DNA from: Treponema sp.
Lineage (GTDB): Bacteria > Spirochaetota > Spirochaetia > Treponematales > Treponemataceae
DNA: 64,000 nucleotides
Direction of reading: 5' to 3'
Assembly (NCBI GenBank): GCA_017551705.1
Contig: JAFZLA010000095.1
Span: forward strand, 2,629 to 66,628
A program made the position numbers and the translations under genes. Every line of letters starts with the position of its first letter. The stretch's first letter is position 1. The notes under the pieces were generated by a model that made no database searches, had not been told where the DNA came from, and saw only the letters and a list, made by a program, of their open reading frames with translations. Below, one piece after another: positions 1 through 64,000 of the stretch.

Positions 1-1304
1 GAAAAGTCACCGAAGAGCTTGACGAGACCACAGTGTATCCGGCCAAAAACTTTGTCGTTCCGCAAGAGCAGCTTGAGCAGGCAACGAATAGAAATCAAAA
101 AGAGATGGAAGCGCGCGTGGAAGAACTGCGATCGCAAAAAAAGATGCTGGAAGCCGAGCGCCTAAAGACGCGCGTCACTTACGACATCGAGATGATGAAA
201 GAGATGGGCTACTGCTCGGGCATCGAAAATTATTCGGCGCCCATCGCAGGCCGCGCGCCCGGAGACCCTGGCGCCACTTTGCTGCATTACTTTCCCGACG
301 ACTTTTTGTGCCTGATTGACGAGGCGCACGTGACCGTTCCGCAAATCGGCGCGATGTACGAAGGCGACCGCAGCCGAAAGCAAAATTTGGTTGACTTTGG
401 CTTCCGCCTGCCAAGCGCCTTGGACAACCGCCCGCTCAAGGCCGACGAGTTTTGGCAAAAGGTCAACCAAGCGATTTTTGTCACGGCCACTCCGCGCCCC
501 GAGGAAGTCAAAAAGTCCACGCAAGTGGTGGAACAAATCATCCGCCCGACAGGCCTCTTGGACCCGATTGTGGAAGTGCGGCCCAGCGAAGGCCAGATGG
601 AAGACGTTTACAAGGAAGTGTTGGCCCGCATCGAAAAAGGCGAGCGAAGCCTTATCCTCACCCTGACAAAAAAAATGGCCGAGGACTTGACCGATTATTT
701 GCTTGGCCTCAATCTAAAAGTAAAATACATCCATTCCGAAATAGACACTTTTGAGCGCGTCGAAATCTTAAAGGCCTTGCGCGTGGGCGAAATCGATGTT
801 CTTATCGGAATCAACCTTTTGCGCGAAGGAATCGATTTGCCCGAAGTCAGCTTTATCGCGCTTTTGGACGCCGACAAAATCGGCTTTTTGCGCTCGACAA
901 CTTCGCTCATCCAAATCATAGGCCGCGCGGCGCGCAACGCCGAGGGCAAGGTCGTGATGTACGCCGACCGCATGAGCGACGCGATGAAGGAAGCTATTGA
1001 CGAAACCCGCCGCCGCCGCTCGATTCAAGAGGCCTGGAACAAGAAACACGGAATCACGCCCAAGACAATCAAAAAGGCCGTGGCCGACATTTTGGAACAT
1101 CAAGAAAAGGACGCCAAGGAGGAGGCCGCCATCCAGCTGGCCGCGCTCAAAAAGTCCGCCAACCTCTTTGTTGCCAAAGACCGCAAAAAGCTCATCGAAG
1201 CCCTTAAAAAAGAAATGTCCGACTGCGCCGAACGCCTGGAATACGAGCAAGCCGCCGCCATCCGCGACCAGATTTACGAGATTGAGAAGACATATGGAAA
1301 ATAA
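1..1304 (+). CDS. uvrB: Excinuclease ABC subunit B (UvrB), C-terminal ~430 aa; the 5' end lies outside the window
   Basis: The reading frame is open from the window edge. Helicase C-terminal motifs are present (LREGIDLPEVS, QIIGRAARN), and a terminal UVR motif (EYEQAAAIRDQIYEIE). Confidence 0.93.
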   Translation, partial: KVTEELDETTVYPAKNFVVPQEQLEQATNRNQKEMEARVEELRSQKKMLEAERLKTRVTYDIEMMKEMGYCSGIENYSAPIAGRAPGDPGATLLHYFPDDFLCLIDEAHVTVPQIGAMYEGDRSRKQNLVDFGFRLPSALDNRPLKADEFWQKVNQAIFVTATPRPEEVKKSTQVVEQIIRPTGLLDPIVEVRPSEGQMEDVYKEVLARIEKGERSLILTLTKKMAEDLTDYLLGLNLKVKYIHSEIDTFERVEILKALRVGEIDVLIGINLLREGIDLPEVSFIALLDADKIGFLRSTTSLIQIIGRAARNAEGKVVMYADRMSDAMKEAIDETRRRRSIQEAWNKKHGITPKTIKKAVADILEHQEKDAKEEAAIQLAALKKSANLFVAKDRKKLIEALKKEMSDCAERLEYEQAAAIRDQIYEIEKTYGK

Positions 1305-1420
1305 GGCCACCAGGAAGCGTCCGTCCGCCTGAACGCGCGAGCCCTTTGCGAGCGCGTTTGTTGGCGCTTATGCGGCTAAATTGCATTTTTGGGTTTGCAA
1401 AGATTTTTCTTGCCGCTATA

Positions 1421-1449
1421 TTGACACAAATTCCATTTTTCTATAAAAT
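1421..1449 (+). promoter_or_regulatory. sigma70-type promoter upstream of rpmB
   Basis: TTGACA at 1421-1426, a 17-nt spacer, then TAAAAT at 1444-1449, about 40 nt before the rpmB ATG. Confidence 0.5.
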
Positions 1450-1490
1450 GTTAAAACTCACGATTGATTATTAAAGGCAGGTGAAATATT

Positions 1491-1730
1491 ATGTCAAGAA
1501 CATGCGCGATTTGCGGAAAATCTCCGATGCACGGAAACAGAGTAAGCAAGACTTACCACCACACACGCCACGTTTGGAAGCCCAACCTTGTAACGGTAAA
1601 GGCTGACTTTGGCGACGGCGGCGCTCGCACAATCAAGATTTGCGCTCAGTGCCTCAGAAGCGGCTTTGTAACAAAGAAAGTCAACGTTCCCAAGGAAGCC
1701 AAGCAGGCAGCCGCTCCGGCCGCCAACTAA
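1491..1730 (+). CDS. rpmB: 50S ribosomal protein L28
   Basis: MSRTCAICGK...GNRVSKTYHHTRHVWKPNL is a typical L28 N-terminus. The size is 79 aa and GGTGA lies upstream of the ATG. Confidence 0.93.
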   Translation: MSRTCAICGKSPMHGNRVSKTYHHTRHVWKPNLVTVKADFGDGGARTIKICAQCLRSGFVTKKVNVPKEAKQAAAPAAN

Positions 1731-1770
1731 GATATTGCCCGAGACTTTCGGGCAATGACAAGTCTTGGAA

Positions 1771-2706
1771 TTAAACTTCCAACACAAGACCGTCGTGGGC
1801 CGGCAAAACGCTGCCGCCGTCCGCGACGATTTTTTTTAGCTCCGGGTATTGGGGCAAAATCTCTTTAAAGTATTCTATTATATTTTCGTGGCTCAGGTCG
1901 TGCGTCATGTGGGTTGTCCATGTGTGTAGGGGCTTGATTCGCTCCGCCAATTCCAAGGCCTGGCCAAAGCTGTAGTGCGTCGTGTGGCCTTCCTTTCGCA
2001 AGCCGTCAATCACCGCGTGGACAAGGACGCCCGCGTTGTCGTTGATCAGGCGGACTGAGTCGGGGCTTATGTAATTGCAGTCGGTAAGGTAGGCCGCGCT
2101 CCGCTTTGTTCCGTCCGTGCCGGTCACGCTAACAAGCCAGCCCGCCGTGTCGATTTTTCCGTGCTTCATCGGGATTGAAATTATTTCCATTCCGCCGATT
2201 TTGAGCGGGCTTTTGGGCTGGCATTTTTCGGCCTGGTTCAGCTGGACAAGGGGCTTTCCGCCTCCGATTTGCGTGCGCTTAAAGATGTAGTCAAAGTGCT
2301 CGCGCACGATTTTTGTGGTGGAAGCGTTGGCGTAAATGGGCATGGGCTTTGTGAATTCGTTTGTTGGATGCTCGACGCCGCTTGCGTCCGTGTATTTGGA
2401 TTTTGAATGGGGAACTTTTGTATGGCTAAAAATGCGTATGTCGTCCAGACCGTGCAAGTGGTCGGCGTGTCCGTGGGTCAGCAAAAGCGCGTCCAGAGCG
2501 GGCAGCTTTGCCGCCAGCGCCTGGCTCCTAAAGTCGGGGCCAACGTCGACCAAAACGCGGGTGGTCTTTCCTTCAAAATCGTTCTCAAAAAGGGCGCTGG
2601 CCCTGTAGCGCTTGTCCCGAGGGTCGGCGGAACGGCACACGGCGCAGTTGCATGCTATTACCGGAACTCCGTGGCTTGTTCCGCTTCCTAAAATTTTTAT
2701 GCGCAT
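1771..2706 (-). CDS. MBL-fold metallo-hydrolase (PhnP-like)
   Basis: HGHADHLHGLDD (HxHxDH motif). The start is taken at MRIKILGSGTSHG (ATG at 2706) rather than at the longer ORF start. Confidence 0.75.
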   Translation of the reverse strand: MRIKILGSGTSHGVPVIACNCAVCRSADPRDKRYRASALFENDFEGKTTRVLVDVGPDFRSQALAAKLPALDALLLTHGHADHLHGLDDIRIFSHTKVPHSKSKYTDASGVEHPTNEFTKPMPIYANASTTKIVREHFDYIFKRTQIGGGKPLVQLNQAEKCQPKSPLKIGGMEIISIPMKHGKIDTAGWLVSVTGTDGTKRSAAYLTDCNYISPDSVRLINDNAGVLVHAVIDGLRKEGHTTHYSFGQALELAERIKPLHTWTTHMTHDLSHENIIEYFKEILPQYPELKKIVADGGSVLPAHDGLVLEV

Positions 2707-2832
2707 GGGGGAATGATAGCGCAAATTGGCGCTTGCAACAAGTCGCTGTTTGCGCTAGTATGATTTTTGACAGAATTCGCCGCGATGACCAGATGCCCAG
2801 AGCATGGCTTTGCGGACAAACAGAGGAAAATT

Positions 2833-4098
2833 ATGCCGTATTCCGAACCTACAAACCTTGCGATTGTAGCCTGCCCGGGCGGGGAAGTTTTTGCCGATGA
2901 AGTCATAACCCACCTTCGCCACATGTACAAGCATCGCTTCACCTTGAAGAACGATGTCATTTCAAAACGCTACCAGCTTGACAAGACTGAACTGATCAAG
3001 CAAATCAATTTTGGCAGCGACATCAACACTTCTGACATTTGCATGAAGGGCGCCACCGACAAGTACAGGCCGCCTGTATTCAAAGTAAAAGCCCGCTTCA
3101 CTTATTTTATGAACGGCGAGTTCAAGACCGAGCTGTTGGAATGCGTGCGCGGAAAGGACGTTTACATTTTCCAAGACGTGGAGAACCACGAAGTCCTTTC
3201 TCTCAACGACGGAAAGAACAAATTGTCGCTTTCGGTCAACGACCACGTTATGTCGCTTTTGGTCACGATTGACTGCGTGCGACAGGCAGGAGCTGCCAAC
3301 ATAACGATTGTCGTTCCGGCCTATCCTTACAGCCGCCAGCATAAAAAGAAGGGCCGCGAAGGATTGACCGCCAGCATGCTGGGCCACATCTACGAAATGC
3401 TTGGCGTAAAAAGAATCATCACGCTGGACATCCACTCGCGCGAAATCATAAACGCTTTCAACCAAATTTCTTTGGAAAACTTGCACGCCTCTTACCAAAT
3501 CATCCGCGAGCTTGCAAAGATTGTCGACCTTACAGGAAAGACAGAAGACTTGGTCGTCGTCTCTCCCGACACAGGAGCGATTGACCGCAACAAGTTCTAC
3601 GCGTCGGGCCTCAAGCTTCCGCTTGCGATGATTTACAAGGAGCGCGACTATTCTATCGTAACGCAAGACGCTCACTCGACCAACATCAAGGCCATTAAGC
3701 TTTTGGGCGACGTAAGCGGAAAGGTTGCCTTCCTTGCCGACGACATGTTGGGAACGGGAGGAACTTTGCTCAAGGCCATGCAGTTCCTAAAGGAGCAGGG
3801 CGCCACAAAAGTCATCGCCGCGATTTCGCTTCCGTTCTTTACAGGAAACGCCATCGAGCTCTTTGACGAAGCCTACCACAAGGGACTTTTCTATCGCGTC
3901 ATCGGAACCAACGCCGTTTACCACGAGGCGCTCAAAGACAAGGAATGGTATATCAACACAAACGTCAGCGGCTTGTTCGCAAACGTTATCACTCGCGTGC
4001 ACCACAACCAGTCGCTTAGCGACCTTTTGGACAACCGCAACATCATCGAAAAACTTGTCAAGCAGGACGCAAGCGTAAGCGACGATGACGAACAATAG
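2833..4098 (+). CDS. prs: Ribose-phosphate pyrophosphokinase (long form)
   Basis: VVSPDTGAIDR and the PRPP-binding loop FLADDMLGTGGTLLKA are present. The start is at MPYSEP (ATG 2833), preceded by GAGGAAAA. Confidence 0.85.
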   Translation: MPYSEPTNLAIVACPGGEVFADEVITHLRHMYKHRFTLKNDVISKRYQLDKTELIKQINFGSDINTSDICMKGATDKYRPPVFKVKARFTYFMNGEFKTELLECVRGKDVYIFQDVENHEVLSLNDGKNKLSLSVNDHVMSLLVTIDCVRQAGAANITIVVPAYPYSRQHKKKGREGLTASMLGHIYEMLGVKRIITLDIHSREIINAFNQISLENLHASYQIIRELAKIVDLTGKTEDLVVVSPDTGAIDRNKFYASGLKLPLAMIYKERDYSIVTQDAHSTNIKAIKLLGDVSGKVAFLADDMLGTGGTLLKAMQFLKEQGATKVIAAISLPFFTGNAIELFDEAYHKGLFYRVIGTNAVYHEALKDKEWYINTNVSGLFANVITRVHHNQSLSDLLDNRNIIEKLVKQDASVSDDDEQ

Positions 4099-5929
4099 TT
4101 TGTCCGACAGCTCTCTTGTTCTTTGCATTGATATAGGAACGACTTCTCTTAAAGCCGCCTTTGTCCGCGGCGACGGAGAAGTCTTTTCTTTTAAGCGCGT
4201 GTCTTATGCGGAATTGTCGCAAGCCCAAAATGCGGTGGCAACTAAAATTGGAAGCAAGACTAAAAACGGCGCGGCTGCGACTGAAATTGCAAGCAAGCCC
4301 AAGAACGGGGCGGCGGCTTGGGCGGACGCGCTCAAAAAAATCCTGCCCGATTCCCTTTGCGCAAACTGCGCGGCTGTCTCGGTCTCGGGCAACGGCCCTA
4401 CAATCGTAAGCGCAAGCGGCGCGACTCTGATGTGGCGCGACGACGCCAAAAATTGTTCGCAAGCCCAAGACTGCGCCGCGACTGAGATTGCAGGCAAGGC
4501 CAAAACTGCCGCCGCAAATCAAGAGGCGCCGCAAGCCCAAGATGCGGCCGGCGCCAAAAATTGTTTGCAAGACCTAAAAGGGGCGCCCGCCGACCTTTTT
4601 GAAAAGCTCGACATTCCAGACGCGCAAAAAAAAATCTACCAGCCGCGCCTGGCCGCCTTCGCGCGCCTGTTCCCCGACGATTGGGAACAAAGCCCGCGCC
4701 TTTACACTTCGACCCAATGGCTTTGCGACTATATAGAAAAAAATGCCGGCGCGCTTGGCCTTGCAAACGGCGTCCCTGTTTTTGACGCAGGGCCGGATTT
4801 TATCGCCGCTCTTGTTGGAACGGCGACAATAGAGGCGGGCCGTCTTTGCGACCGCGCGGGCTCGAGCGAAGGGCTCAATTTGTGCTCGCCAAAATTTTTT
4901 GAGGAACAAGGCTTGCGAACAATGCCTTCGCCCGCGCGGGGTCTTTGGAACATATCTTATTTAATCGAAGACCCGGGCAGTTCCCGACAAGAAAAGGTCG
5001 ACAATTTTTTTAAGGCTTACAAGACCTTGACGCAGGCGGCCGCCGCAAACGGTGTTGAGGTTGCGGGGCAGCTTATGGTTACCGGCGGGCAAGCGCAAGA
5101 CCAGGACTTGCTGCAGAAAAAAGCGGACAGTGTAGGAGCAAGAGTTGCGGTGGCTCAAATCGCCGACGCCGAACTTCTAGGCTGCGCGGCGGCCGCCTTT
5201 TTTAGGCTTGGAAAATATTCCAGTTTGGAACAAGCGGCCAAAGGGCTTGTTAGGGTAGGAAAAGTTTTTGAGCCGCAGGACGAGTTTCCGCGCTTTTATT
5301 CCGTTCCCCAGGACTTGCGGGCGATAATTTTTGACATAGATTCCACCCTTTACACAAACGCGGCCTACGCATTTGAGCAAGTGGACTGCCAAGTGCGGCG
5401 CTTCGCTTCCCTGTGCGGAATCACAAACGAAGAGGCCCGCAAAATGGTGGCCGATTATCGCAAGCAATACGCGCGGCAAACGGGCGGAAAAAAGATTTCG
5501 CTTTCAAACACCCTTTTGCAGTTTGGAATAAGCATCGAGCAAAGCGTCCAATGGCGGCGCGAGCTGATTGAGCCCGCCGACTTTTTGGGCAAGGACCATG
5601 AATTGCGGGCGGCGCTTTTGGCGCTTAAAGGCCGCTTTAAGCTTTTGTGCGTGACCAACAACCCGATTTTGCCCGCGCAAAAGACCTTGCAGGCGCTTGG
5701 CGTGGACGATTTAATGGAAGTTTTGGTGGGCCTTGATTCCTGCAACCTTTCAAAGCCCGCAAAAGAGCCCTTTGAGCTGGCCGCGCAAAAGGCGGGCGTG
5801 AACCCTTGTCAAATGATTAGCGTGGGCGACCGCTACGACTTGGACATCGCTCCCGCCTTGGAACTGGGCATGGGCGGCGTTTTGGTCAGGGGCGTGTCCG
5901 ACGTGTACAAGTTGCCCGGCCTTTTGTAA
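4085..5929 (+). CDS. Fusion protein: N-terminal FGGY-like sugar kinase domain plus C-terminal HAD-superfamily phosphatase domain
   Basis: The N-terminus LCIDIGTTSLKAAF is an FGGY/actin-fold phosphate-1 motif. The C-terminus has IIFDIDSTLY (DxDxT), CVTNN and VGDRYDLDI, the HAD motifs I-IV. The gene overlaps the prs stop by 14 nt. Confidence 0.6.
   Translation: MTNNSLSDSSLVLCIDIGTTSLKAAFVRGDGEVFSFKRVSYAELSQAQNAVATKIGSKTKNGAAATEIASKPKNGAAAWADALKKILPDSLCANCAAVSVSGNGPTIVSASGATLMWRDDAKNCSQAQDCAATEIAGKAKTAAANQEAPQAQDAAGAKNCLQDLKGAPADLFEKLDIPDAQKKIYQPRLAAFARLFPDDWEQSPRLYTSTQWLCDYIEKNAGALGLANGVPVFDAGPDFIAALVGTATIEAGRLCDRAGSSEGLNLCSPKFFEEQGLRTMPSPARGLWNISYLIEDPGSSRQEKVDNFFKAYKTLTQAAAANGVEVAGQLMVTGGQAQDQDLLQKKADSVGARVAVAQIADAELLGCAAAAFFRLGKYSSLEQAAKGLVRVGKVFEPQDEFPRFYSVPQDLRAIIFDIDSTLYTNAAYAFEQVDCQVRRFASLCGITNEEARKMVADYRKQYARQTGGKKISLSNTLLQFGISIEQSVQWRRELIEPADFLGKDHELRAALLALKGRFKLLCVTNNPILPAQKTLQALGVDDLMEVLVGLDSCNLSKPAKEPFELAAQKAGVNPCQMISVGDRYDLDIAPALELGMGGVLVRGVSDVYKLPGLL
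4204..4575 (+). repeat. Intragenic imperfect repeats encoding ATKIGSKTKNGAA / ATEIASKPKNGAA / ATEIAGKAKTAAA and AELSQAQNA / AKNCSQAQD / AKNCLQDLK
   Basis: The recurring DNA core is AATTGT(T)CGCAAGCCCAA(A/G)A plus ACTGA(A/G)ATTGCA(A/G)GCAAG. Units are seen at about 4212-4235, 4236-4313, 4448-4470, 4478-4515 and 4529-4575. Confidence 0.7.
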
Positions 5930-6051
5930 GCAAGCCGCGCTTGCGCGAAATCCGCCCGAACAAACCATTGTGGTTTGTTTAGCAATAAAACGAGCGGCCA
6001 AGTTCTAGACATAAACGTCAAATTCTTATATAATAGAAATTCGAGGAATTT

Positions 6052-6900
6052 ATGAAAGTCACAAAAGTTCAAGGGAAGCTTGAGCTTACAAACGCAGGCG
6101 GCCTTTCGTTGTTTTTTGTAGGAATTGGAAGCGCCTTTTCAAAATTGAATTTTCAAAACAACGTCCTTTTCATAAAGGGCAAAAACCATGTCCTGGTTGA
6201 TTGCGGAACTTTGTGCTCTTTTGCCATTTCTCACTACGGCGTGAAAATTTCGGACATAGACAATTTTTTTCTCACACATTCACACGCGGACCACATTGGC
6301 GGAATGGAAGAAGTCGCATTTACCGATTACTATGTCAAAAAGGCTCGCCCCACGTTGATCATCGACGACCAGTACAAAAAGATTTTGTGGAACGAATCCT
6401 TGCGCGGCGGCTTGGGCTACAGCAAGACTTTTGCCGGAAAGACCGCCGGCTTTGAAGACTTTTTTATCCAGCAAAAGCCAAAAAAAGTGAAATGCGGAAA
6501 GCATGTTTACGAGCATGCGGTTGTCGGCGGAAAGGGCGGCATCGACCTAAAATTTTTTAGGACCAACCATTCCACCGCAAAAAGCGTCGCAGGAAAGTCG
6601 TTCATTTCAAAGGGCGTGATTGTAGACAACAAAATTCTTTTTACAAGCGACACCCGCTTTAACCAAAAGCAGATTGAACAAATATTGGCCGACTTTGACA
6701 TCGAATGGATTTTCCACGACGTTTGCAATTTTAAGAACGAAGTTCATACAAGCTACGAGGAGCTTAACACGCTTCCCGCCGACATCAAGAAAAAGATTTA
6801 CTTGTGCCATTACGACGAAGGCTTGATGAAAAAGAAGCCAAAGCAGGACGGCTTTGCCGGCTTTGCAAAGCGCGGCTGCTACTACAATTTTGATTTGTAA
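6052..6900 (+). CDS. MBL-fold metallo-hydrolase
   Basis: THSHADHIGG motif; 282 aa; GAGGAA lies upstream of the ATG. Confidence 0.7.
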   Translation: MKVTKVQGKLELTNAGGLSLFFVGIGSAFSKLNFQNNVLFIKGKNHVLVDCGTLCSFAISHYGVKISDIDNFFLTHSHADHIGGMEEVAFTDYYVKKARPTLIIDDQYKKILWNESLRGGLGYSKTFAGKTAGFEDFFIQQKPKKVKCGKHVYEHAVVGGKGGIDLKFFRTNHSTAKSVAGKSFISKGVIVDNKILFTSDTRFNQKQIEQILADFDIEWIFHDVCNFKNEVHTSYEELNTLPADIKKKIYLCHYDEGLMKKKPKQDGFAGFAKRGCYYNFDL

Positions 6901-6906
6901 TTTTTA

Positions 6907-6980
6907 GGTCCATTAGCTCAACTGGATAGAGCGGCCGCCTCCTAAGCGGCAGGTTGTGTGTTCGATTCACATATGGGCCA
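6907..6980 (+). tRNA. tRNA-Arg (anticodon CCU)
   Basis: Manual cloverleaf: acceptor GGTCCAT/ATGGGCC, D arm GCTC-AACTGGATA-GAGC, anticodon arm GCCGC-CTCCTAA-GCGGC, T arm GTGTG-TTCGATT-CACAT, discriminator A. Length is 74 nt with no encoded CCA. Confidence 0.9.
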
Positions 6981-6986
6981 TATTTT

Positions 6987-8774
6987 TTAGTCAAAAAGAG
7001 CCTGCGCGGCGCGGGAGTAGCCGGATTGCGTGTAGTTGTAGAGCGCGGTCCAGGCAAAGCCGTCTTTTTGCGAAAAGATTTCTTTGTCGTAGGGAAGGTT
7101 CATGCTTACGCCGATTGTGTTTTTTGCGCGGCCGGCTTTTTTGATTTCCTTTGCAATGGCGGCGGGGTAGGCGGCTTGCCAAAGCCTTTTGTCCTTGACG
7201 GCGTTTCCTGTAAGATGTGTGAAGACCAAAATAAGGCCCGCGCCTTTTATCTTGGCTATGTCTGAGGCCGTCGCCGATTTTTTTTCTTCATAGCAAACAA
7301 AGTCTACGTTTGTGATTCCGCGCGCGGCAAAACTTTTTTGCAATAGTTCCGCCTTTTCTTGGAAGGGAACAAAGGCCGCGATTTTTTTTGAGCGGGCCTT
7401 TATCGGAAGGCTTACGTTTTGCGCCGAGGCGCGGGCCGCTTGGATTTGAATGTTGGCGCAAGTTTGCGCGGCTTCTTGCTTTTGTTCCTTGCTCATCGGA
7501 GCGACTTTTTGCGCAAGCGAAATTATTTTTTTGCCCTGGATTTGAATTAGGCCCGCTTTTTTCTTTAGTTCCAAAACGCGCAGAGCCGCCGCGTCCAAGG
7601 CCTTTTTGTCCAGCGTTCCGTTTTGCAAGTCTTGTTCAACCTTGGCAAAAAAGTCTTCCAAAAATTCCAAGTCTTTTTTTGAATAGACGTTGATTGGGTT
7701 TATTATCAAGTCGCAGCCCGCGTTTACCGCAAGGACAAAGCTTTGGTCGGGCGTCCAGTTGTCGTAAATGGCCCTCATGTCCATCGCGTCGGTGATTACC
7801 GCGCCCTTGTAGCCCAACGAGCCTCGCAAAATTTTTGTAAGAATTTTTTTGGACAGCGTTGCGGGCGCGACGATTTTTTTTGCGCTCTTTCCGCTCTGGA
7901 TTTTTGTCTTGTCCAAGCGGGGGCACTGTATGTGCGCGGTCATTATGAGCGGGATGTCGTTTTTTATGTTGGCTTTAAAGGGAACGGCTTCTCGCGACTT
8001 CCATTTTTGCAAGGAAGAGTAAATGACCGGCAAATCCAAGTGGGAGTCTACCGAAGTGTCGCCGTGGCCAGGAAAGTGCTTGGCGCAAGGCAAAACGCCC
8101 GCGGCCATAAGGCCTTGGCTAAAGGCTTCCGAAAATTCCGCCGCGGCTTTTGGATCGCCCGAAAAGCTTCTTATTCCTATGACCGGGTTTTGCGGGTTGG
8201 AGGCCACGTCGCAGTCGGGAGCCAGGTCGACATTGATTCCGTAGTCAAGCAAAAGCTGGCCGTTGGCCCTTCCGCACAAATACGCGTTTTGCGGCTCTTG
8301 CGTCTTTGCGATGGCCATAGCGCTTGGCGTTGAATAGTCGTATACGCGTGCCACGTTTCCGCCCTCTTGGTCGGCAAAAAAAAGCAGGGGCAAATTGCCT
8401 CCGTCAAGCGCAGCGGAATTTAGGTCGCGTATGAACTTTTTGGCAAGAGCTGCGTCCGTCATGTTCTCGCCGAACAAGATGACCGAGCCTATGTTGTAGT
8501 CGCGGATTGTTTTATAAATGGTGGAATTTATTGTGTTTTGCGGCGTAAAAAGTTTTGGGTTTTCGGCGGCGAGGGCGGGCTTGTAGTTTTGGTGGCCCAT
8601 CGGCGAGTCCGTCCAAAAGCGAAAGTTCATCACGCAAAGCGCTCCGATCTTTTGCCGCGTTGTCATCGATTGGACATATTCGTGGAGGGCCGCTTTTTCT
8701 TGAGCCGCCTTGTCCTGGGCGAACGCCGATGCGAAGATTGTGATGGCCACAATTGCCGCGAACAGTTTTTTCAT
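6987..8774 (-). CDS. Secreted glycoside hydrolase family 3 (beta-N-acetylhexosaminidase/NagZ-like) with a C-terminal extension
   Basis: KHFPGHGDTSVDSHLDLP is the GH3 signature. The start is taken at MKKLFAAIVAITIFASAFAQ (signal peptide, ATG 8774). Confidence 0.8.
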   Translation of the reverse strand: MKKLFAAIVAITIFASAFAQDKAAQEKAALHEYVQSMTTRQKIGALCVMNFRFWTDSPMGHQNYKPALAAENPKLFTPQNTINSTIYKTIRDYNIGSVILFGENMTDAALAKKFIRDLNSAALDGGNLPLLFFADQEGGNVARVYDYSTPSAMAIAKTQEPQNAYLCGRANGQLLLDYGINVDLAPDCDVASNPQNPVIGIRSFSGDPKAAAEFSEAFSQGLMAAGVLPCAKHFPGHGDTSVDSHLDLPVIYSSLQKWKSREAVPFKANIKNDIPLIMTAHIQCPRLDKTKIQSGKSAKKIVAPATLSKKILTKILRGSLGYKGAVITDAMDMRAIYDNWTPDQSFVLAVNAGCDLIINPINVYSKKDLEFLEDFFAKVEQDLQNGTLDKKALDAAALRVLELKKKAGLIQIQGKKIISLAQKVAPMSKEQKQEAAQTCANIQIQAARASAQNVSLPIKARSKKIAAFVPFQEKAELLQKSFAARGITNVDFVCYEEKKSATASDIAKIKGAGLILVFTHLTGNAVKDKRLWQAAYPAAIAKEIKKAGRAKNTIGVSMNLPYDKEIFSQKDGFAWTALYNYTQSGYSRAAQALFD

Positions 8775-8778
8775 CGCG

Positions 8779-9540
8779 CTAAAATCCAATCGTTCCTGTG
8801 TAAACTGGAATTTCGGTCTCGGCCTTTTTGACGGCTTCTTCCAAACTAAGGCCGTGAAAAAGCGGAGCGGCGAAATTTCTTCCGGACTTTTTGTCGTCGA
8901 CAAAGGCGCCCACGACCACTCCGGGCAAAGAGCTTTCCGGCGAGTTGGGAGCGTTCTTTCCGCCCAAGTCAGTCCTGCACCAGCCGGGGTCTGTGATGTT
9001 GACGCAAACGTCCGTGCCGTTGACTTTTTGCGCGATGTCCATTGTCACCTTGTCGAGCGCCGCTTTGCTTGCGCTGTAGCCCGCTTGTTCAGGCTCAAGT
9101 CGGATTCCGCTTGTTGTGTTGACGATGCGGCCAAATCCGCGCGCTTGCATTTTGGGAAGAAAGTGGTAGAGAATCATCATGGGCGCGATTGTGTTGATTT
9201 TAAAGCTTTCTTGGTAATCGCTTGCGGGCGTTTTTAGCCAGTCCGTTCTGTAGGCGACTTGAATGCCGGCGTTGTTCAAAACTATGTCGATGTCCACGCC
9301 AAGCGCGTCGATTTTGGCAAGCATTGACTCAACTTGCGCTGGGTCCGAAAATTCTGCGCCAACCGCAAATGCCTTGACGCCAAGCGCCTGCGCTTCCGCC
9401 AAAACTTTGTCGCAATGCGCGGCTGTCCGTCCCTGCACGACAAGATTGCAGCCTTTTTTTGCCAAAAAAATCGCCGCTCCATAGCCGATTCCCCGCGCCG
9501 CCCCAGTAACAAGCGCCCATTTTCCTTTTACGTCAACCAT
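8779..9540 (-). CDS. SDR-family oxidoreductase
   Basis: ALVTGAARGIGYG (TGxxxGxG), NNAG and YSASK motifs are present. The start is at MVDVKGK, preceded by GGAGGA. The stop lies 4 nt from the GH3 start, so the two genes probably form an operon. Confidence 0.85.
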   Translation of the reverse strand: MVDVKGKWALVTGAARGIGYGAAIFLAKKGCNLVVQGRTAAHCDKVLAEAQALGVKAFAVGAEFSDPAQVESMLAKIDALGVDIDIVLNNAGIQVAYRTDWLKTPASDYQESFKINTIAPMMILYHFLPKMQARGFGRIVNTTSGIRLEPEQAGYSASKAALDKVTMDIAQKVNGTDVCVNITDPGWCRTDLGGKNAPNSPESSLPGVVVGAFVDDKKSGRNFAAPLFHGLSLEEAVKKAETEIPVYTGTIGF

Positions 9541-9668
9541 GCGATCCTCCGTCCGCGCCCTAAAATTATAAATCAATAATGGAAAAAAATCAATTTAGGG
9601 CCGGCGAGGATGGTCAAGTTGAAGTGAAATAACCCCTTAATCCTTAAAATTTGCATTTTAATTAATAT

Positions 9669-9710
9669 TTTTTGTCATATCTTGACAAAAATGTCGAATT
9701 ATATTATCTT
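9669..9710 (+). promoter_or_regulatory. Putative promoter with an overlapping 9-bp inverted repeat (operator-like), upstream of the ATPase gene
   Basis: The inverted repeat is TTTTTGTCA (9669-9677), TATCT, TGACAAAAA (9683-9691). TTGACA lies at 9682-9687, followed by a 17-nt spacer and TATCTT at 9705-9710. The SD GAGGTGA sits directly before ATG 9727. Confidence 0.4.
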
Positions 9711-9726
9711 TTATGTAGAGGTGACT

Positions 9727-10896
9727 ATGCTTTTAGGTTTTGGCGGCAGGAATTGCTGGTGTTTTAAGGATTGGATGCAAATAGACTTGTCTCTTGGCGA
9801 GGGAGTTCCTTCTGATGTTTCCATGGGGCTTCCTGCCTGCACTGCTATGTGTTTTAAGGGCGCCAACGCTTCCGGCAAGACAAATGCGCTCAAGGTTTAT
9901 TCTTTCATTTATGATTTTGTAACTTTTAGTTTTTCAGACAGAGCTGATAAATCCATCATGTTTGCCTCTTTTTTTCATAATGAAGAACCCGCCGAGTTTT
10001 ACGCTGAGTTTATAGAGAATGAAGTTTACTATCGTTATGAATTGACTGTGTCAAAAAAATCGGTTATTGAAGAACGCCTTTTTAGAAAGAAAAATGAGGA
10101 AGGCTCCCGCGAAACAGAAATTTTTGTTCGAGAAGGAAATTCAATCACAAAAAACACTCTTTACAAAGGACACAAAGACATTCTTTTTAGAGACAACGCT
10201 TCCTTTATCAGCACATTAAAACAATACAATCTTCCAGAAATAGCGGACATTTATGACTTCTTTTTTAAGACCTCTATTAATGTAACTTACTATGGACTTA
10301 ATGAACGCGGTGAAAATGACCCGCAAGTGCTTACGAATTATTATTATACGCATCCCGAAGATTTAAAATTCACAATAGAAAAGATTAAGTTTTTTGACAC
10401 TGGAATCAAAGACATTGAAATCAGGACAAAAGTTAACGAAATTGGACAGTTGAACGCTTATCCGATTTTCCATCATTTGCTTTCCACAAAAAAAACTCAT
10501 GAAATGGCATTTGCAGAGGAGTCTCGGGGAACGCAAGCGCTATACTGCAAACTTGAGAATTATTATGCGGTTTTATCTACGGGCGGTGTTCTTGTACTTG
10601 ATGAGTTTGACATCAATTTGCATCCTGACATTCTTCCGCATCTCTTGGATTTGTTCATAAAGGCTGAAAACAATCCAAAGCGCGCTCAAATTCTCTTTAC
10701 AACGCATAATGTTGATATAATGGATATTCTTGGCCGTTATCGTACATATCTTTTTGAAAAAGAAGACGGAGAAAGTTTTTGTTATAGATTGGATGAGCCT
10801 AAATCTGCAAGTCTTCGCAATGACAGGCCTATTTCTGTTCCGTACAAGAAACACTTGATTGGAGGATTTCCTAAAATTGGCTCCAAAGAAGATTAA
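9727..10896 (+). CDS. ABC-like AAA ATPase (COG1106 / AAA_21-type, abortive-infection-associated class)
   Basis: The N-terminus MLLGFGGRNCWCFKDW matches the usual MLxxFxxxNFxSFKD pattern. Walker A is GANASGKTN, the signature-like motif is ESRGTQAL, Walker B is VLVLDEFDINLHP, and the H-loop is FTTHN. The C-terminus is YKKHLIGGFPKIG. Confidence 0.75.
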   Translation: MLLGFGGRNCWCFKDWMQIDLSLGEGVPSDVSMGLPACTAMCFKGANASGKTNALKVYSFIYDFVTFSFSDRADKSIMFASFFHNEEPAEFYAEFIENEVYYRYELTVSKKSVIEERLFRKKNEEGSRETEIFVREGNSITKNTLYKGHKDILFRDNASFISTLKQYNLPEIADIYDFFFKTSINVTYYGLNERGENDPQVLTNYYYTHPEDLKFTIEKIKFFDTGIKDIEIRTKVNEIGQLNAYPIFHHLLSTKKTHEMAFAEESRGTQALYCKLENYYAVLSTGGVLVLDEFDINLHPDILPHLLDLFIKAENNPKRAQILFTTHNVDIMDILGRYRTYLFEKEDGESFCYRLDEPKSASLRNDRPISVPYKKHLIGGFPKIGSKED

Positions 10897-11362
10897 TCCA
10901 AGAAAGGAAAAATTTCTCTCCAATCTTCCTCAGCACGATTTAATTTCTGATATTTCCGACGCAAAAGGAAAATTGTCATTCAGCTTTAAATATTTTGACG
11001 CAAGCCAATCTGTTGGACAGGATTTTAAGGATTGGAACGACAAGCAAAAGCAGGAATTGTTAGAAAAGCTTAGAGATTATTCACGCGAGAGCAAGCTTTA
11101 TTGGCTAAAACAGCGTATTGGCGGCGGTGGATTGAACGTGCTTGAGATTTATAGCGATTTTCCAAGGAATTCTGATTTTTTCTATCCTCGCCATGTTCCT
11201 GATGGGGTAAAATGGGCTAGATTCAGGATGGAAAGCGCGATGAGGCTTGTTGGCTTCTTTGTTTCGGAAGATTCCGCAAAAATGCTGCAGCTTTCTACAG
11301 ATGTTTTCTATGTGGTGTTTTTAGATAAGAATCATCGTTTTTACAAGACTGAAAAAAAATAG
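10859..11362 (+). CDS. Uncharacterised ~160-aa partner protein of the ATPase (no family recognised)
   Basis: The ORF overlaps the ATPase 3' end. There is no ATG near its 5' end, so the likely start is a TTG at 10859 or 10877; the latter is preceded by GGAGGA at 10861-10866. The C-terminal pattern WARFRMESAMRLVGFF...VFYVVFLDKNHRFYK only loosely resembles the RelE/ParE-type strand pattern. Confidence 0.55.
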   Translation: MEDFLKLAPKKINPRKEKFLSNLPQHDLISDISDAKGKLSFSFKYFDASQSVGQDFKDWNDKQKQELLEKLRDYSRESKLYWLKQRIGGGGLNVLEIYSDFPRNSDFFYPRHVPDGVKWARFRMESAMRLVGFFVSEDSAKMLQLSTDVFYVVFLDKNHRFYKTEKK

Positions 11363-11366
11363 GAAC

Positions 11367-11397
11367 TTGAACTTGTTCCATTTTGGAACAAGTTCAA
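11367..11397. terminator. 13-bp perfect hairpin downstream of the ATPase/partner pair
   Basis: TTGAACTTGTTCC-ATTTT-GGAACAAGTTCAA. There is no clear U tract on the plus strand, while an A8 run precedes it, so the T tract is on the minus strand. Confidence 0.45.
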
Positions 11398-11470
11398 AAT
11401 ACGGACAGAGCGCATTTATTTTTTTCAGTTGCCGGGTTTTTCTCGAAAGTTCCAACCCTTCGACTTTCCC

Positions 11471-11499
11471 TTGAAAATTCCCGCCTCTTATGTTACAAT
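11471..11499 (+). promoter_or_regulatory. sigma70-type promoter upstream of fliG
   Basis: TTGAAA at 11471-11476, a 17-nt spacer, then TACAAT at 11494-11499. Confidence 0.5.
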
Positions 11500-11512
11500 A
11501 TAATTCTTCATT

Positions 11513-12703
11513 ATGAACCAAAACGATTACCGCTTGCGGGCTTATTCCGCGCAGGCAAAGAACGAACAAAATAAAAGCAGCCAAGATGACGGCGAAGTCT
11601 CCGTGAGGCTTTCGGCGAATGTTGAGGCGCTAAAAAAAGGCGGCTTGCTCAAAGTTCCGCGCAAAGACGGAACGGCGGTTTCTGGCCAGCCGAGCGCTGT
11701 CGGGCAGGGCGATTCGGTTTACCGCCGCGTGGCAAAATTTTTGCTTTTGATTGGAAGCGACCAAGCCGCCGAGGTCTTTAAGTTCCTTCCGCAAGCTGAC
11801 GTTGAAAAAATCATTCCTGAAATAACCACAATCCGCTCGGTGGAACAGGACGAGGCCGCCGCGATTTTTGAAGAGTTCCGCTCGCTTGTTGAGATTAAAA
11901 AAGAAAACGGCGGAGAGGCCACGGCCTTTAACATTTTGGAAAAAGCGTTTGGCGCGGGCAAGGCCGGAAACTTGATGAAAAAAGTCGAGGCGCAGCTGGA
12001 CGCGGCCCATCCGTTCACCTATCTAAAAGAAAAGACGACCGAAGAAATTTTGGCCCTTCTCAAAGGCGAAAGCGCGCAAGTGTCCGCGATTGTTCTGAGC
12101 TACCTTGACCCCAAGGTGGCGGCCAACGTAATCAACATAATGGAGCCTGTTTTAAAAAAAGATGTTGTTGTGCGTCTGGCCAAAATGCAAAAGGTTTCGC
12201 CCGACGTAATCCAGGCGATTGACAAGACGATTCAAGAAAAGGCGTCCAAGCAAATAAAGGACGATTCCTTGCATATAGACGGCCGCGGCGCCCTGGCCCA
12301 AATTTTAAAGAGAATGGATTCCGGCGCCGAGCAGGAAATTTTGGACAACTTGCAGCGGACCGATCCCGACCTTAGCCGCGACTTGCAGCAAAAGCTTTTC
12401 ACTCTGGACGACGTGGTTCACGCCGACGACAAATATTTGCAAAAGAAATTGGCTTCGATGAGCGACAAGGACATCGCGTATCTAATCGCCGCCAAAGAAA
12501 AAGATTTTGAGCAAAAAATTTTGTCCAACGTTTCTGTCGCCCGCGCTTCGGTCATTATGGAAGAGCAGGAGGCCGCAAAGCCCATGCTCAAAAAAGACGT
12601 CGAGGCCATCACAAACAGTTTTGTCGCCCAATTGCGCGCCGCTTGGGAAAAAGGCGACCTGCGCGTTTTTAGAAAGGACGACGACGAGGTTTGGGTCCAA
12701 TGA
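11513..12703 (+). CDS. fliG: Flagellar motor switch protein FliG with a ~75-aa N-terminal extension (FliG1-like)
   Basis: LLLIGSDQAAEVFKFLPQADVEKIIPEI..., the C-terminal ...ARASVIMEEQEAAKPMLKKDVEA..., and the overall three-domain FliG layout. Confidence 0.85.
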   Translation: MNQNDYRLRAYSAQAKNEQNKSSQDDGEVSVRLSANVEALKKGGLLKVPRKDGTAVSGQPSAVGQGDSVYRRVAKFLLLIGSDQAAEVFKFLPQADVEKIIPEITTIRSVEQDEAAAIFEEFRSLVEIKKENGGEATAFNILEKAFGAGKAGNLMKKVEAQLDAAHPFTYLKEKTTEEILALLKGESAQVSAIVLSYLDPKVAANVINIMEPVLKKDVVVRLAKMQKVSPDVIQAIDKTIQEKASKQIKDDSLHIDGRGALAQILKRMDSGAEQEILDNLQRTDPDLSRDLQQKLFTLDDVVHADDKYLQKKLASMSDKDIAYLIAAKEKDFEQKILSNVSVARASVIMEEQEAAKPMLKKDVEAITNSFVAQLRAAWEKGDLRVFRKDDDEVWVQ

Positions 12704-15700
12704 TTTCCAAGTCATACAAGGGCTTTGATTTGATAAGCGCCCAGGACATTCCCGACTGCTCAAGTAAGGGAATTTATTTGCGACATCGTCAAACCGGTCT
12801 TGAAGTCTTTCACCTTTTGAACGACGACAAAGAAAATCTTTTCGCTTTCGCGTTCCGCACGCCCAACAACAAGTCAAACGGCGCGGCGCATATCGTGGAG
12901 CATTCCGTTTTTTGCGGCTCAAAAAAATATCCGCTAAAAGACCCCTTTGCCGTTTTGGAAAACCAGAGCGTTCAATCTTTTATGAACGCTCTGACGTTTC
13001 CCGACAAGACGGTTTATCCGGCCAGCTCCATTTTGGAGGCCGACTACTTTAACCTTATGAGCGTTTACGCCGACGCGGTTTTCTTTCCGACCTTGAGCCG
13101 GCAAACCTTTTTGCAGGAAGGCCGCCGCCTTGAATTGGACTCAAAGGGCAGGCCAAAAATCGTCGGCGTCGTTTTCAACGAAATGAAGGGCGCCTATTCG
13201 TCATTTGCCGGAGCGGTGGGCGACGCAATTGACCGCGCCCTTGTTCCCGACACGATTTACGCAAAGGATTCAGGCGGCGACCCGCTTGAAGTGGCCACGC
13301 TGACTTACGAGGAATTTAAAGATTTTCATAAAAAATATTATTCGCCGCAAAACTGCCTGATCTTTTTGTACGGAAACATTCCGACAGAAAAACAGCTGGA
13401 CTTTTTGCAAAAAAATGTTTTGGATTGTTTTGCGGGCGCCGCCGCTTTTGGCGCAAAGAACCAGTCTGGGGCCGCTTTTGGCGCAAAGAACCGGTCCGCT
13501 TTTAATTCCGCCGAGCAAAAGAAGTTTTTGGAGGAGACGCTCCGTTCCCAAACGCAAAAGCCTTTTTCCAAAATGCGGACGCTCTACGAGATTGGCCCTG
13601 TCAGCGCGGGCGACAAGGATTCCTCCGCTCTTCTTTCTTGGCTTTGGGGAAATTCCGACAACATGGAAGACTACGTCGAGGGCGTTTATTTGGGGAACCT
13701 TTTGAGCGCCCAGGACGGCTCTCCGCTATCCAAGGCCTTGCTAAAAAGCGGCTTGGGAAAAGACCTTAGCGTGGCCAACGGAATCGACGCGTCCGAGCGG
13801 CAAATCACTTTTTCTGTCGGTCTTCGCGGCGTTAAAAAACAAAACGTTCCAAAAGTAAAAGATTTTATTATAGAAGAAATCAAGCGCGTCTACGATGAAG
13901 GAATTTCCCAAGACGACATTGAGTCAACGATAAACTCAATCGACTTTGACAACCGCGAGGTCAAGCGCTATCACGGGCCTTTTTCGCTTGTGCTTATGCG
14001 CCGCGTTTTGCGCTCGTGGAACTATGGCGGCCTTCCTGACAACTGCCTTTTTATCCGCGACGCTTTTGAACGGTTGAAGGAAGCGCTTCGCTCTGACCCC
14101 GGCTACACAAAGCGCTTGATAAAAAAATATTTGATTGACAACAAGCATTGCGCGTGGACTGTAATCACTCCCGACAAAAAATATTTAAAAGACCGCGAGG
14201 CGCAAGAAAAAAAGATCGCCGCCGCTCTTGCAAAGCAAACGACAAAAAAACAAATCGCCGATGAAGCCGCCGCGCTGCACCAATATCAAACTTCGCCCGA
14301 AAAAGATTTGGCCTGCCTTCCGCACATACGCCCGCGCGACCTAAAAGTGATAGACGACAAAATCAAGGCCGCTCGCGCCGACATAAAAACTCGCTCAGGC
14401 TCCGTTCCGCTTTTAAAAAGCGTTGAGAACACAAACGGAATCGCCTACATCGCGGCGGCCTTTCCTCTGGACGTTTTTGAACCCCAGATGTATCCCTATC
14501 TTTCCTTCTTTGCCTACATATTGAACGAAGTGGGCTGGGGAGATTTGCGCTGGGACAAAACGTCATTGTTGATAGCCAAAACTTGCGGCGGCTTTAGCAC
14601 AACAGCCTTAACCGCAAGCTGCCCAAAAACCGCGGGCGCCCGCGCGATGGCAAAAAACAACGGCGCTTTTGCAGGCCGACAATGGCTCTTGTGCAAGGTA
14701 AAGGCGCTTGACGACAAGATTGACGCGTCGGTTGACCTTATGCGCGACTGCCTAAAGGGCGCCCGCTACGACGACAAAAAGCGCGTCCGCACTTTGGCCG
14801 AAGAAGTTTTGAACGACTTGGAAAGTTCCGTCGTTCCCAACGGACACTCATTTGCAAGCGGCCGCGCGGAATGCCGTTCCAACAAGTCCGCCGCCGTAGA
14901 AGAAATTTGGAGCGGAGCCTCGCAAATATTCACGATGCGAAAAATCCTTTCCGACATTGACGGAACCATAGAAAAAATGAAATTGATCGCGTCAAAAGTT
15001 TTTGGCGCGGGCGCAGTCCTGCACATTACGGCCGACAAGGCGACGATGCCAAAAGCGCTGGCCGCCGCCAAGCGTTTTGCCTGCGATATGGAACTAAAGG
15101 CTCCGGCAAAAAAGCTCGCCGCGCCCGACAAAGCCTTTTACGACTTGACCAACATCGGCAAAAAAAGTTCGGCCTGTGATGAAACTGTTTCTGTCTCTGG
15201 AATGGTTGGATTTGCCGCGCTCAGCTTTAGGTGTTCAAAATACTCAACGCGCCAGGCCCTGGCCGAAAAAGTTTTGGCGCACCTTTTGTCCAGCGGCGCC
15301 TTGTGGGAAAAAATCAGGACTGTCGGCGGCGCCTACGGAGCCTTTGCCAGCGCGGACGCCATCGGCCAAAACTTTACGCTTGCCACTTACCGCGACCCAA
15401 GCCCGCAAAAGAGCCTTGCAGCCTTTGACGAATGTTTGGAAGCCGCCGCCAAAACCCTCTTTGACCAAGAAAGCGTGGAGAAGGCGATTGCCGGAACTTA
15501 TTCCAACCTGGTCCAGCCAAAGGCGCCCAAGCAGCGGGGCGACGCGGCCTTTTTGCGGGAGCTTTATTTGGTGGACTCAAAGGAGGCGCTGGCCGTCAAG
15601 AAAATGCTTTTAGGCATAACGGCCGCCGACTTGCAAGCCGCCGCCCGCCGCCTTCTAAAATTCCGCCGCGCCTCTTCCAAGGGCGTGTTGATTTTGCCCA

Positions 15701-15735
15701 AAAACTCCGCCCCAAAAGACTCGATTGAGATTTAG
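12700..15735 (+). CDS. M16-family (insulinase/PreP-like) zinc metallopeptidase
   Basis: The inverted zinc motif HIVEHSVFCGS (HxxEH) is present and the length is ~1010 aa. The start ATG at 12700 overlaps the fliG stop (ATGA). Confidence 0.85.
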   Translation: MISKSYKGFDLISAQDIPDCSSKGIYLRHRQTGLEVFHLLNDDKENLFAFAFRTPNNKSNGAAHIVEHSVFCGSKKYPLKDPFAVLENQSVQSFMNALTFPDKTVYPASSILEADYFNLMSVYADAVFFPTLSRQTFLQEGRRLELDSKGRPKIVGVVFNEMKGAYSSFAGAVGDAIDRALVPDTIYAKDSGGDPLEVATLTYEEFKDFHKKYYSPQNCLIFLYGNIPTEKQLDFLQKNVLDCFAGAAAFGAKNQSGAAFGAKNRSAFNSAEQKKFLEETLRSQTQKPFSKMRTLYEIGPVSAGDKDSSALLSWLWGNSDNMEDYVEGVYLGNLLSAQDGSPLSKALLKSGLGKDLSVANGIDASERQITFSVGLRGVKKQNVPKVKDFIIEEIKRVYDEGISQDDIESTINSIDFDNREVKRYHGPFSLVLMRRVLRSWNYGGLPDNCLFIRDAFERLKEALRSDPGYTKRLIKKYLIDNKHCAWTVITPDKKYLKDREAQEKKIAAALAKQTTKKQIADEAAALHQYQTSPEKDLACLPHIRPRDLKVIDDKIKAARADIKTRSGSVPLLKSVENTNGIAYIAAAFPLDVFEPQMYPYLSFFAYILNEVGWGDLRWDKTSLLIAKTCGGFSTTALTASCPKTAGARAMAKNNGAFAGRQWLLCKVKALDDKIDASVDLMRDCLKGARYDDKKRVRTLAEEVLNDLESSVVPNGHSFASGRAECRSNKSAAVEEIWSGASQIFTMRKILSDIDGTIEKMKLIASKVFGAGAVLHITADKATMPKALAAAKRFACDMELKAPAKKLAAPDKAFYDLTNIGKKSSACDETVSVSGMVGFAALSFRCSKYSTRQALAEKVLAHLLSSGALWEKIRTVGGAYGAFASADAIGQNFTLATYRDPSPQKSLAAFDECLEAAAKTLFDQESVEKAIAGTYSNLVQPKAPKQRGDAAFLRELYLVDSKEALAVKKMLLGITAADLQAAARRLLKFRRASSKGVLILPKNSAPKDSIEI
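13441..13500 (+). repeat. Tandem 30-nt in-frame duplication inside the M16 peptidase gene
   Basis: GCCGCTTTTGGCGCAAAGAACCAGTCTGGG is followed by GCCGCTTTTGGCGCAAAGAACCGGTCCGCT. These encode AAFGAKNQSG and AAFGAKNRSA. Confidence 0.85.
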
Positions 15736-15752
15736 ATGAACTGTAAAAAAAA

Positions 15753-15779
15753 GCCCCGAGACAGTTTTTGTCGCGGGGC
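15753..15779. terminator. Bidirectional intrinsic terminator between the convergent M16 peptidase gene and cassette gene A
   Basis: The hairpin GCCCCGAGAC-AGTTTTT-GTCGCGGGGC is preceded by an A8 run. Confidence 0.6.
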
Positions 15780-15806
15780 AAGGAAAAAGTGTCTGTCAGG
15801 ACGCTG

Positions 15807-16274
15807 TTATTTTACGCTAGCTTCGCCTGAAACATAAGAAATCTTTGTCTTGTGGCGCTCGTTGTATGAGTTGTTGTAGATGTCAATGTCAAGGTCTGTG
15901 TCCATAGTATAAGACTTTGAGAATCTATAAAGCCTTGCTTTGGGCTCGCTTTCCCAAGAAAGAGTGAAAGCGCTGGTCGTGGCTTCCGCTCTATAGTTTT
16001 TGACATTGTTTCTGCTGAATGAGTAAATAACAGCGTTTGTTGTGGCGTCGCGAAGAACGCAGAATACATTGCTTCCTGAGTTGACCTGAAAGCACCAGTT
16101 GCAATTGTACTTTTTGTCGAACCAAGTTCCTTGCAAGGTTTCCTTAGCGTCGACAACTTCGCCTACAGCGGCGGCAGCTCCAGTCAAAGAGTCCACTCCG
16201 CTTGTTACATCCTCAGCAAACGCTCCGACTGCAAGAACAGCCGCGATTGCGATTGCAACAAAAATTTTTTTCAT
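15807..16274 (-). CDS. Small secreted protein, family A (155 aa), copy 1
   Basis: Signal peptide MKKIFVAIAIAAVLAVGAFAE. It is a paralog of 31299-31766 and 33189-33656, sharing ETLQG(T/V)WFD(K/Q)KYNCNW.FQVNSGS..FCVL. Confidence 0.75.
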   Translation of the reverse strand: MKKIFVAIAIAAVLAVGAFAEDVTSGVDSLTGAAAAVGEVVDAKETLQGTWFDKKYNCNWCFQVNSGSNVFCVLRDATTNAVIYSFSRNNVKNYRAEATTSAFTLSWESEPKARLYRFSKSYTMDTDLDIDIYNNSYNERHKTKISYVSGEASVK

Positions 16275-16306
16275 TTGGAACCTCCTTTATTTGTCCAAAA
16301 AAAAAT

Positions 16307-17179
16307 TTAATACTTAATGTTTGTAATTTCTTCGTCGGACTCGCTGTAGGATTCATCATCCTGGCTCTTGGCCGGCTCAGACTTCTTGCCCTTCTTTGGC
16401 TTTTTGTTTGTCTCGGGAACAGTGTCGTCGGCCTCCAAATATTCAGCCGCGTCATTTTGCGCGTCAAGCTCTATCGGCGAGTTGTCATACTTGCCCATAA
16501 GGGCATCCACATTGTCGTTCTTAATAAATTCCTTGAGAGCTAAGGCTTGTTTTCTTGTAAAATAAAAATTTAGGACAATAGTCTCGAAGTTTCCGTAGTC
16601 GGCTGAACTTTTTCCTTTCAAAACAAGGTTTTGAGCCTTGTCCATATGGATTACAAAATAGGGGCTGTTATTCTCAAAGACATATCCGAACGTTGCGATT
16701 GGCCTTGCCTTGTAGTTCATCATGTCCATCGCTACGCCAAATTCCACATAAACTTCCGTCTTGCCATAGAGTTGTCGGGTTTTAGTATATTTTAGCTTTC
16801 GGTTTAATGCCTTGGCTTCAAAGTCTGCGCAATACCTGTCAATTGCCGCTATGCAAGTTTCTCGCGCCTCTTTTGCCATTTGAACGGCATAGGCCGATGT
16901 GTCATAGTGACCTCTAAAGCCAGCGATGTCTGTTCCACCCCTGTAAATATAGTTGCCTTTTTTTACTTTCATTTTATTTGTGAAAGTTTTTACAAAAAAG
17001 GAGCAATCGTCCAAAACATCGTAGCGAGTTGAACTCAAAATGCTCTGCACGCCATTTTTTGCTGTTCTTTCGGAAGAGAGCAATTTCTTTTCATTATATG
17101 GGTCTTCTTTTTTTGTCTTGCTGAATGCTGCGGCCAAGAACAAGAAAAGCGCCGCAAAAATCAAAAATGTTTTTTTCAT
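16307..17179 (-). CDS. Secreted protein, family B (290 aa) with an acidic/Lys-rich tail, copy 1
   Basis: Signal peptide MKKTFLIFAALFLFLAAAFS. It is a paralog of 30378-31247 and 33708-34580, sharing KGN(Y/F)IYR(G/R)GTD(I/V)AGFR..YDTSAY(A/T)V(Q/E)MAKE and SPYFVIH. Confidence 0.75.
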   Translation of the reverse strand: MKKTFLIFAALFLFLAAAFSKTKKEDPYNEKKLLSSERTAKNGVQSILSSTRYDVLDDCSFFVKTFTNKMKVKKGNYIYRGGTDIAGFRGHYDTSAYAVQMAKEARETCIAAIDRYCADFEAKALNRKLKYTKTRQLYGKTEVYVEFGVAMDMMNYKARPIATFGYVFENNSPYFVIHMDKAQNLVLKGKSSADYGNFETIVLNFYFTRKQALALKEFIKNDNVDALMGKYDNSPIELDAQNDAAEYLEADDTVPETNKKPKKGKKSEPAKSQDDESYSESDEEITNIKY

Positions 17180-17196
17180 AGAAGGCCTCCTTGCAA

Positions 17197-18360
17197 TTAG
17201 AACGTGAGCTCAGCTTTAATGGGAACTGCCCAGACAAATTTGTTGTTGCCGGCGGCCTCGACAATCTGGAGAGCGCTGGGAGTGGCCTTGTCGCCCAATC
17301 CTACAACGCCCTGAAACCCTACGCCAAGGCTTGCGTTTGAATTTATGGCCGCGTCAAGGCCCATCATAAAGCTTAACGTGGCGTCTTTGTCGTTGTTGGG
17401 CATAAGCATACGGACATCGGCCACCAAGCCGAGCGCGTCGTTCAAAGCGTAGTTGACTCCGACGCCAAACACCGTGGCGGGATTGTTGGCCACATCCTTG
17501 TTGAACAAAAGCGTCGCAAAAGTTGCCGAAAGTTTTAATGCCTCTGTTATTCCGTAAGACGCTCCCAAAGCAGTCTTAAGCATATAGAGTTCATTGATCT
17601 TGCTGGCGTCAGTCAAAGCGTTTCCCTTCCAATAGTCGGAGGAGGCCAGTCTGAAAGCCGCGCCTACAGTTACAAACAATTTTTCAATTCCTATAAGGTC
17701 AAAGGCGGCTTCGATTCTTCCATATTTTTTGGAATCACCTTCCACAGTGTCTTTTGTGTATTCGCCAAAAAAGCCGGCCTTAACCGTTCCGATTTCGCCA
17801 AATGTAAAGGCTGTCTCGACGCAGGTCTCTCCAAAGCCGTAGTCGCCGCGTTGCAAGACGGCCTCAAGCGGCGTCAATATTACAATTTTAAGCGTGTCGG
17901 TCGGCGTTATTTCCAAGCCCAAGCCCTGTTTGTTTGGGGCGCTGCTGAATGTAATGCCCTCGTCTTCTATTACGATTGTGCTGGGACGCAGCCAATCCCA
18001 CGAGCCGTAGCACAAATCTCCGCGAAGCTCGCCAAAGTTTTCGTGCCAGCCTATTTGAATTTTTATCATGTCAATTGGCTTTAGCCAAATGCCTACATCG
18101 TCGTGCAAGTTGACTCCATTGGAGTCGGCGTTAAGTCTCATCGTAAGACCAGCTTTGCCGTCTTCAGAAATCCAAGTGGCGTCAAAGCGCGACCAAAAAT
18201 GCTCGCCCCAAGAAACGGCCGTGGCGCATGTCTTTATGTCTTTGCCGTCGGAGCCAACAAATGTAGGCAATGTTCGGACCCAGCCGCCAAAAGTAATCTC
18301 TGCAAAAGCCGAAACGACCGCCACGGCGGCAAAAAACAAAACGCCAAAAAGTTTTTTCAT
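17197..18360 (-). CDS. Putative outer-membrane beta-barrel protein, family C, copy 1a
   Basis: It has a signal peptide ending AFAE and an alternating-strand pattern, and it ends ...AVPIKAELTF (C-terminal aromatic residue). It is a paralog of three other ORFs in the window. Confidence 0.7.
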   Translation of the reverse strand: MKKLFGVLFFAAVAVVSAFAEITFGGWVRTLPTFVGSDGKDIKTCATAVSWGEHFWSRFDATWISEDGKAGLTMRLNADSNGVNLHDDVGIWLKPIDMIKIQIGWHENFGELRGDLCYGSWDWLRPSTIVIEDEGITFSSAPNKQGLGLEITPTDTLKIVILTPLEAVLQRGDYGFGETCVETAFTFGEIGTVKAGFFGEYTKDTVEGDSKKYGRIEAAFDLIGIEKLFVTVGAAFRLASSDYWKGNALTDASKINELYMLKTALGASYGITEALKLSATFATLLFNKDVANNPATVFGVGVNYALNDALGLVADVRMLMPNNDKDATLSFMMGLDAAINSNASLGVGFQGVVGLGDKATPSALQIVEAAGNNKFVWAVPIKAELTF

Positions 18361-18412
18361 AAAAGTCCTCGCGGTAAAATGTTATTATTAAATCAAGATA
18401 AACAATCTAGAA

Positions 18413-18437
18413 CAAAAAAGCCCCGCTCTCGCGGGGC
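18413..18437 (-). terminator. Intrinsic terminator after family C copy 1b
   Basis: The minus strand reads GCCCCGCGAGAGCGGGGC followed by TTTTTT. Confidence 0.65.
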
Positions 18438-18485
18438 TAGCAAAAGCCGTCCCAAGTGGAACGGCCTTAAGCCGTCAGGCTAGAC

Positions 18486-19709
18486 TTAGAACCAAAGCTC
18501 GGCTTTGATAGGAACTGCCCAAGCGAACTTGTTGGCTTCTGTAGCGCTGATAACAGGATATCCAACAGCGTTGGCCTTGTCGCCGAATCCAACTCCGCCC
18601 TGGAAACCAATTCCCAAAGAAGCGTTAGATCCAACAGATCCTGTGATTCCAGCCAAGAAGCTCAAAGAAGGATCAGCCTTGTTGTTGGGCATAAGCATGC
18701 GAACGTCGGCAACCAAGCCGAATGTGTCGTTCAAAGCGTAGTCAACGCCAACGCCAAACTGCATCATAGGATCGTCAGCAACGTCCTTGTTGAACATGAA
18801 CATGGCAAAGCTGGCAGAAAGCTTGAAAGCTTCTGTGATTCCGTAAGAAGCGCCGAGAGCGGCCTTGAGCATGTAGTTCTCTTTTGTAGAAGCATAAGCG
18901 TTTGCAATTCTTTCTGAAATTGAAGCAGCTGCACCATCAGCCTTTCTGTCCTTTTGGCCGTCGTTGGCGTGTACTCCCTTCCAATAGTCAGAAGAAGCGA
19001 TGCGATAGGCAACTCCAACTGTCAAGAAGAGCTTGTCAACGGCTGTCAAGTCAAAGGCTCCTTCGATTGTACCGTACTTAGAGGCGTCTCCAGCGGCGTT
19101 GTAGTCGCCAAAGAAACCGGCTTTGATTGTACCGATTCCGTCGATTGTGTAAGCGGCGGCGATGCTTGATTTTCCCAAGCCCTCGTCTCCGCGCTGCAAT
19201 GTGTTGGCAAGCTGTGAGTTGATTACAATCTTCAAAGCTTCTGTCGGAGCAATCAAAACGCCGATACCCTGAGCTCCATGGGCGCTACCGGGGTTGAATG
19301 TCAATCCTTCGTCGTCAGCAATCCATGTGTTGGGGCGGAGCCAATTCCAAGAACCATAGCAGAAGTCTCCGCGGAGACCGGCAAAGTTCCAAAGTGAACC
19401 AATCTGGACTGTAACCATGTCAATCGGCTTGAGCCAGATTCCGACGTCGTCGTGAGTTCCAACTCCGCCGGCATCGGCATTGAGTCTCATGTTGAGACCG
19501 GCCTTTCCGTCGTCAGAAGCCCAAGATGAGTCAAAACGAGCCCAGAAAGGTCCGCCCCAAGAAGCAGACAAGGCGCCTGTCTTAATGTCCTCGCCATTTG
19601 AACCAACGAATGTCGGCAATGTGCGGACCCAGCCACCAAAAGAAACCTCAGCGAAAGCTGAAGTAGCTACCATAGCAGCAAGAGCCAAAGCTCCAATCAA
19701 TTTTTTCAT
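18486..19709 (-). CDS. Putative outer-membrane beta-barrel protein, family C, copy 1b
   Basis: The start is taken at MKKLIGALALAAMVATSAFAE (ATG 19709, GGGAGG upstream). The protein ends ...AVPIKAELWF. The signal-peptide coding DNA is almost identical to the copies at 29027 and 35939. Confidence 0.72.
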   Translation of the reverse strand: MKKLIGALALAAMVATSAFAEVSFGGWVRTLPTFVGSNGEDIKTGALSASWGGPFWARFDSSWASDDGKAGLNMRLNADAGGVGTHDDVGIWLKPIDMVTVQIGSLWNFAGLRGDFCYGSWNWLRPNTWIADDEGLTFNPGSAHGAQGIGVLIAPTEALKIVINSQLANTLQRGDEGLGKSSIAAAYTIDGIGTIKAGFFGDYNAAGDASKYGTIEGAFDLTAVDKLFLTVGVAYRIASSDYWKGVHANDGQKDRKADGAAASISERIANAYASTKENYMLKAALGASYGITEAFKLSASFAMFMFNKDVADDPMMQFGVGVDYALNDTFGLVADVRMLMPNNKADPSLSFLAGITGSVGSNASLGIGFQGGVGFGDKANAVGYPVISATEANKFAWAVPIKAELWF

Positions 19710-20031
19710 AATGAAAAAACCTCCCTTTTTTTTAGAGAGTTGATTTTTAAAAACTGCCAATTTTCGCTGTTTTTGGAGCAAATATAACAAGTTGTTTAAA
19801 ACTTTCGCGCAAGATTTTTGAAAATTCGTAAAAAAAATAACAAAACTTGTGTATAGTGTAAGGCAGCGGCATTTTTGAGCTTATGTAATGTCTATTTTCC
19901 AAAAAAAAAGATTGAATTTTTCAAAAAAAGACCAATTTTTCGATAAAAATGTGTATCTTATATATGAAAAAATGGGACGCCACGGCGTGGCAGGCCGCCT
20001 CCTAATCTTAGTATTGGGAGGCACGCAGAAC

Positions 20032-20121
20032 ATGACGAGCTACGAAATTGCGATGCTAGTAATCGCGGTTCTTTCTTTGATTGTAAATGCGATAGCCCTC
20101 TTCACCAAAAGTAAAGAGTAA
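20032..20121 (+). CDS. 29-aa hydrophobic peptide, Hol-Tox/type I toxin-like
   Basis: MTSYEIAMLVIAVLSLIVNAIALFTKSKE is a single TM helix with a basic C-terminus. The SD GGGAGG lies at 20016-20021, 10 nt upstream, and can pair with GCCTCC at 19997-20002. Confidence 0.5.
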   Translation: MTSYEIAMLVIAVLSLIVNAIALFTKSKE

Positions 20122-20130
20122 GCGAAAGAA

Positions 20131-20167
20131 AAAGCCTGCCCTAGTTGACTGACTCCGGCAGGCTTTT
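20131..20167. terminator. Bidirectional terminator hairpin downstream of the small ORF
   Basis: AAAGCCTGCC, a 16-nt loop, then GGCAGGCTTT. T runs are present on both strands (TTTT on plus, TTTTTCTTT on minus). Confidence 0.55.
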
Positions 20168-20212
20168 AAGTAAGCAAAAAAGGAGGCGGCCGCCGTTGTG
20201 ACGTCCCTCTTT
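20131..20212 (-). ncRNA. Candidate convergent small RNA (putative type I antitoxin)
   Basis: The minus strand has TTGACA (20246-20241), a 17-nt spacer and TAAGTT (20223-20218). The predicted ~80-nt transcript would end in the shared terminator and so overlap the 3' end of the toxin transcript. It also carries GCCGCCUCC (anti-SD). Confidence 0.3.
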
Positions 20213-20341
20213 CTTTAAACTTACCATTGCTTCTAGTTTTTGTCAAGGAATTCTTTCAAAAATTCCTAATTTCGCCTTGTCTGCTGCGGTTGCGCATAAC
20301 GCTTTTTTTCACTATAATTATTTCCACTTTTGGAGAAAATT

Positions 20342-22396
20342 ATGTCATTGGAAAAAATGCGCAACATCGGAATCATGGCCCACATCGACGCGGGAAAGAC
20401 CACGACAACCGAACGAATTCTTTACTACACAAAAAAAATTCACAAGATTGGCGAGATAGACGACGGCCAGGCAACGATGGACTGGATGGCGCAGGAACAG
20501 GAGCGCGGAATTACGATTTGTTCCGCCGCCACTACAACATATTGGAAGAACTATCAAATCAACATAATCGACACGCCCGGCCACGTTGACTTTACGGCCG
20601 AAGTCGAGCGCTCCTTGCGCGTGCTTGACGGCGCCGTTTGCGTTTTGTGCGCGGTTGACGGAGTGCAGCCCCAGACCGAAACCGTTTGGAAGCAGGCCGA
20701 CGAGTTCAGCGTTCCGCGCATTTGCTACATGAACAAGATGGACAGAATCGGAGCCGACTTTTTTGGCTCGATGGAAGACGTCCACAACAAGTTTGGAGCC
20801 AACTGCGTGGCGCTGCAAATCCCAATCGGGCAGGGCGCCGAATTTGAAGGCGTGATTGACTTGCTCCGCATGAGGGAAATCCGCTGGGACGCCGAAAGCG
20901 AGGGCGAAAAATTTACCGAAACTGAAATCGACCCAAGCCGCTTGGACCAAGCCAAAGAATGGCGCGAAAAATTGGTCGACGCGGTTGCTTCTAGCGACGA
21001 CGCTTTGGCCGAACTTTATTTGGAAGGAAAAGAAATTTCTGTCGACCAGCTCAAGGCCGCGCTCCGCAAGGGAACGATAAGCCGCGCCTTTGTTCCATTT
21101 GTAATGGGAAGCTCGCGCCACAACCAGGGCGTCCAGCCGCTCATCGACGCTGTGGTTGACTACCTTCCGGCGCCCGACGAGGTCGCTCCGGCCAAGGGCG
21201 TTCACGTAAAGCGCGACAAGGAAGAGGCCGTCGAAGTTCCCTGCAAGGAAAACGGTCAGGCGCTTGGCCTTGTGTTCAAAATCCAGTACGACCGCGAGAT
21301 GGGCCCCCTTTGCTACGTCCGCATGTATTCAGGAAAAATCGCGGCTGGAACGCAAGTCTTTAACGTAGGAAAGAAAAAGCGCGAGCGCGTCAACCGCATT
21401 TTGCGCATGCACGCCGACAAGTCCGAGCCGATGGACAGCGTAAGCGCCGGCGACATCGCGGTCTTTATCGGACTAAAATTGGCGCAGACCGGCGACTCCC
21501 TCGGAAGCGAAGGCTATCCGGTTTTGCTGGAATCCGTCCACTTCCCCGAGCCTGTAATCAGCGTGGCCATCGAGCCCGACTCAATCAGCGAGCGCGACAA
21601 GCTCAACGAAACTTTGGAAATACTTTCGCGCGAAGACCCCACCTTTACCCACAAAGAGGACGCGGAGACCGGCCAGCTTATCATAAGCGGAATGGGCGAG
21701 CTGCACCTTGACGTTTTGGTCACCCGCATGAAGGACGACTTTGGAGTGAAGGCGCGCGTTGGCTCTCCGCAGGTAACTTACCGCGAGGCCGTCACCGCCC
21801 AATCTTCGGCCACGGAGAACTACAGCCGCGTCCTTGGCGGAAAGGAAAACACGGCCGGCATAACAGTCACTGTTAGCCCCCGCGAGCAAGGCCAGGGCAA
21901 CAGCTACGAATGCCTTGTCCGCGACTCTTCCATCCCCGAAGAAATTTACGAGGCCGTCAAAAACGGCTTCCAAAGCGCCCTGTCCGCCGGAATCAATTAC
22001 GGCTACCCCTGCGCCGACACCGCCGTGCAAGTCACCGCGCTGGACTACAACGAGCTTACCTCCACGCCATTTGCCTTTGAGGCTTGCGCTGTGGCCGCCT
22101 TTGACAAGGCTTGCAAGGGCGCCGCGCCCGAACTTTTGGAGCCTGTCATGGACGTCGAGATTTCTTGTCCCAAGGAATTTGTGGGCGAGGCGATGAGCCA
22201 AGTGACCCAGCGCGGCGGAATGATTTTGGGCCAAGATTCCAAGGCCAGCGGAGAGTTGATTCACTGCGAGGCGCCTATGGCCAAAATGTTCGGCTTTAGC
22301 ACCAATTTGCGCAGCGTAACCCAGGGCCGCGCCAGCTTCCAAATGGAATTCAGCCACTTCCAAGTCAAAGTCGGCGGACTGGGCAGCTCGTACTAA
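20342..22396 (+). CDS. fusA: Elongation factor G (stand-alone paralog, not in an str operon)
   Basis: NIGIMAHIDAGKTTTTERIL, DTPGHVDF and NKMD are the G1-G4 motifs. The start is at MSLEKMRN (ATG 20342), preceded by GGAGAAAA. Confidence 0.92.
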   Translation: MSLEKMRNIGIMAHIDAGKTTTTERILYYTKKIHKIGEIDDGQATMDWMAQEQERGITICSAATTTYWKNYQINIIDTPGHVDFTAEVERSLRVLDGAVCVLCAVDGVQPQTETVWKQADEFSVPRICYMNKMDRIGADFFGSMEDVHNKFGANCVALQIPIGQGAEFEGVIDLLRMREIRWDAESEGEKFTETEIDPSRLDQAKEWREKLVDAVASSDDALAELYLEGKEISVDQLKAALRKGTISRAFVPFVMGSSRHNQGVQPLIDAVVDYLPAPDEVAPAKGVHVKRDKEEAVEVPCKENGQALGLVFKIQYDREMGPLCYVRMYSGKIAAGTQVFNVGKKKRERVNRILRMHADKSEPMDSVSAGDIAVFIGLKLAQTGDSLGSEGYPVLLESVHFPEPVISVAIEPDSISERDKLNETLEILSREDPTFTHKEDAETGQLIISGMGELHLDVLVTRMKDDFGVKARVGSPQVTYREAVTAQSSATENYSRVLGGKENTAGITVTVSPREQGQGNSYECLVRDSSIPEEIYEAVKNGFQSALSAGINYGYPCADTAVQVTALDYNELTSTPFAFEACAVAAFDKACKGAAPELLEPVMDVEISCPKEFVGEAMSQVTQRGGMILGQDSKASGELIHCEAPMAKMFGFSTNLRSVTQGRASFQMEFSHFQVKVGGLGSSY

Positions 22397-22472
22397 TGAA
22401 AGAAAAACGAAAATAGTTGGTTCGAGCTGTTTCGCCGCGTCCTTTTGGACGCTGCCTTGGTTGCCCTGCTCC

Positions 22473-22502
22473 TTGACGCGGGGCTTTTTTTTGCGCTATA
22501 AT
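22473..22502 (+). promoter_or_regulatory. Promoter of ndk, with -10 only 9 nt from the ATG
   Basis: TTGACG at 22473-22478, an 18-nt spacer, then TATAAT at 22497-22502. The string CGCTATAATCTAAGGATTATG is almost identical to the one before uvrA. Confidence 0.5.
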
Positions 22503-22511
22503 CTAAGGATT

Positions 22512-22955
22512 ATGACACGTTGTTTTGCAATGCTAAAGCCTGGCGTTTTGAACCGCAGGCTTGTCGGCGAGGTTATCCGCCGTCTTGAACAAAAAGGCCT
22601 CAAGTTGGTCGGCCTTAAAATGATGAACATTTCGCCCGAATTGGCGTCCAAGCACTACGCCGAGCACAAGGGAAAGGCTTTTTACGACTCTTTGGTCGGA
22701 TACATCACAAGCGGCCCTGTGGTGGCCATGTGCTGGCAGGGCGACGACTGCGTGACCTTGGTGCGAAAATTGGTGGGCTCGACAAGCCCCGCCGAGGCCC
22801 ATCCGGGAACGATTCGCGGCGATTTTTGCTGCCACACCCAGTACAACGTAATTCACGCGTCGGACAGCGACACAAGCGCCGAGCGCGAAATCAATTTGTT
22901 CTTTAAGCCGGAAGAGTTGATCGACTGGGAAGACAACGCTTCCATTTGGTTCTAA
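22512..22955 (+). CDS. ndk: Nucleoside-diphosphate kinase
   Basis: CFAMLKPGVLNRRLVGEVIRRLEQKGLKLVGLKMM... and NVIHASDS (active-site His). Confidence 0.92.
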   Translation: MTRCFAMLKPGVLNRRLVGEVIRRLEQKGLKLVGLKMMNISPELASKHYAEHKGKAFYDSLVGYITSGPVVAMCWQGDDCVTLVRKLVGSTSPAEAHPGTIRGDFCCHTQYNVIHASDSDTSAEREINLFFKPEELIDWEDNASIWF

Positions 22956-22973
22956 TTAATCAGAAGGCTTGCG

Positions 22974-24032
22974 ATGGCTGCTAAGAAGACTGTTGGAGTT
23001 ATTGGCGCGGGCGCGTGGGGAACTGGCTTTGCCCAGGCCTTGGCGCGCGGCGGACATGACGTGACCCTTTGGGCGCTCGAAGACGACGTTGTTTCTTCAA
23101 TAAACAACGAGCATGAGAACAAAAAATTTTTGCCGGGCTTTAAGCTTGAGCAAAACTTGACGGCTTCTTCCAACATAGAGCAAGTCGCCTCCAAGTGCGA
23201 ATTTTTGATTTTCGCGTCGCCCTCCCTTTACTTGGCTCCAACGCTCAAAAAAATCACAAGCCTTCCCAACATCGCCGACGGCAGCGTCAACATAGGCGTT
23301 TTAACCAAGGGCTTTGTTCCTTCCGACGACGGCCCCAAGCTTATCGTGGAGACAATGGAAAGCGTTTTGCCCGAAGTTTACAAGGGCAGCGTTTGCTACA
23401 TCTCCGGCCCCAGCCACGCTGAGGAAGTGGCCCTTGGAAAAATAACTGGCCTTGTCGCCGCCAGCGAAAATCCAAAAATTTCAATCAGGTTCCGCGAACT
23501 TATGAGAGTTCCTGGGCTTATGGCATATTCCAGCTTTGACGTCGTTGGCGTTCAAATTTGCGCGGCGGCAAAAAACATAATCGCCGTCGTTTACGGCGCC
23601 CTTGACGCGATAAGCGAAACAAGCGACATCTTTGGCGACAATGCCGAAAGCCTTTTGATGGCCGCCGGCCTCAACGAAATTCAAACGCTGGGCTTTGCAA
23701 TGGGAGCGACGCACGCGGAGACCTTCACCTCCATTGCGGGAGTCGGCGACCTTGACGTAACTTGCAAAAGCAAGTACGGCCGCAACCGCCGCTTTGGCCA
23801 AGAAATGATAAAGACCGATTTGCTTTCAAAATTCAAAGACCTTGACGACCTTATCGCCAATGTCGGCAAAATCGGCTACCTTCCCGAAGGCGCCATCGCC
23901 TGCAAATACGTTCACCAAATCGCTCAAAGCAAAAACATAAAGCTCTTGATTTGCGACGGCCTTTACCGCATCCTTAACCGCGAGATTGAGCCCGAAGACT
24001 TTATGCTTGAACTGTTGATGGGAAAGAAATAA
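22974..24032 (+). CDS. gpsA: NAD(P)H-dependent glycerol-3-phosphate dehydrogenase
   Basis: VGVIGAGAWGTGFA is a Rossmann motif, and NNEHENKKFLPGFKL plus overall GpsA-like sequence support the call. Confidence 0.9.
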   Translation: MAAKKTVGVIGAGAWGTGFAQALARGGHDVTLWALEDDVVSSINNEHENKKFLPGFKLEQNLTASSNIEQVASKCEFLIFASPSLYLAPTLKKITSLPNIADGSVNIGVLTKGFVPSDDGPKLIVETMESVLPEVYKGSVCYISGPSHAEEVALGKITGLVAASENPKISIRFRELMRVPGLMAYSSFDVVGVQICAAAKNIIAVVYGALDAISETSDIFGDNAESLLMAAGLNEIQTLGFAMGATHAETFTSIAGVGDLDVTCKSKYGRNRRFGQEMIKTDLLSKFKDLDDLIANVGKIGYLPEGAIACKYVHQIAQSKNIKLLICDGLYRILNREIEPEDFMLELLMGKK

Positions 24033-24071
24033 TTTTTCGCCGCGCGGCAATTTTTGTAAACCGAGGTCTCC

Positions 24072-25511
24072 ATGTTAGAAAAACTTACAAACGCCTTTAC
24101 CGACGTTTTTAGAACGATTAGCGGAAAGTCTTCGATCACCGAAAAGAACATCGAGGACGCCGTAGAGCAAATCAAAATGGCCTTGCTGGAGGCCGACGTA
24201 AACCTTCGCGTCGTGCGCCGCTTTGTCAACGGAGCCATCGAAGAAGCCAAGGGCGAAAAAGTCCTGCGCGCCGTGGATCCCGGCCAACAGTTTGTAAAAA
24301 TAATCTACGACAGAATCGTCGCCATGCTCGGCGACACTAAGCAAGACCTTAAGCTTAAGGGCCCCGACACCCAGAGCGTAATCCTAATGCTCGGCTTGCA
24401 GGGCGCGGGAAAGACAACCGCAAGCCACAAACTTGCCGCCCGCCTAAAAAAAGACGGCCGCCGCCCCCTCCTTGCCGCCTGCGACTTGATCCGTCCGGCC
24501 GCCGTCGAGCAGCTTTGCGTGCTTGGCCAAAAGATTGACGTTCCCGTTTACAAAGAGGACGGCGCCAAGGACGCCGTAAAGGTTGCCAAAGACGCCATTG
24601 AATACGCAAAGAAGAACGGACTTGACACGATAATTTTGGACACCGCCGGCCGCCTTCAAATCGACCAGGCGATGATGGACGAACTTGTCCAAATCAAAAA
24701 GGCGGCGGATCCTGTAGAGACGATTTTGGTCGCCGACGCGATGACCGGCCAAAACGCCGTTGACATCGCCAAGAGCTTTGACGAGCAGCTTGGTCTTAGC
24801 GGAGTCGTCCTTACCAAGTTTGATTCAGACGCGCGAGGCGGAGCCGCCCTTTCGCTAAAGTCAATAACGCAAAAGCCCATTCTCTTTATAGGAACCGGCG
24901 AAAAGACCGAAGACTTTGAAGTCTTCCACCCTGAGCGAATCGCAAGCCGCATTCTTGGAATGGGCGACGTGGTCAGCCTTGTCGAAAAGGCGCAAGAAAA
25001 GGTGGACATGGAGCAAGCAGCCGCCATGCAAAAAAAGATGGCGCGCAACGAGTTCACCCTTGACGACATGCTTGCCCAGTTCCAGCAAGTAAAAAAGATG
25101 GGCAACATGCAGTCGCTTTTGGAAATGATTCCTGGAGCGGCGGCGGCGATGCAAGGACGCGACCTTGACACAAGCGGAATGAAAAAGCAAGAAGCCATCA
25201 TTCAGTCGATGACAAAAAAAGAGCGAGCCAACCACTTGATAATCGGCCCCAGCCGCCGCAAGCGCATCGCCAAAGGCTCGGGCACAAGCGTGGCCGAAGT
25301 CAACAAGCTAATAAAGCAGTTTGAAAAAACAAAATTGACGATGAAAAAAGTAAGCCGCAACAAGGGCTTGCAAGCCCAAATCATGGGCCAAATGATGGGC
25401 GGCGGCGGCATGTCCGGCATGGGCGGAATGCCAGGCGCCGGCGGACTTGGAGGCATGGACCTCAACGCCCTTGCCAAAAAGTTTGGCGGCATGGGTGGAC
25501 TTAAGTTCTAG
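24072..25511 (+). CDS. ffh: Signal recognition particle protein Ffh
   Basis: GLQGAGKTTASHKLA, DTAGRL and TKFD are present, with a Met/Gly-rich M-domain tail. Confidence 0.95.
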   Translation: MLEKLTNAFTDVFRTISGKSSITEKNIEDAVEQIKMALLEADVNLRVVRRFVNGAIEEAKGEKVLRAVDPGQQFVKIIYDRIVAMLGDTKQDLKLKGPDTQSVILMLGLQGAGKTTASHKLAARLKKDGRRPLLAACDLIRPAAVEQLCVLGQKIDVPVYKEDGAKDAVKVAKDAIEYAKKNGLDTIILDTAGRLQIDQAMMDELVQIKKAADPVETILVADAMTGQNAVDIAKSFDEQLGLSGVVLTKFDSDARGGAALSLKSITQKPILFIGTGEKTEDFEVFHPERIASRILGMGDVVSLVEKAQEKVDMEQAAAMQKKMARNEFTLDDMLAQFQQVKKMGNMQSLLEMIPGAAAAMQGRDLDTSGMKKQEAIIQSMTKKERANHLIIGPSRRKRIAKGSGTSVAEVNKLIKQFEKTKLTMKKVSRNKGLQAQIMGQMMGGGGMSGMGGMPGAGGLGGMDLNALAKKFGGMGGLKF

Positions 25512-25515
25512 TAAC

Positions 25516-25545
25516 AAAAAAGGCGGCCCGCAAGCCGCCCTTTTT
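25516..25545. terminator. Bidirectional terminator between ffh and the convergent 242-aa gene
   Basis: AAAAAA-GGCGGC-CCGCAA-GCCGCC-CTTTTT. Confidence 0.65.
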
Positions 25546-25577
25546 GTTTGCCGCCTCTATCGCTTGAGGCCTTTCTT

Positions 25578-26306
25578 TCAATTCACAATCAATTTCGAAA
25601 CCGGGCGGCCGTCCTCTGTCCAGGCGCGGTCGTGGTTTGTGACGTCGGGGAAGCGCTCGGCTCCGATGTAATAAACGTAATAGTAAGTTCCTGTCGGAAG
25701 CGGAAGGTCCAGCTCGTAAAGGCCGGCCGCCGTTTCCTTAAGCTCGTAAATCCAGCTGTCCCATTTGGTGAAAGTTCCTGCAAGGCGAACTTTTTGTCCG
25801 CTCTTTCCGCGGTAGACAAAATGCGTCGCGCTTGAGTTTTGCGTGGCCACGGTTCTTGTCGCGGCGGCCTCATGCTTTTTTACGTAAACTTCCGAAAGAT
25901 GGATGCCGGTCTGCGTGTCGTAGTATTTTTGCGGGTTAAGGCTGTCTGTTGTCCACAGGCCGTCGATTATCATGCGGTAGTAAATTTTGTTTGTTTGCGG
26001 AACGTCTTCCAAAATGTAAAAATACCAAGTCTTAATAAGCTCGCCGTTTTCGTCGTAGGCGCTCTTTCGCATAAAGGGATGGATGATTTGGTAGTTCTCA
26101 AAGTCAAACGCGATTCCTACATAGCGCGGCCCAAGCTCGGCGCTAAAGACGATGCAGCCGTCCTTTTCAAAGGGAGCGGAAGGTCCCTGCAATTTTTGGG
26201 CGATCTCGCGGTATTCAAAAGAGTAGGGCGATTCGACAGTCTTTTCGGCGGCCGCGGTCCCTGCCAAAAAAGCCAGCGCGGCCAAAATCAAAAGCGACTT
26301 TTTCAT
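25578..26306 (-). CDS. Secreted protein with an AMPK-beta/CBM48-like glycogen-binding domain
   Basis: Signal peptide MKKSLLILAALAFLAGTAAA. The C-terminus is FVYRGKSGQKVRLAGTFTKWDSW..ELDLPLPTGTYYYVYYI. Confidence 0.5.
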   Translation of the reverse strand: MKKSLLILAALAFLAGTAAAEKTVESPYSFEYREIAQKLQGPSAPFEKDGCIVFSAELGPRYVGIAFDFENYQIIHPFMRKSAYDENGELIKTWYFYILEDVPQTNKIYYRMIIDGLWTTDSLNPQKYYDTQTGIHLSEVYVKKHEAAATRTVATQNSSATHFVYRGKSGQKVRLAGTFTKWDSWIYELKETAAGLYELDLPLPTGTYYYVYYIGAERFPDVTNHDRAWTEDGRPVSKLIVN

Positions 26307-26368
26307 ATTTATATTGTCGGAATTTGCGCCGCGCCCCTTTAGGGTCTTGCGTTCGTTTAATCTCGCCG

Positions 26369-27355
26369 CTAAAGAACTCTCGAAAACTCTTTTACAATCT
26401 GGGGAATCAGCGTTGCGATTTTGCCTTGGACGCTCATGCCGCTGGCGTTTTTGTGGCCGCCGCCGCCAAACTTGGCCGCCACCGCGCTGACGTCAACGTC
26501 GTCAAGGCTGCGGAATCCGCCTGTGCAAGAAGTTTCGGTCTCTTGGCGCAAAAAGACGGCGGCCTGGATTCCTTGCGCGCTCAAAAGGGCGGTGTAAAGG
26601 CTGTCGCTGTCGCGGCCTTCCTGGCCCCAATTTTTTGTGTCTTCCATCGTCTCGTAGGTAAGGGCAAGCTTTCCGTTGCAGTAAAGCTCTGTCCGCGAAA
26701 GCAAAAGGCCCAGCAATTTGCGGGTGGACCAAGGCTTTCCGCCCGTTATGTGGTTGTACATTTTGTTGGGGTTGGCCCCGTATCGCACAAGGCGAGCGGC
26801 AAGCTCAAAAACGTCCGCGCTGTCCTCGCGCAAAAATCTAAAAAATCCCGTGTCCGTGCTAAGGCCCAAGAACATTATTTTGGCGGTCTCGGGGTCGGGC
26901 TGGCCAACGATGTTTTCGTAGAGCATCGTCAAAAGGCATACGGCCGCGGGGCTTGTTGGGTCAATCACGCTTTGCGCGCCCTCTGGAGTCTCCGCAGTTT
27001 TGTGGTGGTCCACGATAAAGGTGTCAAAGCCTTTAAGGCCGTCGCCGTAGTCTCCGATTCGGTTGAGCTCCGAACAGTCCACAATCAAAAGGCCGGTTTT
27101 TTTGCGGTCCTCTTGGCTCAAAAAGGGAATTTGGTCTGTAAAGTCTTTTTCAAACTGGCGGATCTCAGGCCGCTTAAAAGGCCCCGCGTTGAGCAAAATG
27201 TATTCCTTGTTCAGCGCCTTAAGGATGGCCGCCGCGGCCAGGCTGCTTGAAACGCAATCGCCGTCCGGATCCTTGTGGCCGGCCACGATAAAAGCGTCGT
27301 GGCTCTGCGCAAAGGCCCTAAAGGCGGCGATTTGTTCGGAGTCTAAAATTTTCAT
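26369..27355 (-). CDS. nrnA: DHH-family phosphoesterase (NrnA-like oligoribonuclease/pAp phosphatase)
   Basis: GHKDPDGDCVSS, IVDHH and GGGHKNASG (DHHA1) motifs. Confidence 0.85.
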   Translation of the reverse strand: MKILDSEQIAAFRAFAQSHDAFIVAGHKDPDGDCVSSSLAAAAILKALNKEYILLNAGPFKRPEIRQFEKDFTDQIPFLSQEDRKKTGLLIVDCSELNRIGDYGDGLKGFDTFIVDHHKTAETPEGAQSVIDPTSPAAVCLLTMLYENIVGQPDPETAKIMFLGLSTDTGFFRFLREDSADVFELAARLVRYGANPNKMYNHITGGKPWSTRKLLGLLLSRTELYCNGKLALTYETMEDTKNWGQEGRDSDSLYTALLSAQGIQAAVFLRQETETSCTGGFRSLDDVDVSAVAAKFGGGGHKNASGMSVQGKIATLIPQIVKEFSRVL

Positions 27356-27364
27356 CTGGGGGAA

Positions 27365-27790
27365 CTATAGTTCCAACTCAACGGACTCAACGCCGTCTGT
27401 GGACTCAACTTTGTTTTCGTTGGCGATTCCCCAAATGCGGTCGTTGTGGTTTGTGGGAACTGTGAGCATAACCTTTAAAAAGCTTCCGCTCTTTTTAACG
27501 ATTGTCACATAGGGAGTGATTTTGGGCGGGCAGTTGCGCACCAAAAGCTTTTTGACCGTGTCAGGCTTGTTCTTTGCCCATTCCTTGGGAATTGTAACCG
27601 TTCCCATCTTGTGGCCGGCCTTGCCGTAAATGACAGTGTAGGCTTTTGCCGAATCCATCACTTTATAAACAGGAGCGCTGTAATAGGAAATTTCTGATTT
27701 TTTGTGGCCGCCCACATTCTCCGCGGCAAAGGCTCCTGCCAAAACAACAGACGCCAAAATGGCCGCCAAACAAATCTTTTTTGCGTTCAT
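27365..27790 (-). CDS. Small secreted hypothetical protein
   Basis: The start is at MNAKKICLAAILASVVLAGAFAAE, preceded by GGAGG. No family was recognised. Confidence 0.55.
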   Translation of the reverse strand: MNAKKICLAAILASVVLAGAFAAENVGGHKKSEISYYSAPVYKVMDSAKAYTVIYGKAGHKMGTVTIPKEWAKNKPDTVKKLLVRNCPPKITPYVTIVKKSGSFLKVMLTVPTNHNDRIWGIANENKVESTDGVESVELEL

Positions 27791-28012
27791 AAAAAACCTC
27801 CGTGTAGGTTTATCTATAATAGCGCGCAAAGCCTTTTTTGTAAAGGAGAATTTTTGCCCTTTGCCACCTATTTTTCCCCCAATTTTGCCATAAATTTACA
27901 GTTTTTTTTCTAAAAAAGTCCCAAAATATTATAAAAAATCTCTTATCGTGTGTACCTTATATGCAGAGAATCGCAAAGAGACGGTTAACAATTTTTTATC
28001 AAGGAGTTCTGT

Positions 28013-28882
28013 ATGAAAAAGAACAAAAGCAGAAAGAATAGCGCGTCGGAAGAAAAACGTATTTTGGAGAAGAAATGGAAGCGCGCGACGCTCTCCAACA
28101 ACTTCATCTTTTACAAGGTTATGAGAGCGCACCCGGACGCCTGCCGGCGCCTGATAGAAATGCTTTTGGGCGTCAAAATCAAAAGAATGAAAATGAGCCA
28201 AGAGGAGACCATAGCCATTGACCCCGACGCAAAAAGCATCCGCCTTGACGTCTTTGTCAAGGGCACCGGCAAAATGTATGACGTGGAGATGCAAATGGCC
28301 AACACGCACGAGCTGGCGGAGCGCTCCCGCTATTACCAAGGTGTCATGGACGTTGACACGCTCAAGCCTAAGCAAAAGTACAAGGACCTGCCGGACAGCC
28401 ATGTGATTTTCATTTGCCTGGAGGACATCTTTAAGAACGGACTGCCGGTAAACACCTTTGAGAACATCTGTATAGAGGACGGCAAGACAAAATTGCGCGA
28501 CAGGGCGTGGAAGCACTTCTTTTTTGCGCCGCTTTGCGCTACAATGATTGATGATGAGGAAGTCAAGGCGTTCTTTGAATTCTTGATTTCGAACCAAGCG
28601 TCCAGCGGCTACACCGACGAGCTGAAAGCCTACGTAGCTGACGCGAAACGAAGCGCGGAGAACAAGATGCAATTTATGACTTGGGAACGACAAAGAGCTT
28701 ACGACTACGACGACGGAAAGGAAGCTGGCATCGCGATTGGCGCCCAGCAAAAAGCCATTGAAGACGCCAAGAAGTTTCTTGCCGACGGCAAATACACGGC
28801 AGAGGAAATCTCTGGCTTGCTGGGAATCCCTGTAGAGGCATTCGCCGAGCCCGACTCCGCCCCCGCACCTGCCCAACCTTGA
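28013..28882 (+). CDS. Rpn/YhgA-like PD-(D/E)XK nuclease ('putative transposase', TIGR01784-type), copy 1
   Basis: NNFIFYKVMRAHPDACRRLIEMLLG, IRLDVFVKGTGKMYDVEMQ (D...E.Q core) and RSRYYQG are present. The C-terminal helix is AQQKAIEDAKKFL and the tail is APAPAQP. Confidence 0.75.
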   Translation: MKKNKSRKNSASEEKRILEKKWKRATLSNNFIFYKVMRAHPDACRRLIEMLLGVKIKRMKMSQEETIAIDPDAKSIRLDVFVKGTGKMYDVEMQMANTHELAERSRYYQGVMDVDTLKPKQKYKDLPDSHVIFICLEDIFKNGLPVNTFENICIEDGKTKLRDRAWKHFFFAPLCATMIDDEEVKAFFEFLISNQASSGYTDELKAYVADAKRSAENKMQFMTWERQRAYDYDDGKEAGIAIGAQQKAIEDAKKFLADGKYTAEEISGLLGIPVEAFAEPDSAPAPAQP

Positions 28883-29026
28883 CGCGTCCGCGTCTATGTT
28901 ACCGCTTTTCTAAAAAACGAAAAAAAATGCTTTTTTTTCTTGACAAAGAAAAATATGTGTGTTAATATTTAGGGTAAAAAGGCAGACCTAGTTCTGTTTT
29001 TTAAAAAATAAGGAGGTTTTTTCATT

Positions 29027-30199
29027 ATGAAAAAATTGATTGGAGCTTTGGCTCTTGCTGCTATGGTAGCTGCTTCAGCTTTCGCTGAGGTTTCTTTTGG
29101 AGCTTGGGTTTGCAACCTTCCCTCACTCATCGCTTCTGATGGCGACGGAATTAAGGGTGGCGCTGCTAACAACCCATGGGGTGGTTGGAGACCGGCTCGC
29201 GCCGACATCCGCTTCTCATCTGACGATGGAAAAGCTGGAATGATCTTGGGTGTCTACACCGACTTCATCAACGACAAGGGAGAAATCTCTAAGGGTTGGT
29301 CACACTCTGACAACACTCTTATGTGGATTAAACCCATCGACCAGATCACTCTTTCTTTGGGATCTCACGACAACTTCTTCGGAACACGCGGCGACCTCTG
29401 CTACGGTTCTTGGAACTGGCTCCGCCCGGAAGCCACAACAAACAACGTTCGCTGGGGTGAAGGATTCACATTCGACGCCAACGCTGGTTGGAGAGATCAC
29501 GGACTTGGATTGCAGATCGTTCCTCTCGAAGCTTTGAAGATTTTCGCCTTCGTTCCGCTTGACGGAAACATCAAGACATTGGACAAAGTATTCGGCAAAG
29601 GCTGGTACGGCGCCATGTACACAATCGACGGAATTGGTAAAATCAAGGCTCAGTTGAAGGCCAACTCTGACGAGACAAACGGAAAGAAAGAAATCGGTAC
29701 ATTCGAGGCCGCTTTCGACTTGACAGCTGTTGACAAGCTCTATGCCACTGTTGGCGTTGACTTCAACATCAAAGACTCTGACCTCTATGGAAAGGGAGAC
29801 AAGATGTTCGGCGTTCAGGTTGGCGCTTCTTATGGAATCACAGAAGCCTTCAAGCTTTCTGCTGACTTCTCTATCGGAATCCTCAAGGACGGAGACATGG
29901 CTTTGGCCTTCGGCGTTGGTCTTGACTACGCTGTTAACGACGCTCTCGGATTGGTTGCCGACGTTCGCATGTTCATGCCCAACAACGACTGCAACTCTAT
30001 GATGAGCTTCTTGGTTGGAGCCACATATGCTTGCGGATCTAACGCTTCATTGGGACTTGGCTTCCAGGCTGCCATGCAGATGGGCGACAAGGTCAATGTT
30101 AACGCTTGCCAGATTAAGTACGTAAAGGCCGCTGTTGTTGACGGAGAAGCCAAGAAGTTCGTCTTCGCTGTACCGCTCCGCTTCAACGTTTGGTTCTAA
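29027..30199 (+). CDS. Putative outer-membrane beta-barrel protein, family C, copy 2
   Basis: MKKLIGALALAAMVAASAFAE signal peptide; the protein ends ...AVPLRFNVWF; AGGAGG lies upstream. Confidence 0.72.
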   Translation: MKKLIGALALAAMVAASAFAEVSFGAWVCNLPSLIASDGDGIKGGAANNPWGGWRPARADIRFSSDDGKAGMILGVYTDFINDKGEISKGWSHSDNTLMWIKPIDQITLSLGSHDNFFGTRGDLCYGSWNWLRPEATTNNVRWGEGFTFDANAGWRDHGLGLQIVPLEALKIFAFVPLDGNIKTLDKVFGKGWYGAMYTIDGIGKIKAQLKANSDETNGKKEIGTFEAAFDLTAVDKLYATVGVDFNIKDSDLYGKGDKMFGVQVGASYGITEAFKLSADFSIGILKDGDMALAFGVGLDYAVNDALGLVADVRMFMPNNDCNSMMSFLVGATYACGSNASLGLGFQAAMQMGDKVNVNACQIKYVKAAVVDGEAKKFVFAVPLRFNVWF

Positions 30200-30257
30200 T
30201 CTGACTTTTTGCAGGGCTTGCCCCTGCAATCGGTTGGCTTAAAGCCACAGGCTAAAA

Positions 30258-30289
30258 GCCGTCTGCCTTGCGGCGGACGGCTTTTTTTT
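30258..30289 (+). terminator. Intrinsic terminator after family C copy 2
   Basis: GCCGTCTGCC-TTGC-GGCGGACGGC followed by T8. A mirror copy lies on the minus strand near 34670-34702. Confidence 0.7.
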
Positions 30290-30377
30290 CTTGTCAAGAG
30301 TTTTCTTGACGGACATTTAGTAACTTTAGCTAAAAATAATTGTTTAATTTAAAAATACAGTTTTACAGGAGTGTTTT

Positions 30378-31247
30378 ATGAAAAAACTCATTCTTATCGC
30401 GGCGCTTATGGCGGCCGTTTTGAGCTTGGCCGCAGCCAAAAAAGCAAAGCAAATTGACCCCTACGACGACCAAAAAATGCATCCAACTGACCGCACCGGC
30501 TTGGACAAGTGGCTTGGCACAAACCGCTACGACGTTCTTGACGAAGTGGGCATGTATATCCGCCCTGTAGTTGGAAAAATAAAGGCAAAAAAAGGCAACT
30601 TTATCTACCGCCGCGGCACGGATGTGGCTGGCTTCCGCATCTACTACGACACAAGCGCCTACACGGTTGAGATGGCAAAAGAGACCAGACAAACTTGTTG
30701 TGACGCTATCGACAAATACATGGACGACTTTGCCAACAAGCGCTTGGACAGAAAGAGCAAATTGGAAAAGACAAGGCGCGCCTACGGTTCCGCCCCTGGC
30801 TATCAGGAATACGGCATAGCGATCAAGATGATGAACTACAAGGCAAAGCCGACATTTTACTTTGGATACGCCTTTGTTAACGGCAGCCCCTACTTTGTGA
30901 TTCACGCCGCCAAGGCCAAGAACCTTGCTTTGGAGGGAGGGCACGCCGATTCCCAGAACACAGAGACGCTTCCTCAAAACTACTTCTTTACCCGCGCCCA
31001 AGCGCAAAAGCTTAAGGAATATATTTGCGAGGAGAACATAAGCCTCTTCCACGACGCTGAAGAAGAAAAGAATGGCGAGCTTAAGAGCGACGCTGTTAAT
31101 GACGAATATAACGAGGCTGACGGCGTTGTTCCCGAAAAAAAGAAAAAGGCCAAAAAGGTAAAAAATGCTGCCCCCGAAGGCGACGCTTATGACGACGCTC
31201 CCGCCGAAGAGGACATTACGCCAATTAATACGGTCAACGAGCGCTAA
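30378..31247 (+). CDS. Secreted protein, family B, copy 2
   Basis: Signal peptide MKKLILIAALMAAVLSLAAA. It is a paralog of 16307-17179 and 33708-34580. The tail is KKKKAKKVKNAAPEGDAYDDAPAEEDITPINTVNER. Confidence 0.75.
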   Translation: MKKLILIAALMAAVLSLAAAKKAKQIDPYDDQKMHPTDRTGLDKWLGTNRYDVLDEVGMYIRPVVGKIKAKKGNFIYRRGTDVAGFRIYYDTSAYTVEMAKETRQTCCDAIDKYMDDFANKRLDRKSKLEKTRRAYGSAPGYQEYGIAIKMMNYKAKPTFYFGYAFVNGSPYFVIHAAKAKNLALEGGHADSQNTETLPQNYFFTRAQAQKLKEYICEENISLFHDAEEEKNGELKSDAVNDEYNEADGVVPEKKKKAKKVKNAAPEGDAYDDAPAEEDITPINTVNER

Positions 31248-31298
31248 CGCGCTTAGATTAAATTTGAATTTTTTTTGGAAATATAAAGGAGGTTCCAA

Positions 31299-31766
31299 AT
31301 GAAAAAATTATTTACAGTTTTTGCAGTAGCCGCTGTTATGGCTGCCGGCGCTTTTGCCCAGGACGTAACCGGAGGCGTTGACGCCGTTACAGGCGCCGCC
31401 GCTACTGTAGGCGAAGTTGCCAATGTAAGCGAGACTTTGCAGGGCGTTTGGTTTGATCAAAAGTATAACTGCAACTGGCAGTTCCAGGTCAACAGCGGCA
31501 GCGAAGCTTTCTGTGTCCTTAAGGACGCCAGCAGCGGAGCCGTTATTTACACGTTCACTCGCGCCAAGGTAAAGAACTTTAAGGGTGAGATGGAAGCCAA
31601 CAAGTTCGTTTTGTCATGGGAATGCCCGGCCAAGAACCGCATCTACAAGTTCGTAAAAGAATTTGCCGGAAACAGCGACTTGCTCTTGGACATCTATAAC
31701 GACTACTACAAAGAGCGCCACTCAACAAGAATTACTTTTGTTAACGCTGACGCCCGCGTTGAGTAA
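31299..31766 (+). CDS. Small secreted protein, family A, copy 2
   Basis: Nearly identical to 33189-33656, differing by roughly a dozen substitutions over 155 aa. AGGAGG lies upstream. Confidence 0.78.
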   Translation: MKKLFTVFAVAAVMAAGAFAQDVTGGVDAVTGAAATVGEVANVSETLQGVWFDQKYNCNWQFQVNSGSEAFCVLKDASSGAVIYTFTRAKVKNFKGEMEANKFVLSWECPAKNRIYKFVKEFAGNSDLLLDIYNDYYKERHSTRITFVNADARVE

Positions 31767-31807
31767 GATCCACTTTTTGAAAAAAAAGTGACTTTGTCAC
31801 AGGATCC

Positions 31808-31836
31808 GCCCCGCGATTTTCGCGGGGCATTTTTTA
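31808..31836 (+). terminator. Intrinsic terminator after family A copy 2
   Basis: GCCCCGCG-ATTTT-CGCGGGGC followed by ATTTTTT. Confidence 0.7.
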
Positions 31837-31872
31837 TAGAAAAAAAATTTAAAGCGTGATAGAATAATTCCT

Positions 31873-32409
31873 ATGAAAAAGAAGGCGACATTTTTTGCTC
31901 TGCTAACATTGCTCTTGTTGAACGGAATTTGCGCCCAAGAATTTGTTAAAGTCACCGTTGACCAAAAGACAAGGCAAGCGCAAATAATCGACAAAGAAAT
32001 TGACGGCAAAAAAATGCGCGGAATTCTTGTTTACGCGCATAACGCTTGGCGCAATATTTTTTTTGACCAAAACGAGTTGCCGCAAATCAAGCAGGCGGCC
32101 GAAAAATATTTTTTGGATTTTGACGCGCTCAAATTAAAAAAAGGCAAAAAAGACACCATAAAAAAATACGGCTCAACCCCTCTTTTTATTGAATGGGGAA
32201 GCGACAAAAATTCAATCGACAGATTTTCGGACACGAGGGCTGATTTGGGCTATGTTTTTGTAAAGCAAGCCCCGTATTTTGCAATCACAATCCATTCCGC
32301 CCAAAACAAAAATCCAGATTGCGCTCAGCTGGCCTACAAAGATTCACCAAAACTGTTTCTGTTGTTCACCCGCTCCCAACTTAACGATTTGCTGGCAAAG
32401 ATTTTTTAA
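31873..32409 (+). CDS. Secreted 178-aa protein, a divergent and truncated relative of family B
   Basis: It has signal peptide MKKKATFFALLTLLLLNGICAQ. It shares GYVFV..APYF.I..H.A.N and FTRSQ...L with the family B core and lacks the charged tail. Confidence 0.6.
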   Translation: MKKKATFFALLTLLLLNGICAQEFVKVTVDQKTRQAQIIDKEIDGKKMRGILVYAHNAWRNIFFDQNELPQIKQAAEKYFLDFDALKLKKGKKDTIKKYGSTPLFIEWGSDKNSIDRFSDTRADLGYVFVKQAPYFAITIHSAQNKNPDCAQLAYKDSPKLFLLFTRSQLNDLLAKIF

Positions 32410-32935
32410 CTTTTTCTTTTTTTAGCAATGTGTATCTAGGCTGACCAAAAGAATAATCAATGGATCTTTTAGGAAAAAAAGTTCTGCACATTTGATTTTT
32501 TAAATTATTTTCTTCCCTGCTTCCAAGAAATAAATATACAGGGTTCTCGTTATATACTCCTTCGAGCAAAAAATCGGCCTTTATCTGGGAATAGACACGA
32601 ACATTTTCGTTATACTTGAATATAAGTTGATCGCTGTCCAAAAGCTCTTCAAGATGGCAAAGCGGTTCAAGCCTGTCCGACATTTTTTCATAAAACAGGC
32701 TTTTTTCAATCATTGTTTGACTGATTTTTCCTTCAATGATTTTATCAAAAAGACATTCCCTTGTACCTCGGAGAACTTGTCTTATATCCGTCAATTTGTG
32801 CAGACCCGCTATATGATGGAAATCCATTTTTTGAAATGTTAAGGAAAATTCTCTAACAACACCTTTTCGGGCTATTGTAAAGTTATAGACCACATCAAGA
32901 AGTTTTAAATAACTTTGAGCGCATTTTAAAATCAA
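32381..32935 (-). CDS. PBECR4-like predicted nuclease (Barnase-EndoU-ColicinE5/D-RelE fold family), 184 aa
   Basis: MDFHHIAGLHKLTDI, VYSQIKADFLLE and CRTFFP match my recollection of PBECR4-domain proteins (DFHHLxGL ... YSxIxAD ... FFP). The start is TTG at 32935 with GGAGA 10 nt upstream. The gene looks AT-rich by eye. Confidence 0.5.
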   Translation of the reverse strand: MILKCAQSYLKLLDVVYNFTIARKGVVREFSLTFQKMDFHHIAGLHKLTDIRQVLRGTRECLFDKIIEGKISQTMIEKSLFYEKMSDRLEPLCHLEELLDSDQLIFKYNENVRVYSQIKADFLLEGVYNENPVYLFLGSREENNLKNQMCRTFFPKRSIDYSFGQPRYTLLKKEKVKKSLPANR

Positions 32936-32952
32936 TTGTAAGCGTCTCCAAC

Positions 32953-32982
32953 AAAAAAACCCGCCTTAATAAAAAGGCGGGC
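32953..32982 (-). terminator. Intrinsic terminator immediately upstream of the PBECR4-like ORF
   Basis: The minus strand reads CCCGCCUU-UUUAUU-AAGGCGGG followed by U7. The terminator ends about 4 nt before the ORF's SD. Confidence 0.75.
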
Positions 32983-33126
32983 TTAAATTGAGCATTTTCT
33001 TTCGGCTTGCGCCTAGCTGGGTCGGGGTACCGCTGCACAACCCCTCCGGAAGGCTCAATAAGAAACTGCATCCCAGCGCAACTTCTTACTTCATCGCCTT
33101 AACAGACACACACGTTGCCTGTCGAT
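32953..33126 (-). ncRNA. Unclassified ~175-nt structured RNA or 5' leader
   Basis: It is bounded by a near-consensus promoter and the terminator. Internal helices seen by eye are UUGCG-CUGGG pairing with CCCAG-(CUAGG)-CGCAA, the hairpin GGGGU...ACCCC, and an alternative pairing of CUUAUUGAGC with GCUCAAUUUAAG that reaches into the terminator 5' flank. Confidence 0.45.
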
Positions 33127-33132
33127 ACTTAT

Positions 33133-33161
33133 AATATACAACAAATCCTTACGGTTGTCAA
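33133..33161 (-). promoter_or_regulatory. Near-consensus sigma70 promoter driving the structured RNA and PBECR4-like gene
   Basis: The minus strand has TTGACA (33161-33156), a 17-nt spacer and TATATT (33138-33133). It lies about 30 nt downstream of the family A copy 3 stop. Confidence 0.6.
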
Positions 33162-33188
33162 GGTATAAAACAAGTCATCCCAAAAAAC

Positions 33189-33656
33189 TTACTCAACGCT
33201 GGCGTCAGCGTTAACTAAAGTAATTCTTGTTGAGTGGCGCTCTTGGTAGTAGTCGTTGAAGATGTCCAAGAGCAAGTCGCTGTTTCCGGCAAATTCTTTT
33301 ACAAACTTGTAAATGCGGTTCTTGGCCGGGCATTCCCAAGACAAAACGAACTTGTTGGCTTCCATCTCGCCCTTAAAGTTCTTTACCTTGGCGCGTGTGA
33401 ACGTGTAAACCACCGCTCCGCTGCTGGCGTCCTTAAGAACGCAGAAGGCGTCAGAGCTGCTGTTAACCTGAAACTGCCAGTTGCAGTTGTACTTCTTGTC
33501 AAACCAAACGCCCTGCAAGGTCTCACTAACATTGGCAACTTCGCCTACAGTAGCGGCGGCGCCTGTAACGGCGTCAACGCCTCCAGTTACGTCCTGGGCA
33601 AAAACGCCGGCAGCCATAACGGCAGCTACTGCAAAAACTGTAAATAATTTTTTCAT
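33189..33656 (-). CDS. Small secreted protein, family A, copy 3
   Basis: Near-identical to copy 2. Confidence 0.78.
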   Translation of the reverse strand: MKKLFTVFAVAAVMAAGVFAQDVTGGVDAVTGAAATVGEVANVSETLQGVWFDKKYNCNWQFQVNSSSDAFCVLKDASSGAVVYTFTRAKVKNFKGEMEANKFVLSWECPAKNRIYKFVKEFAGNSDLLLDIFNDYYQERHSTRITLVNADASVE

Positions 33657-33707
33657 TTGGAACCTCCTTTATATTTCCAAAAAAAATTCTAATTTAATCT
33701 AAGCGCG

Positions 33708-34580
33708 TTAGCGCTCGTTGACCGTATTAATTGGCGTAATGTCCTCTTCTGCGGGAGCGTCGTCATAAGCGTCGCCTTCGGGGTCAGCCTTTTTTGCCTT
33801 TTTGGCCTTTTTCTTTTTTTCAGGGATCGTGCTGTCCGCTTCTGTGTATTCATCGTTCTCAGCGTCAGCTCTAAGACCGCCAAGTTTCTTCTCCTCTTCG
33901 TCATGAAACAGGCTTATGTTCTCTTCGCAGATAAATTCCTTAAGCCTTTGAGCCTGAGCTCGGGTAAAAAAATAATTTTGCGGAATGGTTTCCATGTTCG
34001 GAGTTTCCGCGACATGTTTTCCCTCTAGTGTCAAGTTTTTTGCCTTGGCTGAATGAATTACAAAATAAGGGCTTCCGTCCACAAAGGCGTAGCCAAAGTA
34101 AAATGTCGGCTTGGCCTTATAGTTCATCATGCTAATAGCAACTCCAAATTCTTGGTAACCTGGAGCAGAGCCGTAGACACGGCGTGATTTCTCAAGCTTG
34201 GCCTTGCGGTCAAGGCGCTTGTTTGCAAAGTCGTCCATATACCTGTCTATAGCATCGCAGCAGATTTGCCTAGTCTCTTTTGCCATCTCAACAGTATATG
34301 CCGTTGTGTCATAGTAAACGCGGTAGCCAGCCACATCCGTGCCGCGGCGGTAGATGAAATTACCGCGCTTTGCCTTAATCTTGCCAACAAGGGGCTTAAT
34401 ATATATTCCCGCCTCGTCAAGAACTTCATAGCGGTTGGTTCCCAAAAATTTTTCAAGGCCGCTGCGGTCAGTGGGATGCATTTTTTTGTCGTCATAGGGG
34501 TCAATTTGCTTTGCTTTTTTGGCTGTAGCCAAGCTCAAAACGGCAGCCATAAGCGCCGCAAAAAGAATGAGTTTTTTCAT
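33708..34580 (-). CDS. Secreted protein, family B, copy 3
   Basis: The start is at MKKLILFAALMAAVLSLATA (ATG 34580). The C-terminal 20 aa are identical to copy 2. Confidence 0.75.
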   Translation of the reverse strand: MKKLILFAALMAAVLSLATAKKAKQIDPYDDKKMHPTDRSGLEKFLGTNRYEVLDEAGIYIKPLVGKIKAKRGNFIYRRGTDVAGYRVYYDTTAYTVEMAKETRQICCDAIDRYMDDFANKRLDRKAKLEKSRRVYGSAPGYQEFGVAISMMNYKAKPTFYFGYAFVDGSPYFVIHSAKAKNLTLEGKHVAETPNMETIPQNYFFTRAQAQRLKEFICEENISLFHDEEEKKLGGLRADAENDEYTEADSTIPEKKKKAKKAKKADPEGDAYDDAPAEEDITPINTVNER

Positions 34581-34760
34581 ATAAAACACTCCTGTAAAAC
34601 TGTATTTTTAAATTAAACAATTGTTTTTAACTAAAGTTACTAAATGTCCGTCAAGAAAACTCTTGACAAGAAAAAAAAGCCGTCCGCCGCAAGGCAGACA
34701 GCTTTTAGCCTGTGGCTTTAAGCCAACCGATTGCAGGGACAAGCCCTGCAAAAAGTCAGA

Positions 34761-35939
34761 TTAGAACCAAACGTTGAAGCGGAGCGGAACGGCGAAGATG
34801 AACTTCTTGGTTTCTCCGTCAACAGTGGCGGCCTGAACGAGCTTAAGATCTCCAGTGCTTGCCTTGTCGCCCATAGCCACAACAGCCTGGAATCCAAGTC
34901 CCAAAGAAGCGTTAGATCCGCAAGCATAGTTGGCGCCAACCAAGAATGAGAGGCTGGGGTCGATGTTGTTGTTGGGCATAATCATGCGAACGTCGGCTGT
35001 GAGTCCGAGAGCGTCGTTAATAGCGTAGTCAAGTCCAACGCCGAAGGCCAATCCCATGTCTCCGTCCTTGGGGATAGAGATACAGAAGTCGGCGGCAACT
35101 TTGAAGGCTTCTGTGATTCCATAAGAAGCGCCGGCGGCAACTCCGAACATCTTGGCTCCCTTTCCATAAAGGTCAGAGTCTTTGATGTTGAATTCAACGC
35201 CAACAGTGGCGAAGAGCTTGTCAACGGCTGTCAAGTCGAAAGCGGCCTCAAATGTACCAAGAGTCTTCTTTCCAGCGTCCTCGTCAGAGTCGGCGAGGAA
35301 CTGAGCCTTGATTTTACCAATTCCGTCGATTGTGTACATAGCACCATATACGCCTTTTCCGAAAACCTTGTCCAACGTCTTAACAGCGTTTTCGCCGCCA
35401 GAAGCTGTCGCAGTAAGAGGAACGAAAGCGAATACTTTCAAAGCCTCAATGGGTGTAATCTGGATACCAAGTCCGCTACTGGCATTCTTTTTGTTTCCAG
35501 ATGTGAATGTGATTCCTTCACCCCAGCGGACAAGGTCGCCACCTGTCGGATTCGGGCGGAGCCAGTTCCATGAACCAAAGCAAAGGTCTCCGCGTGTTCC
35601 GAAGAAGTTGTCATGCTGTCCGAGAGAAAGCTTAATCTGTTCAACGGGCTTGATCCACATAAGAGTGTTGTCTGAGCTTCCGGCAACTCCACCTGTGAAG
35701 TTTGTGTAGACACCCATTACGATTCCAGCTTTTCCGTCATCAGACGTGAAGTTGATGTCGGCACGAGCCGGGCGAGCTCCCCATCCCCATGGATTAGCAA
35801 CAGCACCACCCTTGATTCCGTCGCCGTCAGAGGCGATGAGTGTGGGAAGGTTGCAAACCCAAGCTCCAAAAGAAACCTCAGCGAAAGCTGAAGCAGCTAC
35901 CATAGCAGCAAGAGCCAAAGCTCCAATCAATTTTTTCAT
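34761..35939 (-). CDS. Putative outer-membrane beta-barrel protein, family C, copy 3
   Basis: The start is at MKKLIGALALAAMVAASAFAE (ATG 35939). The protein ends ...AVPLRFNVWF. Confidence 0.72.
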   Translation of the reverse strand: MKKLIGALALAAMVAASAFAEVSFGAWVCNLPTLIASDGDGIKGGAVANPWGWGARPARADINFTSDDGKAGIVMGVYTNFTGGVAGSSDNTLMWIKPVEQIKLSLGQHDNFFGTRGDLCFGSWNWLRPNPTGGDLVRWGEGITFTSGNKKNASSGLGIQITPIEALKVFAFVPLTATASGGENAVKTLDKVFGKGVYGAMYTIDGIGKIKAQFLADSDEDAGKKTLGTFEAAFDLTAVDKLFATVGVEFNIKDSDLYGKGAKMFGVAAGASYGITEAFKVAADFCISIPKDGDMGLAFGVGLDYAINDALGLTADVRMIMPNNNIDPSLSFLVGANYACGSNASLGLGFQAVVAMGDKASTGDLKLVQAATVDGETKKFIFAVPLRFNVWF

Positions 35940-36114
35940 AATGAAAAAACCTCCGTTTTTTTTAGAATCCAAATTTTCAAAAATGGCGAAATTTGGGGCT
36001 TTTTTGAACAAAGTTACCGATTTTACAAAAAGTTCCGCGTGAAATTTTTCAAAATTCGTAAAAAAAATAGCAAAACAAGAGTATAGTGGAGGCGCGCAAG
36101 GGGCGGGCGGTTGC

Positions 36115-36143
36115 TTGCGGAAAGATTGATTTTACGCTATAAT
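36115..36143 (+). promoter_or_regulatory. Promoter of uvrA, with -10 only 9 nt from the ATG
   Basis: TTGCGG at 36115-36120, a 17-nt spacer, then TATAAT at 36138-36143. The string CGCTATAATCTTAAGATTATG parallels the ndk promoter. Confidence 0.5.
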
Positions 36144-36152
36144 CTTAAGATT

Positions 36153-39038
36153 ATGGCAACAGGAAAAAAGGGCGCTGTGGGAGCCGAGGTGATTTCGGTA
36201 AAGGGCGCGCGAGAACATAATTTAAAGAACGTTAACGTCGATTTGCCGCGCAACAAGTTGGTTGTGATAAGCGGCTTGTCGGGCAGCGGAAAATCGTCGC
36301 TGGCCTTTGACACGCTTTTTGCGGAAGGGCAGCGGCGCTACATGGAAAGCCTTTCCAGCTACGCGCGGCAGTTTATGGGAACGATGGACAAGCCCGACGT
36401 TGACTTGATAGAAGGCCTTAGCCCCGCCATTTCAATCGAACAAAAAACAACTCACAACAACCCGCGTTCCACCGTGGGAACTGTGACCGAAATCTACGAC
36501 TACTACCGCTTGCTCTACGCCCGCATAGGAAAGGCGCACTGCCCAAACTGCGGGCGCGAAATCAAGGAGCAGAGCGTTGACCAAATCATCGACGCTGTCT
36601 TGTCTTGGCCCAACGGAGAAAAGCTGACGATTTTGGCGCCGGTGATTCGCGGAAAAAAAGGCGAACACGCAAAAGTTTTTGAGGACGCAAAAAAAGCGGG
36701 ATTCGCCCGCGCCCGCGTCGACGGCATTATGACCGACCTTGACGAGAGCGTCAAGCTGGACAAGCAAAAAAAACACACGATAGAGATGGTCGTTGACCGC
36801 ATTGTGTTGAAGGAAGGAATCCGCAAGCGCTTGGCCGATTCGCTTGAGACCGCGCTTAACAGCGCAAACGGAATCGTGATTGTATTGCGCCGCGTTCCCA
36901 AAGAGGGCGGAGGAGAAAAGGACTACACCGAGCAGGAAGTTTTTTTTAGCCAAAAGAACGCTTGTCCCGACTGCGGAATCTCTATCCCCGAATTGCAGCC
37001 GCGCTTGTTTTCTTTTAACAATCCCTTTGGCGCCTGCCCCGAGTGCACCGGCATCGGCCAAAAAATGGAATGGGATTTGCAAAAAATTATTCCCGACAAG
37101 TCAAAGTCATTCAACCAAGGCGGCTTGCCTTTTTACAATCCCGACAGCGAATGGGCCAGCGCGATGTTTGGCGCGGTTGCCCAGGCCGCGGACTTTACGC
37201 TGGACACGCCGCTTGACAACCTTACCGCAAAGCAAATCGACTTTTTGATGAACGGCGACGAAAAAAAAGTTTTGCGCTGGGTTTACCAAAAGCAAAGCGG
37301 CGAGGGCTACTCCGAATACAAGCGGCCTTGGCTTGGCGTGATCGCAGACATGAGCCGCCGCCGTTCGGAGGCCTGGAGCGAAGCGCAGCGCGAGCGCATT
37401 GAAGAAAAGTTTATGTCGGTCAGCGAGTGCTCGTCTTGCAAGGGCGCGCGCCTTAGGCCGGAAGCGCTTGGCGTTACAATCGGCGGAAAGAACATCATCG
37501 AGCTTAGCGCGCTGAGCGTTACGGAAACGATAGATTTTTTTGACAAAATTAAATTCACGCAGACGGAATTGCAAATCGCCGCGCAAGTCATAAAAGAAAT
37601 TAGGGCGCGCTTGGACTTCTTAAAAAATGTGGGCTTGGAATATCTTACGTTGGACAGAAGCGCGGGCACCTTAAGCGGAGGCGAGGCGCAGCGAATTCGT
37701 TTGGCCACTCAAATCGGAAGCGCGCTTACCGGCGTAATGTACATTCTTGACGAGCCCAGCATTGGCTTGCACCAGCGCGACAACCAGCGCTTGATTGACA
37801 CCCTCACGCGCCTGCGCGACTTGGGCAACACCGTAATCGTTGTGGAGCACGACGAGCAGACTTTGCGCACCGCCGACTACTTGGTCGACATGGGGCCGGG
37901 CGCCGGCGTCAACGGCGGAAAGGTCGTGGCGGCCGGAACTCCCGCCGAGGTCGCCAAGTGCAAAAAAAGTTTGACCGGCCAATACCTTGCCGGAACTTTG
38001 CGCATGGACATTCCCAAAAAGCGGCGGGCGGGGAGCGGCAAATTTATAGAAGTCAAGGGCGCCCGCGAGCACAACCTAAAGAACATCGACGTTAAAATTC
38101 CGCTTGGAACTTTCACTTGCATAACAGGCGTTTCGGGCAGCGGAAAGTCAACCCTGCTTAGCGACATTCTTTACCCCGCCGCCAGCAACAAGACGATGAG
38201 GACAAACTATCCAGTCGGCGCTTACGACGCGATAGAGGGCCTGGCCGCCATCGACAAAGTGATTAACATCGACCAAAGCCCGATTGGACGCACGCCGCGC
38301 TCAAACCCCGCCACATACATCGGAGTCTTTAACGGCATCCGCGACCTCTTTGCGTCGCTGCCAGAGAGCAAGGCGCGCGGCTATTTGCCTGGCCGTTTTA
38401 GCTTTAACGTAAAGGGCGGCCGCTGCGAAAACTGCCAGGGCGCCGGAACGATTCAAATCGAGATGAACTTTTTGCCCGACGTTTACATTCAGTGCGACGT
38501 TTGCCACGGAAAACGGTTCAACAAGGAAACTCTCGACGTTCTGTACAAAGGAAAGAGCATAAACGACGTTCTCAACATGACGGTGGACGAAGCCTGCGAC
38601 TTTTTTGTTTCGATTCCGCACATATCGCGCAAATTGGAAACGCTAAAGTCCGTCGGCTTGGGCTACATAGAATTGGGGCAGTCGGCTTTGACTTTGAGCG
38701 GAGGCGAGGCCCAGCGCGTAAAGCTTGCCAACGAGCTTAGCAAGGTGAGCACAGGCAAGACCTTGTACATTTTGGACGAGCCGACGACGGGCCTGCACTT
38801 TGCCGACGTAAAGCAATTGATGGGAGTGATAAAGCGCTTGGTCGACGCTGGCAACAGCGTCGTTATGATCGAGCACAACCTTGACGTGATTTGCCAGGCC
38901 GACTGGATAATCGACTTGGGGCCCGAAGGCGGAAGCGGCGGCGGAACGGTCGTCACCACCGGAACGCCCGAGGACGTGGCCAAATGCAAGGCGTCTTGGA
39001 CAGGAAAGTATATAAAAGAAACGCTTGAAAAAAATTGA
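36153..39038 (+). CDS. uvrA: Excinuclease ABC subunit A
   Basis: Two ABC modules are present (GLSGSGKSS and GVSGSGKST; LSGGEAQR twice). Zinc-finger Cys pairs CPNCG and CPDCG are also present. The start is at MATGKKG. Confidence 0.95.
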   Translation: MATGKKGAVGAEVISVKGAREHNLKNVNVDLPRNKLVVISGLSGSGKSSLAFDTLFAEGQRRYMESLSSYARQFMGTMDKPDVDLIEGLSPAISIEQKTTHNNPRSTVGTVTEIYDYYRLLYARIGKAHCPNCGREIKEQSVDQIIDAVLSWPNGEKLTILAPVIRGKKGEHAKVFEDAKKAGFARARVDGIMTDLDESVKLDKQKKHTIEMVVDRIVLKEGIRKRLADSLETALNSANGIVIVLRRVPKEGGGEKDYTEQEVFFSQKNACPDCGISIPELQPRLFSFNNPFGACPECTGIGQKMEWDLQKIIPDKSKSFNQGGLPFYNPDSEWASAMFGAVAQAADFTLDTPLDNLTAKQIDFLMNGDEKKVLRWVYQKQSGEGYSEYKRPWLGVIADMSRRRSEAWSEAQRERIEEKFMSVSECSSCKGARLRPEALGVTIGGKNIIELSALSVTETIDFFDKIKFTQTELQIAAQVIKEIRARLDFLKNVGLEYLTLDRSAGTLSGGEAQRIRLATQIGSALTGVMYILDEPSIGLHQRDNQRLIDTLTRLRDLGNTVIVVEHDEQTLRTADYLVDMGPGAGVNGGKVVAAGTPAEVAKCKKSLTGQYLAGTLRMDIPKKRRAGSGKFIEVKGAREHNLKNIDVKIPLGTFTCITGVSGSGKSTLLSDILYPAASNKTMRTNYPVGAYDAIEGLAAIDKVINIDQSPIGRTPRSNPATYIGVFNGIRDLFASLPESKARGYLPGRFSFNVKGGRCENCQGAGTIQIEMNFLPDVYIQCDVCHGKRFNKETLDVLYKGKSINDVLNMTVDEACDFFVSIPHISRKLETLKSVGLGYIELGQSALTLSGGEAQRVKLANELSKVSTGKTLYILDEPTTGLHFADVKQLMGVIKRLVDAGNSVVMIEHNLDVICQADWIIDLGPEGGSGGGTVVTTGTPEDVAKCKASWTGKYIKETLEKN

Positions 39039-39053
39039 CGATAATAAAAATTG

Positions 39054-42000
39054 ATGGCTAAAAAGTTTTTGTTTGCCTGGCATGGCCGGGCGGCTTGGAA
39101 AAAAGTTTTTGTTCTCTTAATCGCTCTTTGCCTTTTGAGCGCGGACGCTTTTTGCGCCAAGAAAAAGAAAGAAGAGGAAAAAAAAGAAGAAGAGCCGCAA
39201 AAAACTGTCATCACGATTATGAACGCCCTCAAAAGCGGCAACAAAAAAGATCCCAACAACGGCGACGAGCTTTTGACATTTGAAGGCAACGTTCAAATAT
39301 CGGTGGAAAAAAACGGGACAAAAACCGTTATCAGCGCCGACAGGGTTTCGTACAACCGCGAGCGCGAAATGCTTTTTGCCGAGGGCGCCGTAAAGCTTGA
39401 GCAAACCGAAGCGTCGGGCTCAAATCAAACGATTTCGGCCGACAGCCTTTTGTTCAACACGCAAACGTTGGAAGGCGTCTTTGACAATTCGCGCGTCGTA
39501 AAGGCCGAAAGCAACGCGATCAATTTGCCAAGCGGCTCAAAGATAACCGTAGCCTCGGATTTGTTCGCGCGCGACGACAGCGGCACAATTTCGTTCAAGA
39601 ACGGCTCCCTTACATTTTGCGACGACGAAGAAAATCCCCACTGGCGCATCAAGGCCAGCCGCATTTGGCTTTTGCCCGGCAACGAGTTCGCCTTTTTGAA
39701 CGCGCTTGTTTATGTTGGCCCCGTTCCTGTAATGTATTTGCCGGCCTTTTATTACCCCAAAGACGAGTTGATTTTTAACCCTGTTTTTGGTTATAGAAAC
39801 CGCGCCGGCTATTATTTTCAGACAACGACATATTTGTTGGGCCGCAAGCCGCTCGACACAGGCAGCGGCGACTCAAAAGAAGACAAGGACGACGACATTC
39901 TTGGCGACTACTTTAGCTTGATTAAGCCAACAAAGCTTATGGAGCAAGAGCGCGAGGGCTTGATACTGCACAACCTTGACAAGGAATACAAGGGCGACAC
40001 TTCAAATTACTTAAAAATCCTTTTGGATTATTACGTCAACATCGGCGTTTCGACCGGTTTGGCTGGAGCGTACAAGGGCGGCAACAATATTCCGTCAATC
40101 GAAGCGAGCGCGATTTTTGGTTTTTCAAACACGGTGTTCCAAGATACGGCCAGCGCTTTTTGGCATCCGTATGGAAAAAGCGGAACGACTTACAAGGACG
40201 ATTCCGACTTTATGGGCTTTCACACTCCGTTTAGGTACAAGGCCAACTTAAAGTTGAGCGGAAGCTTTCCGTTCTCTTATTCTTTGTCAATGCCGATATA
40301 TTCCGATCCCTTCTTTAATTATGATTTTGGTGACAGAAACGAAACGATGGACTGGTTCAGCTACTTGCTGAACAATCCAAACCAAGACAACTCCACAAAG
40401 ACTGAGGAACAAAAGCAAGAAGCCGCGGAGATTTCTTCGTTCAGCTGGGAAAGCAACGCTTCCTACAGCATTCCTTTGCCGGAATTTATTAAGCCCTACA
40501 TTTCGTCTTTTTCGATAAGCTCCTTCAACTCATCGATTTCCTTTAGCGAAGCAACCGCGACCTTTAGCGACTTGTCAAAGGAAAAGGTCAGCGATGGTTG
40601 GGCAAAATACACGCCAAACAGAAAATTTTATTATCCGTCGACAGTCACGCCCCTTAAGACAGGCATAAAAATTTCGGGAACCATTTTTTCCACTTCCACC
40701 AAGAGGGAGCGGACCAAGAAGAGCGACAAAATCTTGGCCTCCGATTTGACCAGCCCCGACTTTGAAAAGGATCCGCAAGCGGAGGGCGAACAAGCCGAAG
40801 AAGCGGAGCAAAGCGAGGACGCGGCCAAAGAAACTGCCCAAAACCAAAGCGAGGGCGAAGAAAACGACGAAGAACTTTTGTTCGCGCAAAGCGCGCTGCC
40901 GGACTTGTCGTTTTCGCTTCCAAGCTCCAACGATTTGACGTCTTTTTCTTATTCCTTGGATTATTCGTTGAGCCCTGACTTTTCTTCGCAGATTACTTTC
41001 GCTTCGGAACCGCTTGCAACTTCAAAAGATTTTGACTTTAACAAGCCAAAGACTTCGTACATTCAAGTAAAGACGCCTGTAAGCCTCAATTCAAATTTGA
41101 GTTTTTTTGACAGCTTTTTTTCTATCACAAACAACCTTTCCTTTGAGCCTTATTACCAAAAGCACCCTTACATCGCGGACTACGAAACGGATTCATCAGG
41201 AAAGTCTAACGGCGGATACACCGAAAGCTCCAAAAAAAGCTTGATCCTTACCGACTACAAGGCCACGTACATGAAGCTTTACGGAAACAATTCCGTGTCG
41301 CTAAAGCCTTTGGTCTACTACAAGCATTTTAAGGACACTTCTATTTCTTGGAACACAAGCGTAAACTGGCTGCGGACTGAATTTATCGGAGACGCCGACA
41401 ATCCTGAATGGGACTATCTTACCGTAGACTGGACGGACAAGGAATCAATCACTTCGCACACGATGAGCGCAACTTTTGCGGCCAACGAGATGAGCGAGCG
41501 CTTTAAGCAAAGCTTGACGTTTACCGCGACGCTTCCTCCGCAAGTTGACAAATACTATTGGACATTGAACTTGACCTTTCCTTATGTAAGCGCGACGGCC
41601 GAGACTGGCATTTCAAAAACAAGTTCCACTGACGACACTTGGAAAAAAGAGCCCTTTAGGCAATCGGCGTCGGTCTCCCTTTTTAACTCAAAGTTAAAGT
41701 TGACGGAGTCTTACAATTACGATATGGAAGATAACCATCACGAGGACATGAAGATTGCCTTGTCGTACGAAGGCTTGCAGGCGTCCTACACAATGAGGTA
41801 CACCACGCCTTATGACTTTGACGCCGACAAGTACAATCCAGACGGAACGATTTCTTCTTACGGAAAAGGTTGGATCGCGGACAAGGACAAAGACTTTGTT
41901 CCTTACTCTTTGTCTTTGGCGTACTCTTCCTCCGGAAAAAAATACAAAAAGTGGAAGAACAGAATCGAAATTTCTCCTGGCCTTTCGACCAGCATATCGT

Positions 42001-42467
42001 ACGACTTTGTGCGTCCGACCCAGTCATACTTTATCTTCACTCCGTCAATCACCTTTAGGCTGAACAAATTGTTCTACATAAAGTTTGCCGCAGAGTCAAG
42101 AAACGACGTAATTTACCGCTACTTCCAAGAGGCCGCGGGACATTCGGGCCGCATTCCCGGCGAGACCAATCCTTTTATCGACTTGATAAACGGCTTTAGG
42201 TTTGACGACGAGACCTTGCGCAAGTCCAGCGGCTTTAAGCTAAAGTCGTTCATCATCCAAATGACGCACGAATTGCATGACTGGGACTTCAACTTGAAGT
42301 TCAAAGTTTCGCCGCGCTCGATTACGGACAGTTCCGGAAAAAGATACTACGACTTTTCTCCTTACTTCTCTTTGTCGGTCGTGTGGCGCCCGATGGACAG
42401 CATCAAGACAAAGATCGCCGACAAGTACGGCGACTTTGTTCTCAACTCAAGCGACATGGATGAGTAG
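39054..42467 (+). CDS. Large outer-membrane protein with an OstA/LptD-like N-terminal domain
   Basis: A signal-like N-terminus is followed by LTFEGNVQISVEKNGTKTVISADRVSYNREREMLFAEGAVKL, an OstA-type beta-jellyroll pattern. The total length is ~1137 aa, with an acidic low-complexity insert near 40750-40880. Confidence 0.5.
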   Translation: MAKKFLFAWHGRAAWKKVFVLLIALCLLSADAFCAKKKKEEEKKEEEPQKTVITIMNALKSGNKKDPNNGDELLTFEGNVQISVEKNGTKTVISADRVSYNREREMLFAEGAVKLEQTEASGSNQTISADSLLFNTQTLEGVFDNSRVVKAESNAINLPSGSKITVASDLFARDDSGTISFKNGSLTFCDDEENPHWRIKASRIWLLPGNEFAFLNALVYVGPVPVMYLPAFYYPKDELIFNPVFGYRNRAGYYFQTTTYLLGRKPLDTGSGDSKEDKDDDILGDYFSLIKPTKLMEQEREGLILHNLDKEYKGDTSNYLKILLDYYVNIGVSTGLAGAYKGGNNIPSIEASAIFGFSNTVFQDTASAFWHPYGKSGTTYKDDSDFMGFHTPFRYKANLKLSGSFPFSYSLSMPIYSDPFFNYDFGDRNETMDWFSYLLNNPNQDNSTKTEEQKQEAAEISSFSWESNASYSIPLPEFIKPYISSFSISSFNSSISFSEATATFSDLSKEKVSDGWAKYTPNRKFYYPSTVTPLKTGIKISGTIFSTSTKRERTKKSDKILASDLTSPDFEKDPQAEGEQAEEAEQSEDAAKETAQNQSEGEENDEELLFAQSALPDLSFSLPSSNDLTSFSYSLDYSLSPDFSSQITFASEPLATSKDFDFNKPKTSYIQVKTPVSLNSNLSFFDSFFSITNNLSFEPYYQKHPYIADYETDSSGKSNGGYTESSKKSLILTDYKATYMKLYGNNSVSLKPLVYYKHFKDTSISWNTSVNWLRTEFIGDADNPEWDYLTVDWTDKESITSHTMSATFAANEMSERFKQSLTFTATLPPQVDKYYWTLNLTFPYVSATAETGISKTSSTDDTWKKEPFRQSASVSLFNSKLKLTESYNYDMEDNHHEDMKIALSYEGLQASYTMRYTTPYDFDADKYNPDGTISSYGKGWIADKDKDFVPYSLSLAYSSSGKKYKKWKNRIEISPGLSTSISYDFVRPTQSYFIFTPSITFRLNKLFYIKFAAESRNDVIYRYFQEAAGHSGRIPGETNPFIDLINGFRFDDETLRKSSGFKLKSFIIQMTHELHDWDFNLKFKVSPRSITDSSGKRYYDFSPYFSLSVVWRPMDSIKTKIADKYGDFVLNSSDMDE

Positions 42468-42468
42468 G

Positions 42469-43830
42469 TTAGGAGAGTTGTTCTACAATCCGGCGCTCGT
42501 TGTAAAACAGCAATATGGCGGCGCCGAGGGCGCAGCAGATGGAGGCGACGACGGCGACGATGCGGTAGCCGCCTCCTGTTTGTCGGCTGATTGTGGCTAG
42601 GCTTGCAAAGCAAAGCATGGCCGCGCTTTGGCCAAGCTTAAAGGCAAAGGTTCGCGCGGCAAAGAACATTCCGGATCGGTTTTGGCCGCTGGCCGCTGTC
42701 TCAGCCTGCGCTATGTCGGCCACCATCGCTTGCGGCAAAATGCCAAAAGCCGCGATGGGGAAGGCGGCCGTCAATACCATTATCAGCGCCTGAACTTTTT
42801 GGGGTATCGCCAGGGACTCGCCGCAAAAGCCTGTGAACAAGTAGTCGGCGACAAAAAAGATAAAGGCCGCGACGACAACATTTTTCTTTCCAAATTTTTT
42901 TGCCAAAACGTTCACCGGCAAATAGAACAATAAGGAGGCGGCGGTCAAGCCGACAAACATCGGGGTTGCGTACGTTTCGGGAAGCTTTAAAAGCGCGGTG
43001 ACAAAAAACGGAAGGCCTGTTTGGAACATTGTAAGGGCAAACCAATAGATGACGTCTTGGGCGGCGAAAATTCTAAAGTCCTTGTTGCCAAAAGTTTTGG
43101 CAAGCGACGAGAACATCGAGCTTTGGCCGTCTTGCGCTTGCGGCGCTTGGACATACTCTTTTTCGTTCAGCGTGTAGGCGGGAACCAGCATCAGGGCCAC
43201 CGCCAGCGCGCTAAAAATGCCGAATGTCAGGCGCATGGCCAATATTCGTTCCATTCCGGCCGAAATAAAGGCTGTCCAAACTACAGGCGCCAAGTAGGAG
43301 ATTGCCGTTCCCACGATGAAGGTGAGCGAGATGCAAGTCGAAAGGGCAAGCTTTTCTTTTTGAGTCTTGGCAAGTTCGGCGATTAACGAAGTGTAGGGCG
43401 TGTAGTAGCAAGTGAGCAAAAAGTAGTACAAAAGCACAAAGACAAAAAGCCAGGCGGTGTTTATGGCGCTAATTTTTTGTATAGGGGCGCAAAAAATCAG
43501 GAGCGTGGAGATTCCAAAGGGCAGGGCGGAGCGTCGCAAAAAGGGAACGCGGCGGCCCAGCGGAGAGCGGCAGTTGTCCGAAAGGTTCCCCACCAGAGGG
43601 TCTGTCACCGCGTCAAAAAGGCGGCCAAGCGCTCCCACAAGGCCTATTATTGTCAAAAGGCCAAAAACTACGCGGCCCTGGGGAATAAAAAGGGGCATTC
43701 CTTCGGCAAGGCCGGCCTGGTCGGGCTGGTAAAAGTAAACCAGCCAAGAGCTTACAAGGCCGCTCAAAATGGGCCATCCCAACTGTCCTACGGCGTAACG
43801 CCAAATAACTGAGCGCGTCAAACTTTTCAT
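42469..43830 (-). CDS. MFS transporter, glycoside-pentoside-hexuronide (GPH):cation symporter family
   Basis: DAVTDPLVGNLSDNCRSPLGRRVPFL is the GPH signature. About 12 hydrophobic segments are present. The start is at MKSLTRS. Confidence 0.8.
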   Translation of the reverse strand: MKSLTRSVIWRYAVGQLGWPILSGLVSSWLVYFYQPDQAGLAEGMPLFIPQGRVVFGLLTIIGLVGALGRLFDAVTDPLVGNLSDNCRSPLGRRVPFLRRSALPFGISTLLIFCAPIQKISAINTAWLFVFVLLYYFLLTCYYTPYTSLIAELAKTQKEKLALSTCISLTFIVGTAISYLAPVVWTAFISAGMERILAMRLTFGIFSALAVALMLVPAYTLNEKEYVQAPQAQDGQSSMFSSLAKTFGNKDFRIFAAQDVIYWFALTMFQTGLPFFVTALLKLPETYATPMFVGLTAASLLFYLPVNVLAKKFGKKNVVVAAFIFFVADYLFTGFCGESLAIPQKVQALIMVLTAAFPIAAFGILPQAMVADIAQAETAASGQNRSGMFFAARTFAFKLGQSAAMLCFASLATISRQTGGGYRIVAVVASICCALGAAILLFYNERRIVEQLS

Positions 43831-43973
43831 AACGAGTAGTATAACTGAGAATGTTAAAGTTCGCAAGCGAAGCGTTGCGACTTATGCGGCGAACGAAAAG
43901 TTATGGTTCTGCGTTCGATTTTCTTGCCGCTATAAATTTGACTTTGCGGCGAAAATTCCTTATATTTAAAGGT

Positions 43974-46394
43974 ATGGCTAAGAAGAAGAATACCCAAAAA
44001 GAGACCAAGACAGCGGACACAGAGCCGGCGCAGATTTTGCCGATTGAACAGATTTTGCCCGCGTCGCTAAATTTGCTTTCGATACAGGGGCGGCCGATTT
44101 TTCCCGGCATTTTCACCCCCTTGCAAATATCCAACGAGGACGACCAAAAGACTGTCGAGGCCGCGCTCAAGGCCGACGGCTTTATTGGAATCGTTCTGAC
44201 CAAGGACGACAAAAAAAAGAATTCGATAAAGAATCTTTGCTCGGTTGGAACGGCCGCCCGCATCATTAAAAAAATAAATTTGCCCGACGGCGGCGTGAAC
44301 ATTTTTATCTCGACAATAAAGCGCTTTAAAATCCGTTCAACTTTGCACGAGCAGGCGCCGATGGCCGCGCTTGTCGACTACCTTGACGAGGAGGAGGACA
44401 ACACATTCCAAGTCAAGGCTTTGACCCGCGCCCTGATCAGCGAGATGAAGGAAATCAGCGAGAACAACCCGATGTTCAGCGAAGAGATGCGGCTCAACAT
44501 GGTCAACATCGACCACCCGGGAAAAATCGCCGACTTCATCGCCTCTATTTTGAACATCGAAAAAAATGACCAGCAAAAAATTTTGGAGACAATCAACGTC
44601 CGCCAGCGCATGGAGCAAGTTCTTGTGTTCATCAAAAAGGAGCAGGAACTCTTGCGCATCCAAAAAAAGATTCAGCGCGAAATAAACGAGCGCGTGGAAA
44701 AAAACCAGCGCGACTACTTTTTGCGCGAAGAGCTCAAGTCAATCCAAGAAGAGCTTGGAACTGACGCGCAGGGAACGGCAACCGACTACAAAAAGTTCAA
44801 GGAAAAAATTGACGCGCTCAAGTTTGAAGGCGAGATAAAAGAAAGCGTGGAAAGCGAGCTTTCTAAATTCCAAGTGATGGATCCCAACTCGCCCGAGTAC
44901 ATCGGAACGCGAAACTTTTTGGAATTGGTATGCGCGCTTCCGTGGAAGAACGCCGAAAACGCGGCGGGCTCCCAGCCGGCGGCCGAAGACTACGACCTTG
45001 CAAAAGCCAAGAAAATTTTGGACGGCGACCACTACGGCTTGGACGACGTTAAAAAGCGCATCGTTGAATTTTTGGCGGTGCGAAAGCTTAAGAAAGACAA
45101 CAAGGGCTCGATACTGCTTTTGGTTGGGCCGCCGGGCGTAGGAAAAACCAGCGTTGGCCACTCAATCGCGCGCGCGATGAACAAGCCCTTTTACCGCTTT
45201 AGCGTTGGCGGAATGCGCGACGAGGCCGAAATCAAGGGCCACCGCCGCACTTACATCGGAGCGATGCCAGGAAAAATTATTCAGGGCCTAAAAATTACAA
45301 AGAGCCGTTCGCCGGTTTTCTTGATTGACGAAGTTGACAAGATGGGCTCAAGCGCGCAGGGAGACCCGGCCTCGGCGCTTTTGGAGGCGCTGGACCCCGA
45401 GCAAAACGTTTCGTTCCGCGACAACTACTTGGATTTGCCCTTTGACATAAGCGACGTTTTCTTTATCCTTACGGCAAACACCTTGGACTCGATTCCGGCT
45501 CCGCTTATGGACCGCGCCGAAATCATCCAGCTGCCCGGCTACATCGACCAAGAAAAGTTGGAAATCGCGCGGCATTATTTGATTCCAAAAAACTTGGAAA
45601 AGAACGGACTCAAAAAAGGCCAGGTAAAATACACCTCCGCCGCGCTTCTTAGAATCGCCGAAGAATACGCGCGCGAGTCGGGAGTGCGCGACTACCAAAA
45701 GGCGCTGGACAAAATCAACCGCAAGCTTGTCACCGAAATGTTGTCGCAGGCCAAGCCCGACACAAGCAAAAAAATTGCGGTGGACGCGCCCGACTTGGAC
45801 AAGTATTTGGGAAAGCCAGTCTTTGACGAAAGTTCCATAAAGCGCGCGTCAAAGCCCGGCACCGCCATCGGCTTGGCTTGGACCAGCATGGGCGGCGACA
45901 CGCTTTTGTTGGAATCGGTGTCCTTTCCCGGAAAGAGCGGCGGCTTGCAACTTACCGGCCAAATGGGCGACGTTATGAAAGAAAGCGCGCAAATCGCCTT
46001 TAACTGGGCGAGGCGCTATTTAATTGCCAAAGGCCTTAAGGACGCCAAATGGTTTGACGAAAACACCGTGCACTTGCACATCCCCGAAGGCGCCACGCCC
46101 AAGGACGGACCAAGCGCGGGAATCACAATGGCCACCACCTTTGTGTCGCTTTTGACAGGAAAGACTATAAAGCCTAATCTTGCGATGACAGGAGAGCTTA
46201 GCCTTACAGGCCAAGTTCTCCCAATCGGCGGCCTGCGTGAAAAAACGGTGGCGGCCAAGCGCAACAAGATTAAGACGATTTTGATTCCAAAGCAAAATTT
46301 GCGCGACTTGGAAGAAACCCCCGAGCGGGTCAAGGCCGGCATCAAGTTCGTGCCAGTCTCGGACGTGTCCGAGGTCATCGCCGCCGCGTTCTAG
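43974..46394 (+). CDS. lon: ATP-dependent Lon protease
   Basis: GPPGVGKTS (Walker A), PKDGPSAGITMAT (catalytic Ser) and a LON N-domain are present. The start is at MAKKKNTQ (ATG 43974). Confidence 0.95.
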   Translation: MAKKKNTQKETKTADTEPAQILPIEQILPASLNLLSIQGRPIFPGIFTPLQISNEDDQKTVEAALKADGFIGIVLTKDDKKKNSIKNLCSVGTAARIIKKINLPDGGVNIFISTIKRFKIRSTLHEQAPMAALVDYLDEEEDNTFQVKALTRALISEMKEISENNPMFSEEMRLNMVNIDHPGKIADFIASILNIEKNDQQKILETINVRQRMEQVLVFIKKEQELLRIQKKIQREINERVEKNQRDYFLREELKSIQEELGTDAQGTATDYKKFKEKIDALKFEGEIKESVESELSKFQVMDPNSPEYIGTRNFLELVCALPWKNAENAAGSQPAAEDYDLAKAKKILDGDHYGLDDVKKRIVEFLAVRKLKKDNKGSILLLVGPPGVGKTSVGHSIARAMNKPFYRFSVGGMRDEAEIKGHRRTYIGAMPGKIIQGLKITKSRSPVFLIDEVDKMGSSAQGDPASALLEALDPEQNVSFRDNYLDLPFDISDVFFILTANTLDSIPAPLMDRAEIIQLPGYIDQEKLEIARHYLIPKNLEKNGLKKGQVKYTSAALLRIAEEYARESGVRDYQKALDKINRKLVTEMLSQAKPDTSKKIAVDAPDLDKYLGKPVFDESSIKRASKPGTAIGLAWTSMGGDTLLLESVSFPGKSGGLQLTGQMGDVMKESAQIAFNWARRYLIAKGLKDAKWFDENTVHLHIPEGATPKDGPSAGITMATTFVSLLTGKTIKPNLAMTGELSLTGQVLPIGGLREKTVAAKRNKIKTILIPKQNLRDLEETPERVKAGIKFVPVSDVSEVIAAAF

Positions 46395-47287
46395 TTTGCA
46401 AAGCCGTTTTCCTGCAGCCAGGGCAAGAGCAGGTTGTCGTTCCACTTGGTGTTGTGGACAAAGGCGTTGTTGCCCATTCCAAAGCCGTGGTCGCCTTTTT
46501 GGCCAAGGATAAAGATGTGGTCAACGCCGGCGCGCGTCATGGCTATGTCCATTCTGTCGGAATTGCGCCAGTCCACCGTGCGGTCGTCCTTGTTGGCGAT
46601 TAGGAATACCGGGCACTTTATTTTGTCCGCGTGCATTTCTAGCGAAAATTCATCTTTGCGCGCCTGGCTTTGGTCGTTGCCCAAAAGGCTTTTGCGCGAG
46701 CGGACGTGAGCTATGTCGTCTTGCATCGAAACTACCGGGTAAACGGGAATGATAAAGTTAGGCGCAAGGCTTACTCCCGTGTCGACTCCAATTTTTTTAA
46801 GCTCGTCTTGGCCGGAAAATTCGGCCGCCATCAAAACCAAATGTCCGCCCGCGCTAAAGCCGATGGCGCCGATTTTTTGCGGGTTGATGCCATAAGTGTT
46901 GGCCCTTTTGCGGACAAGCATGATGGAGCGCTGGATGTCCTGCAGCATGGCGGGGTGGTGCCAGCCGTTCCCGCTGACGCGGTACTTTAGCACAAAGGCG
47001 CTGATTCCCTTTGAGCAAAACCACAAGGCCACGTCCTTTCCTTCGTGGTACATTCCAAGATGGTGGTAGCTTCCGCCCGGGCAAATGATTACCGCCGCGT
47101 CGCTGGTTTTTGAAAGCGGCTTGTAGTAGTCAAGGCGCGAAGAAAGGTCTTGCATTTTTGGAACGCCGTCCCAAATTTTTTGTCTGGTCGGCGCGATTTT
47201 TAACATTGGATATTCCGATGACGGTTGTACAGAATAAGCGGCGGCCGCCATAATTCCAAGCGCCGCGATTAAAGCGATTTTTTTCAT
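46391..47287 (-). CDS. Secreted alpha/beta hydrolase (esterase)
   Basis: It has a signal peptide, the nucleophile elbow GFSAGGH, and an HGF motif near the C-terminus. Its start overlaps the upstream gene's stop (ATGA). Confidence 0.7.
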   Translation of the reverse strand: MKKIALIAALGIMAAAAYSVQPSSEYPMLKIAPTRQKIWDGVPKMQDLSSRLDYYKPLSKTSDAAVIICPGGSYHHLGMYHEGKDVALWFCSKGISAFVLKYRVSGNGWHHPAMLQDIQRSIMLVRKRANTYGINPQKIGAIGFSAGGHLVLMAAEFSGQDELKKIGVDTGVSLAPNFIIPVYPVVSMQDDIAHVRSRKSLLGNDQSQARKDEFSLEMHADKIKCPVFLIANKDDRTVDWRNSDRMDIAMTRAGVDHIFILGQKGDHGFGMGNNAFVHNTKWNDNLLLPWLQENGFAN

Positions 47288-49440
47288 TCTTCAAATCCTA
47301 GGACTACGGCGACAAGGGCCGCGACTTTAGTGACAGGGTTGACCGAAATTCTTCTTAAGTAAATGTGAACGTTCTCGCCGCTTTCCAAGTGATAGTCGAT
47401 GATTAAGGGCGCGGCGCTTTGCTTGCATTTTTGGACGGCTTCGACAAAGAGCGCGGCTCTGCGATTTTCGGCCTTTTGGATGTTCACGCCGTGTTCCAAA
47501 ATTCTTCGGCCAAAATGTTTTTTTGCAAAGAGCCTGTAAGACTTGTTTCCGCGCACGGCCCTGGCTTCTTTTTTGTCGCACTCAATGATGACCATTGGCG
47601 GCGTGTTAAAGACGTTCCTGTAATTGTCTTCGTTGGAATTTGTAATGACCGAAAGATTGTAAAGGTTGATTCTTCCGATTGAGGCGTAGTATTCCGACTC
47701 GTCGGGGTTTTCAAATCCAATTTGAATGCCCTTGTCGTAGCGGTCAAGAATTTCTTCCAGCGGAATGGGCTTGCAATAATAGTAGCCCTGCAATTTGGTG
47801 CAGCCGATTTCTTTTAGAAACTCGACTTGCTCCTCGGTCTCTACGCCTTCGCAAACAGTTTCAATGCCAAGCTCGGCCGCGATTTTAATCAAGCCGCTAA
47901 GCATGATTTTGCTGCGCTCGCTTGTGTCAAAGTTTTGCATGAACTTCATGTCAAATTTTATCAAGTTGAATTTTACGTCGTGCAACACTTCCAGCGAAGA
48001 ATAGCCCGAGCCAAAGTCGTCAATCCAAACGTTAAAGCCCAATTCCTGAAAGCGCTTGATTTGGCTCTTCATGTATTCAAAGTCGCTGCCAAGAATGCTC
48101 TCCGTAATTTCTATCGTGATTTTTGACGGAGGAATTTTAGAAGCGACGACGCGCTTGTTGACCTCTTGGACAATGTCGCAAGCGTCAAAGTCCGAGCGCG
48201 AAAGGTTGACCGAATTGGGCGCGATGTAAAGGCCGGCCTTGACTTGCGCCTCCAATTTTTTAAGAACTTCTTCTAGCACAAAAAGATCAAGCTTGTAGGC
48301 AAGGTTCGCGTTTTCCAAAATCGGAATGAAGTCCGCGGGGCTCAAAAAGCCGCGCTCGGGGTCTATCCAGCGGGACAGCGCCTCTTCGTCGCAAACCCTG
48401 CCGTTGGCGGCGCGAATTATGGGCTGGTAGTAAACCTTTATCCAATTTTCGGCGATGGCGCGGTCGATGTTGTTGACGATGTATTGCCGCTTTTCGGCGT
48501 CTTCCAGCATCGACTTGTCAAACCAAGTAAAGTGCGAAAGGTATTTTGTGCGGCTTGAGTCGCAAGCCATCTTGGCGCGGTCGCAGGCAAAGCTTGCGCC
48601 GCAAACCTCTATGTCTTTGGAATAAATTCCCACGCGCACGGGAATGGACTTTCCGCCGTTTATGCCCTCGCAGTCCGAAAAGAATTTCCAAAGGCGGTCT
48701 TCCAAATCCTTGTCGTTGGTGTAGGCGCAAAAGCGGTCCATTCCAAAGCGGCTGCAGCAGTCGGAACCAAAAGTTTGCGCCAAAAGCCTGGCAAAGGCGT
48801 GAATCAACTTGTCGCCCTCGGCAAAGCTGTACTTGGCGTTGTAGTGCTTCATTCCGCTCATGTCAAAAAAGAGCATGACGGGCGTTTCGCCTTTTTCGAC
48901 AGATTTGGGATAAAAATTGGTGTCGCACAGGCAAAAAAAGTGGTTGATTGTGGGCAGACCCGTCAAATAGTCGTATTGCAAAAGCCGTTCCTGCGTGTTG
49001 GCTCTTAAAAGGTTGGAGTAGGCGGCCGCTAAAAAGTCTCCCTTTTGCTCGCCTTCCTCTTGGTAGTCGCCTTCGTCGGAGAACCAAACAAGCTCTATTT
49101 TTGCATCGTCTTTTTGCACGTGCACTCCGCGGGCATGAAGGATTTTGTACTTGCCGGCGATTTTTGTGCGGTAGACGATGTTGTAGGGCCGTTCTCCCGA
49201 GGCAAATAGGTTGGCGGCGTTTTCGAGCATCGCAAGGTCGTCGGGGTGGCAGCCGTAGTACAAGTCTTTTCTTATTATGTTTATGGCATATTCTCGGTCG
49301 GAGATCTCAAAAAGATCCAAAAAACCGTCAGAAATGGCCAGTGTAACGATTTGCTTGTCTATGTACTGGTAAACCGCCAATGGAACGCAAGACCGCTCCA
49401 TAAGAGAAAGTTCTATTGGGTCGTATTGGTACTTTTCCAT
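47284..49440 (-). CDS. PAS / degenerate GGDEF / EAL domain protein (probable c-di-GMP phosphodiesterase)
   Basis: EAL-domain motifs EALSRW, DDFGSGYSSL, KFDMKF and EGVETEEQ are present. The GGDEF site is replaced by RFGMDRF. The start is at MEKYQYD, preceded by GGAGAG. Confidence 0.8.
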   Translation of the reverse strand: MEKYQYDPIELSLMERSCVPLAVYQYIDKQIVTLAISDGFLDLFEISDREYAINIIRKDLYYGCHPDDLAMLENAANLFASGERPYNIVYRTKIAGKYKILHARGVHVQKDDAKIELVWFSDEGDYQEEGEQKGDFLAAAYSNLLRANTQERLLQYDYLTGLPTINHFFCLCDTNFYPKSVEKGETPVMLFFDMSGMKHYNAKYSFAEGDKLIHAFARLLAQTFGSDCCSRFGMDRFCAYTNDKDLEDRLWKFFSDCEGINGGKSIPVRVGIYSKDIEVCGASFACDRAKMACDSSRTKYLSHFTWFDKSMLEDAEKRQYIVNNIDRAIAENWIKVYYQPIIRAANGRVCDEEALSRWIDPERGFLSPADFIPILENANLAYKLDLFVLEEVLKKLEAQVKAGLYIAPNSVNLSRSDFDACDIVQEVNKRVVASKIPPSKITIEITESILGSDFEYMKSQIKRFQELGFNVWIDDFGSGYSSLEVLHDVKFNLIKFDMKFMQNFDTSERSKIMLSGLIKIAAELGIETVCEGVETEEQVEFLKEIGCTKLQGYYYCKPIPLEEILDRYDKGIQIGFENPDESEYYASIGRINLYNLSVITNSNEDNYRNVFNTPPMVIIECDKKEARAVRGNKSYRLFAKKHFGRRILEHGVNIQKAENRRAALFVEAVQKCKQSAAPLIIDYHLESGENVHIYLRRISVNPVTKVAALVAVVLGFEE

Positions 49441-49586
49441 CGCTCTCCAGACTTTTTTTACCATTATATTTTAGCGCTTTTTTGGCTAAAGTCAAATTTT
49501 TTTTAAAGCCCGCCCCGCGCTGGCGGAAATACCTTGATTTTTGAATAAAAGCGCGCTAGAATAGGGCATTATTGAGAGGTGTTTTT

Positions 49587-49802
49587 ATGGATAAAAAAAT
49601 GTCTAAGTGCATCGAATTGATGCGGCTTTTGGTCAGCGACATACAGGGCGCGCCTTTTGTGGGCGACGATTTTTCGACCGAATTGTATTCAATTTGGTAC
49701 GAGCACGCCCAGCGCGACGCCGTAAACGCCTTTGAATATTTGGACGAAAACTTCACCAACCGCGAAGAAATCATCAAGGCCATCGACAGCCTGCTCAAGT
49801 AG
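49587..49802 (+). CDS. Small hypothetical protein (71 aa)
   Basis: The ORF is preceded by GAGAGG. No family was recognised. Confidence 0.4.
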   Translation: MDKKMSKCIELMRLLVSDIQGAPFVGDDFSTELYSIWYEHAQRDAVNAFEYLDENFTNREEIIKAIDSLLK

Positions 49803-49920
49803 CAACAGCCAGGGCCTAATTCCCTCCAAAAAAAACTCATCTTTTAGGACTTTTCTGCCGATACTTAAAGAGTAGAAATGGCGCATTGTCAAAAAATTGG
49901 CAGGCGCCTAAGGCGGTAGA

Positions 49921-51081
49921 ATGTCCGTTTCAAAAAAGGCATTAAAAAACAACGGTTTTAAATTAAAGGGTTCTCTTAAAAAATGCGGCTTTGACCGCTG
50001 GCGCTATTTCTTTAACGGAATCAACGCGGCCAGCGGGGAGGAACGCCTGTTCTTTATCGAATTGATGGCCGAAAACCCCGGAATCAGCTACGAACACACA
50101 ATTTTGCCCGAAAACCAAGACGACAAAAAATTAGACGCCGGCAGCTTGCAGGACGCCCTTGCCGGAAACATAGACGTTAAGGCGCCCGCCCGCCAAAAAA
50201 TCATTCCAAGCTACGCGTGCGTAAGGGCGGGAGTTTTTGGAAACAAGCCCAAGCAGCTTAACCGCTTTTTTGCCAACAGCGAGATGAATTGGGAAAAACG
50301 GACTTTTGGCGTAAAGGCAAGCGGCTGCGCTTTTAGCGACAACGAGCTTTACGGAGTGATTACAGTCACGGAAGTGGAGGCCCGATCGTTTACCGAATGG
50401 GGAACGTCAAACGGCCGCATGGAATGGAATTTAAAGTACGAGCGCGACTTTGACGCTCCCGAAAATTTTACAAAGGACGCCCGCCATTGGCTTTGCGGCG
50501 GACTTACAGCGCACTTTTCGGGAATGGTCACTCTTGACGGCCAGGAATACGCCGTGTCGCCCGACCATTCTTTTGGATATGTAGAAAAATCTTGGGGAAC
50601 GTCGCTGCCCGTTCCCTTTATGCAAGTGTCGTCCAGCCGCTTGACCAGCATCTTTACCGGCAAGGTCATGAAGGATTCGGGATTCGCGCTTGGAGGCGAC
50701 TACGACGGCCGCCTTGTCGCCATGGCAAAATTTGAGGACGACTTTTACGGCTTTGGCCCCCAGCAAAAAATCACAAAGTACACGGCGCAATGGTCTTGCG
50801 TCCGTTCGCCTTTGAACGACGGAAAAGAAGAGCTGCATTGGTCGGCCAGCATCAATTGCAAAAAATACATTTTGGACGTGGACGTTTTTTGCCCGGCGGC
50901 CGAAATGCTGGTCAAAGATTATTGGCTTCCTGACGGAACCTTGCTAAAAGTTTTGTGCGGAGGTTCCGGCTCGGGAGAAATCAGGCTTTACAAGCAAATC
51001 AAGAAGTCTTTGGAATTGATTCAACACGCCAAAATTTTGGGCGCGTCTTGCGAGTATGGCGAGAAGGACGAGGAAGGCTAA
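49921..51081 (+). CDS. Hypothetical protein, possibly tocopherol-cyclase/AttH-like fold
   Basis: GYVEKSWGTSLPVPFMQ loosely resembles the EKNWG..FP..W.W.Q motif. The stop abuts the next gene's ATG (TAAATG). Confidence 0.3.
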   Translation: MSVSKKALKNNGFKLKGSLKKCGFDRWRYFFNGINAASGEERLFFIELMAENPGISYEHTILPENQDDKKLDAGSLQDALAGNIDVKAPARQKIIPSYACVRAGVFGNKPKQLNRFFANSEMNWEKRTFGVKASGCAFSDNELYGVITVTEVEARSFTEWGTSNGRMEWNLKYERDFDAPENFTKDARHWLCGGLTAHFSGMVTLDGQEYAVSPDHSFGYVEKSWGTSLPVPFMQVSSSRLTSIFTGKVMKDSGFALGGDYDGRLVAMAKFEDDFYGFGPQQKITKYTAQWSCVRSPLNDGKEELHWSASINCKKYILDVDVFCPAAEMLVKDYWLPDGTLLKVLCGGSGSGEIRLYKQIKKSLELIQHAKILGASCEYGEKDEEG

Positions 51082-52848
51082 ATGGCGAGAGTCGGGGAGC
51101 GGATTTTAAAATTTGTTTTCTTCTCTTTTGCATTGCTTTTGTGCGGAACAAATTTGCGCGCCCAGACCATAACCATCTCCGAGCAACAAGACTCGGCCCC
51201 CGAATCGGACCAGTCCAATTACGACGACGCCATGCCTTACAACGCCACAGACGAACAAGCTTCGGCGTCGGTGTTGGGAGCCGCTCCCAGCCTTAAGACT
51301 CCAAGCCCCGTGCTAGGCCTTTGCTGGAGCGCCAACAACGCCTACTTTGCGCTTACCGAACAAAACGCGATTTTTATCCGCGACGGCTTTGACAGCCGCT
51401 TGGTTCACACTATCGGATACGACGGAGCCACCAGCCTGCAGTTTGCCTGGGACGTTGTCACCGAGACCGACATGTTCATGGCCCTTAGCGGCGGCGGAAA
51501 GTTCAGCGTTTGGAATTTTAAGGACTTGCCGAATCAAGTTGCAATATCGGGCGAGGTGGAGCCTTCGTACTCCGTTCAGCTTAGCAACGAGCGCCGCGTC
51601 ACAGCCAGCGTGTTCAGCCCTTCGGGAAACCACATGGCGGTGGCCTTTGACGACGGAACGGTCAACATGTCCATCGTCTTGCACTACACGCAAAAAATCT
51701 CGGACACAACTTTGGTCGGCCATTTGGGAAACGTCTACAGCCTTGACTTTAGCAAGGACGACGGATACTTGGTCAGCGGCGGCCTTGACGACAAAATTTT
51801 TGTTTGGAACGCCACCGACGGAAAAAAAGTCGGCTCTATGCCATTTTACAGCGGAAGCGGAGCGGGCGTTTTGTTCACCGCGGACTCCAAGGCTGTGATC
51901 TCTGTGGAGCGGCCCGGCTTGCTTTCTATAAGAAATTTTGACGGCAGCCGCGTTATGACGATTGAGCCGCACGAAAAGAACATCAAGGCGCTAAAGCTGA
52001 CCAGCGACGGAAAGCGCCTGGCCGCCTTGACCGCCAAGGACAACATAGAATTTTACGACATAAGCACAGGAAAGTACGTTGGCTACGTTCCGCCCTTTAA
52101 CCAAACGTCGCTTACAAGCTACGCCTTTAACCGCGACGACAGCGTCTTGCTCACAGGCCACGCCGACGGTTCGGTCTACAAGCTGCGCCTTGAAAAAGTT
52201 TTCTTAAAGCCAGGCCAAAAGCCCCCGCGCATGCGCATGATCGGCCCCGACGAAGTTGTGGTCAAAGGAACGGCCTACACCGACAAGATTCCTGGCAGCA
52301 AGGATAATAAGGATTTTTACAAAGAGGGCCACCAAATATTCATCGACCCCTTTGTGGGCTCCACGCCCGAACCCTTTACCTTTTGCATAGGCCTTGATTC
52401 GGGCTACAAAAACTTTAACTTGGTCAAGCCCATGTATTTTGGCGGCGGCCTGAGCTTGAATTTTTCGCCGGACTGGGGCTCCTACCCCTACACATACCGC
52501 TACAGGGCTGACGGCGACAAGCTGCCCAACCCATTTTTTGTTGGAGCGGTTTTGTACGGAACAGTTGGCCTTGCGGTAAAGCCGTGGAAAAACGACCTGG
52601 TGATTTTTGTAGACGTAAACCCGGGCGTTTCGGCCCAGTTTATATGGAACGGAAAGTTGGCCTCAAAGGCTATTACCAGCGACCTTTTTTGGGCTTTTAA
52701 CGTCAGTTCCAAACTAGGAATTGAATACAAGCGCTTTAACACCGCGATTTTGGTGGAATACGATGCCCTAAGAAAGTTTACCGCGGGTCTGGAACTGGGA
52801 TGGTCAATCAATTTTGGAGGAGGAAAAAAGAAAAATGACAAAAAATAG
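51082..52848 (+). CDS. Exported WD40-repeat beta-propeller protein with a C-terminal beta-barrel-like region
   Basis: It has a signal peptide ending NLRAQ and WD-type repeats (GHLGNVYSLDFSKDDGYLVSGGLDDKIFVWN; LLTGHADGSVYKL). The aromatic-rich C-terminal ~200 aa ends in ...GWSINF. Confidence 0.7.
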   Translation: MARVGERILKFVFFSFALLLCGTNLRAQTITISEQQDSAPESDQSNYDDAMPYNATDEQASASVLGAAPSLKTPSPVLGLCWSANNAYFALTEQNAIFIRDGFDSRLVHTIGYDGATSLQFAWDVVTETDMFMALSGGGKFSVWNFKDLPNQVAISGEVEPSYSVQLSNERRVTASVFSPSGNHMAVAFDDGTVNMSIVLHYTQKISDTTLVGHLGNVYSLDFSKDDGYLVSGGLDDKIFVWNATDGKKVGSMPFYSGSGAGVLFTADSKAVISVERPGLLSIRNFDGSRVMTIEPHEKNIKALKLTSDGKRLAALTAKDNIEFYDISTGKYVGYVPPFNQTSLTSYAFNRDDSVLLTGHADGSVYKLRLEKVFLKPGQKPPRMRMIGPDEVVVKGTAYTDKIPGSKDNKDFYKEGHQIFIDPFVGSTPEPFTFCIGLDSGYKNFNLVKPMYFGGGLSLNFSPDWGSYPYTYRYRADGDKLPNPFFVGAVLYGTVGLAVKPWKNDLVIFVDVNPGVSAQFIWNGKLASKAITSDLFWAFNVSSKLGIEYKRFNTAILVEYDALRKFTAGLELGWSINFGGGKKKNDKK

Positions 52849-53380
52849 CCTCTCCATAAAAAGATTGACAATTGGCCTTTTGCGCCTTACAATTATTTGC
52901 GCCTTGATGGTGTTTGCGTCGACATGCTCTAACACCACGACCACCATTATGTCCAGCTATGACGAGAAGTTTCCTGTCAAAAACGACAGCGACGACGACG
53001 AGTACAAGCCCGGAATTGGCGAGGTTGGTTTTGACCCTGAAAAAATGCTGGACGACGAGTACTTTAAGAGCGCCGACGGAGTGTTGCAATTGCGCGGCCC
53101 CAAAAACGCCGCCTTTTATAAATGGACGTTGTGGTTGCAGACAATCGTTTATGTCAACGGCGTCAAGGTGTATGAAAAGACCGAGATGACGTTGCCTGCG
53201 ATTTGCTTTCAAACTGACTCGTCGGACACGACGGAGTATTACATAGTTTACATACCGATGTCGGGCTTAAAGGCCGGCTCTTATGTAATATCATTAACTG
53301 CTACAAGCAAAGGAGGAGAGAAGTATTCGGACAGCGCGGCTCTAATAATTTACGACACAGTCCGTATGTCGTCAAATTAG
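52835..53380 (+). CDS. Lipoprotein (181 aa)
   Basis: Lipobox FASTC; GGAGGAGG lies upstream; the gene overlaps the WD40 gene's 3' end. Confidence 0.6.
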   Translation: MTKNSLSIKRLTIGLLRLTIICALMVFASTCSNTTTTIMSSYDEKFPVKNDSDDDEYKPGIGEVGFDPEKMLDDEYFKSADGVLQLRGPKNAAFYKWTLWLQTIVYVNGVKVYEKTEMTLPAICFQTDSSDTTEYYIVYIPMSGLKAGSYVISLTATSKGGEKYSDSAALIIYDTVRMSSN

Positions 53381-53459
53381 AAGACCGTTACAATAAAAGT
53401 GGCTGGGAGGCTCAAAAAGTTTTTTTGAGAAAAAAAACATTTTCCTTTAGGAGGAAAAC

Positions 53460-55664
53460 ATGAAAAATTTATTGAAATTTTTGGGTTTGAGCGTCCTTGT
53501 GTCCTTTATTGCCCTTGGATGTTCAAACACTTCTGACGACGCGGTGTCTCTTACGCCTGTAAAAAACACCGCCATGAAGACAATCACTCTTGTCGCAACA
53601 GGCGACGAAGAGGCGATTAGCTTCCCTGTAGCTGGAGCTTCTGGTGTGCAGGCCACTATCGTGGCTGACGCTGTGACCGCGAGCACGTTAAAGTATTACT
53701 TGTTCACAACGAACAAAGTTGGCGGAGCTTTAAAAGCTTATGGACCGTTGACTCTCACCGCTCCGGATGCAGCCAAACCTAATGTTGGAACCGTTCCGCT
53801 ATCTATGGAAGACGGCTTTTATCTTTTTCAGCTTTACGCTACAAATGCACTGGTGTCTGATCTTACTTCCACAACAGAGGCCGCGGGCAAAGCCCTTTTC
53901 TTGGGACAGACCGAGGCTGACTTGAGAACTTCTACGGACACAGTTTCGTTCTACATGACAACAGACAATCTTACCGGAGCGGCTGACATAGCCCTCAAGT
54001 TGAAGACAACTGATTGGAATGTTCCCACCGATTGCACCATCGCCGCTTGCATTACGTCAAAAACTGACGGCGCCATAATAGACGCTCCCGCAACGACCAT
54101 TTTGCCGTCGGCAATTACCACTAGCGAACCTACTGGCCCACAGTTTTCAAAGACAGGTTTTACGGCCGGCACATACAATTTTGAAGTTAGATTCACTAGA
54201 GGCGGAAAAACTTACACTTGGAGCGACACGATTATCGTAAACCCCAACAACAAGCTTGAAAAAACAATTGCGATACCAAATGTCATAGACATGCCGCCTG
54301 CGGCTCCGACGGCTTTTAACGCAACTTTCAAAGACTCTGATTCTCAGAGCGATGGATACTACAACGTCGAGTTCAGCTGGAAAGCGGTTGCTTCTGTAAA
54401 CGAGGATTACTTCCAAATCGAACTTCTTGAAATTCCTGTAGCCACAGATTGGTCTAAAATCAACGCTGATACAAGCACTGAATGGACCGACGAGTATAGG
54501 GATGCCACCCACTTGAACAATGTCGCAGCCAGCTGGAAAACAATTCTTGGAGCGGACTTTTATGGCCAGACAAATTGGAGAGCCGGCTCTTTGCGCAAAA
54601 ACAACACAAGCGTTACGGTAGCCCTTCCGTTCGGCAAGCGCTATCTTGCCCGCATCGCCGCCGTCAATGACGCAGGCCCTTCAGATTATTGCTATGTTGA
54701 CTTTGGCAACACAGACGCGCCCGCCGCGTTGTCAACAGGCTACAGTTATTTTGCGGCTACTTCTAAGGTAATCAACCGCTACCGCTTGACTTACAAGCTT
54801 TTGAATGGAACAGTGACGCTTGCGGATGACAGCACAAGCCAAAAGGACATAGTTGAGTACCGCACTCAAAACATTGTTGCTAACGCGAACAAAGGATCAT
54901 GGAGTGCGGCAACTCCGCCCGCTCCAGTCCCTGGATCTTATGTTCCTGCAAAGATTGACGGAACGACTCATGCCGATGTCCTTACAGCCGACATTTGGAA
55001 TCCTGAGTGCGATACGGACACAACAAATGCTGACGCAACAAAAAAGAGTCCTTACAAGTCGTTGATGAAGGGCGAAAAAAAGTGGACTTCGTGGAGAAAA
55101 TACTCAAGCACAAGCTCAAAGTATTATGACACTGACGAAGACAACCTTTCTGACCCGTACACTCCGCCGGATTACACTGGCTGCGAAAACCTTGTCTTGT
55201 ACGCAAGCTATTCTCCGACAAAAGCCGCCGTCACAATTTATGAGGATGACGTTTGGACTATCGGACTTGCAAACCTTGCGGCCGCTGGTGATGGTGTTAC
55301 CGCAACAGGCTTGAAGACAAATGGAGAGATTACACTTAACCTTAAGGCGACTGGAACTCCTGGCACAATCAGTTGGACAGGAACCTATACTTCAAGCGCC
55401 ACGCCTACAGACAAGACTCAAACTACTGTGGGCGTGCAGTGGACTAAGGTCACTTACGAAATCTACAAGGCAGGACAGACTTATACAGTGGCCGGTCCTA
55501 ACAATTGCGCTATGACCGGAACCAATCCAAACACCGGCTTTACGGTTGACACGGATCTTTCGGCCTACAGGCCTGGCAAGTATTTGATTAAGTTCAACGC
55601 CTATGTGGCGCACAAGAACGAGCCTTATACAGCCACAGTCGCCATCAACATTACGGAAGAGTAA
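53460..55664 (+). CDS. Large surface lipoprotein with an FN3-like module (734 aa)
   Basis: Lipobox IALGC; AGGAGG lies upstream. It shares PPAAPTAF...F.W and GSL.KN.TS......G.RYLARI.AV....G.SDYCY.DF with the next gene. Confidence 0.7.
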   Translation: MKNLLKFLGLSVLVSFIALGCSNTSDDAVSLTPVKNTAMKTITLVATGDEEAISFPVAGASGVQATIVADAVTASTLKYYLFTTNKVGGALKAYGPLTLTAPDAAKPNVGTVPLSMEDGFYLFQLYATNALVSDLTSTTEAAGKALFLGQTEADLRTSTDTVSFYMTTDNLTGAADIALKLKTTDWNVPTDCTIAACITSKTDGAIIDAPATTILPSAITTSEPTGPQFSKTGFTAGTYNFEVRFTRGGKTYTWSDTIIVNPNNKLEKTIAIPNVIDMPPAAPTAFNATFKDSDSQSDGYYNVEFSWKAVASVNEDYFQIELLEIPVATDWSKINADTSTEWTDEYRDATHLNNVAASWKTILGADFYGQTNWRAGSLRKNNTSVTVALPFGKRYLARIAAVNDAGPSDYCYVDFGNTDAPAALSTGYSYFAATSKVINRYRLTYKLLNGTVTLADDSTSQKDIVEYRTQNIVANANKGSWSAATPPAPVPGSYVPAKIDGTTHADVLTADIWNPECDTDTTNADATKKSPYKSLMKGEKKWTSWRKYSSTSSKYYDTDEDNLSDPYTPPDYTGCENLVLYASYSPTKAAVTIYEDDVWTIGLANLAAAGDGVTATGLKTNGEITLNLKATGTPGTISWTGTYTSSATPTDKTQTTVGVQWTKVTYEIYKAGQTYTVAGPNNCAMTGTNPNTGFTVDTDLSAYRPGKYLIKFNAYVAHKNEPYTATVAINITEE

Positions 55665-55689
55665 TAGGGTTGGCTTTTAGAGTTTGTCA

Positions 55690-56988
55690 ATGAGAAAGGC
55701 TTGCAATTGCCTTTTGTTGGCTCTGCTCATTCAAGTTGTCGCCTCGTGCGGCAACTTGAATGTGTCGGAGCTTTCAAAGGATTGTTCAGACAATTCAATT
55801 AAGACTCTTACAATTACAAGCGGCGATCAGTCCGTGGCCAAGACAATTTTGCCAGAGGCCTTGGACTGCGCCTCATTGACATATTATTTTGCAATTGAAA
55901 ATTTAATCAGCAAGAAACAAAGCTTGCAAGTGTTTACCGCCGAAAACGACGATTACCGCTTTAATTTCCCCATTGAGCTGGAAAGCGGATATTACAAAAT
56001 AGGCGTTTACGCCATAAAAGCGGAAGACGTGGCGGGATTTCCTCAAGAAAAATATGGAAAGCTCTCTGAGGAAGGCGGCTACAACGACGGCGACTTGGAG
56101 ATTAAGTGCGTCTTGGCCGGAAACGTTGTTGTTGACTTGCGGCAAGACGAAACTGTCAGCATAAAACTTTCGGCGAATGGACTACAGCAGACAGGAAATG
56201 TCAACCTGAACTTTTACACTCCCGGCTGGACTTTGGACACGACAAAATTCAACGCTTACTGCGACATCATAAACAAGGCCGGAACAAGAATCGGCGAATC
56301 TACTTTGATAAACGGCATAACAAGCGCGCCTCCTGCCGCCGATACATGGCGCTACACAGCCGCCAACATTAACGCGGGCACTTATACGTTCCGCGTTCGT
56401 TACATAAGCAAGGACAATCCTTCAATTGTATATATGTGGTCTGACACAATTATGGTATTGTCAAACCAAACGATAAAGCAAGTTATTCCGCTTCCTGACA
56501 TAATCGACCATGCTCCAGCAGCGCCCACGGACTTTAGAGCCTCGTATTATGACTTTGGTTCGGGCAGCGTCTGGTGCTATGTGAACTTTACTTGGACAGA
56601 CAATTCCGTCAATGAAGCGGGCTTTAAGATAGACATAAGGGCAGTCCATGACTCGGTCGCCGACGTAGACATATCAGAGGATATGGAAACCGCTTGGAGC
56701 GTTGCCTTTAATCCTGGCGAATTTACTGGCTCCTACACAATCGACAACTTTGACAACGATGGCGCTGGCGGGGAGGGAATTCGCAAGGACGGCTCCCTCA
56801 GCAAGAACAAAACCAGCGCCACATTCAAACTTAGCCGCGGCGTCCGCTACCTTGCCCGCATCAGCGCAGTGGGCTATGACTACGCCGGCAACTCGGACTA
56901 CTGCTATTTGGACTTCTCCGCCGGCACCGGCAAGGCGGGCTACTACGACTTTGACACAAGCGCGTGGTATATTAAGGTTGGCAATTAG
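55690..56988 (+). CDS. Surface lipoprotein, a paralog of the preceding gene (432 aa)
   Basis: Lipobox VVASC. The shared blocks are APAAPTDFRA...NFTWTD and SLSKNKTSATFKLSRGVRYLARISAV...SDYCYLDF. Confidence 0.7.
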   Translation: MRKACNCLLLALLIQVVASCGNLNVSELSKDCSDNSIKTLTITSGDQSVAKTILPEALDCASLTYYFAIENLISKKQSLQVFTAENDDYRFNFPIELESGYYKIGVYAIKAEDVAGFPQEKYGKLSEEGGYNDGDLEIKCVLAGNVVVDLRQDETVSIKLSANGLQQTGNVNLNFYTPGWTLDTTKFNAYCDIINKAGTRIGESTLINGITSAPPAADTWRYTAANINAGTYTFRVRYISKDNPSIVYMWSDTIMVLSNQTIKQVIPLPDIIDHAPAAPTDFRASYYDFGSGSVWCYVNFTWTDNSVNEAGFKIDIRAVHDSVADVDISEDMETAWSVAFNPGEFTGSYTIDNFDNDGAGGEGIRKDGSLSKNKTSATFKLSRGVRYLARISAVGYDYAGNSDYCYLDFSAGTGKAGYYDFDTSAWYIKVGN

Positions 56989-57073
56989 GGGCAGGTGTCT
57001 GCCAGACAATTATGGCAAAAGAACAAGCTGCCTTTTTACAGACGGGCGGCGTTTTTTTTGGTTTTGCGTGGCG

Positions 57074-58003
57074 CTAGGCTTGGGCGGGCTGGGCGGCGAG
57101 TTGGGCTTTTATGGCTAGGACTTGGTCTAGGGGCAGGCCGGTTATTTCCACAATGTCTTCAATTGGATATTTTTTCGCAAACATGTTCGTCGCGGCTTCC
57201 ACGGCTTTTTGATGCGCGCCTTGTTCAAGGCCTTCTTCAAGGCCTTTTCTTTTTGCGGCGGAGATGCCGGCGTTGTAGTCGCGGATGGCCTTGTCGCGGC
57301 TGAACTCCCTAAAGAATGCCGCGTCGTCTTCGCTCATCGTTTTGATTATTGTCGTCGCTTCCATAATTCCCCTTTCGTTGTTCCCAATTTGGCCTATGTA
57401 GCCCGTCTTGCTTTCGTCGTCCGCGTAGGAAAAGTACATGCCCCATTTTTGGAGCGGCGTCAGCTTTTCCACGGGCGTTCCGACAAGGCGCTTTATTGTC
57501 AGCAGGTCTATGTAAATCACGTTGAGCCTGTCGGCAAGAGGGCAGCCGTTTTTGTCCTTCATAGTATACCACGACATTTCGCTTTTGTCACCGTTTTTGT
57601 AGTGGAAATTCAGGACGGAAATTTGGTAGACCTTTTCAACGTTCCATTCGGTTCCTTTTTTCGCGTTGTTGTTCAAAAGGCGGGCGGCCTCTATCTCGCT
57701 GCGGGCGGAGTAGTCGTAGTCGTATTCCCGCCCTTGCATTTCTATCGAAGCCTTTTCGCCGCTGTCAAATGTCACATTGACGTCAAAAGATATCTGCGCG
57801 TCGGTCAAGCTTTCCGCGGCGGGCTCGTTTGGCCCCAGCGTGACTTCCGCCACTTGGCGGCCTATCGCCGCCGACAGAAAGGACTTGAGTGCGATTTTCG
57901 CACCTTCCGTGTCCTGCGTGAATATCGCCTTGAAGTTGATGTCCAAGCGCGGATTGAGAATGGCCGTCGGCGACGGCTTCCAAGTTTTCTTTTGTTCGTC
58001 CAT
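57074..58003 (-). CDS. Rpn/YhgA-like PD-(D/E)XK nuclease family protein, copy 2
   Basis: LDINFKAIFTQD, ISFDVNVTFDSGEKASIEMQ and the C-terminal GAHQKAVEAATNMF...AAQPAQA are present. The start is at MDEQKK, preceded by AAGGAG as in copy 1. Confidence 0.72.
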   Translation of the reverse strand: MDEQKKTWKPSPTAILNPRLDINFKAIFTQDTEGAKIALKSFLSAAIGRQVAEVTLGPNEPAAESLTDAQISFDVNVTFDSGEKASIEMQGREYDYDYSARSEIEAARLLNNNAKKGTEWNVEKVYQISVLNFHYKNGDKSEMSWYTMKDKNGCPLADRLNVIYIDLLTIKRLVGTPVEKLTPLQKWGMYFSYADDESKTGYIGQIGNNERGIMEATTIIKTMSEDDAAFFREFSRDKAIRDYNAGISAAKRKGLEEGLEQGAHQKAVEAATNMFAKKYPIEDIVEITGLPLDQVLAIKAQLAAQPAQA

Positions 58004-58010
58004 AATGGAA

Positions 58011-58179
58011 CTCCTTGATAAAAAATTAAGGGAACCGTTCATTTGCGATTCCCTTACATATAAGATACACACGATGAGAGATTTTTTATAAAATTTTCTA
58101 GCGCTTTTTTGAAAAATTGCGCTTTTGGGAGAATTTGGGCTATACGGGTGTTTTTATTTTGGGCTTTGAGCGCGAGGGG
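58011..58179. repeat. Direct repeat R1 (~170 bp), the conserved leader/upstream region of Rpn-family genes
   Basis: It aligns almost base-for-base with 59388-59565. The first ~90 nt also match, in inverted orientation, 27925-28012 upstream of Rpn copy 1. Confidence 0.85.
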
Positions 58180-58411
58180 CTGTAGGGACGGCGCAGCCGT
58201 TGCCGCGACGCAATGTTTAAGAGCGGCAATGGAGCGCGGTTGGCGCGGAATCCCGCAAGACCCGGCCCGCAAGGGACGCGCCCAAAAAATTCAAGGCAGC
58301 ATTTTTTTGTTTTGCGGGGCGCAAGGCTTGGGCAACTCGTGAATTTTGGTTGCAAGACCATAATTTTTTTTTCGAGTTGTTTCGCCGCGACTTGCGGTCG
58401 TTGCCGAGGAT

Positions 58412-59382
58412 TTATGCTTGCGCGGGGGCGGGCTGGACGGCGAGGGCTTCCAGCACTTTGTCAAGCGGGGCTTTCATTTTTTGTGCAGCAGTTTCTGGCG
58501 TTGCATTGAATTCCTTAACAAGAACTATCGCGGCTTCCACGGCTTTTTGTTGCGCGCCTTCCTCGTAGCCTTCGCGACGGCGGTGGCGGTCGTAGGCCTC
58601 TTGGTCAAATTCTGACATACTGAACATAATTATCTTCCCCTTTTCCCTCTTGAAAAAGCCGTCCAGGTAATTGTTGTCAATCGCAAAGTCAACGGCTTGG
58701 GTCACGGCGCCCAGCAGGCTCATCCCCGCGGCCAGGTTGTCCCTGATTTTGGCGACATAACTTGAGTAATGATACAACGATTCGCACTTTTTGTGAAGAG
58801 CCTCGTTGCTGCCTTTGTTGATGTTCAGCATTGTGGCGGTCCACTCAAATTCGCCAGCCCCGTCCTTGTCCGGCTTTATGAAAGCGTCCGACAGGCGGAA
58901 CTTTGTCACGTCGGGCATGCTCTTTTCGCCGTTGTATAAGACCAAAAACTTTGGCGTTGGAATTTTCACCAACGATCTTCCAAAAATGTCAACATCCGTT
59001 TCGTTAAGGTAGGCCATATACAACTGGCTAAAGTAGAACAAGCCTCGCAGGGGCATGTTGGGGTTGAACGTGCTCTGCTGCTCGTAAAGATTGATTTGGC
59101 TGTCAATTAAAAAAGAAACGTCGTTCTTCATTGTGATAAAGAGAAAGTTTTCGATTGTGTTCAGCTCCAGCGCGTCGGGGTCTTTGTAGTCCGTTCCGTT
59201 CAGCGCGTTGTAAAGCTCCAGCCGCCAGCGCTTGCTTTCCTCCGAGTCTCGACCATAGATACGTCGGGCAAGCCCTCCGTTTTGCTTAAGGAACTTTATT
59301 CAACTGCGCTCTTGCGAGCGCTGGCAATTACCTTGAACAATCTGTCCTTGTAATCCCTTGGGGGGTTAGGTTCTAATTCCAT
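58412..59382 (-). pseudogene. Rpn/YhgA-like nuclease gene, copy 3, reading frame interrupted
   Basis: The ATG at 59382 (AGGAGGA upstream) gives MELEPNPPRDYKDRLFKVI... and terminates at TAA 59298-59296. The rest of the protein (...YGRDSEESKRWRLELYNALNGTDYKDP...MKNDVSFLIDSQ...NPNMPLRG...AQQKAVEAA...) continues in another frame down to 58412. Confidence 0.65.
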
Positions 59383-59387
59383 AGAAT

Positions 59388-59565
59388 CCTCCTTGATAAA
59401 AAATTAAGGGAACCGCTTTCTTGCGATTCTCTGTATATAAGGTACACACGATGAGAGATTTTTTATAAAATTTTTCTAGCGTTTTTTTGCAAAATTGCGC
59501 TTTTGGGAGAATTTGGGCTATACGGGTGTTTTTATTTTGTTTTGGGGCTTTGAGCGCGAGGGGGC
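59388..59565. repeat. Direct repeat R2 (partner of R1)
   Basis: See R1. It ends exactly at the stop codon of the GNAT gene. Confidence 0.85.
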
Positions 59566-59566
59566 G

Positions 59567-60178
59567 CTAAAAAATCATATACAGCTGCGTCAGCTCTTTG
59601 TTGTTCTTGGAAAGAATTGTGTTTTCAAGGGGTTGGAATCCATTTTTAATGTAAAAATCTATAAGCCATTCTTCTTGGTCGCATTCAAGAAATACAGTTT
59701 TTCCGCTTGTGGAACGCAAGATGTCGCGGACTTTTTCCAGGGCCACATTCATCAATTCGTCACCACTGATGGAGCTTGATTCGTCGCTGAAATTTCTGCT
59801 GAATTGCGCTATGAGGATTGCTGGAAGTTTGTAAGATTTCGATTCTTTGTCAAAATAGCCGAACCGGCTTATCGCGTTTTGCTCCGTTTTTGACAGTGAG
59901 GCTTTCTTTAACGTAAGCATTTTTGTTGCGAGCGTGAAATAGCCCAAGAGGTCAAATTTTTTGTCAATATAGGAACTTACCAAATAAGTCGCGGCTGTGC
60001 TGAGTTTTGTGGCTTGAACAGACTTTTTCTTAAAAAAAAGCTCCACGTCTTCGTTCTTGGATTTAAAAGAGCTGGCAACGGATTCAAAGGAACGTTCCCC
60101 GCCGTCTGTCGTCAGAAAATCGAACAGGCGGATAATCTGACGGTTAGTTCCTTTTGTCGTTTCTGCTATTGATTCCAT
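59567..60178 (-). CDS. GNAT-fold acetyltransferase, TacT/AtaT-like toxin candidate
   Basis: The pattern FKSKNEDVELFFKKKSVQATKLSTAATYLV...LLGYFTLA...LPAILIAQFSRN...FYIKNGFQPL fits the TacT-like GNAT layout (F.c.n..l..FL...A......TYV ... GyytL ... lgrLAv ... fY...GF). The segment looks AT-rich by eye. Confidence 0.5.
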   Translation of the reverse strand: MESIAETTKGTNRQIIRLFDFLTTDGGERSFESVASSFKSKNEDVELFFKKKSVQATKLSTAATYLVSSYIDKKFDLLGYFTLATKMLTLKKASLSKTEQNAISRFGYFDKESKSYKLPAILIAQFSRNFSDESSSISGDELMNVALEKVRDILRSTSGKTVFLECDQEEWLIDFYIKNGFQPLENTILSKNNKELTQLYMIF

Positions 60179-60335
60179 TTACGATTTCTTTGAGCTGATC
60201 TGGAGAAACAGTGGTGACATTTGCCGGGTTTGGAACGAACGGCCTTGAGAGCGAATCCGTGAACATTTTTACCAATTTGCTAGCTTCGCTTTTGGAACTA
60301 ATCACAAAAGACTTCTTCAAGCTGGATGTTGCCAT
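60144..60335 (-). CDS. Small 63-aa protein upstream of and overlapping the GNAT gene (putative antitoxin)
   Basis: It overlaps the GNAT start by 35 nt. AGGAGGAG lies 5 nt upstream of its ATG. The N-terminus KSFVISSKSEASKLVKMF is compatible with a strand-helix (RHH-like) start. No family was recognised. Confidence 0.4.
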   Translation of the reverse strand: MATSSLKKSFVISSKSEASKLVKMFTDSLSRPFVPNPANVTTVSPDQLKEIVNGINSRNDKRN

Positions 60336-60508
60336 AATGCTCCTCCTTGTATGATTTATGGCGATAGTATATTAGATGGGGTTAAAAAAATCAACAGATT
60401 TTTTTCCGTCCGTATATAAGATACACTTTTTTATCGAAAGTTTATAATTTTTTTGAAAAAAAATGAATAAATTTGCCTTTTTCCTAATTCCTTGTTATTT
60501 TAAAAGGT

Positions 60509-63094
<2,586 letters not shown>

Positions 63095-63177
63095 GCTGGG
63101 ATTGCTGGAAAGACCAAAAAGCGGCGCGTTTTGGGTTAACAACAAAATCGCTTGCAAGCCTAAGACTGCCGCGCCTT

Positions 63178-64000
63178 TTACTGCAATTCCACCGAGTAAG
63201 ACGGAGCGTTGGCAAGGCAGGGAACGCCCGACAAAAACTTTAGCGCGGTCTCCAATTCTTCGTCCAGCTTCCACGGCGCGTTGACCACCAAGAGACCGCT
63301 TCCGTAAAGGCGCGGCGGTTGCGCTTTTGCGGCGGCGTTTTCCTCAAGCGACATCTCAGTGTGGCTGTCGGGCGCGTCCACGCAAAACTCCGCGCGCAAA
63401 ATGTTTGTGTTGGCGTTTTGGCTTTTTGCAGATCCGCAAATCGAGTCTATCATTCTTTCTATCTCTTGCGCGCGGTGGGCCAGCAGGGGATACCAAATCA
63501 TTATTATGCCCGCGCTCCATTTTTTGTGGACGGCGACGGCGGTTTTTGCCACGGCCTCGTAGTCGGAGGCTTCTTCGTAGCTTGGATCGATCAAGACTGC
63601 GCCGCGCTTTATTTTTGGCGGAGTTTGGGCCAGCAGGGTTTTAAAGCCGTCCGCTTTTAGTATTTGCGTGTGAGGCACGCTTTTTGGGCTTGAACCGATA
63701 TTGGTGGCAAGACTAGAACTGGGGGCGGCCCCTTCTTGGGCTTGCGAAAAATCTCGCGCGCAGTTTTCCTTTAGCGCCTCAAACTCGGCGGGGTGCAGCT
63801 CGCAAATTGTGTGGCTTGCGTCCGCTCTCAAAAGCGCGCGCTCGATTAGCGGCGAGCCCGGGTACAAGTCAAGCTTTAGGTAGGGGCGGACAAGCGCCAT
63901 GTAGTCGTCAAGCGCGGCGCTTTTTGGGCTTGTGCCCGATTTTGGTTCGCCGCCCGCGTTATGGTCTTGCGACAGTTCCCCATTTGCGCTTTCTTGGTCT
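63178..64000 (-). CDS. rlmJ: 23S rRNA (adenine2030-N6)-methyltransferase RlmJ-like; the 5' end lies outside the window
   Basis: YPGSPLI, LHP.E...L, KADGF, GAVLIDPSYE, IWYP and VNAPW match the RlmJ layout. The frame is open to the window edge. The gene contains in-frame SPKS-type repeat insertions. Confidence 0.7.
   Translation of the reverse strand, partial: DQESANGELSQDHNAGGEPKSGTSPKSAALDDYMALVRPYLKLDLYPGSPLIERALLRADASHTICELHPAEFEALKENCARDFSQAQEGAAPSSSLATNIGSSPKSVPHTQILKADGFKTLLAQTPPKIKRGAVLIDPSYEEASDYEAVAKTAVAVHKKWSAGIIMIWYPLLAHRAQEIERMIDSICGSAKSQNANTNILRAEFCVDAPDSHTEMSLEENAAAKAQPPRLYGSGLLVVNAPWKLDEELETALKFLSGVPCLANAPSYSVELQ

Follow-up and report, generated by a model that had tools for sequence, protein, structure and literature searches.

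The window, a stretch of 64,000 nucleotides from a contig of a gut or rumen Treponema sp. (GenBank assembly GCA_017551705.1, JAFZLA010000095.1), carries a low-GC segment in which two overlapping same-strand open reading frames occur where the original prediction had placed them. The gene upstream of the first is an SDR (adh_short) in divergent orientation, the gene downstream of the second is fliG, and the segment holds no third gene. The features of the locus are as follows:

~9577..11460, no strand assigned: low-GC inserted segment (approximate extent, SDR gene to fliG promoter)
9669..9691, plus strand: operator-like palindrome TTTTTGTCA-N5-TGACAAAAA, read directly from the sequence (N5 = TATCT)
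9682..9710, plus strand: putative sigma-70-type promoter, TTGACA(9682)-17 nt-TATCTT(9710), 10/12 matches
9727..10896, plus strand: AbiLi-like ABC (AAA_21) ATPase, 389 aa (Pfam, PADLOC, PHROGs), the presumed neutraliser/sensor
10861..10866, plus strand: putative ribosome-binding site GGAGGA of the partner gene, within the end of the ATPase gene
10877..11362, plus strand: 161-aa partner, candidate BECR-fold (RelE/YafQ-like) RNase-type toxin, from transitive homology via short forms
11367..11397, no strand assigned: perfect 14-bp hairpin with a loop of 3, 3' of the partner gene, at or near the right insert junction

The segment has a GC content of 0.371 (whole window, 0.497), and windowed GC bears out the claim that the genes are AT-richer than their flanks (0.378 for 9727–11362, compared to 0.519 and 0.515 for the flanking genes). 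Among sliding windows of the size of the gene pair (n = 624; mean, 0.496; sd, 0.036), the gene-pair segment ranks fourth lowest, and all of the lower windows overlap the pair. In the nearest relatives (L100, L103, and L097), which lack the pair, GH3 and fliG are adjacent, 145–469 bp apart, and these empty sites share the fliG-proximal ~50 nt of the segment and lack the rest. Rather than being universally conserved at this locus, the pair is found at different sites in other Treponema, often inside type I restriction-modification (R-M) operons, as well as on plasmids and viral contigs. As predicted, the gene pair is an acquired, mobile cassette, and the Treponema island is probably of the toxin–antitoxin (TA) or abortive-infection type and no part of the flagellar or glycoside-hydrolase neighbourhood.

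Both the promoter and the operator-like palindrome attributed to the pair are present, with the −35 hexamer sitting within the right arm of the palindrome. A simple promoter scan showed no enrichment (7 found, 5.3 expected in shuffles). In all 15 related loci compared, the palindrome and promoter are kept in upstream DNA that is otherwise unrelated, with the core TTGTCA-N5-TGACAA at a constant spacing to the start codon of the ATPase and an equivalent −35/−10 arrangement. Such conservation is far beyond chance, and 9682..9710 probably functions as a promoter. The hairpin proposed for the 3' end exists as a perfect 14-bp stem, though there is little to support it as a strong terminator of the two genes, because it is not conserved in the other loci compared, is absent from the empty sites, and has its T-run on the minus-strand side, with a terminator-like score on the minus strand only; the idea that the module ends in a conserved terminator here was rejected.

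The most likely start codon of the ATPase is ATG 9727, rather than TTG 9682; GAGGTG precedes this ATG at 9718–9723, and the start and the length of 389 aa agree with gene calls on sister contigs. All of the motifs quoted in the original prediction were recovered, including Walker A (GANASGKT, 9859–9882), Walker B (VLVLDEFD, 10588–10611), and the H-loop (FTTHN, 10696–10710), and the assignment to the AAA_21/AbiLi class of ABC ATPases holds at E-values of 3.2e-32 for Pfam AAA_21 and 3.5e-58 for PADLOC AbiLi, the best PADLOC match. AriA follows at 2.6e-29, PtuA matches are weak (5e-8 and worse), and NsnB is not among the best 25 PADLOC matches. The protein also matches phrog_5836 (2.6e-62) and holds no Pfam domains other than AAA_21 and AAA_15, and thus no DUF3696. 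It had no PDB sequence match at E ≤ 0.01, solved AriA chains included.

Since the partner gene lacks an ATG before residue ~120, its start must be TTG 10877 or TTG 10859, giving an overlap with the ATPase gene of 20 or 38 nt, respectively, in agreement with the TTG start and 20–38 nt overlap first proposed. The TTG 10877 start yields 161 aa, the length given by most gene callers for homologues, and the 20-nt overlap geometry is retained in related Treponema loci. As the ribosome-binding site falls within the final stretch of the ATPase gene, the two genes may be translationally coupled. Conserved motifs of the partner include YSDFP (11150–11164), WARFR (11213–11227), RLVGF (11243–11257), and FYVVFLDKNHRFY (11306–11344). 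Across family alignments, D150 and H153 are invariant and R123 near-invariant. Arg117, in WARFR, stands where many short homologues carry His (WAxIH), so the catalytic set of the partner may differ.

Searches of Pfam, NCBIfam, and PADLOC with the partner were empty even at E ≤ 1, consistent with the predicted lack of HNH, Toprim, RloB, or helicase signatures, and its sole PHROGs match was phrog_8366, of unknown function (1.4e-5). None of its 119 homologous clusters has a Pfam domain, and a PDB sequence-profile search with the family returned nothing meaningful. The AlphaFold2 (AF2) model (pLDDT, 83.5) has a predicted topology of a helix bundle and a four-stranded antiparallel sheet, with low confidence for the basic N-terminal ~30 residues (MAPKKINPRKEK), and gave no significant Foldseek match (best E, 1.3 for PDB and 0.8 for BFVD). 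More is learned from a set of shorter homologues, which are only ~30% identical to the partner and align with the long forms at an hhalign probability of 100% (E, 4.8e-48). Foldseek searches with a short-form model returned almost only YafQ, YoeB, HigB, RelE, RelK, and ParE (target TM, 0.47–0.61), none of them significant (best E, 0.09). The AF2 models show a BECR layout, for which Foldseek support is below significance. Since the partner itself has neither a database match nor a significant Foldseek match, its BECR assignment rests on transitive homology via the short forms. The earlier hunch of a RelE/ParE-like C-terminus was right. Helices precede an antiparallel sheet, as in RelE, YoeB, YafQ, and HigB, and close to the C-terminus there are an invariant His and an aromatic residue, a placement shared with YoeB and YafQ. 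The superfamily differs from these toxins in length (140–170 aa compared to ~90), in an extra N-terminal strand and helices, in the absence of detectable sequence similarity, and in having an ATPase, rather than a small labile antitoxin, as the putative neutraliser.

A pair whose ATPase has AbiLi and then AriA as its best defence-database matches might be a diverged member of AbiL/RloAB (or PARIS), with a Toprim/OLD-type nuclease partner changed beyond recognition, and it does share with AbiL (AbiLi/AbiLii) and RloAB the two-gene operon and the frequent embedding in type I R-M loci. AbiLii and RloB are, however, Toprim/OLD-type nucleases, whereas the partner is probably BECR-type: neither it nor 34 family members matched RloB, Toprim, or DUF4435 (Pfam, PADLOC, E ≤ 1), 161 aa is too small, the predicted topology is not the three-layer alpha/beta Toprim fold, and the relatives of the partner match BECR toxins rather than OLD nucleases. 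Diverged descent of this kind is extremely improbable, and membership of AbiL/RloAB was rejected on the identity of the second gene, the ATPase feature being present. PARIS likewise combines an ABC ATPase with a toxic nuclease, which AriA sequesters and frees on a phage trigger with an RNA-targeting abortive outcome, but AriB is a DUF4435/Toprim tRNA nuclease; membership was rejected, as the AriA match is secondary to AbiLi and the partner has no AriB match. Septu was rejected on the weak PtuA matches and a partner without an HNH or PtuB match.

A closer connection runs through the Menshen defence system, which was reportedly described by Millman in 2022. Menshen comprises the ParB-DUF262 sensor NsnA, the ABC ATPase NsnB with a C-terminal DUF3696, and the effector NsnC, which NsnB is predicted to hold (PMC12065111). 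In the archetype, NsnC has an N-terminal inactive-PIN domain and a C-terminal PB-BECR1 RNase domain with an H-R-H triad (Li et al. 2025, PMC12065111). The NsnC HMM matched 18 of 53 short forms (best E, 7e-8; positions 180–280 of 284), though not the 161-aa partner itself. Through the short forms, both systems place an ABC ATPase gene beside an effector with a homologous BECR RNase domain, and residues of the partner may map onto the published PB-BECR1 triad. The pair in the window has two genes rather than three and no PIN domain, for which 161 aa leaves no room; membership of Menshen was rejected, as there is no NsnA gene upstream and the ATPase lacks DUF3696. The effector had been proposed as new, a claim that holds only in part: the partner matches no Pfam, NCBIfam, or PADLOC model, but its superfamily is homologous to PB-BECR1 of NsnC, a known effector family of a named system, which refutes the claim indirectly.

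Nor is the architecture undescribed, as was first proposed: an ATPase with a small RNase-like toxin has been published and validated as AarT(D3):AAA(D29) (PMC10440598). In this NetFlax pair (D29:D3) of Acinetobacter guerrae, the ATPase AAA(D29) comes first and the toxin AarT(D3) second (Ernits et al. 2023, PMC10440598). [quoted passage not shown] It has no HHpred match and an mRNA-interferase-like predicted fold, and NetFlax found no convincing AlphaFold interface between AarT and the ATPase (PMC10440598). In both modules, an AAA_21/AbiLi-like ATPase gene directly precedes, on the same strand, the gene of a small toxin without Pfam or HHpred annotation and with an mRNA-interferase-like predicted fold. 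The termini of AarT derived from primers (MAAKRQS... and ...PKKHT) resemble those of short forms, with P0289 beginning MAQKRQS and P0247 and P0324 ending ...SPKKHT, and a KKHT C-terminus occurs in at least 35 of the best 150 representatives. The ATPase encoded on an A. baumannii plasmid begins, like AAA_D29, with MLVNFS and has a different C-terminus, and AarT (WP_152878172.1) was not found in the ≥90% clusters to which the plasmid-encoded Acinetobacter proteins belong. On the strength of seven N-terminal and five C-terminal residues together with context, the superfamily very probably includes AarT. The partner would then be a long form of the AarT/PB-BECR1 superfamily, probably with RNase chemistry. 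It differs in its N-terminal extension, an insert of ~17 residues before the last strand, a tail of ...YKTEKK in place of the short-form ...KKHT, and Arg rather than His in the WAxxH strand, and the 389-aa ATPase is only 23–24% identical to the 430–460 aa ATPases associated with short forms. The cassette very probably belongs to a recently described, barely studied TA/abortive-infection family, rather than being a wholly new defence system.

The short forms also bear on which of the two proteins is the toxin. A profile of the short forms matched 379 clusters at 50% identity, and in phages and Bacteroidales short forms lie directly downstream of Panacea antitoxin genes, as in PanA (Panacea) type II TA systems; examples of the toxin superfamily paired with a SocA/Panacea antitoxin gene include L006 and gp23/gp24 of Bacteroides phage BI-TP1. 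Panacea, with which the toxin family also pairs, was the seed of the NetFlax network (PMC10440598). In the window, as at every long-form locus examined, an ATPase rather than Panacea occupies the antitoxin slot, and on viral contigs 25 Panacea-linked short forms compare to 7 ATPase-linked long forms. The superfamily swaps antitoxin partners, either an AbiLi-like ATPase or Panacea. Since the place downstream of Panacea antitoxin genes is the toxin position, the small protein is read as the toxin. Reversed roles, with the ATPase as effector or toxin and the small protein as antitoxin, adaptor, or palindrome-binding regulator, would suit the Pfam description of AAA_21 as a ‘putative AbiEii toxin’ and the basic, low-confidence N-terminus of the partner. 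Further, the operator is conserved although a DNA-binding domain is not obvious in either protein, so a regulatory activity must lie unrecognised in one of the two. This assignment is nonetheless highly unlikely, given a partner family found downstream of Panacea in the 25 viral contigs, a phage, and a metagenome contig, a partner core with homology to a predicted RNase effector domain and a structural resemblance to YafQ and YoeB, and the A. guerrae pair, in which the small protein was toxic and the ATPase neutralised it (PMC10440598).

The two genes are inherited together. In 88 of 89 loci, the gene directly preceding the partner homologue encodes an ATPase homologue (phmmer, E ≤ 5.5e-29), a clear co-occurrence signal for the two families, and the two diverge in step (mean identities to the window genes, 48.6% and 49.4%). 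The long form is patchily spread over many phyla (277 of ~185,000 species genomes), with pairs in Kosakonia, Proteus, Shewanella, and Vibrio among them. Pairs are found inside or heading type I R-M operons, in which hsdM begins 1–4 nt past the toxin stop, beside a filamentous prophage, and, on a conjugative plasmid, adjoining an Ec67-family retron and integrases. On ColRNAI and Rep plasmids of 4.9–5.6 kb in Klebsiella, Enterobacter, and Acinetobacter, the ATPase-plus-toxin pair is almost the sole non-replication cargo. R-M genes account for only ~10 of 132 nearest neighbours, most of which are ordinary genes.

The pair may serve addiction (post-segregational killing) alone, stabilising mobile elements and genomic islands, with the ATPase as a proteinaceous antitoxin and no part in phage defence, a reading in keeping with the tiny plasmids, the ordinary chromosomal neighbours, and a palindromic operator over the −35 that recalls classical type II TA autoregulation. 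In addition, E. coli carrying AarT:AAA was not protected from the phages of the BASEL collection (PMC10440598), though host and phages in this negative test were heterologous and non-cognate, respectively. An ABC ATPase of ~390 aa would, however, be a costly antitoxin if nothing were sensed; its homologues AriA, PtuA, and NsnB are sensors or transducers of proven defence systems, Menshen, itself a proven defence system, has the toxin domain in its effector, and the pair recurs within type I R-M operons and adjoins a retron. Addiction alone is rather unlikely, and phage defence by the pair is plausible. It is conceivable, if somewhat doubtful, that the long-form ATPase-BECR pair makes up an abortive-infection system of two genes that has yet to be named, a pared-down ‘NsnBC-like’ relative of Menshen whose ATPase senses a phage cue and frees the RNase. 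Overall, the island is probably a self-contained, horizontally mobile TA-like module, with the AbiLi-like ATPase in the antitoxin slot and a BECR RNase toxin as its partner.

In such a TA-like module, both genes would be co-transcribed from the promoter embedded in the conserved palindrome, and the 20-nt overlap would couple the translation of the ATPase and the toxin. Oligomers of the ATPase may bind the toxin and hold it inactive, a step modelled on AriA/AriB, PtuA/PtuB, and the predicted NsnB/NsnC. Once a trigger is sensed, which might be a phage product or the module being lost, the ATPase would change conformation in an ATP-dependent manner and release or activate the toxin, which would cleave mRNA or tRNA and halt translation. 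The outcome would be growth arrest or, if the module has an anti-phage role, abortive infection.

The family is large and phylogenetically scattered, and Pfam, NCBIfam, and PADLOC have no model for it, so that routine annotation reports no more than ‘AAA family ATPase + hypothetical protein’. Three separately published observations, AarT, the NsnC PB-BECR1, and the Panacea-linked phage toxins, are here joined in one effector superfamily, within which a distinct long-form branch is defined that is strictly coupled to an AbiLi-like ATPase. An ATPase-gated BECR RNase offers a testable mechanism, with D150, H153, R117, and R123 as candidate catalytic residues and the conserved operator as a candidate site for autoregulation, and the type I R-M operons, tiny plasmids, and prophages provide natural contexts in which to search for triggers. 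If the abortive-infection reading is true, the ATPase-nuclease defence families would gain a BECR-effector branch that is widespread (277 species genomes with the long form, 379 clusters matching the short-form profile), AarT, PB-BECR1, and the Panacea-linked phage toxins would be unified as one effector superfamily, and the embedding of the pair in R-M operons would represent a functional back-up to restriction, as for PrrC and RloC.

The region at 9600–11400 comprises two overlapping, co-oriented ORFs, the limits of which were refined by sequence reading and by gene calls on four near-identical contigs:

9669–9691: palindrome, TTTTTGTCA-N5-TGACAAAAA
9682–9710: sigma-70-like promoter (TTGACA-17-TATCTT), sitting within the palindrome
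9727–10896, + strand: ATPase gene (389 aa), ATG start preceded by GAGGTG
9859–9882, 10588–10611, and 10696–10710: Walker A, Walker B, and FTTHN motifs of the ATPase
10877–11362, + strand: partner gene (161 aa), TTG start with GGAGGA at 10861–10866; another possible TTG at 10859
11367–11397: perfect 14-bp hairpin, 3' of the partner gene

The genes overlap by 20 nt (38 nt if the TTG at 10859 is used), as the original prediction had estimated, and the ATPase motifs it quoted are present. The pair is as AT-rich as was claimed (GC 0.378, compared to 0.497 for the window and 0.52 on either flank) and forms the lowest-GC stretch of its size within the 64 kb based on sliding windows. The proposed promoter with an operator-like palindrome was also recovered. 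A TTGTCA-N5-TGACAA palindrome, with its right arm serving as the -35 element, recurs in 15 of 15 related loci at a constant spacing from the ATG, while the DNA farther upstream is unrelated, and thus promoter and operator travel with the genes. The predicted hairpin exists, but is unlikely to be a strong terminator of the pair; it is preceded by A8 and lacks a following T-run on the + strand (the T-tract lies on the minus-strand side), so that it scores as a terminator for the minus strand only. The hairpin is not conserved at other loci carrying the pair, is also missing from related sites that lack the pair, and may mark the insertion junction instead of terminating the module.

The pair is acquired and mobile. 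In the closest available relatives (metagenome contigs; FliG 81–84%, M16 peptidase ~72%, and GH3 ~75% identical), GH3 directly adjoins fliG with gaps of 145, 234, and 469 bp, and the contigs carry no ATPase, partner, or SDR gene. The window shares only the fliG-proximal ~50 nt with these empty sites, and other Treponema species carry 66–82%-identical pairs at entirely different locations, in line with the acquired island originally proposed. In L003, the pair is flanked by hsdS and hsdR within a type I restriction-modification operon. In five Treponema/Spirochaetia genomes (L014, L015, L016, L017, and L024; about 8484–10094 each), hsdM (Pfam N6_Mtase, 1.5e-63) starts 1–4 nt past the toxin stop, suggesting that the pair is co-transcribed with restriction-modification genes. 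Elsewhere, the pair adjoins a Zot/secretin filamentous prophage in Vibrio, is flanked by integrases on one side and an Ec67-family retron on the other in a conjugative plasmid of Shewanella, and is present on seven viral contigs. Among 132 nearest-neighbour genes, type I methylases and specificity subunits were the commonest (5 each), alongside further AAA_21 ATPases (5), integrases (3), HEPN (2), and ResIII/helicase genes (2–3), with a heterogeneous remainder.

Several other features of the locus and the window were recorded. In one relative (L098, 1973–4551), the GH3|fliG slot is occupied by signal-peptide genes unrelated to the pair, three of them on the minus strand (155, 283, and 382 aa), so that the junction acts as a variable slot. 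These genes share their paralogous families with genes at 30.4–34.6 kb of the window and with genes downstream of the M16 peptidase. The SDR gene (8779–9540), previously taken for a stable flank, has a host-like GC content (~0.52) but does not occur in the closest relatives; an older insertion or a lineage-specific loss may account for this. A second low-GC patch (30378–34589; GC 0.39–0.42 around 31.1–33.7 kb) holds signal-peptide (lipoprotein-like) genes duplicated in inverted orientation; + strand genes of 289 and 155 aa face near-identical - strand genes of 155 and 293 aa, with two low-GC ORFs between them:

31873–32409, + strand: 178 aa
32381–32935, - strand: 184 aa, with an 'FHHIAGLHKL' motif

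A third stretch, at about 58900–60600, is mildly low in GC (about 0.41; sliding-window scan). Two genes upstream of the island, a 282-aa metallo-beta-lactamase-fold gene (about 5990–6840, placed from sister contig L007 3439–4287) has precomputed Pfam matches to Anti-Pycsar_Apyc1 (PF23023) and Lactamase_B, and probably encodes an ordinary MBL hydrolase, not an anti-defence protein.

Based on profile matches, the first gene encodes a soluble ABC ATPase of the AbiLi/RloA class, matching AAA_21 (Pfam, 3.2e-32), phrog_5836 (PHROGs, 2.6e-62), and, in PADLOC, AbiLi (3.5e-58) followed by AriA (2.6e-29), with HEC-01A, PtuA, and MAD3 much weaker; a sequence search of the PDB returned no match at E ≤ 0.01. 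AbiLi is the nearest relative of the ATPase, which would fit a degenerate AbiL/PARIS Toprim system. The partner has no Toprim, HNH, or RloB features, on which grounds membership in AbiL, PARIS, and Septu was rejected, and such a derivation is exceedingly improbable.

The partner is inherited with this ATPase. Its homologues form 119 clusters at 90% identity, every one annotated 'hypothetical' and none (0/119) with a Pfam domain, and tblastn confirmed 277 loci in about 185,000 species genomes, with a patchy spread across the Spirochaetota, Fibrobacterota, Gamma-, Beta-, and Delta-proteobacteria, Campylobacterota, Cyanobacteria, Cloacimonadota, and Clostridia. In 88 of 89 loci, the ORF whose end meets the partner start is homologous to the window ATPase (phmmer E ≤ 5.5e-29), a co-occurrence that exceeds chance and agrees with the predicted linkage; L071 and L078 are only seemingly exceptions, with truncated remnants of the same ATPase. 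Identities to the window proteins run in parallel (mean 48.6% for the ATPase and 49.4% for the partner; 75 loci).

In the sole exception (L006), a Panacea gene takes the ATPase position. The remotest homologue (P0119, 32% identity) and gp24 of Bacteroides phage BI-TP1 lie directly downstream of SocA/Panacea antitoxin genes (Pfam 1.3e-21 and 3.5e-20, respectively), and relatives at 28% identity come after 'ATP-binding proteins' on plasmids of 4.9–5.6 kb from Klebsiella, Enterobacter, E. coli, and Acinetobacter, on which the ATPase-relative pair is nearly the sole cargo. These remote relatives share an invariant core, Y-x-x-F-P ... W ... G-(F/H) ... F-Y-V-V-F-L-D-K-x-H-x-F. A profile of the compact members (short forms) recovered 379 clusters at 50% identity in an exhaustive HMMER search, and profile-profile comparison with the window-type partner (long form) covered the entire core (100% probability, E 4.8e-48). 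On viral contigs, the ATPase is upstream of 7 of 7 long forms and Panacea upstream of 25 of 25 short forms. One family with two unrelated neutralisers is a classic signature of a toxin, and a reversal of roles, or a small protein acting as a regulator, is correspondingly very unlikely. The Panacea-linked short form (P0195/P0143 cluster; BI-TP1 gp24; L094 3914–4351) abounds in Bacteroidales of the human gut and in their prophages: a single 90% cluster counts 112 members, and one member sequence is present on at least 1000 contigs. Its only annotation is 'hypothetical'. P0329 (163 aa) apparently joins an N-terminal Panacea-like segment to the toxin C-terminal half (...FYVVFLDKDHEFWITEKKHT); this may reflect a natural fusion of antitoxin and toxin, or else an artefact of frameshift or assembly.

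The partner, alone or among 34 relatives, had no match in Pfam, NCBIfam, or PADLOC, and its AF2 model, though confident (pLDDT 83.5, pTM 0.74), had no significant Foldseek match in the PDB or BFVD. The PADLOC model of NsnC, the Menshen effector (Li et al. 2025; PMC12065111), was matched by 18 out of 53 short forms, as well as by one member of the long-form alignment (best E 7.1e-8), with the whole family core aligned to profile positions 180–280 of 284. For a short-form model, about 35 of the best 37 Foldseek matches in the PDB were YafQ, an H. pylori YafQ-like toxin, YoeB, HigB, RelK, and ParE (target TM 0.47–0.61 over ~105 aligned columns; none significant singly, best E 0.09). Both results bear out the earlier impression of a RelE/ParE-like C-terminus. 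D150 and H153 (window numbering), close to the C-terminus, are the only polar residues that never vary across the superfamily; R123 is nearly invariant, and the strand WAxx(H/R) has His in many short forms and Arg117 in the window protein.

The original prediction of an undescribed system with a new effector is not supported, as the superfamily matches NsnC and a pair of this kind, AarT(D3):AAA(D29) from Acinetobacter guerrae, was validated by Ernits et al. 2023 in NetFlax (PMC10440598). AarT is a small toxin with an mRNA-interferase-like fold and no HHpred match, and its gene follows that of an AAA ATPase, by which it is neutralised; AarT inhibits 35S-methionine incorporation, and AarT:AAA gave no protection against BASEL phages in E. 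coli. The network was built outward from Panacea, with D3 connecting Panacea to the AAA hub (PMC10440598), exactly the dual pairing of the superfamily here. Compared by termini derived from cloning primers only, AarT (MAAKRQS... and ...PKKHT) fits the short-form hallmarks and very likely belongs to the superfamily; the tail '...KKHT*' occurs in at least 35 of the best 150 representatives, P0247 and P0324 end ...SPKKHT, and P0289 starts MAQKRQS. The AAA(D29) ATPase termini are MLVNFS... and ...IKGTD, of which an A. baumannii plasmid ATPase shares the start and has a different C-terminus. The available text of the NetFlax and Menshen papers does not link AarT to PB-BECR1, the C-terminal RNase domain of NsnC, and a search of later literature found no paper discussing AarT.

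The evidence supports the ATPase-plus-small-effector architecture, and the pair is probably a mobile, autoregulated, translationally coupled module in which the ABC ATPase gates a BECR RNase toxin. The AbiLi-like ATPase would hold the toxin inactive until a trigger caused an ATP-coupled change; the freed toxin would then cut mRNA or tRNA and arrest translation, resulting in abortive infection, or in post-segregational killing once the module is lost. Toxicity, neutralisation, and the translation block, shown by others for AarT:AAA, would extend to the window pair by analogy with that distant relative. A pure addiction module, for which post-segregational killing would be the whole function, appears unlikely; the BASEL result is compatible with it, and the proposed gating follows the ATPase-gated nuclease plan of PARIS, Septu, and Menshen. 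Menshen membership itself was rejected (no NsnA gene, DUF3696 domain, or inPIN domain).

The island fits best among the NetFlax AarT:AAA systems, where it represents a separate long-form clade. Compared to the AarT-type short forms, the long form is extended at the N-terminus, carries an insert ahead of its last strand, and ends in a different C-terminal tail; its ATPase is shorter and 23–24% identical to the ATPases of short-form pairs, and the conserved operator is a further mark of the clade. The island thus adds a member to a kind already known but barely characterised, unsurprising to specialists, in a family that is large, unannotated, and open to a clear experimental route.

Follow-up and report, generated by a model that had tools for sequence, protein, structure and literature searches.

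We found that drum RNA and the gene for a PBECR4 protein form a real, conserved two-part cassette, and that the linkage between the two is near-obligate. Nearly always, drum RNA makes up the front half of a fixed arrangement of promoter, RNA, terminator and PBECR4 gene. One such cassette lies in the 64,000-nucleotide stretch of Treponema sp. DNA that we analysed (the window). By our analysis, there is about an even chance that the cassette is a type III-like toxin-antitoxin (abortive-infection-type) module with a single large pseudoknotted RNA as its antitoxin. The linkage of drum RNA to a predicted toxin gene suggests that the RNA is the toxin's antidote.

The minus strand of the window contains, from 5' to 3', a promoter, a structured RNA, an intrinsic terminator, a ribosome-binding site and a 184-aa open reading frame, as follows:

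33161..33133 (-), sigma-70-type promoter: -35 TTGACA at 33161..33156, 17-nt spacer, -10 TATATT at 33138..33133; 11 of 12 consensus positions
~33126 to the U-tract at 32953 (-), structured RNA transcript, about 172-174 nt
33101..33123 (-), conserved 5' hairpin GACAGGCA-loop-UGUCUGUU, in the same transcript and 5' of the Rfam drum model
33099..32987 (-), drum RNA core (RF02958): helices P1, P1a, P2 and P3 plus a pseudoknot
32984..32953 (-), intrinsic terminator: stem 32984..32957 with 11 pairs (6 G-C) and a 6-nt loop, U7 at 32959..32953
32949..32946 (-), Shine-Dalgarno GGAG, 3 nt past the U-run and 10 nt 5' of the TTG start at 32935
32935..32381 (-), 184-aa PBECR4 open reading frame with a TTG start: a stand-alone domain, predicted BECR-fold endoRNase

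The near-consensus promoter, the structured RNA of ~175 nt (roughly 174 nt by our coordinates) and the intrinsic terminator with its U7 ahead of the Shine-Dalgarno sequence had all been part of the original prediction, and all were present.

The structured RNA belongs to the known drum RNA family and is not a new RNA. It matched Rfam RF02958 over model positions 1-112 of 112, with a score of 89.3 bits (E 3.5e-17, a match well beyond chance expectation; the curated gathering cut-off is 43 bits). The original prediction had not matched the RNA to any of the families it considered, and the assignment to drum corrects it on this point. In the drum core, the P1a loop GCUGGG pairs with a downstream CCCAGC to form the pseudoknot. 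Of the 37 pairs in the drum helices, 33 changed on both sides (covaried), including all six pseudoknot pairs. The consensus pairs were formed in 93.5% of cells, compared to 83.6% in shuffles and at most 43% in slid controls, and many unpaired nucleotides were invariant.

Window-type transcripts differ from the RF02958 model in that they contain an additional 5' hairpin of about 25 nt, outside the model, that is conserved and covaries. Its 8-bp stem was paired in 97.6% of cells, with compensatory changes in 6 of the 8 pairs (65 distinct sequences). A covariance model built in this analysis from the drum core plus the 5' hairpin (R1) matched the window at 33125..32987 with 135 bits. The RNA had been predicted to be free of tandem repeats, and Tandem Repeats Finder (minimum score 30) found none at 32300-33300.

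Drum RNA was published in 2017, and the drum passages of that paper give no function for it (Weinberg et al. 2017, PMC5737381). Those passages describe drum as widespread and highly conserved, with a sophisticated function thought likely, and note its 'compelling association' with a nearby protein. They also describe the features that make the window copy a member: the shared helices, a Rho-independent terminator after them, and a specific protein nearby. Where the paper places the protein in 'either orientation and either side' of the RNA, the partner here was always downstream and on the same strand. We identify this partner as PBECR4. Among the papers covered by our literature search, none tied drum RNA to PBECR4 or gave drum a function.

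We found that PBECR4 genes are nearly always preceded by drum RNA. Among PBECR4 loci sampled from Treponema, Clostridia, Bacteroidota and Selenomonadaceae, an Rfam drum match was present upstream in 19 of 20, and an R1 match was present upstream in 78 of the 79 loci that were testable. In every drum-positive locus the RNA was on the same strand as the gene, and in most the match ended ~45-90 nt 5' of the start codon. At the sole PBECR4 locus without the RNA (L010), an insertion also took out the promoter. Distant PBECR4 proteins encoded on Enterococcus and Streptococcus suis plasmids (32-35% identity to a clostridial homologue) followed the same pattern: each of the three plasmid loci examined had a drum match of 46-52 bits upstream and on the same strand. 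Both a promoter and a terminator could be read in the one plasmid upstream sequence inspected (L270).

The linkage was also apparent when we started from the RNA. A DNA-pattern search alone, with at least 700 nt required downstream, yielded 99 drum cores. PBECR4 was downstream on the same strand in 87 of these, a fraction (88%) that may be inflated because the pattern was derived from PBECR4-linked copies and many of the metagenome contigs were near-identical. The other 12 drum cores had no PBECR4 gene. A terminator was visible in most of them, and a promoter wherever there was sufficient upstream sequence; they adjoined truncated PBECR4 remnants, an IS3 element, or a BrnT/BrnA pair. An open reading frame of 167 aa, ~470 nt past an orphan drum (L243), seemed ToxN-like by eye; it had no Pfam match, and we dropped this idea.

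Chance cannot explain why the RNA and the gene lie side by side in several phyla and on plasmids. The distance matrices of the RNA and the protein were correlated (Mantel rho 0.705, p = 0.001). This co-divergence and the fixed synteny would also be expected for a cis-regulatory leader or for any obligate RNA-protein partnership. The proposal of a joint RNA-PBECR4 module had been staked in advance on three points and survived on each: the open reading frame scores as PBECR4, its homologues keep the upstream RNA, and the Rfam family found is one that is linked to the open reading frame.

The expression signals of the cassette were conserved. In 85 related cassettes, a TTGACA-N17-TATAAT promoter was found at a fixed distance 5' of the RNA's 5' hairpin (consensus ATTGACATATTTT-N7-TGCATATAATAATA). 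A terminator hairpin with a T-rich tail was present in 101 of 101 unique cassettes (median -19.3 kcal/mol). There is no room for a separate PBECR4 promoter, because in these 101 cassettes a median of 23 nt separates the end of the terminator stem from the start codon. Of 97 related cassettes, 86 had a Shine-Dalgarno-like motif 4-16 nt 5' of the start codon. The genomic contexts varied and included a toxin-antitoxin/Abi island (PIN_3, AbiEii), recombinase-rich mobile elements, plasmids and plain chromosome. Some genomes or contigs contained two cassettes (L038/L076, L048/L050, L057/L080). No adjacent conserved protein partner was found across the cassette contexts compared, in agreement with the expectation that no protein antitoxin would be adjacent.

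The open reading frame encodes PBECR4, as had been proposed from its motifs. It contains DFHHIAGL, YSQIKAD and FFP, and residues 2-179 matched Pfam PBECR4 (PF18813) with 110.9 bits and an E value of 1.2e-31 (gathering threshold, 27 bits). PBECR4 was its sole Pfam match, with no relation to ToxN, CptN or TenpN. There was no match to PADLOC defence models or NCBIfam, and PHROGs gave one weak match, to a family of unknown function. At NCBI the product is hypothetical protein MBR5966888.1 from a Treponema sp. MAG. PF18813 was present in all 120 listed homologues (120/120), and at 50% identity PBECR4 proteins fall into about 1,600 clusters.

Residues H40 and H41, in the DFHH motif, were nearly invariant among 25 sequences, and T169, R151 and K173 were invariant. 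An AlphaFold2 model of the protein (pLDDT 88.5, pTM 0.83) had H40/H41 on a helix at 36-42, and a helix followed by strands at 105-177. A Foldseek search of the PDB gave no significant match, known BECR RNases included (best E 0.2, TM at most 0.18), and its output was noise only (e.g., ribosomal protein S7, TM ~0.15). A profile search of PDB sequences with PBECR4 found nothing. In BFVD, Foldseek matched one unnamed viral protein (TM 0.64). We considered a phage origin for the protein and rejected it, as there was no relative in IMG/VR viral contigs or GenBank phages. The literature searched contained no biochemical work on PBECR4, whose endoribonuclease activity is a prediction.

The window protein has its Pfam PBECR4 match in common with PBECR domains of phage and conjugative-element polyvalent proteins (Iyer et al. 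2017, PMC5512222). The active site predicted in the PBECR passages of that paper combines a conserved helical His close to the N-terminus with a conserved C-terminal Thr, and both are found in the window open reading frame. As described there, the PBECR domain is part of a giant injected protein, whereas here it is a stand-alone cellular or plasmid protein of ~190 aa. The PBECR passages make no mention of an RNA partner.

The cassette resembles the type III toxin-antitoxin systems ToxIN, CptIN and TenpIN (Blower et al. 2012, PMC3401426). In each case a promoter, a non-coding RNA, an intrinsic terminator and a predicted endoRNase gene follow one another with almost no spacer. A palindromic terminator directly before the toxin gene, where it sets the ratio of RNA to toxin, is among the criteria for type III systems (Blower et al. 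2012, PMC3401426). Other shared features are the absence of a protein antitoxin, a pseudoknot in the RNA, and residence on plasmids, on mobile elements and in toxin-antitoxin/Abi islands, at times in more than one copy.

In contrast, the antitoxins of type III systems are tandem repeats of 34-45 nt, and drum is a single structured unit of ~140 nt. Because it is a single unit and not a repeat array, there is no evident need for the toxin to process it. The toxin families also differ: those of type III systems are ToxN/AbiQ, CptN and TenpN, whereas PBECR4 is a predicted toxin with a predicted BECR fold. The cassette is not a member of ToxIN, CptIN or TenpIN. The type III layout seen in the original prediction holds for the order of promoter, RNA, terminator and gene. 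The repeats are absent, as had been noted there, and the putative toxin is not of the ToxN, CptN or TenpN family.

Two further RNA motifs in the 2017 paper, DUF3800-associated and skipping-rope, are likewise structured RNAs with 3' terminators that each track one protein family (Weinberg et al. 2017, PMC5737381). In the discoverers' view, the genes linked to these motifs might be related to the drum-associated genes. Going by the paper's description of them, both differ from drum in RNA fold and in protein family.

How might such a module work? A strong constitutive promoter would produce the ~172-nt pseudoknotted drum RNA, most of it ending at its own intrinsic terminator. The minority of transcripts that read through the terminator would be the only evident source of PBECR4 mRNA. 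The RNA would be made in excess over the protein, because most transcripts would stop at the terminator and few would read through. PBECR4 would be released when the supply of RNA falls, for example when the element is lost or when transcription is shut off during phage infection. We infer the toxicity of PBECR4, its binding by the RNA, the read-through route and the trigger. The observed pattern of loss would be expected of a toxin-antitoxin pair, because the toxin is never left unguarded and orphan antitoxins are tolerated (asymmetric loss).

We suggest more tentatively, at somewhat less than an even chance, that drum/PBECR4 adds a fourth widespread family to the type III toxin-antitoxin or abortive-infection systems, with a non-repetitive RNA antitoxin and a BECR-fold RNase toxin. 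If so, a structured RNA that has been an orphan since 2017 would gain a function. Neither repeat arrays nor ToxN-like toxins would any longer define type III toxin-antitoxin systems, the roughly 1,600 PBECR4 clusters (50% identity) would have a role, and there would be a new candidate for plasmid maintenance or phage defence in gut bacteria and on Enterococcus plasmids. The drum question is now reduced to a simple one: is PBECR4 toxic, and is it neutralised by the RNA?

Our results might also indicate that drum RNA and PBECR4 work together as a ribonucleoprotein with a function other than that of a toxin-antitoxin pair. The RNA could serve the protein as cofactor, scaffold, specificity element or dedicated substrate, or the protein could mature or stabilise an RNA effector. 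Equally tight linkage would be expected, and the large RNA, whose pseudoknot covaries and many of whose unpaired nucleotides are invariant, exceeds the needs of simple inhibition. The short drum variant that precedes an unrelated protein (see below) and the persistence of orphan drum genes, with their own terminator and, where visible, promoter, also fit this idea. However, terminator-limited expression of the protein, the variable mobile and island contexts and the asymmetry of loss are a better fit to an addiction or defence module than to a housekeeping function, and there is no further conserved component for an effector complex. We regard a ribonucleoprotein as somewhat unlikely. The idea that the RNA and the open reading frame have no functional connection, with an independent small RNA gene that happens to adjoin a mobile gene, is effectively refuted. 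The RNA does own a promoter and terminator and can occur alone, but same-strand adjacency at a fixed distance in 78/79 and 87/99 loci, in several phyla and on plasmids, is incompatible with this idea.

It is improbable, in our view, that drum is a cis-acting 5' leader, either a riboswitch or a protein-responsive (autoregulatory) attenuator that sets read-through of the terminator into PBECR4. The original prediction had raised a riboswitch or anti-terminator as an alternative. An RNA upstream and on the same strand in nearly all loci, with a terminator in between, is the classic layout of an OFF-type transcriptional riboswitch, and the fold is complex and highly conserved. The alternative pairing that had been proposed, CUUAUUGAGC with GCUCAAU, was indeed present in the minimum-free-energy fold of the window RNA. 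However, only its 4-bp GAGC:GCUC core was mostly conserved among relatives, and it did not covary. The proposed helix was paired in 65.7% of cells compared to 63.7% in shuffles, and compensatory changes were not in excess. Its formation would come at the expense of P1 and P2, two helices that do covary. Among the relatives we found no anti-terminator that covaried. Cognate terminator arms paired with the RNA no better than non-cognate arms (median -11.25 and -11.23 kcal/mol, respectively; p = 0.55), and the terminator hairpin formed in 90 of 98 full-length minimum-free-energy folds. In addition, the sequence of the terminator is free to change, in contrast to that of the RNA, which hardly varies, and orphan drum RNAs outlive the gene and keep the terminator, and the promoter where upstream sequence is available. 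The discoverers, in the drum passages of their paper, likewise held these motifs to be improbable riboswitches (PMC5737381).

A short drum variant with the same layout precedes an unrelated protein of 123-128 aa. The 123-aa partner had no similarity to PBECR4 (hhalign probability 0.3%) and had three relatives only.

The module in the window lies in a 1,420-nt spacer between the arms of an inverted duplication, which end at 31767 and 33188. Its placement in this spacer and its AT-richness had both been predicted, and both were borne out: GC content was 0.33-0.38 over the open reading frame, compared to ~0.47-0.52 in the flanks. The window copy is an ordinary member of the drum/PBECR4 family, one that this Treponema genome apparently acquired horizontally.

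We found that the cassette on the minus strand is built as the original prediction had described it, with a near-consensus promoter, a structured RNA, an intrinsic terminator with U7, an SD and a 184-aa ORF. The features are:

33161..33133, minus: near-consensus promoter TTGACA-17-TATATT (11/12 positions)
33123..33101, minus: 8-bp hairpin directly 5' of the Rfam drum model
33099..32987, minus: match to the Rfam drum model
32984..32957, minus: 11-pair stem of the intrinsic terminator, with U7 at 32959..32953, at the end of the RNA
32949..32946, minus: GGAG, 3 nt past U7 and 10 nt before the TTG start
32935..32381, minus: PBECR4 ORF (184 aa, TTG start), read from the sequence
28999-31767 and 33188-35967: arms of the inverted duplication, 79-93% complementary

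The structured RNA starts ~7 nt past the promoter. The original prediction could not match it to SRP, 6S, c-di-GMP, TPP, FMN, glycine or ykkC consensus features. An Rfam scan identified it as a full-length drum RNA (RF02958; 89.3 bits, threshold 43, E 3.5e-17). The available text of the discovery paper (PMC5737381) considers drum-type motifs improbable as riboswitches or ribozymes and reports a 'compelling association' with a nearby-encoded protein, with no function assigned there. Both the family and a protein association are already published; the literature searched made no mention of PBECR4 as the partner, of a near-obligate fixed drum-PBECR4 architecture, or of a 5' extension of the RNA.

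The duplication arms (inner ends 31767 and 33188) are 1,420 nt apart, and the cassette is located in this spacer. The arms carry three genes for surface or secreted proteins (390/416 aa and beta-barrel-like, 289/293 aa, and 155/155 aa). GC is 0.33-0.38 across the ORF compared to about 0.5 in the surroundings, in keeping with the AT-rich module described for the spacer of an inverted surface-gene duplication. An AT-rich cassette in these surroundings suggests horizontal origin. The spacer also holds a 178-aa signal-peptide ORF (31873-32409, plus strand), convergent with the PBECR4 gene and overlapping its 3' end by 29 nt. This ORF is a distant paralogue of the duplicated 289-aa protein (27% identity, E 3e-08), its gene call is present on two independent metagenome contigs, and it is not conserved beside other cassettes.

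We found that drum and PBECR4 are linked whichever of the two is taken as the starting point. From the protein side, we took 80 PBECR4 loci from reference genomes of Treponema, Lachnospiraceae, Oscillospiraceae, Bacteroides, Phocaeicola, Muribaculum, Selenomonadaceae and others. Rfam detected drum upstream in 19/20 loci scanned. Our extended model (drum core plus 5' hairpin) detected it in 78 of the 79 loci with upstream DNA, always on the strand of the gene, so homologous ORFs do have a conserved upstream RNA. In most loci the match ended ~45-90 nt before the start codon. At the sole exception, L010 (2700-3000), an insertion of unrelated AT-rich DNA has replaced the promoter and the RNA, and of the terminator just the 3' half is left ahead of an apparently intact PBECR4 gene. 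Plasmid PBECR4 proteins of Enterococcus and Streptococcus suis share only 32-35% identity with the clostridial query homologue, and a significant Rfam drum match lay upstream in all three such loci examined (3/3). The one upstream sequence read, that of L270, also has the promoter, a co-varied 5' hairpin and the terminator. Distances between RNAs and between proteins were correlated (rho 0.705, p = 0.001).

Starting from the RNA, a drum-core pattern gave 120 metagenome loci, 99 of them with at least 700 nt downstream. PBECR4 was directly downstream on the same strand in 87/99. Of the 12 exceptions, three have a truncated PBECR4 remnant, one has an IS3 insertion and one is followed by a BrnT/BrnA pair; another three are copies of a short drum variant, two of which precede an unrelated 123-128-aa protein in the same layout, and four are plain orphans. 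Among these orphan RNAs most show a terminator of their own, and where the upstream sequence is long enough a promoter can be seen too. The probability that drum and PBECR4 are adjacent by coincidence is negligible.

Alignments of 20 and then 101 drum copies (65 distinct) showed an RNA that extends beyond the Rfam model and has a more intricate structure. The 5' hairpin is conserved, and the loop of helix P1a forms a pseudoknot with a segment further downstream (GCUGGG / CCCAGC in the window). Overall, 93.5% of cells in the extended structure were paired, compared to 83.6% in shuffles and at most 43% in slid controls. The covariation that had been called for was present: compensatory changes were seen at 33 of 37 pairs, among them all six in the pseudoknot. 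At a constant distance from the 5' hairpin, 85 cassettes have a consensus promoter (ATTGACATATTTT-N7-TGCATATAATAATA), which indicates a transcript of ~172 nt.

In each of the 101 unique cassettes there is a strong hairpin (median -19.3 kcal/mol) followed by a T-rich tail. The median distance from the RNA core to the start of this hairpin is 4 nt, and that from the end of its stem to the start codon is 23 nt; an SD-like motif was found in 86/97 cassettes. This tight junction leaves no space for a separate promoter. PBECR4 would most simply be expressed by terminator read-through. The longest uninterrupted T-run is three or fewer in about half of the terminators, which is compatible with leaky termination.

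The window ORF, deposited as hypothetical protein MBR5966888.1, is a clear PBECR4 domain protein, as proposed (PF18813; 110.9 bits, E 1.2e-31). The predicted PBECR active site, in the available text of PMC5512222, comprises a His of the helix at the N terminus as well as a C-terminal Thr/Ser. In an alignment of 25 homologues, T169, R151 and K173 are invariant and the two histidines of DFHH (H40/H41) nearly so. The AlphaFold2 model is confident (pLDDT 88.5, pTM 0.83). It had no match in the PDB (best E 0.2) and one in BFVD, an unnamed viral protein (TM 0.64). Support for the predicted nuclease fold thus comes from the Pfam assignment and the conserved residues, not from structural confirmation. 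A profile search gave about 1,600 PBECR4 clusters at 50% identity; the best 150 of these are mostly stand-alone proteins of roughly 190-200 aa. Five relatives (P0173, P0175, P0181, P0231 and P0261) are 380-447 aa long, with the domain N-terminal and a C-terminal extension. The cassette had no match in PADLOC or NCBIfam.

The original prediction likened this layout to type III toxin-antitoxin loci, which are defined by a promoter, an RNA gene, a terminator and an endoRNase gene (PMC3401426). The cassette shares this order, its endoRNase being a predicted one. However, it lacks a tandem repeat array (Tandem Repeats Finder detected none in the RNA or cassette region, as had been noted), and its protein is no relative of ToxN, CptN or TenpN. 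The locus is thus outside those families, and it may still work like type III systems. We think the chances about even that drum is a type III-like RNA antitoxin of PBECR4, the putative toxin. The strongest comparative argument for the type III-like reading is an asymmetry of loss: in the sampled loci the putative toxin was never found with a promoter but without the RNA, and the RNA is tolerated alone. It is unlikely, in our judgement, that the two form a ribonucleoprotein with a role other than antitoxin. The type III-like hypothesis, which came from the original prediction, makes the function of drum, an orphan RNA family, directly testable.

Drum might instead be a cis-regulatory leader of PBECR4, with the proposed alternative pairing as anti-terminator. 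That pairing is present in the window and in its single-sequence minimum-free-energy fold. In relatives, however, only a 4-bp GAGC:GCUC core is conserved, and the helix did not hold up in the alignments (65.7% of cells paired compared to 63.7% in shuffles, with no compensatory excess). It would also compete with the covarying helices P1 and P2. Terminator sequences are free to differ among loci while the RNA is nearly invariant, and pairing was no stronger with the cognate terminator arm than with that of another locus (median -11.25 and -11.23 kcal/mol, p = 0.55). The terminator hairpin formed in the full-length fold of 90/98 cassettes, and orphan drum copies exist. These results argue for drum as an RNA gene in its own right and against a switching leader. 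We consider a cis-regulatory leader quite improbable.

No neighbouring gene was conserved across the cassette contexts looked at, consistent with the predicted lack of an adjacent protein antitoxin. Cassettes adjoin PIN_3 and AbiEii genes (a Treponema contig) or a cytosine methyltransferase, lie amid serine recombinases and sortase-dependent surface genes or between DUF1836 and PcrA/UvrD on a chromosome, and occur on enterococcal plasmids. None was found in IMG/VR viral contigs or GenBank phages. On the IMG/VR contig L115, an IS605-family TnpB element is apparently inserted within a drum RNA gene (1599-1640 and 2929-3062). The element separates the 5' hairpin and the first part of P1, on its upstream side, from the remaining RNA on its downstream side; similar subterminal hairpins (..GACTTTAGTCGTGGG) are at both junctions, and no PBECR4 follows. 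The TnpB ORF (1762-2841) matches Pfam OrfB_IS605 and Cas12f1-like TNB.

The shorter drum variant, which is ~124 nt long and differs in its 5' hairpin, lies near integrase and HTH genes at four loci (L108 7952-8488, L084 12497-13033, L149 and L191), followed by its own terminator, an SD and the 123-128-aa protein. This protein matches no Pfam family, shows no resemblance to PBECR4 and has just three relatives in the database. Loci L130 and L196 have the variant without this ORF. At L204, an orphan drum with promoter and terminator (611-751) precedes a BrnT/BrnA type II toxin-antitoxin pair (872-1387) with no PBECR4. L217 has tandem drum copies 230 nt apart (8667-8806 and 9036-9176, both minus) upstream of one PBECR4 gene (8623..7934), and an ORF resembling, by eye, a mobilisation relaxase is convergent with that gene. 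At L272, an Enterococcus sRNA Ref1C match (2565-2695, minus; 77 bits, below the cut-off of 90) lies just upstream of a plasmid drum-PBECR4 cassette on the opposite strand. At L058, a Bacteroides drum-PBECR4 cassette has a pemK RNA motif (RF02913, 718-798, 60 bits) ~2 kb upstream, which suggests a cluster of toxin-antitoxin elements.
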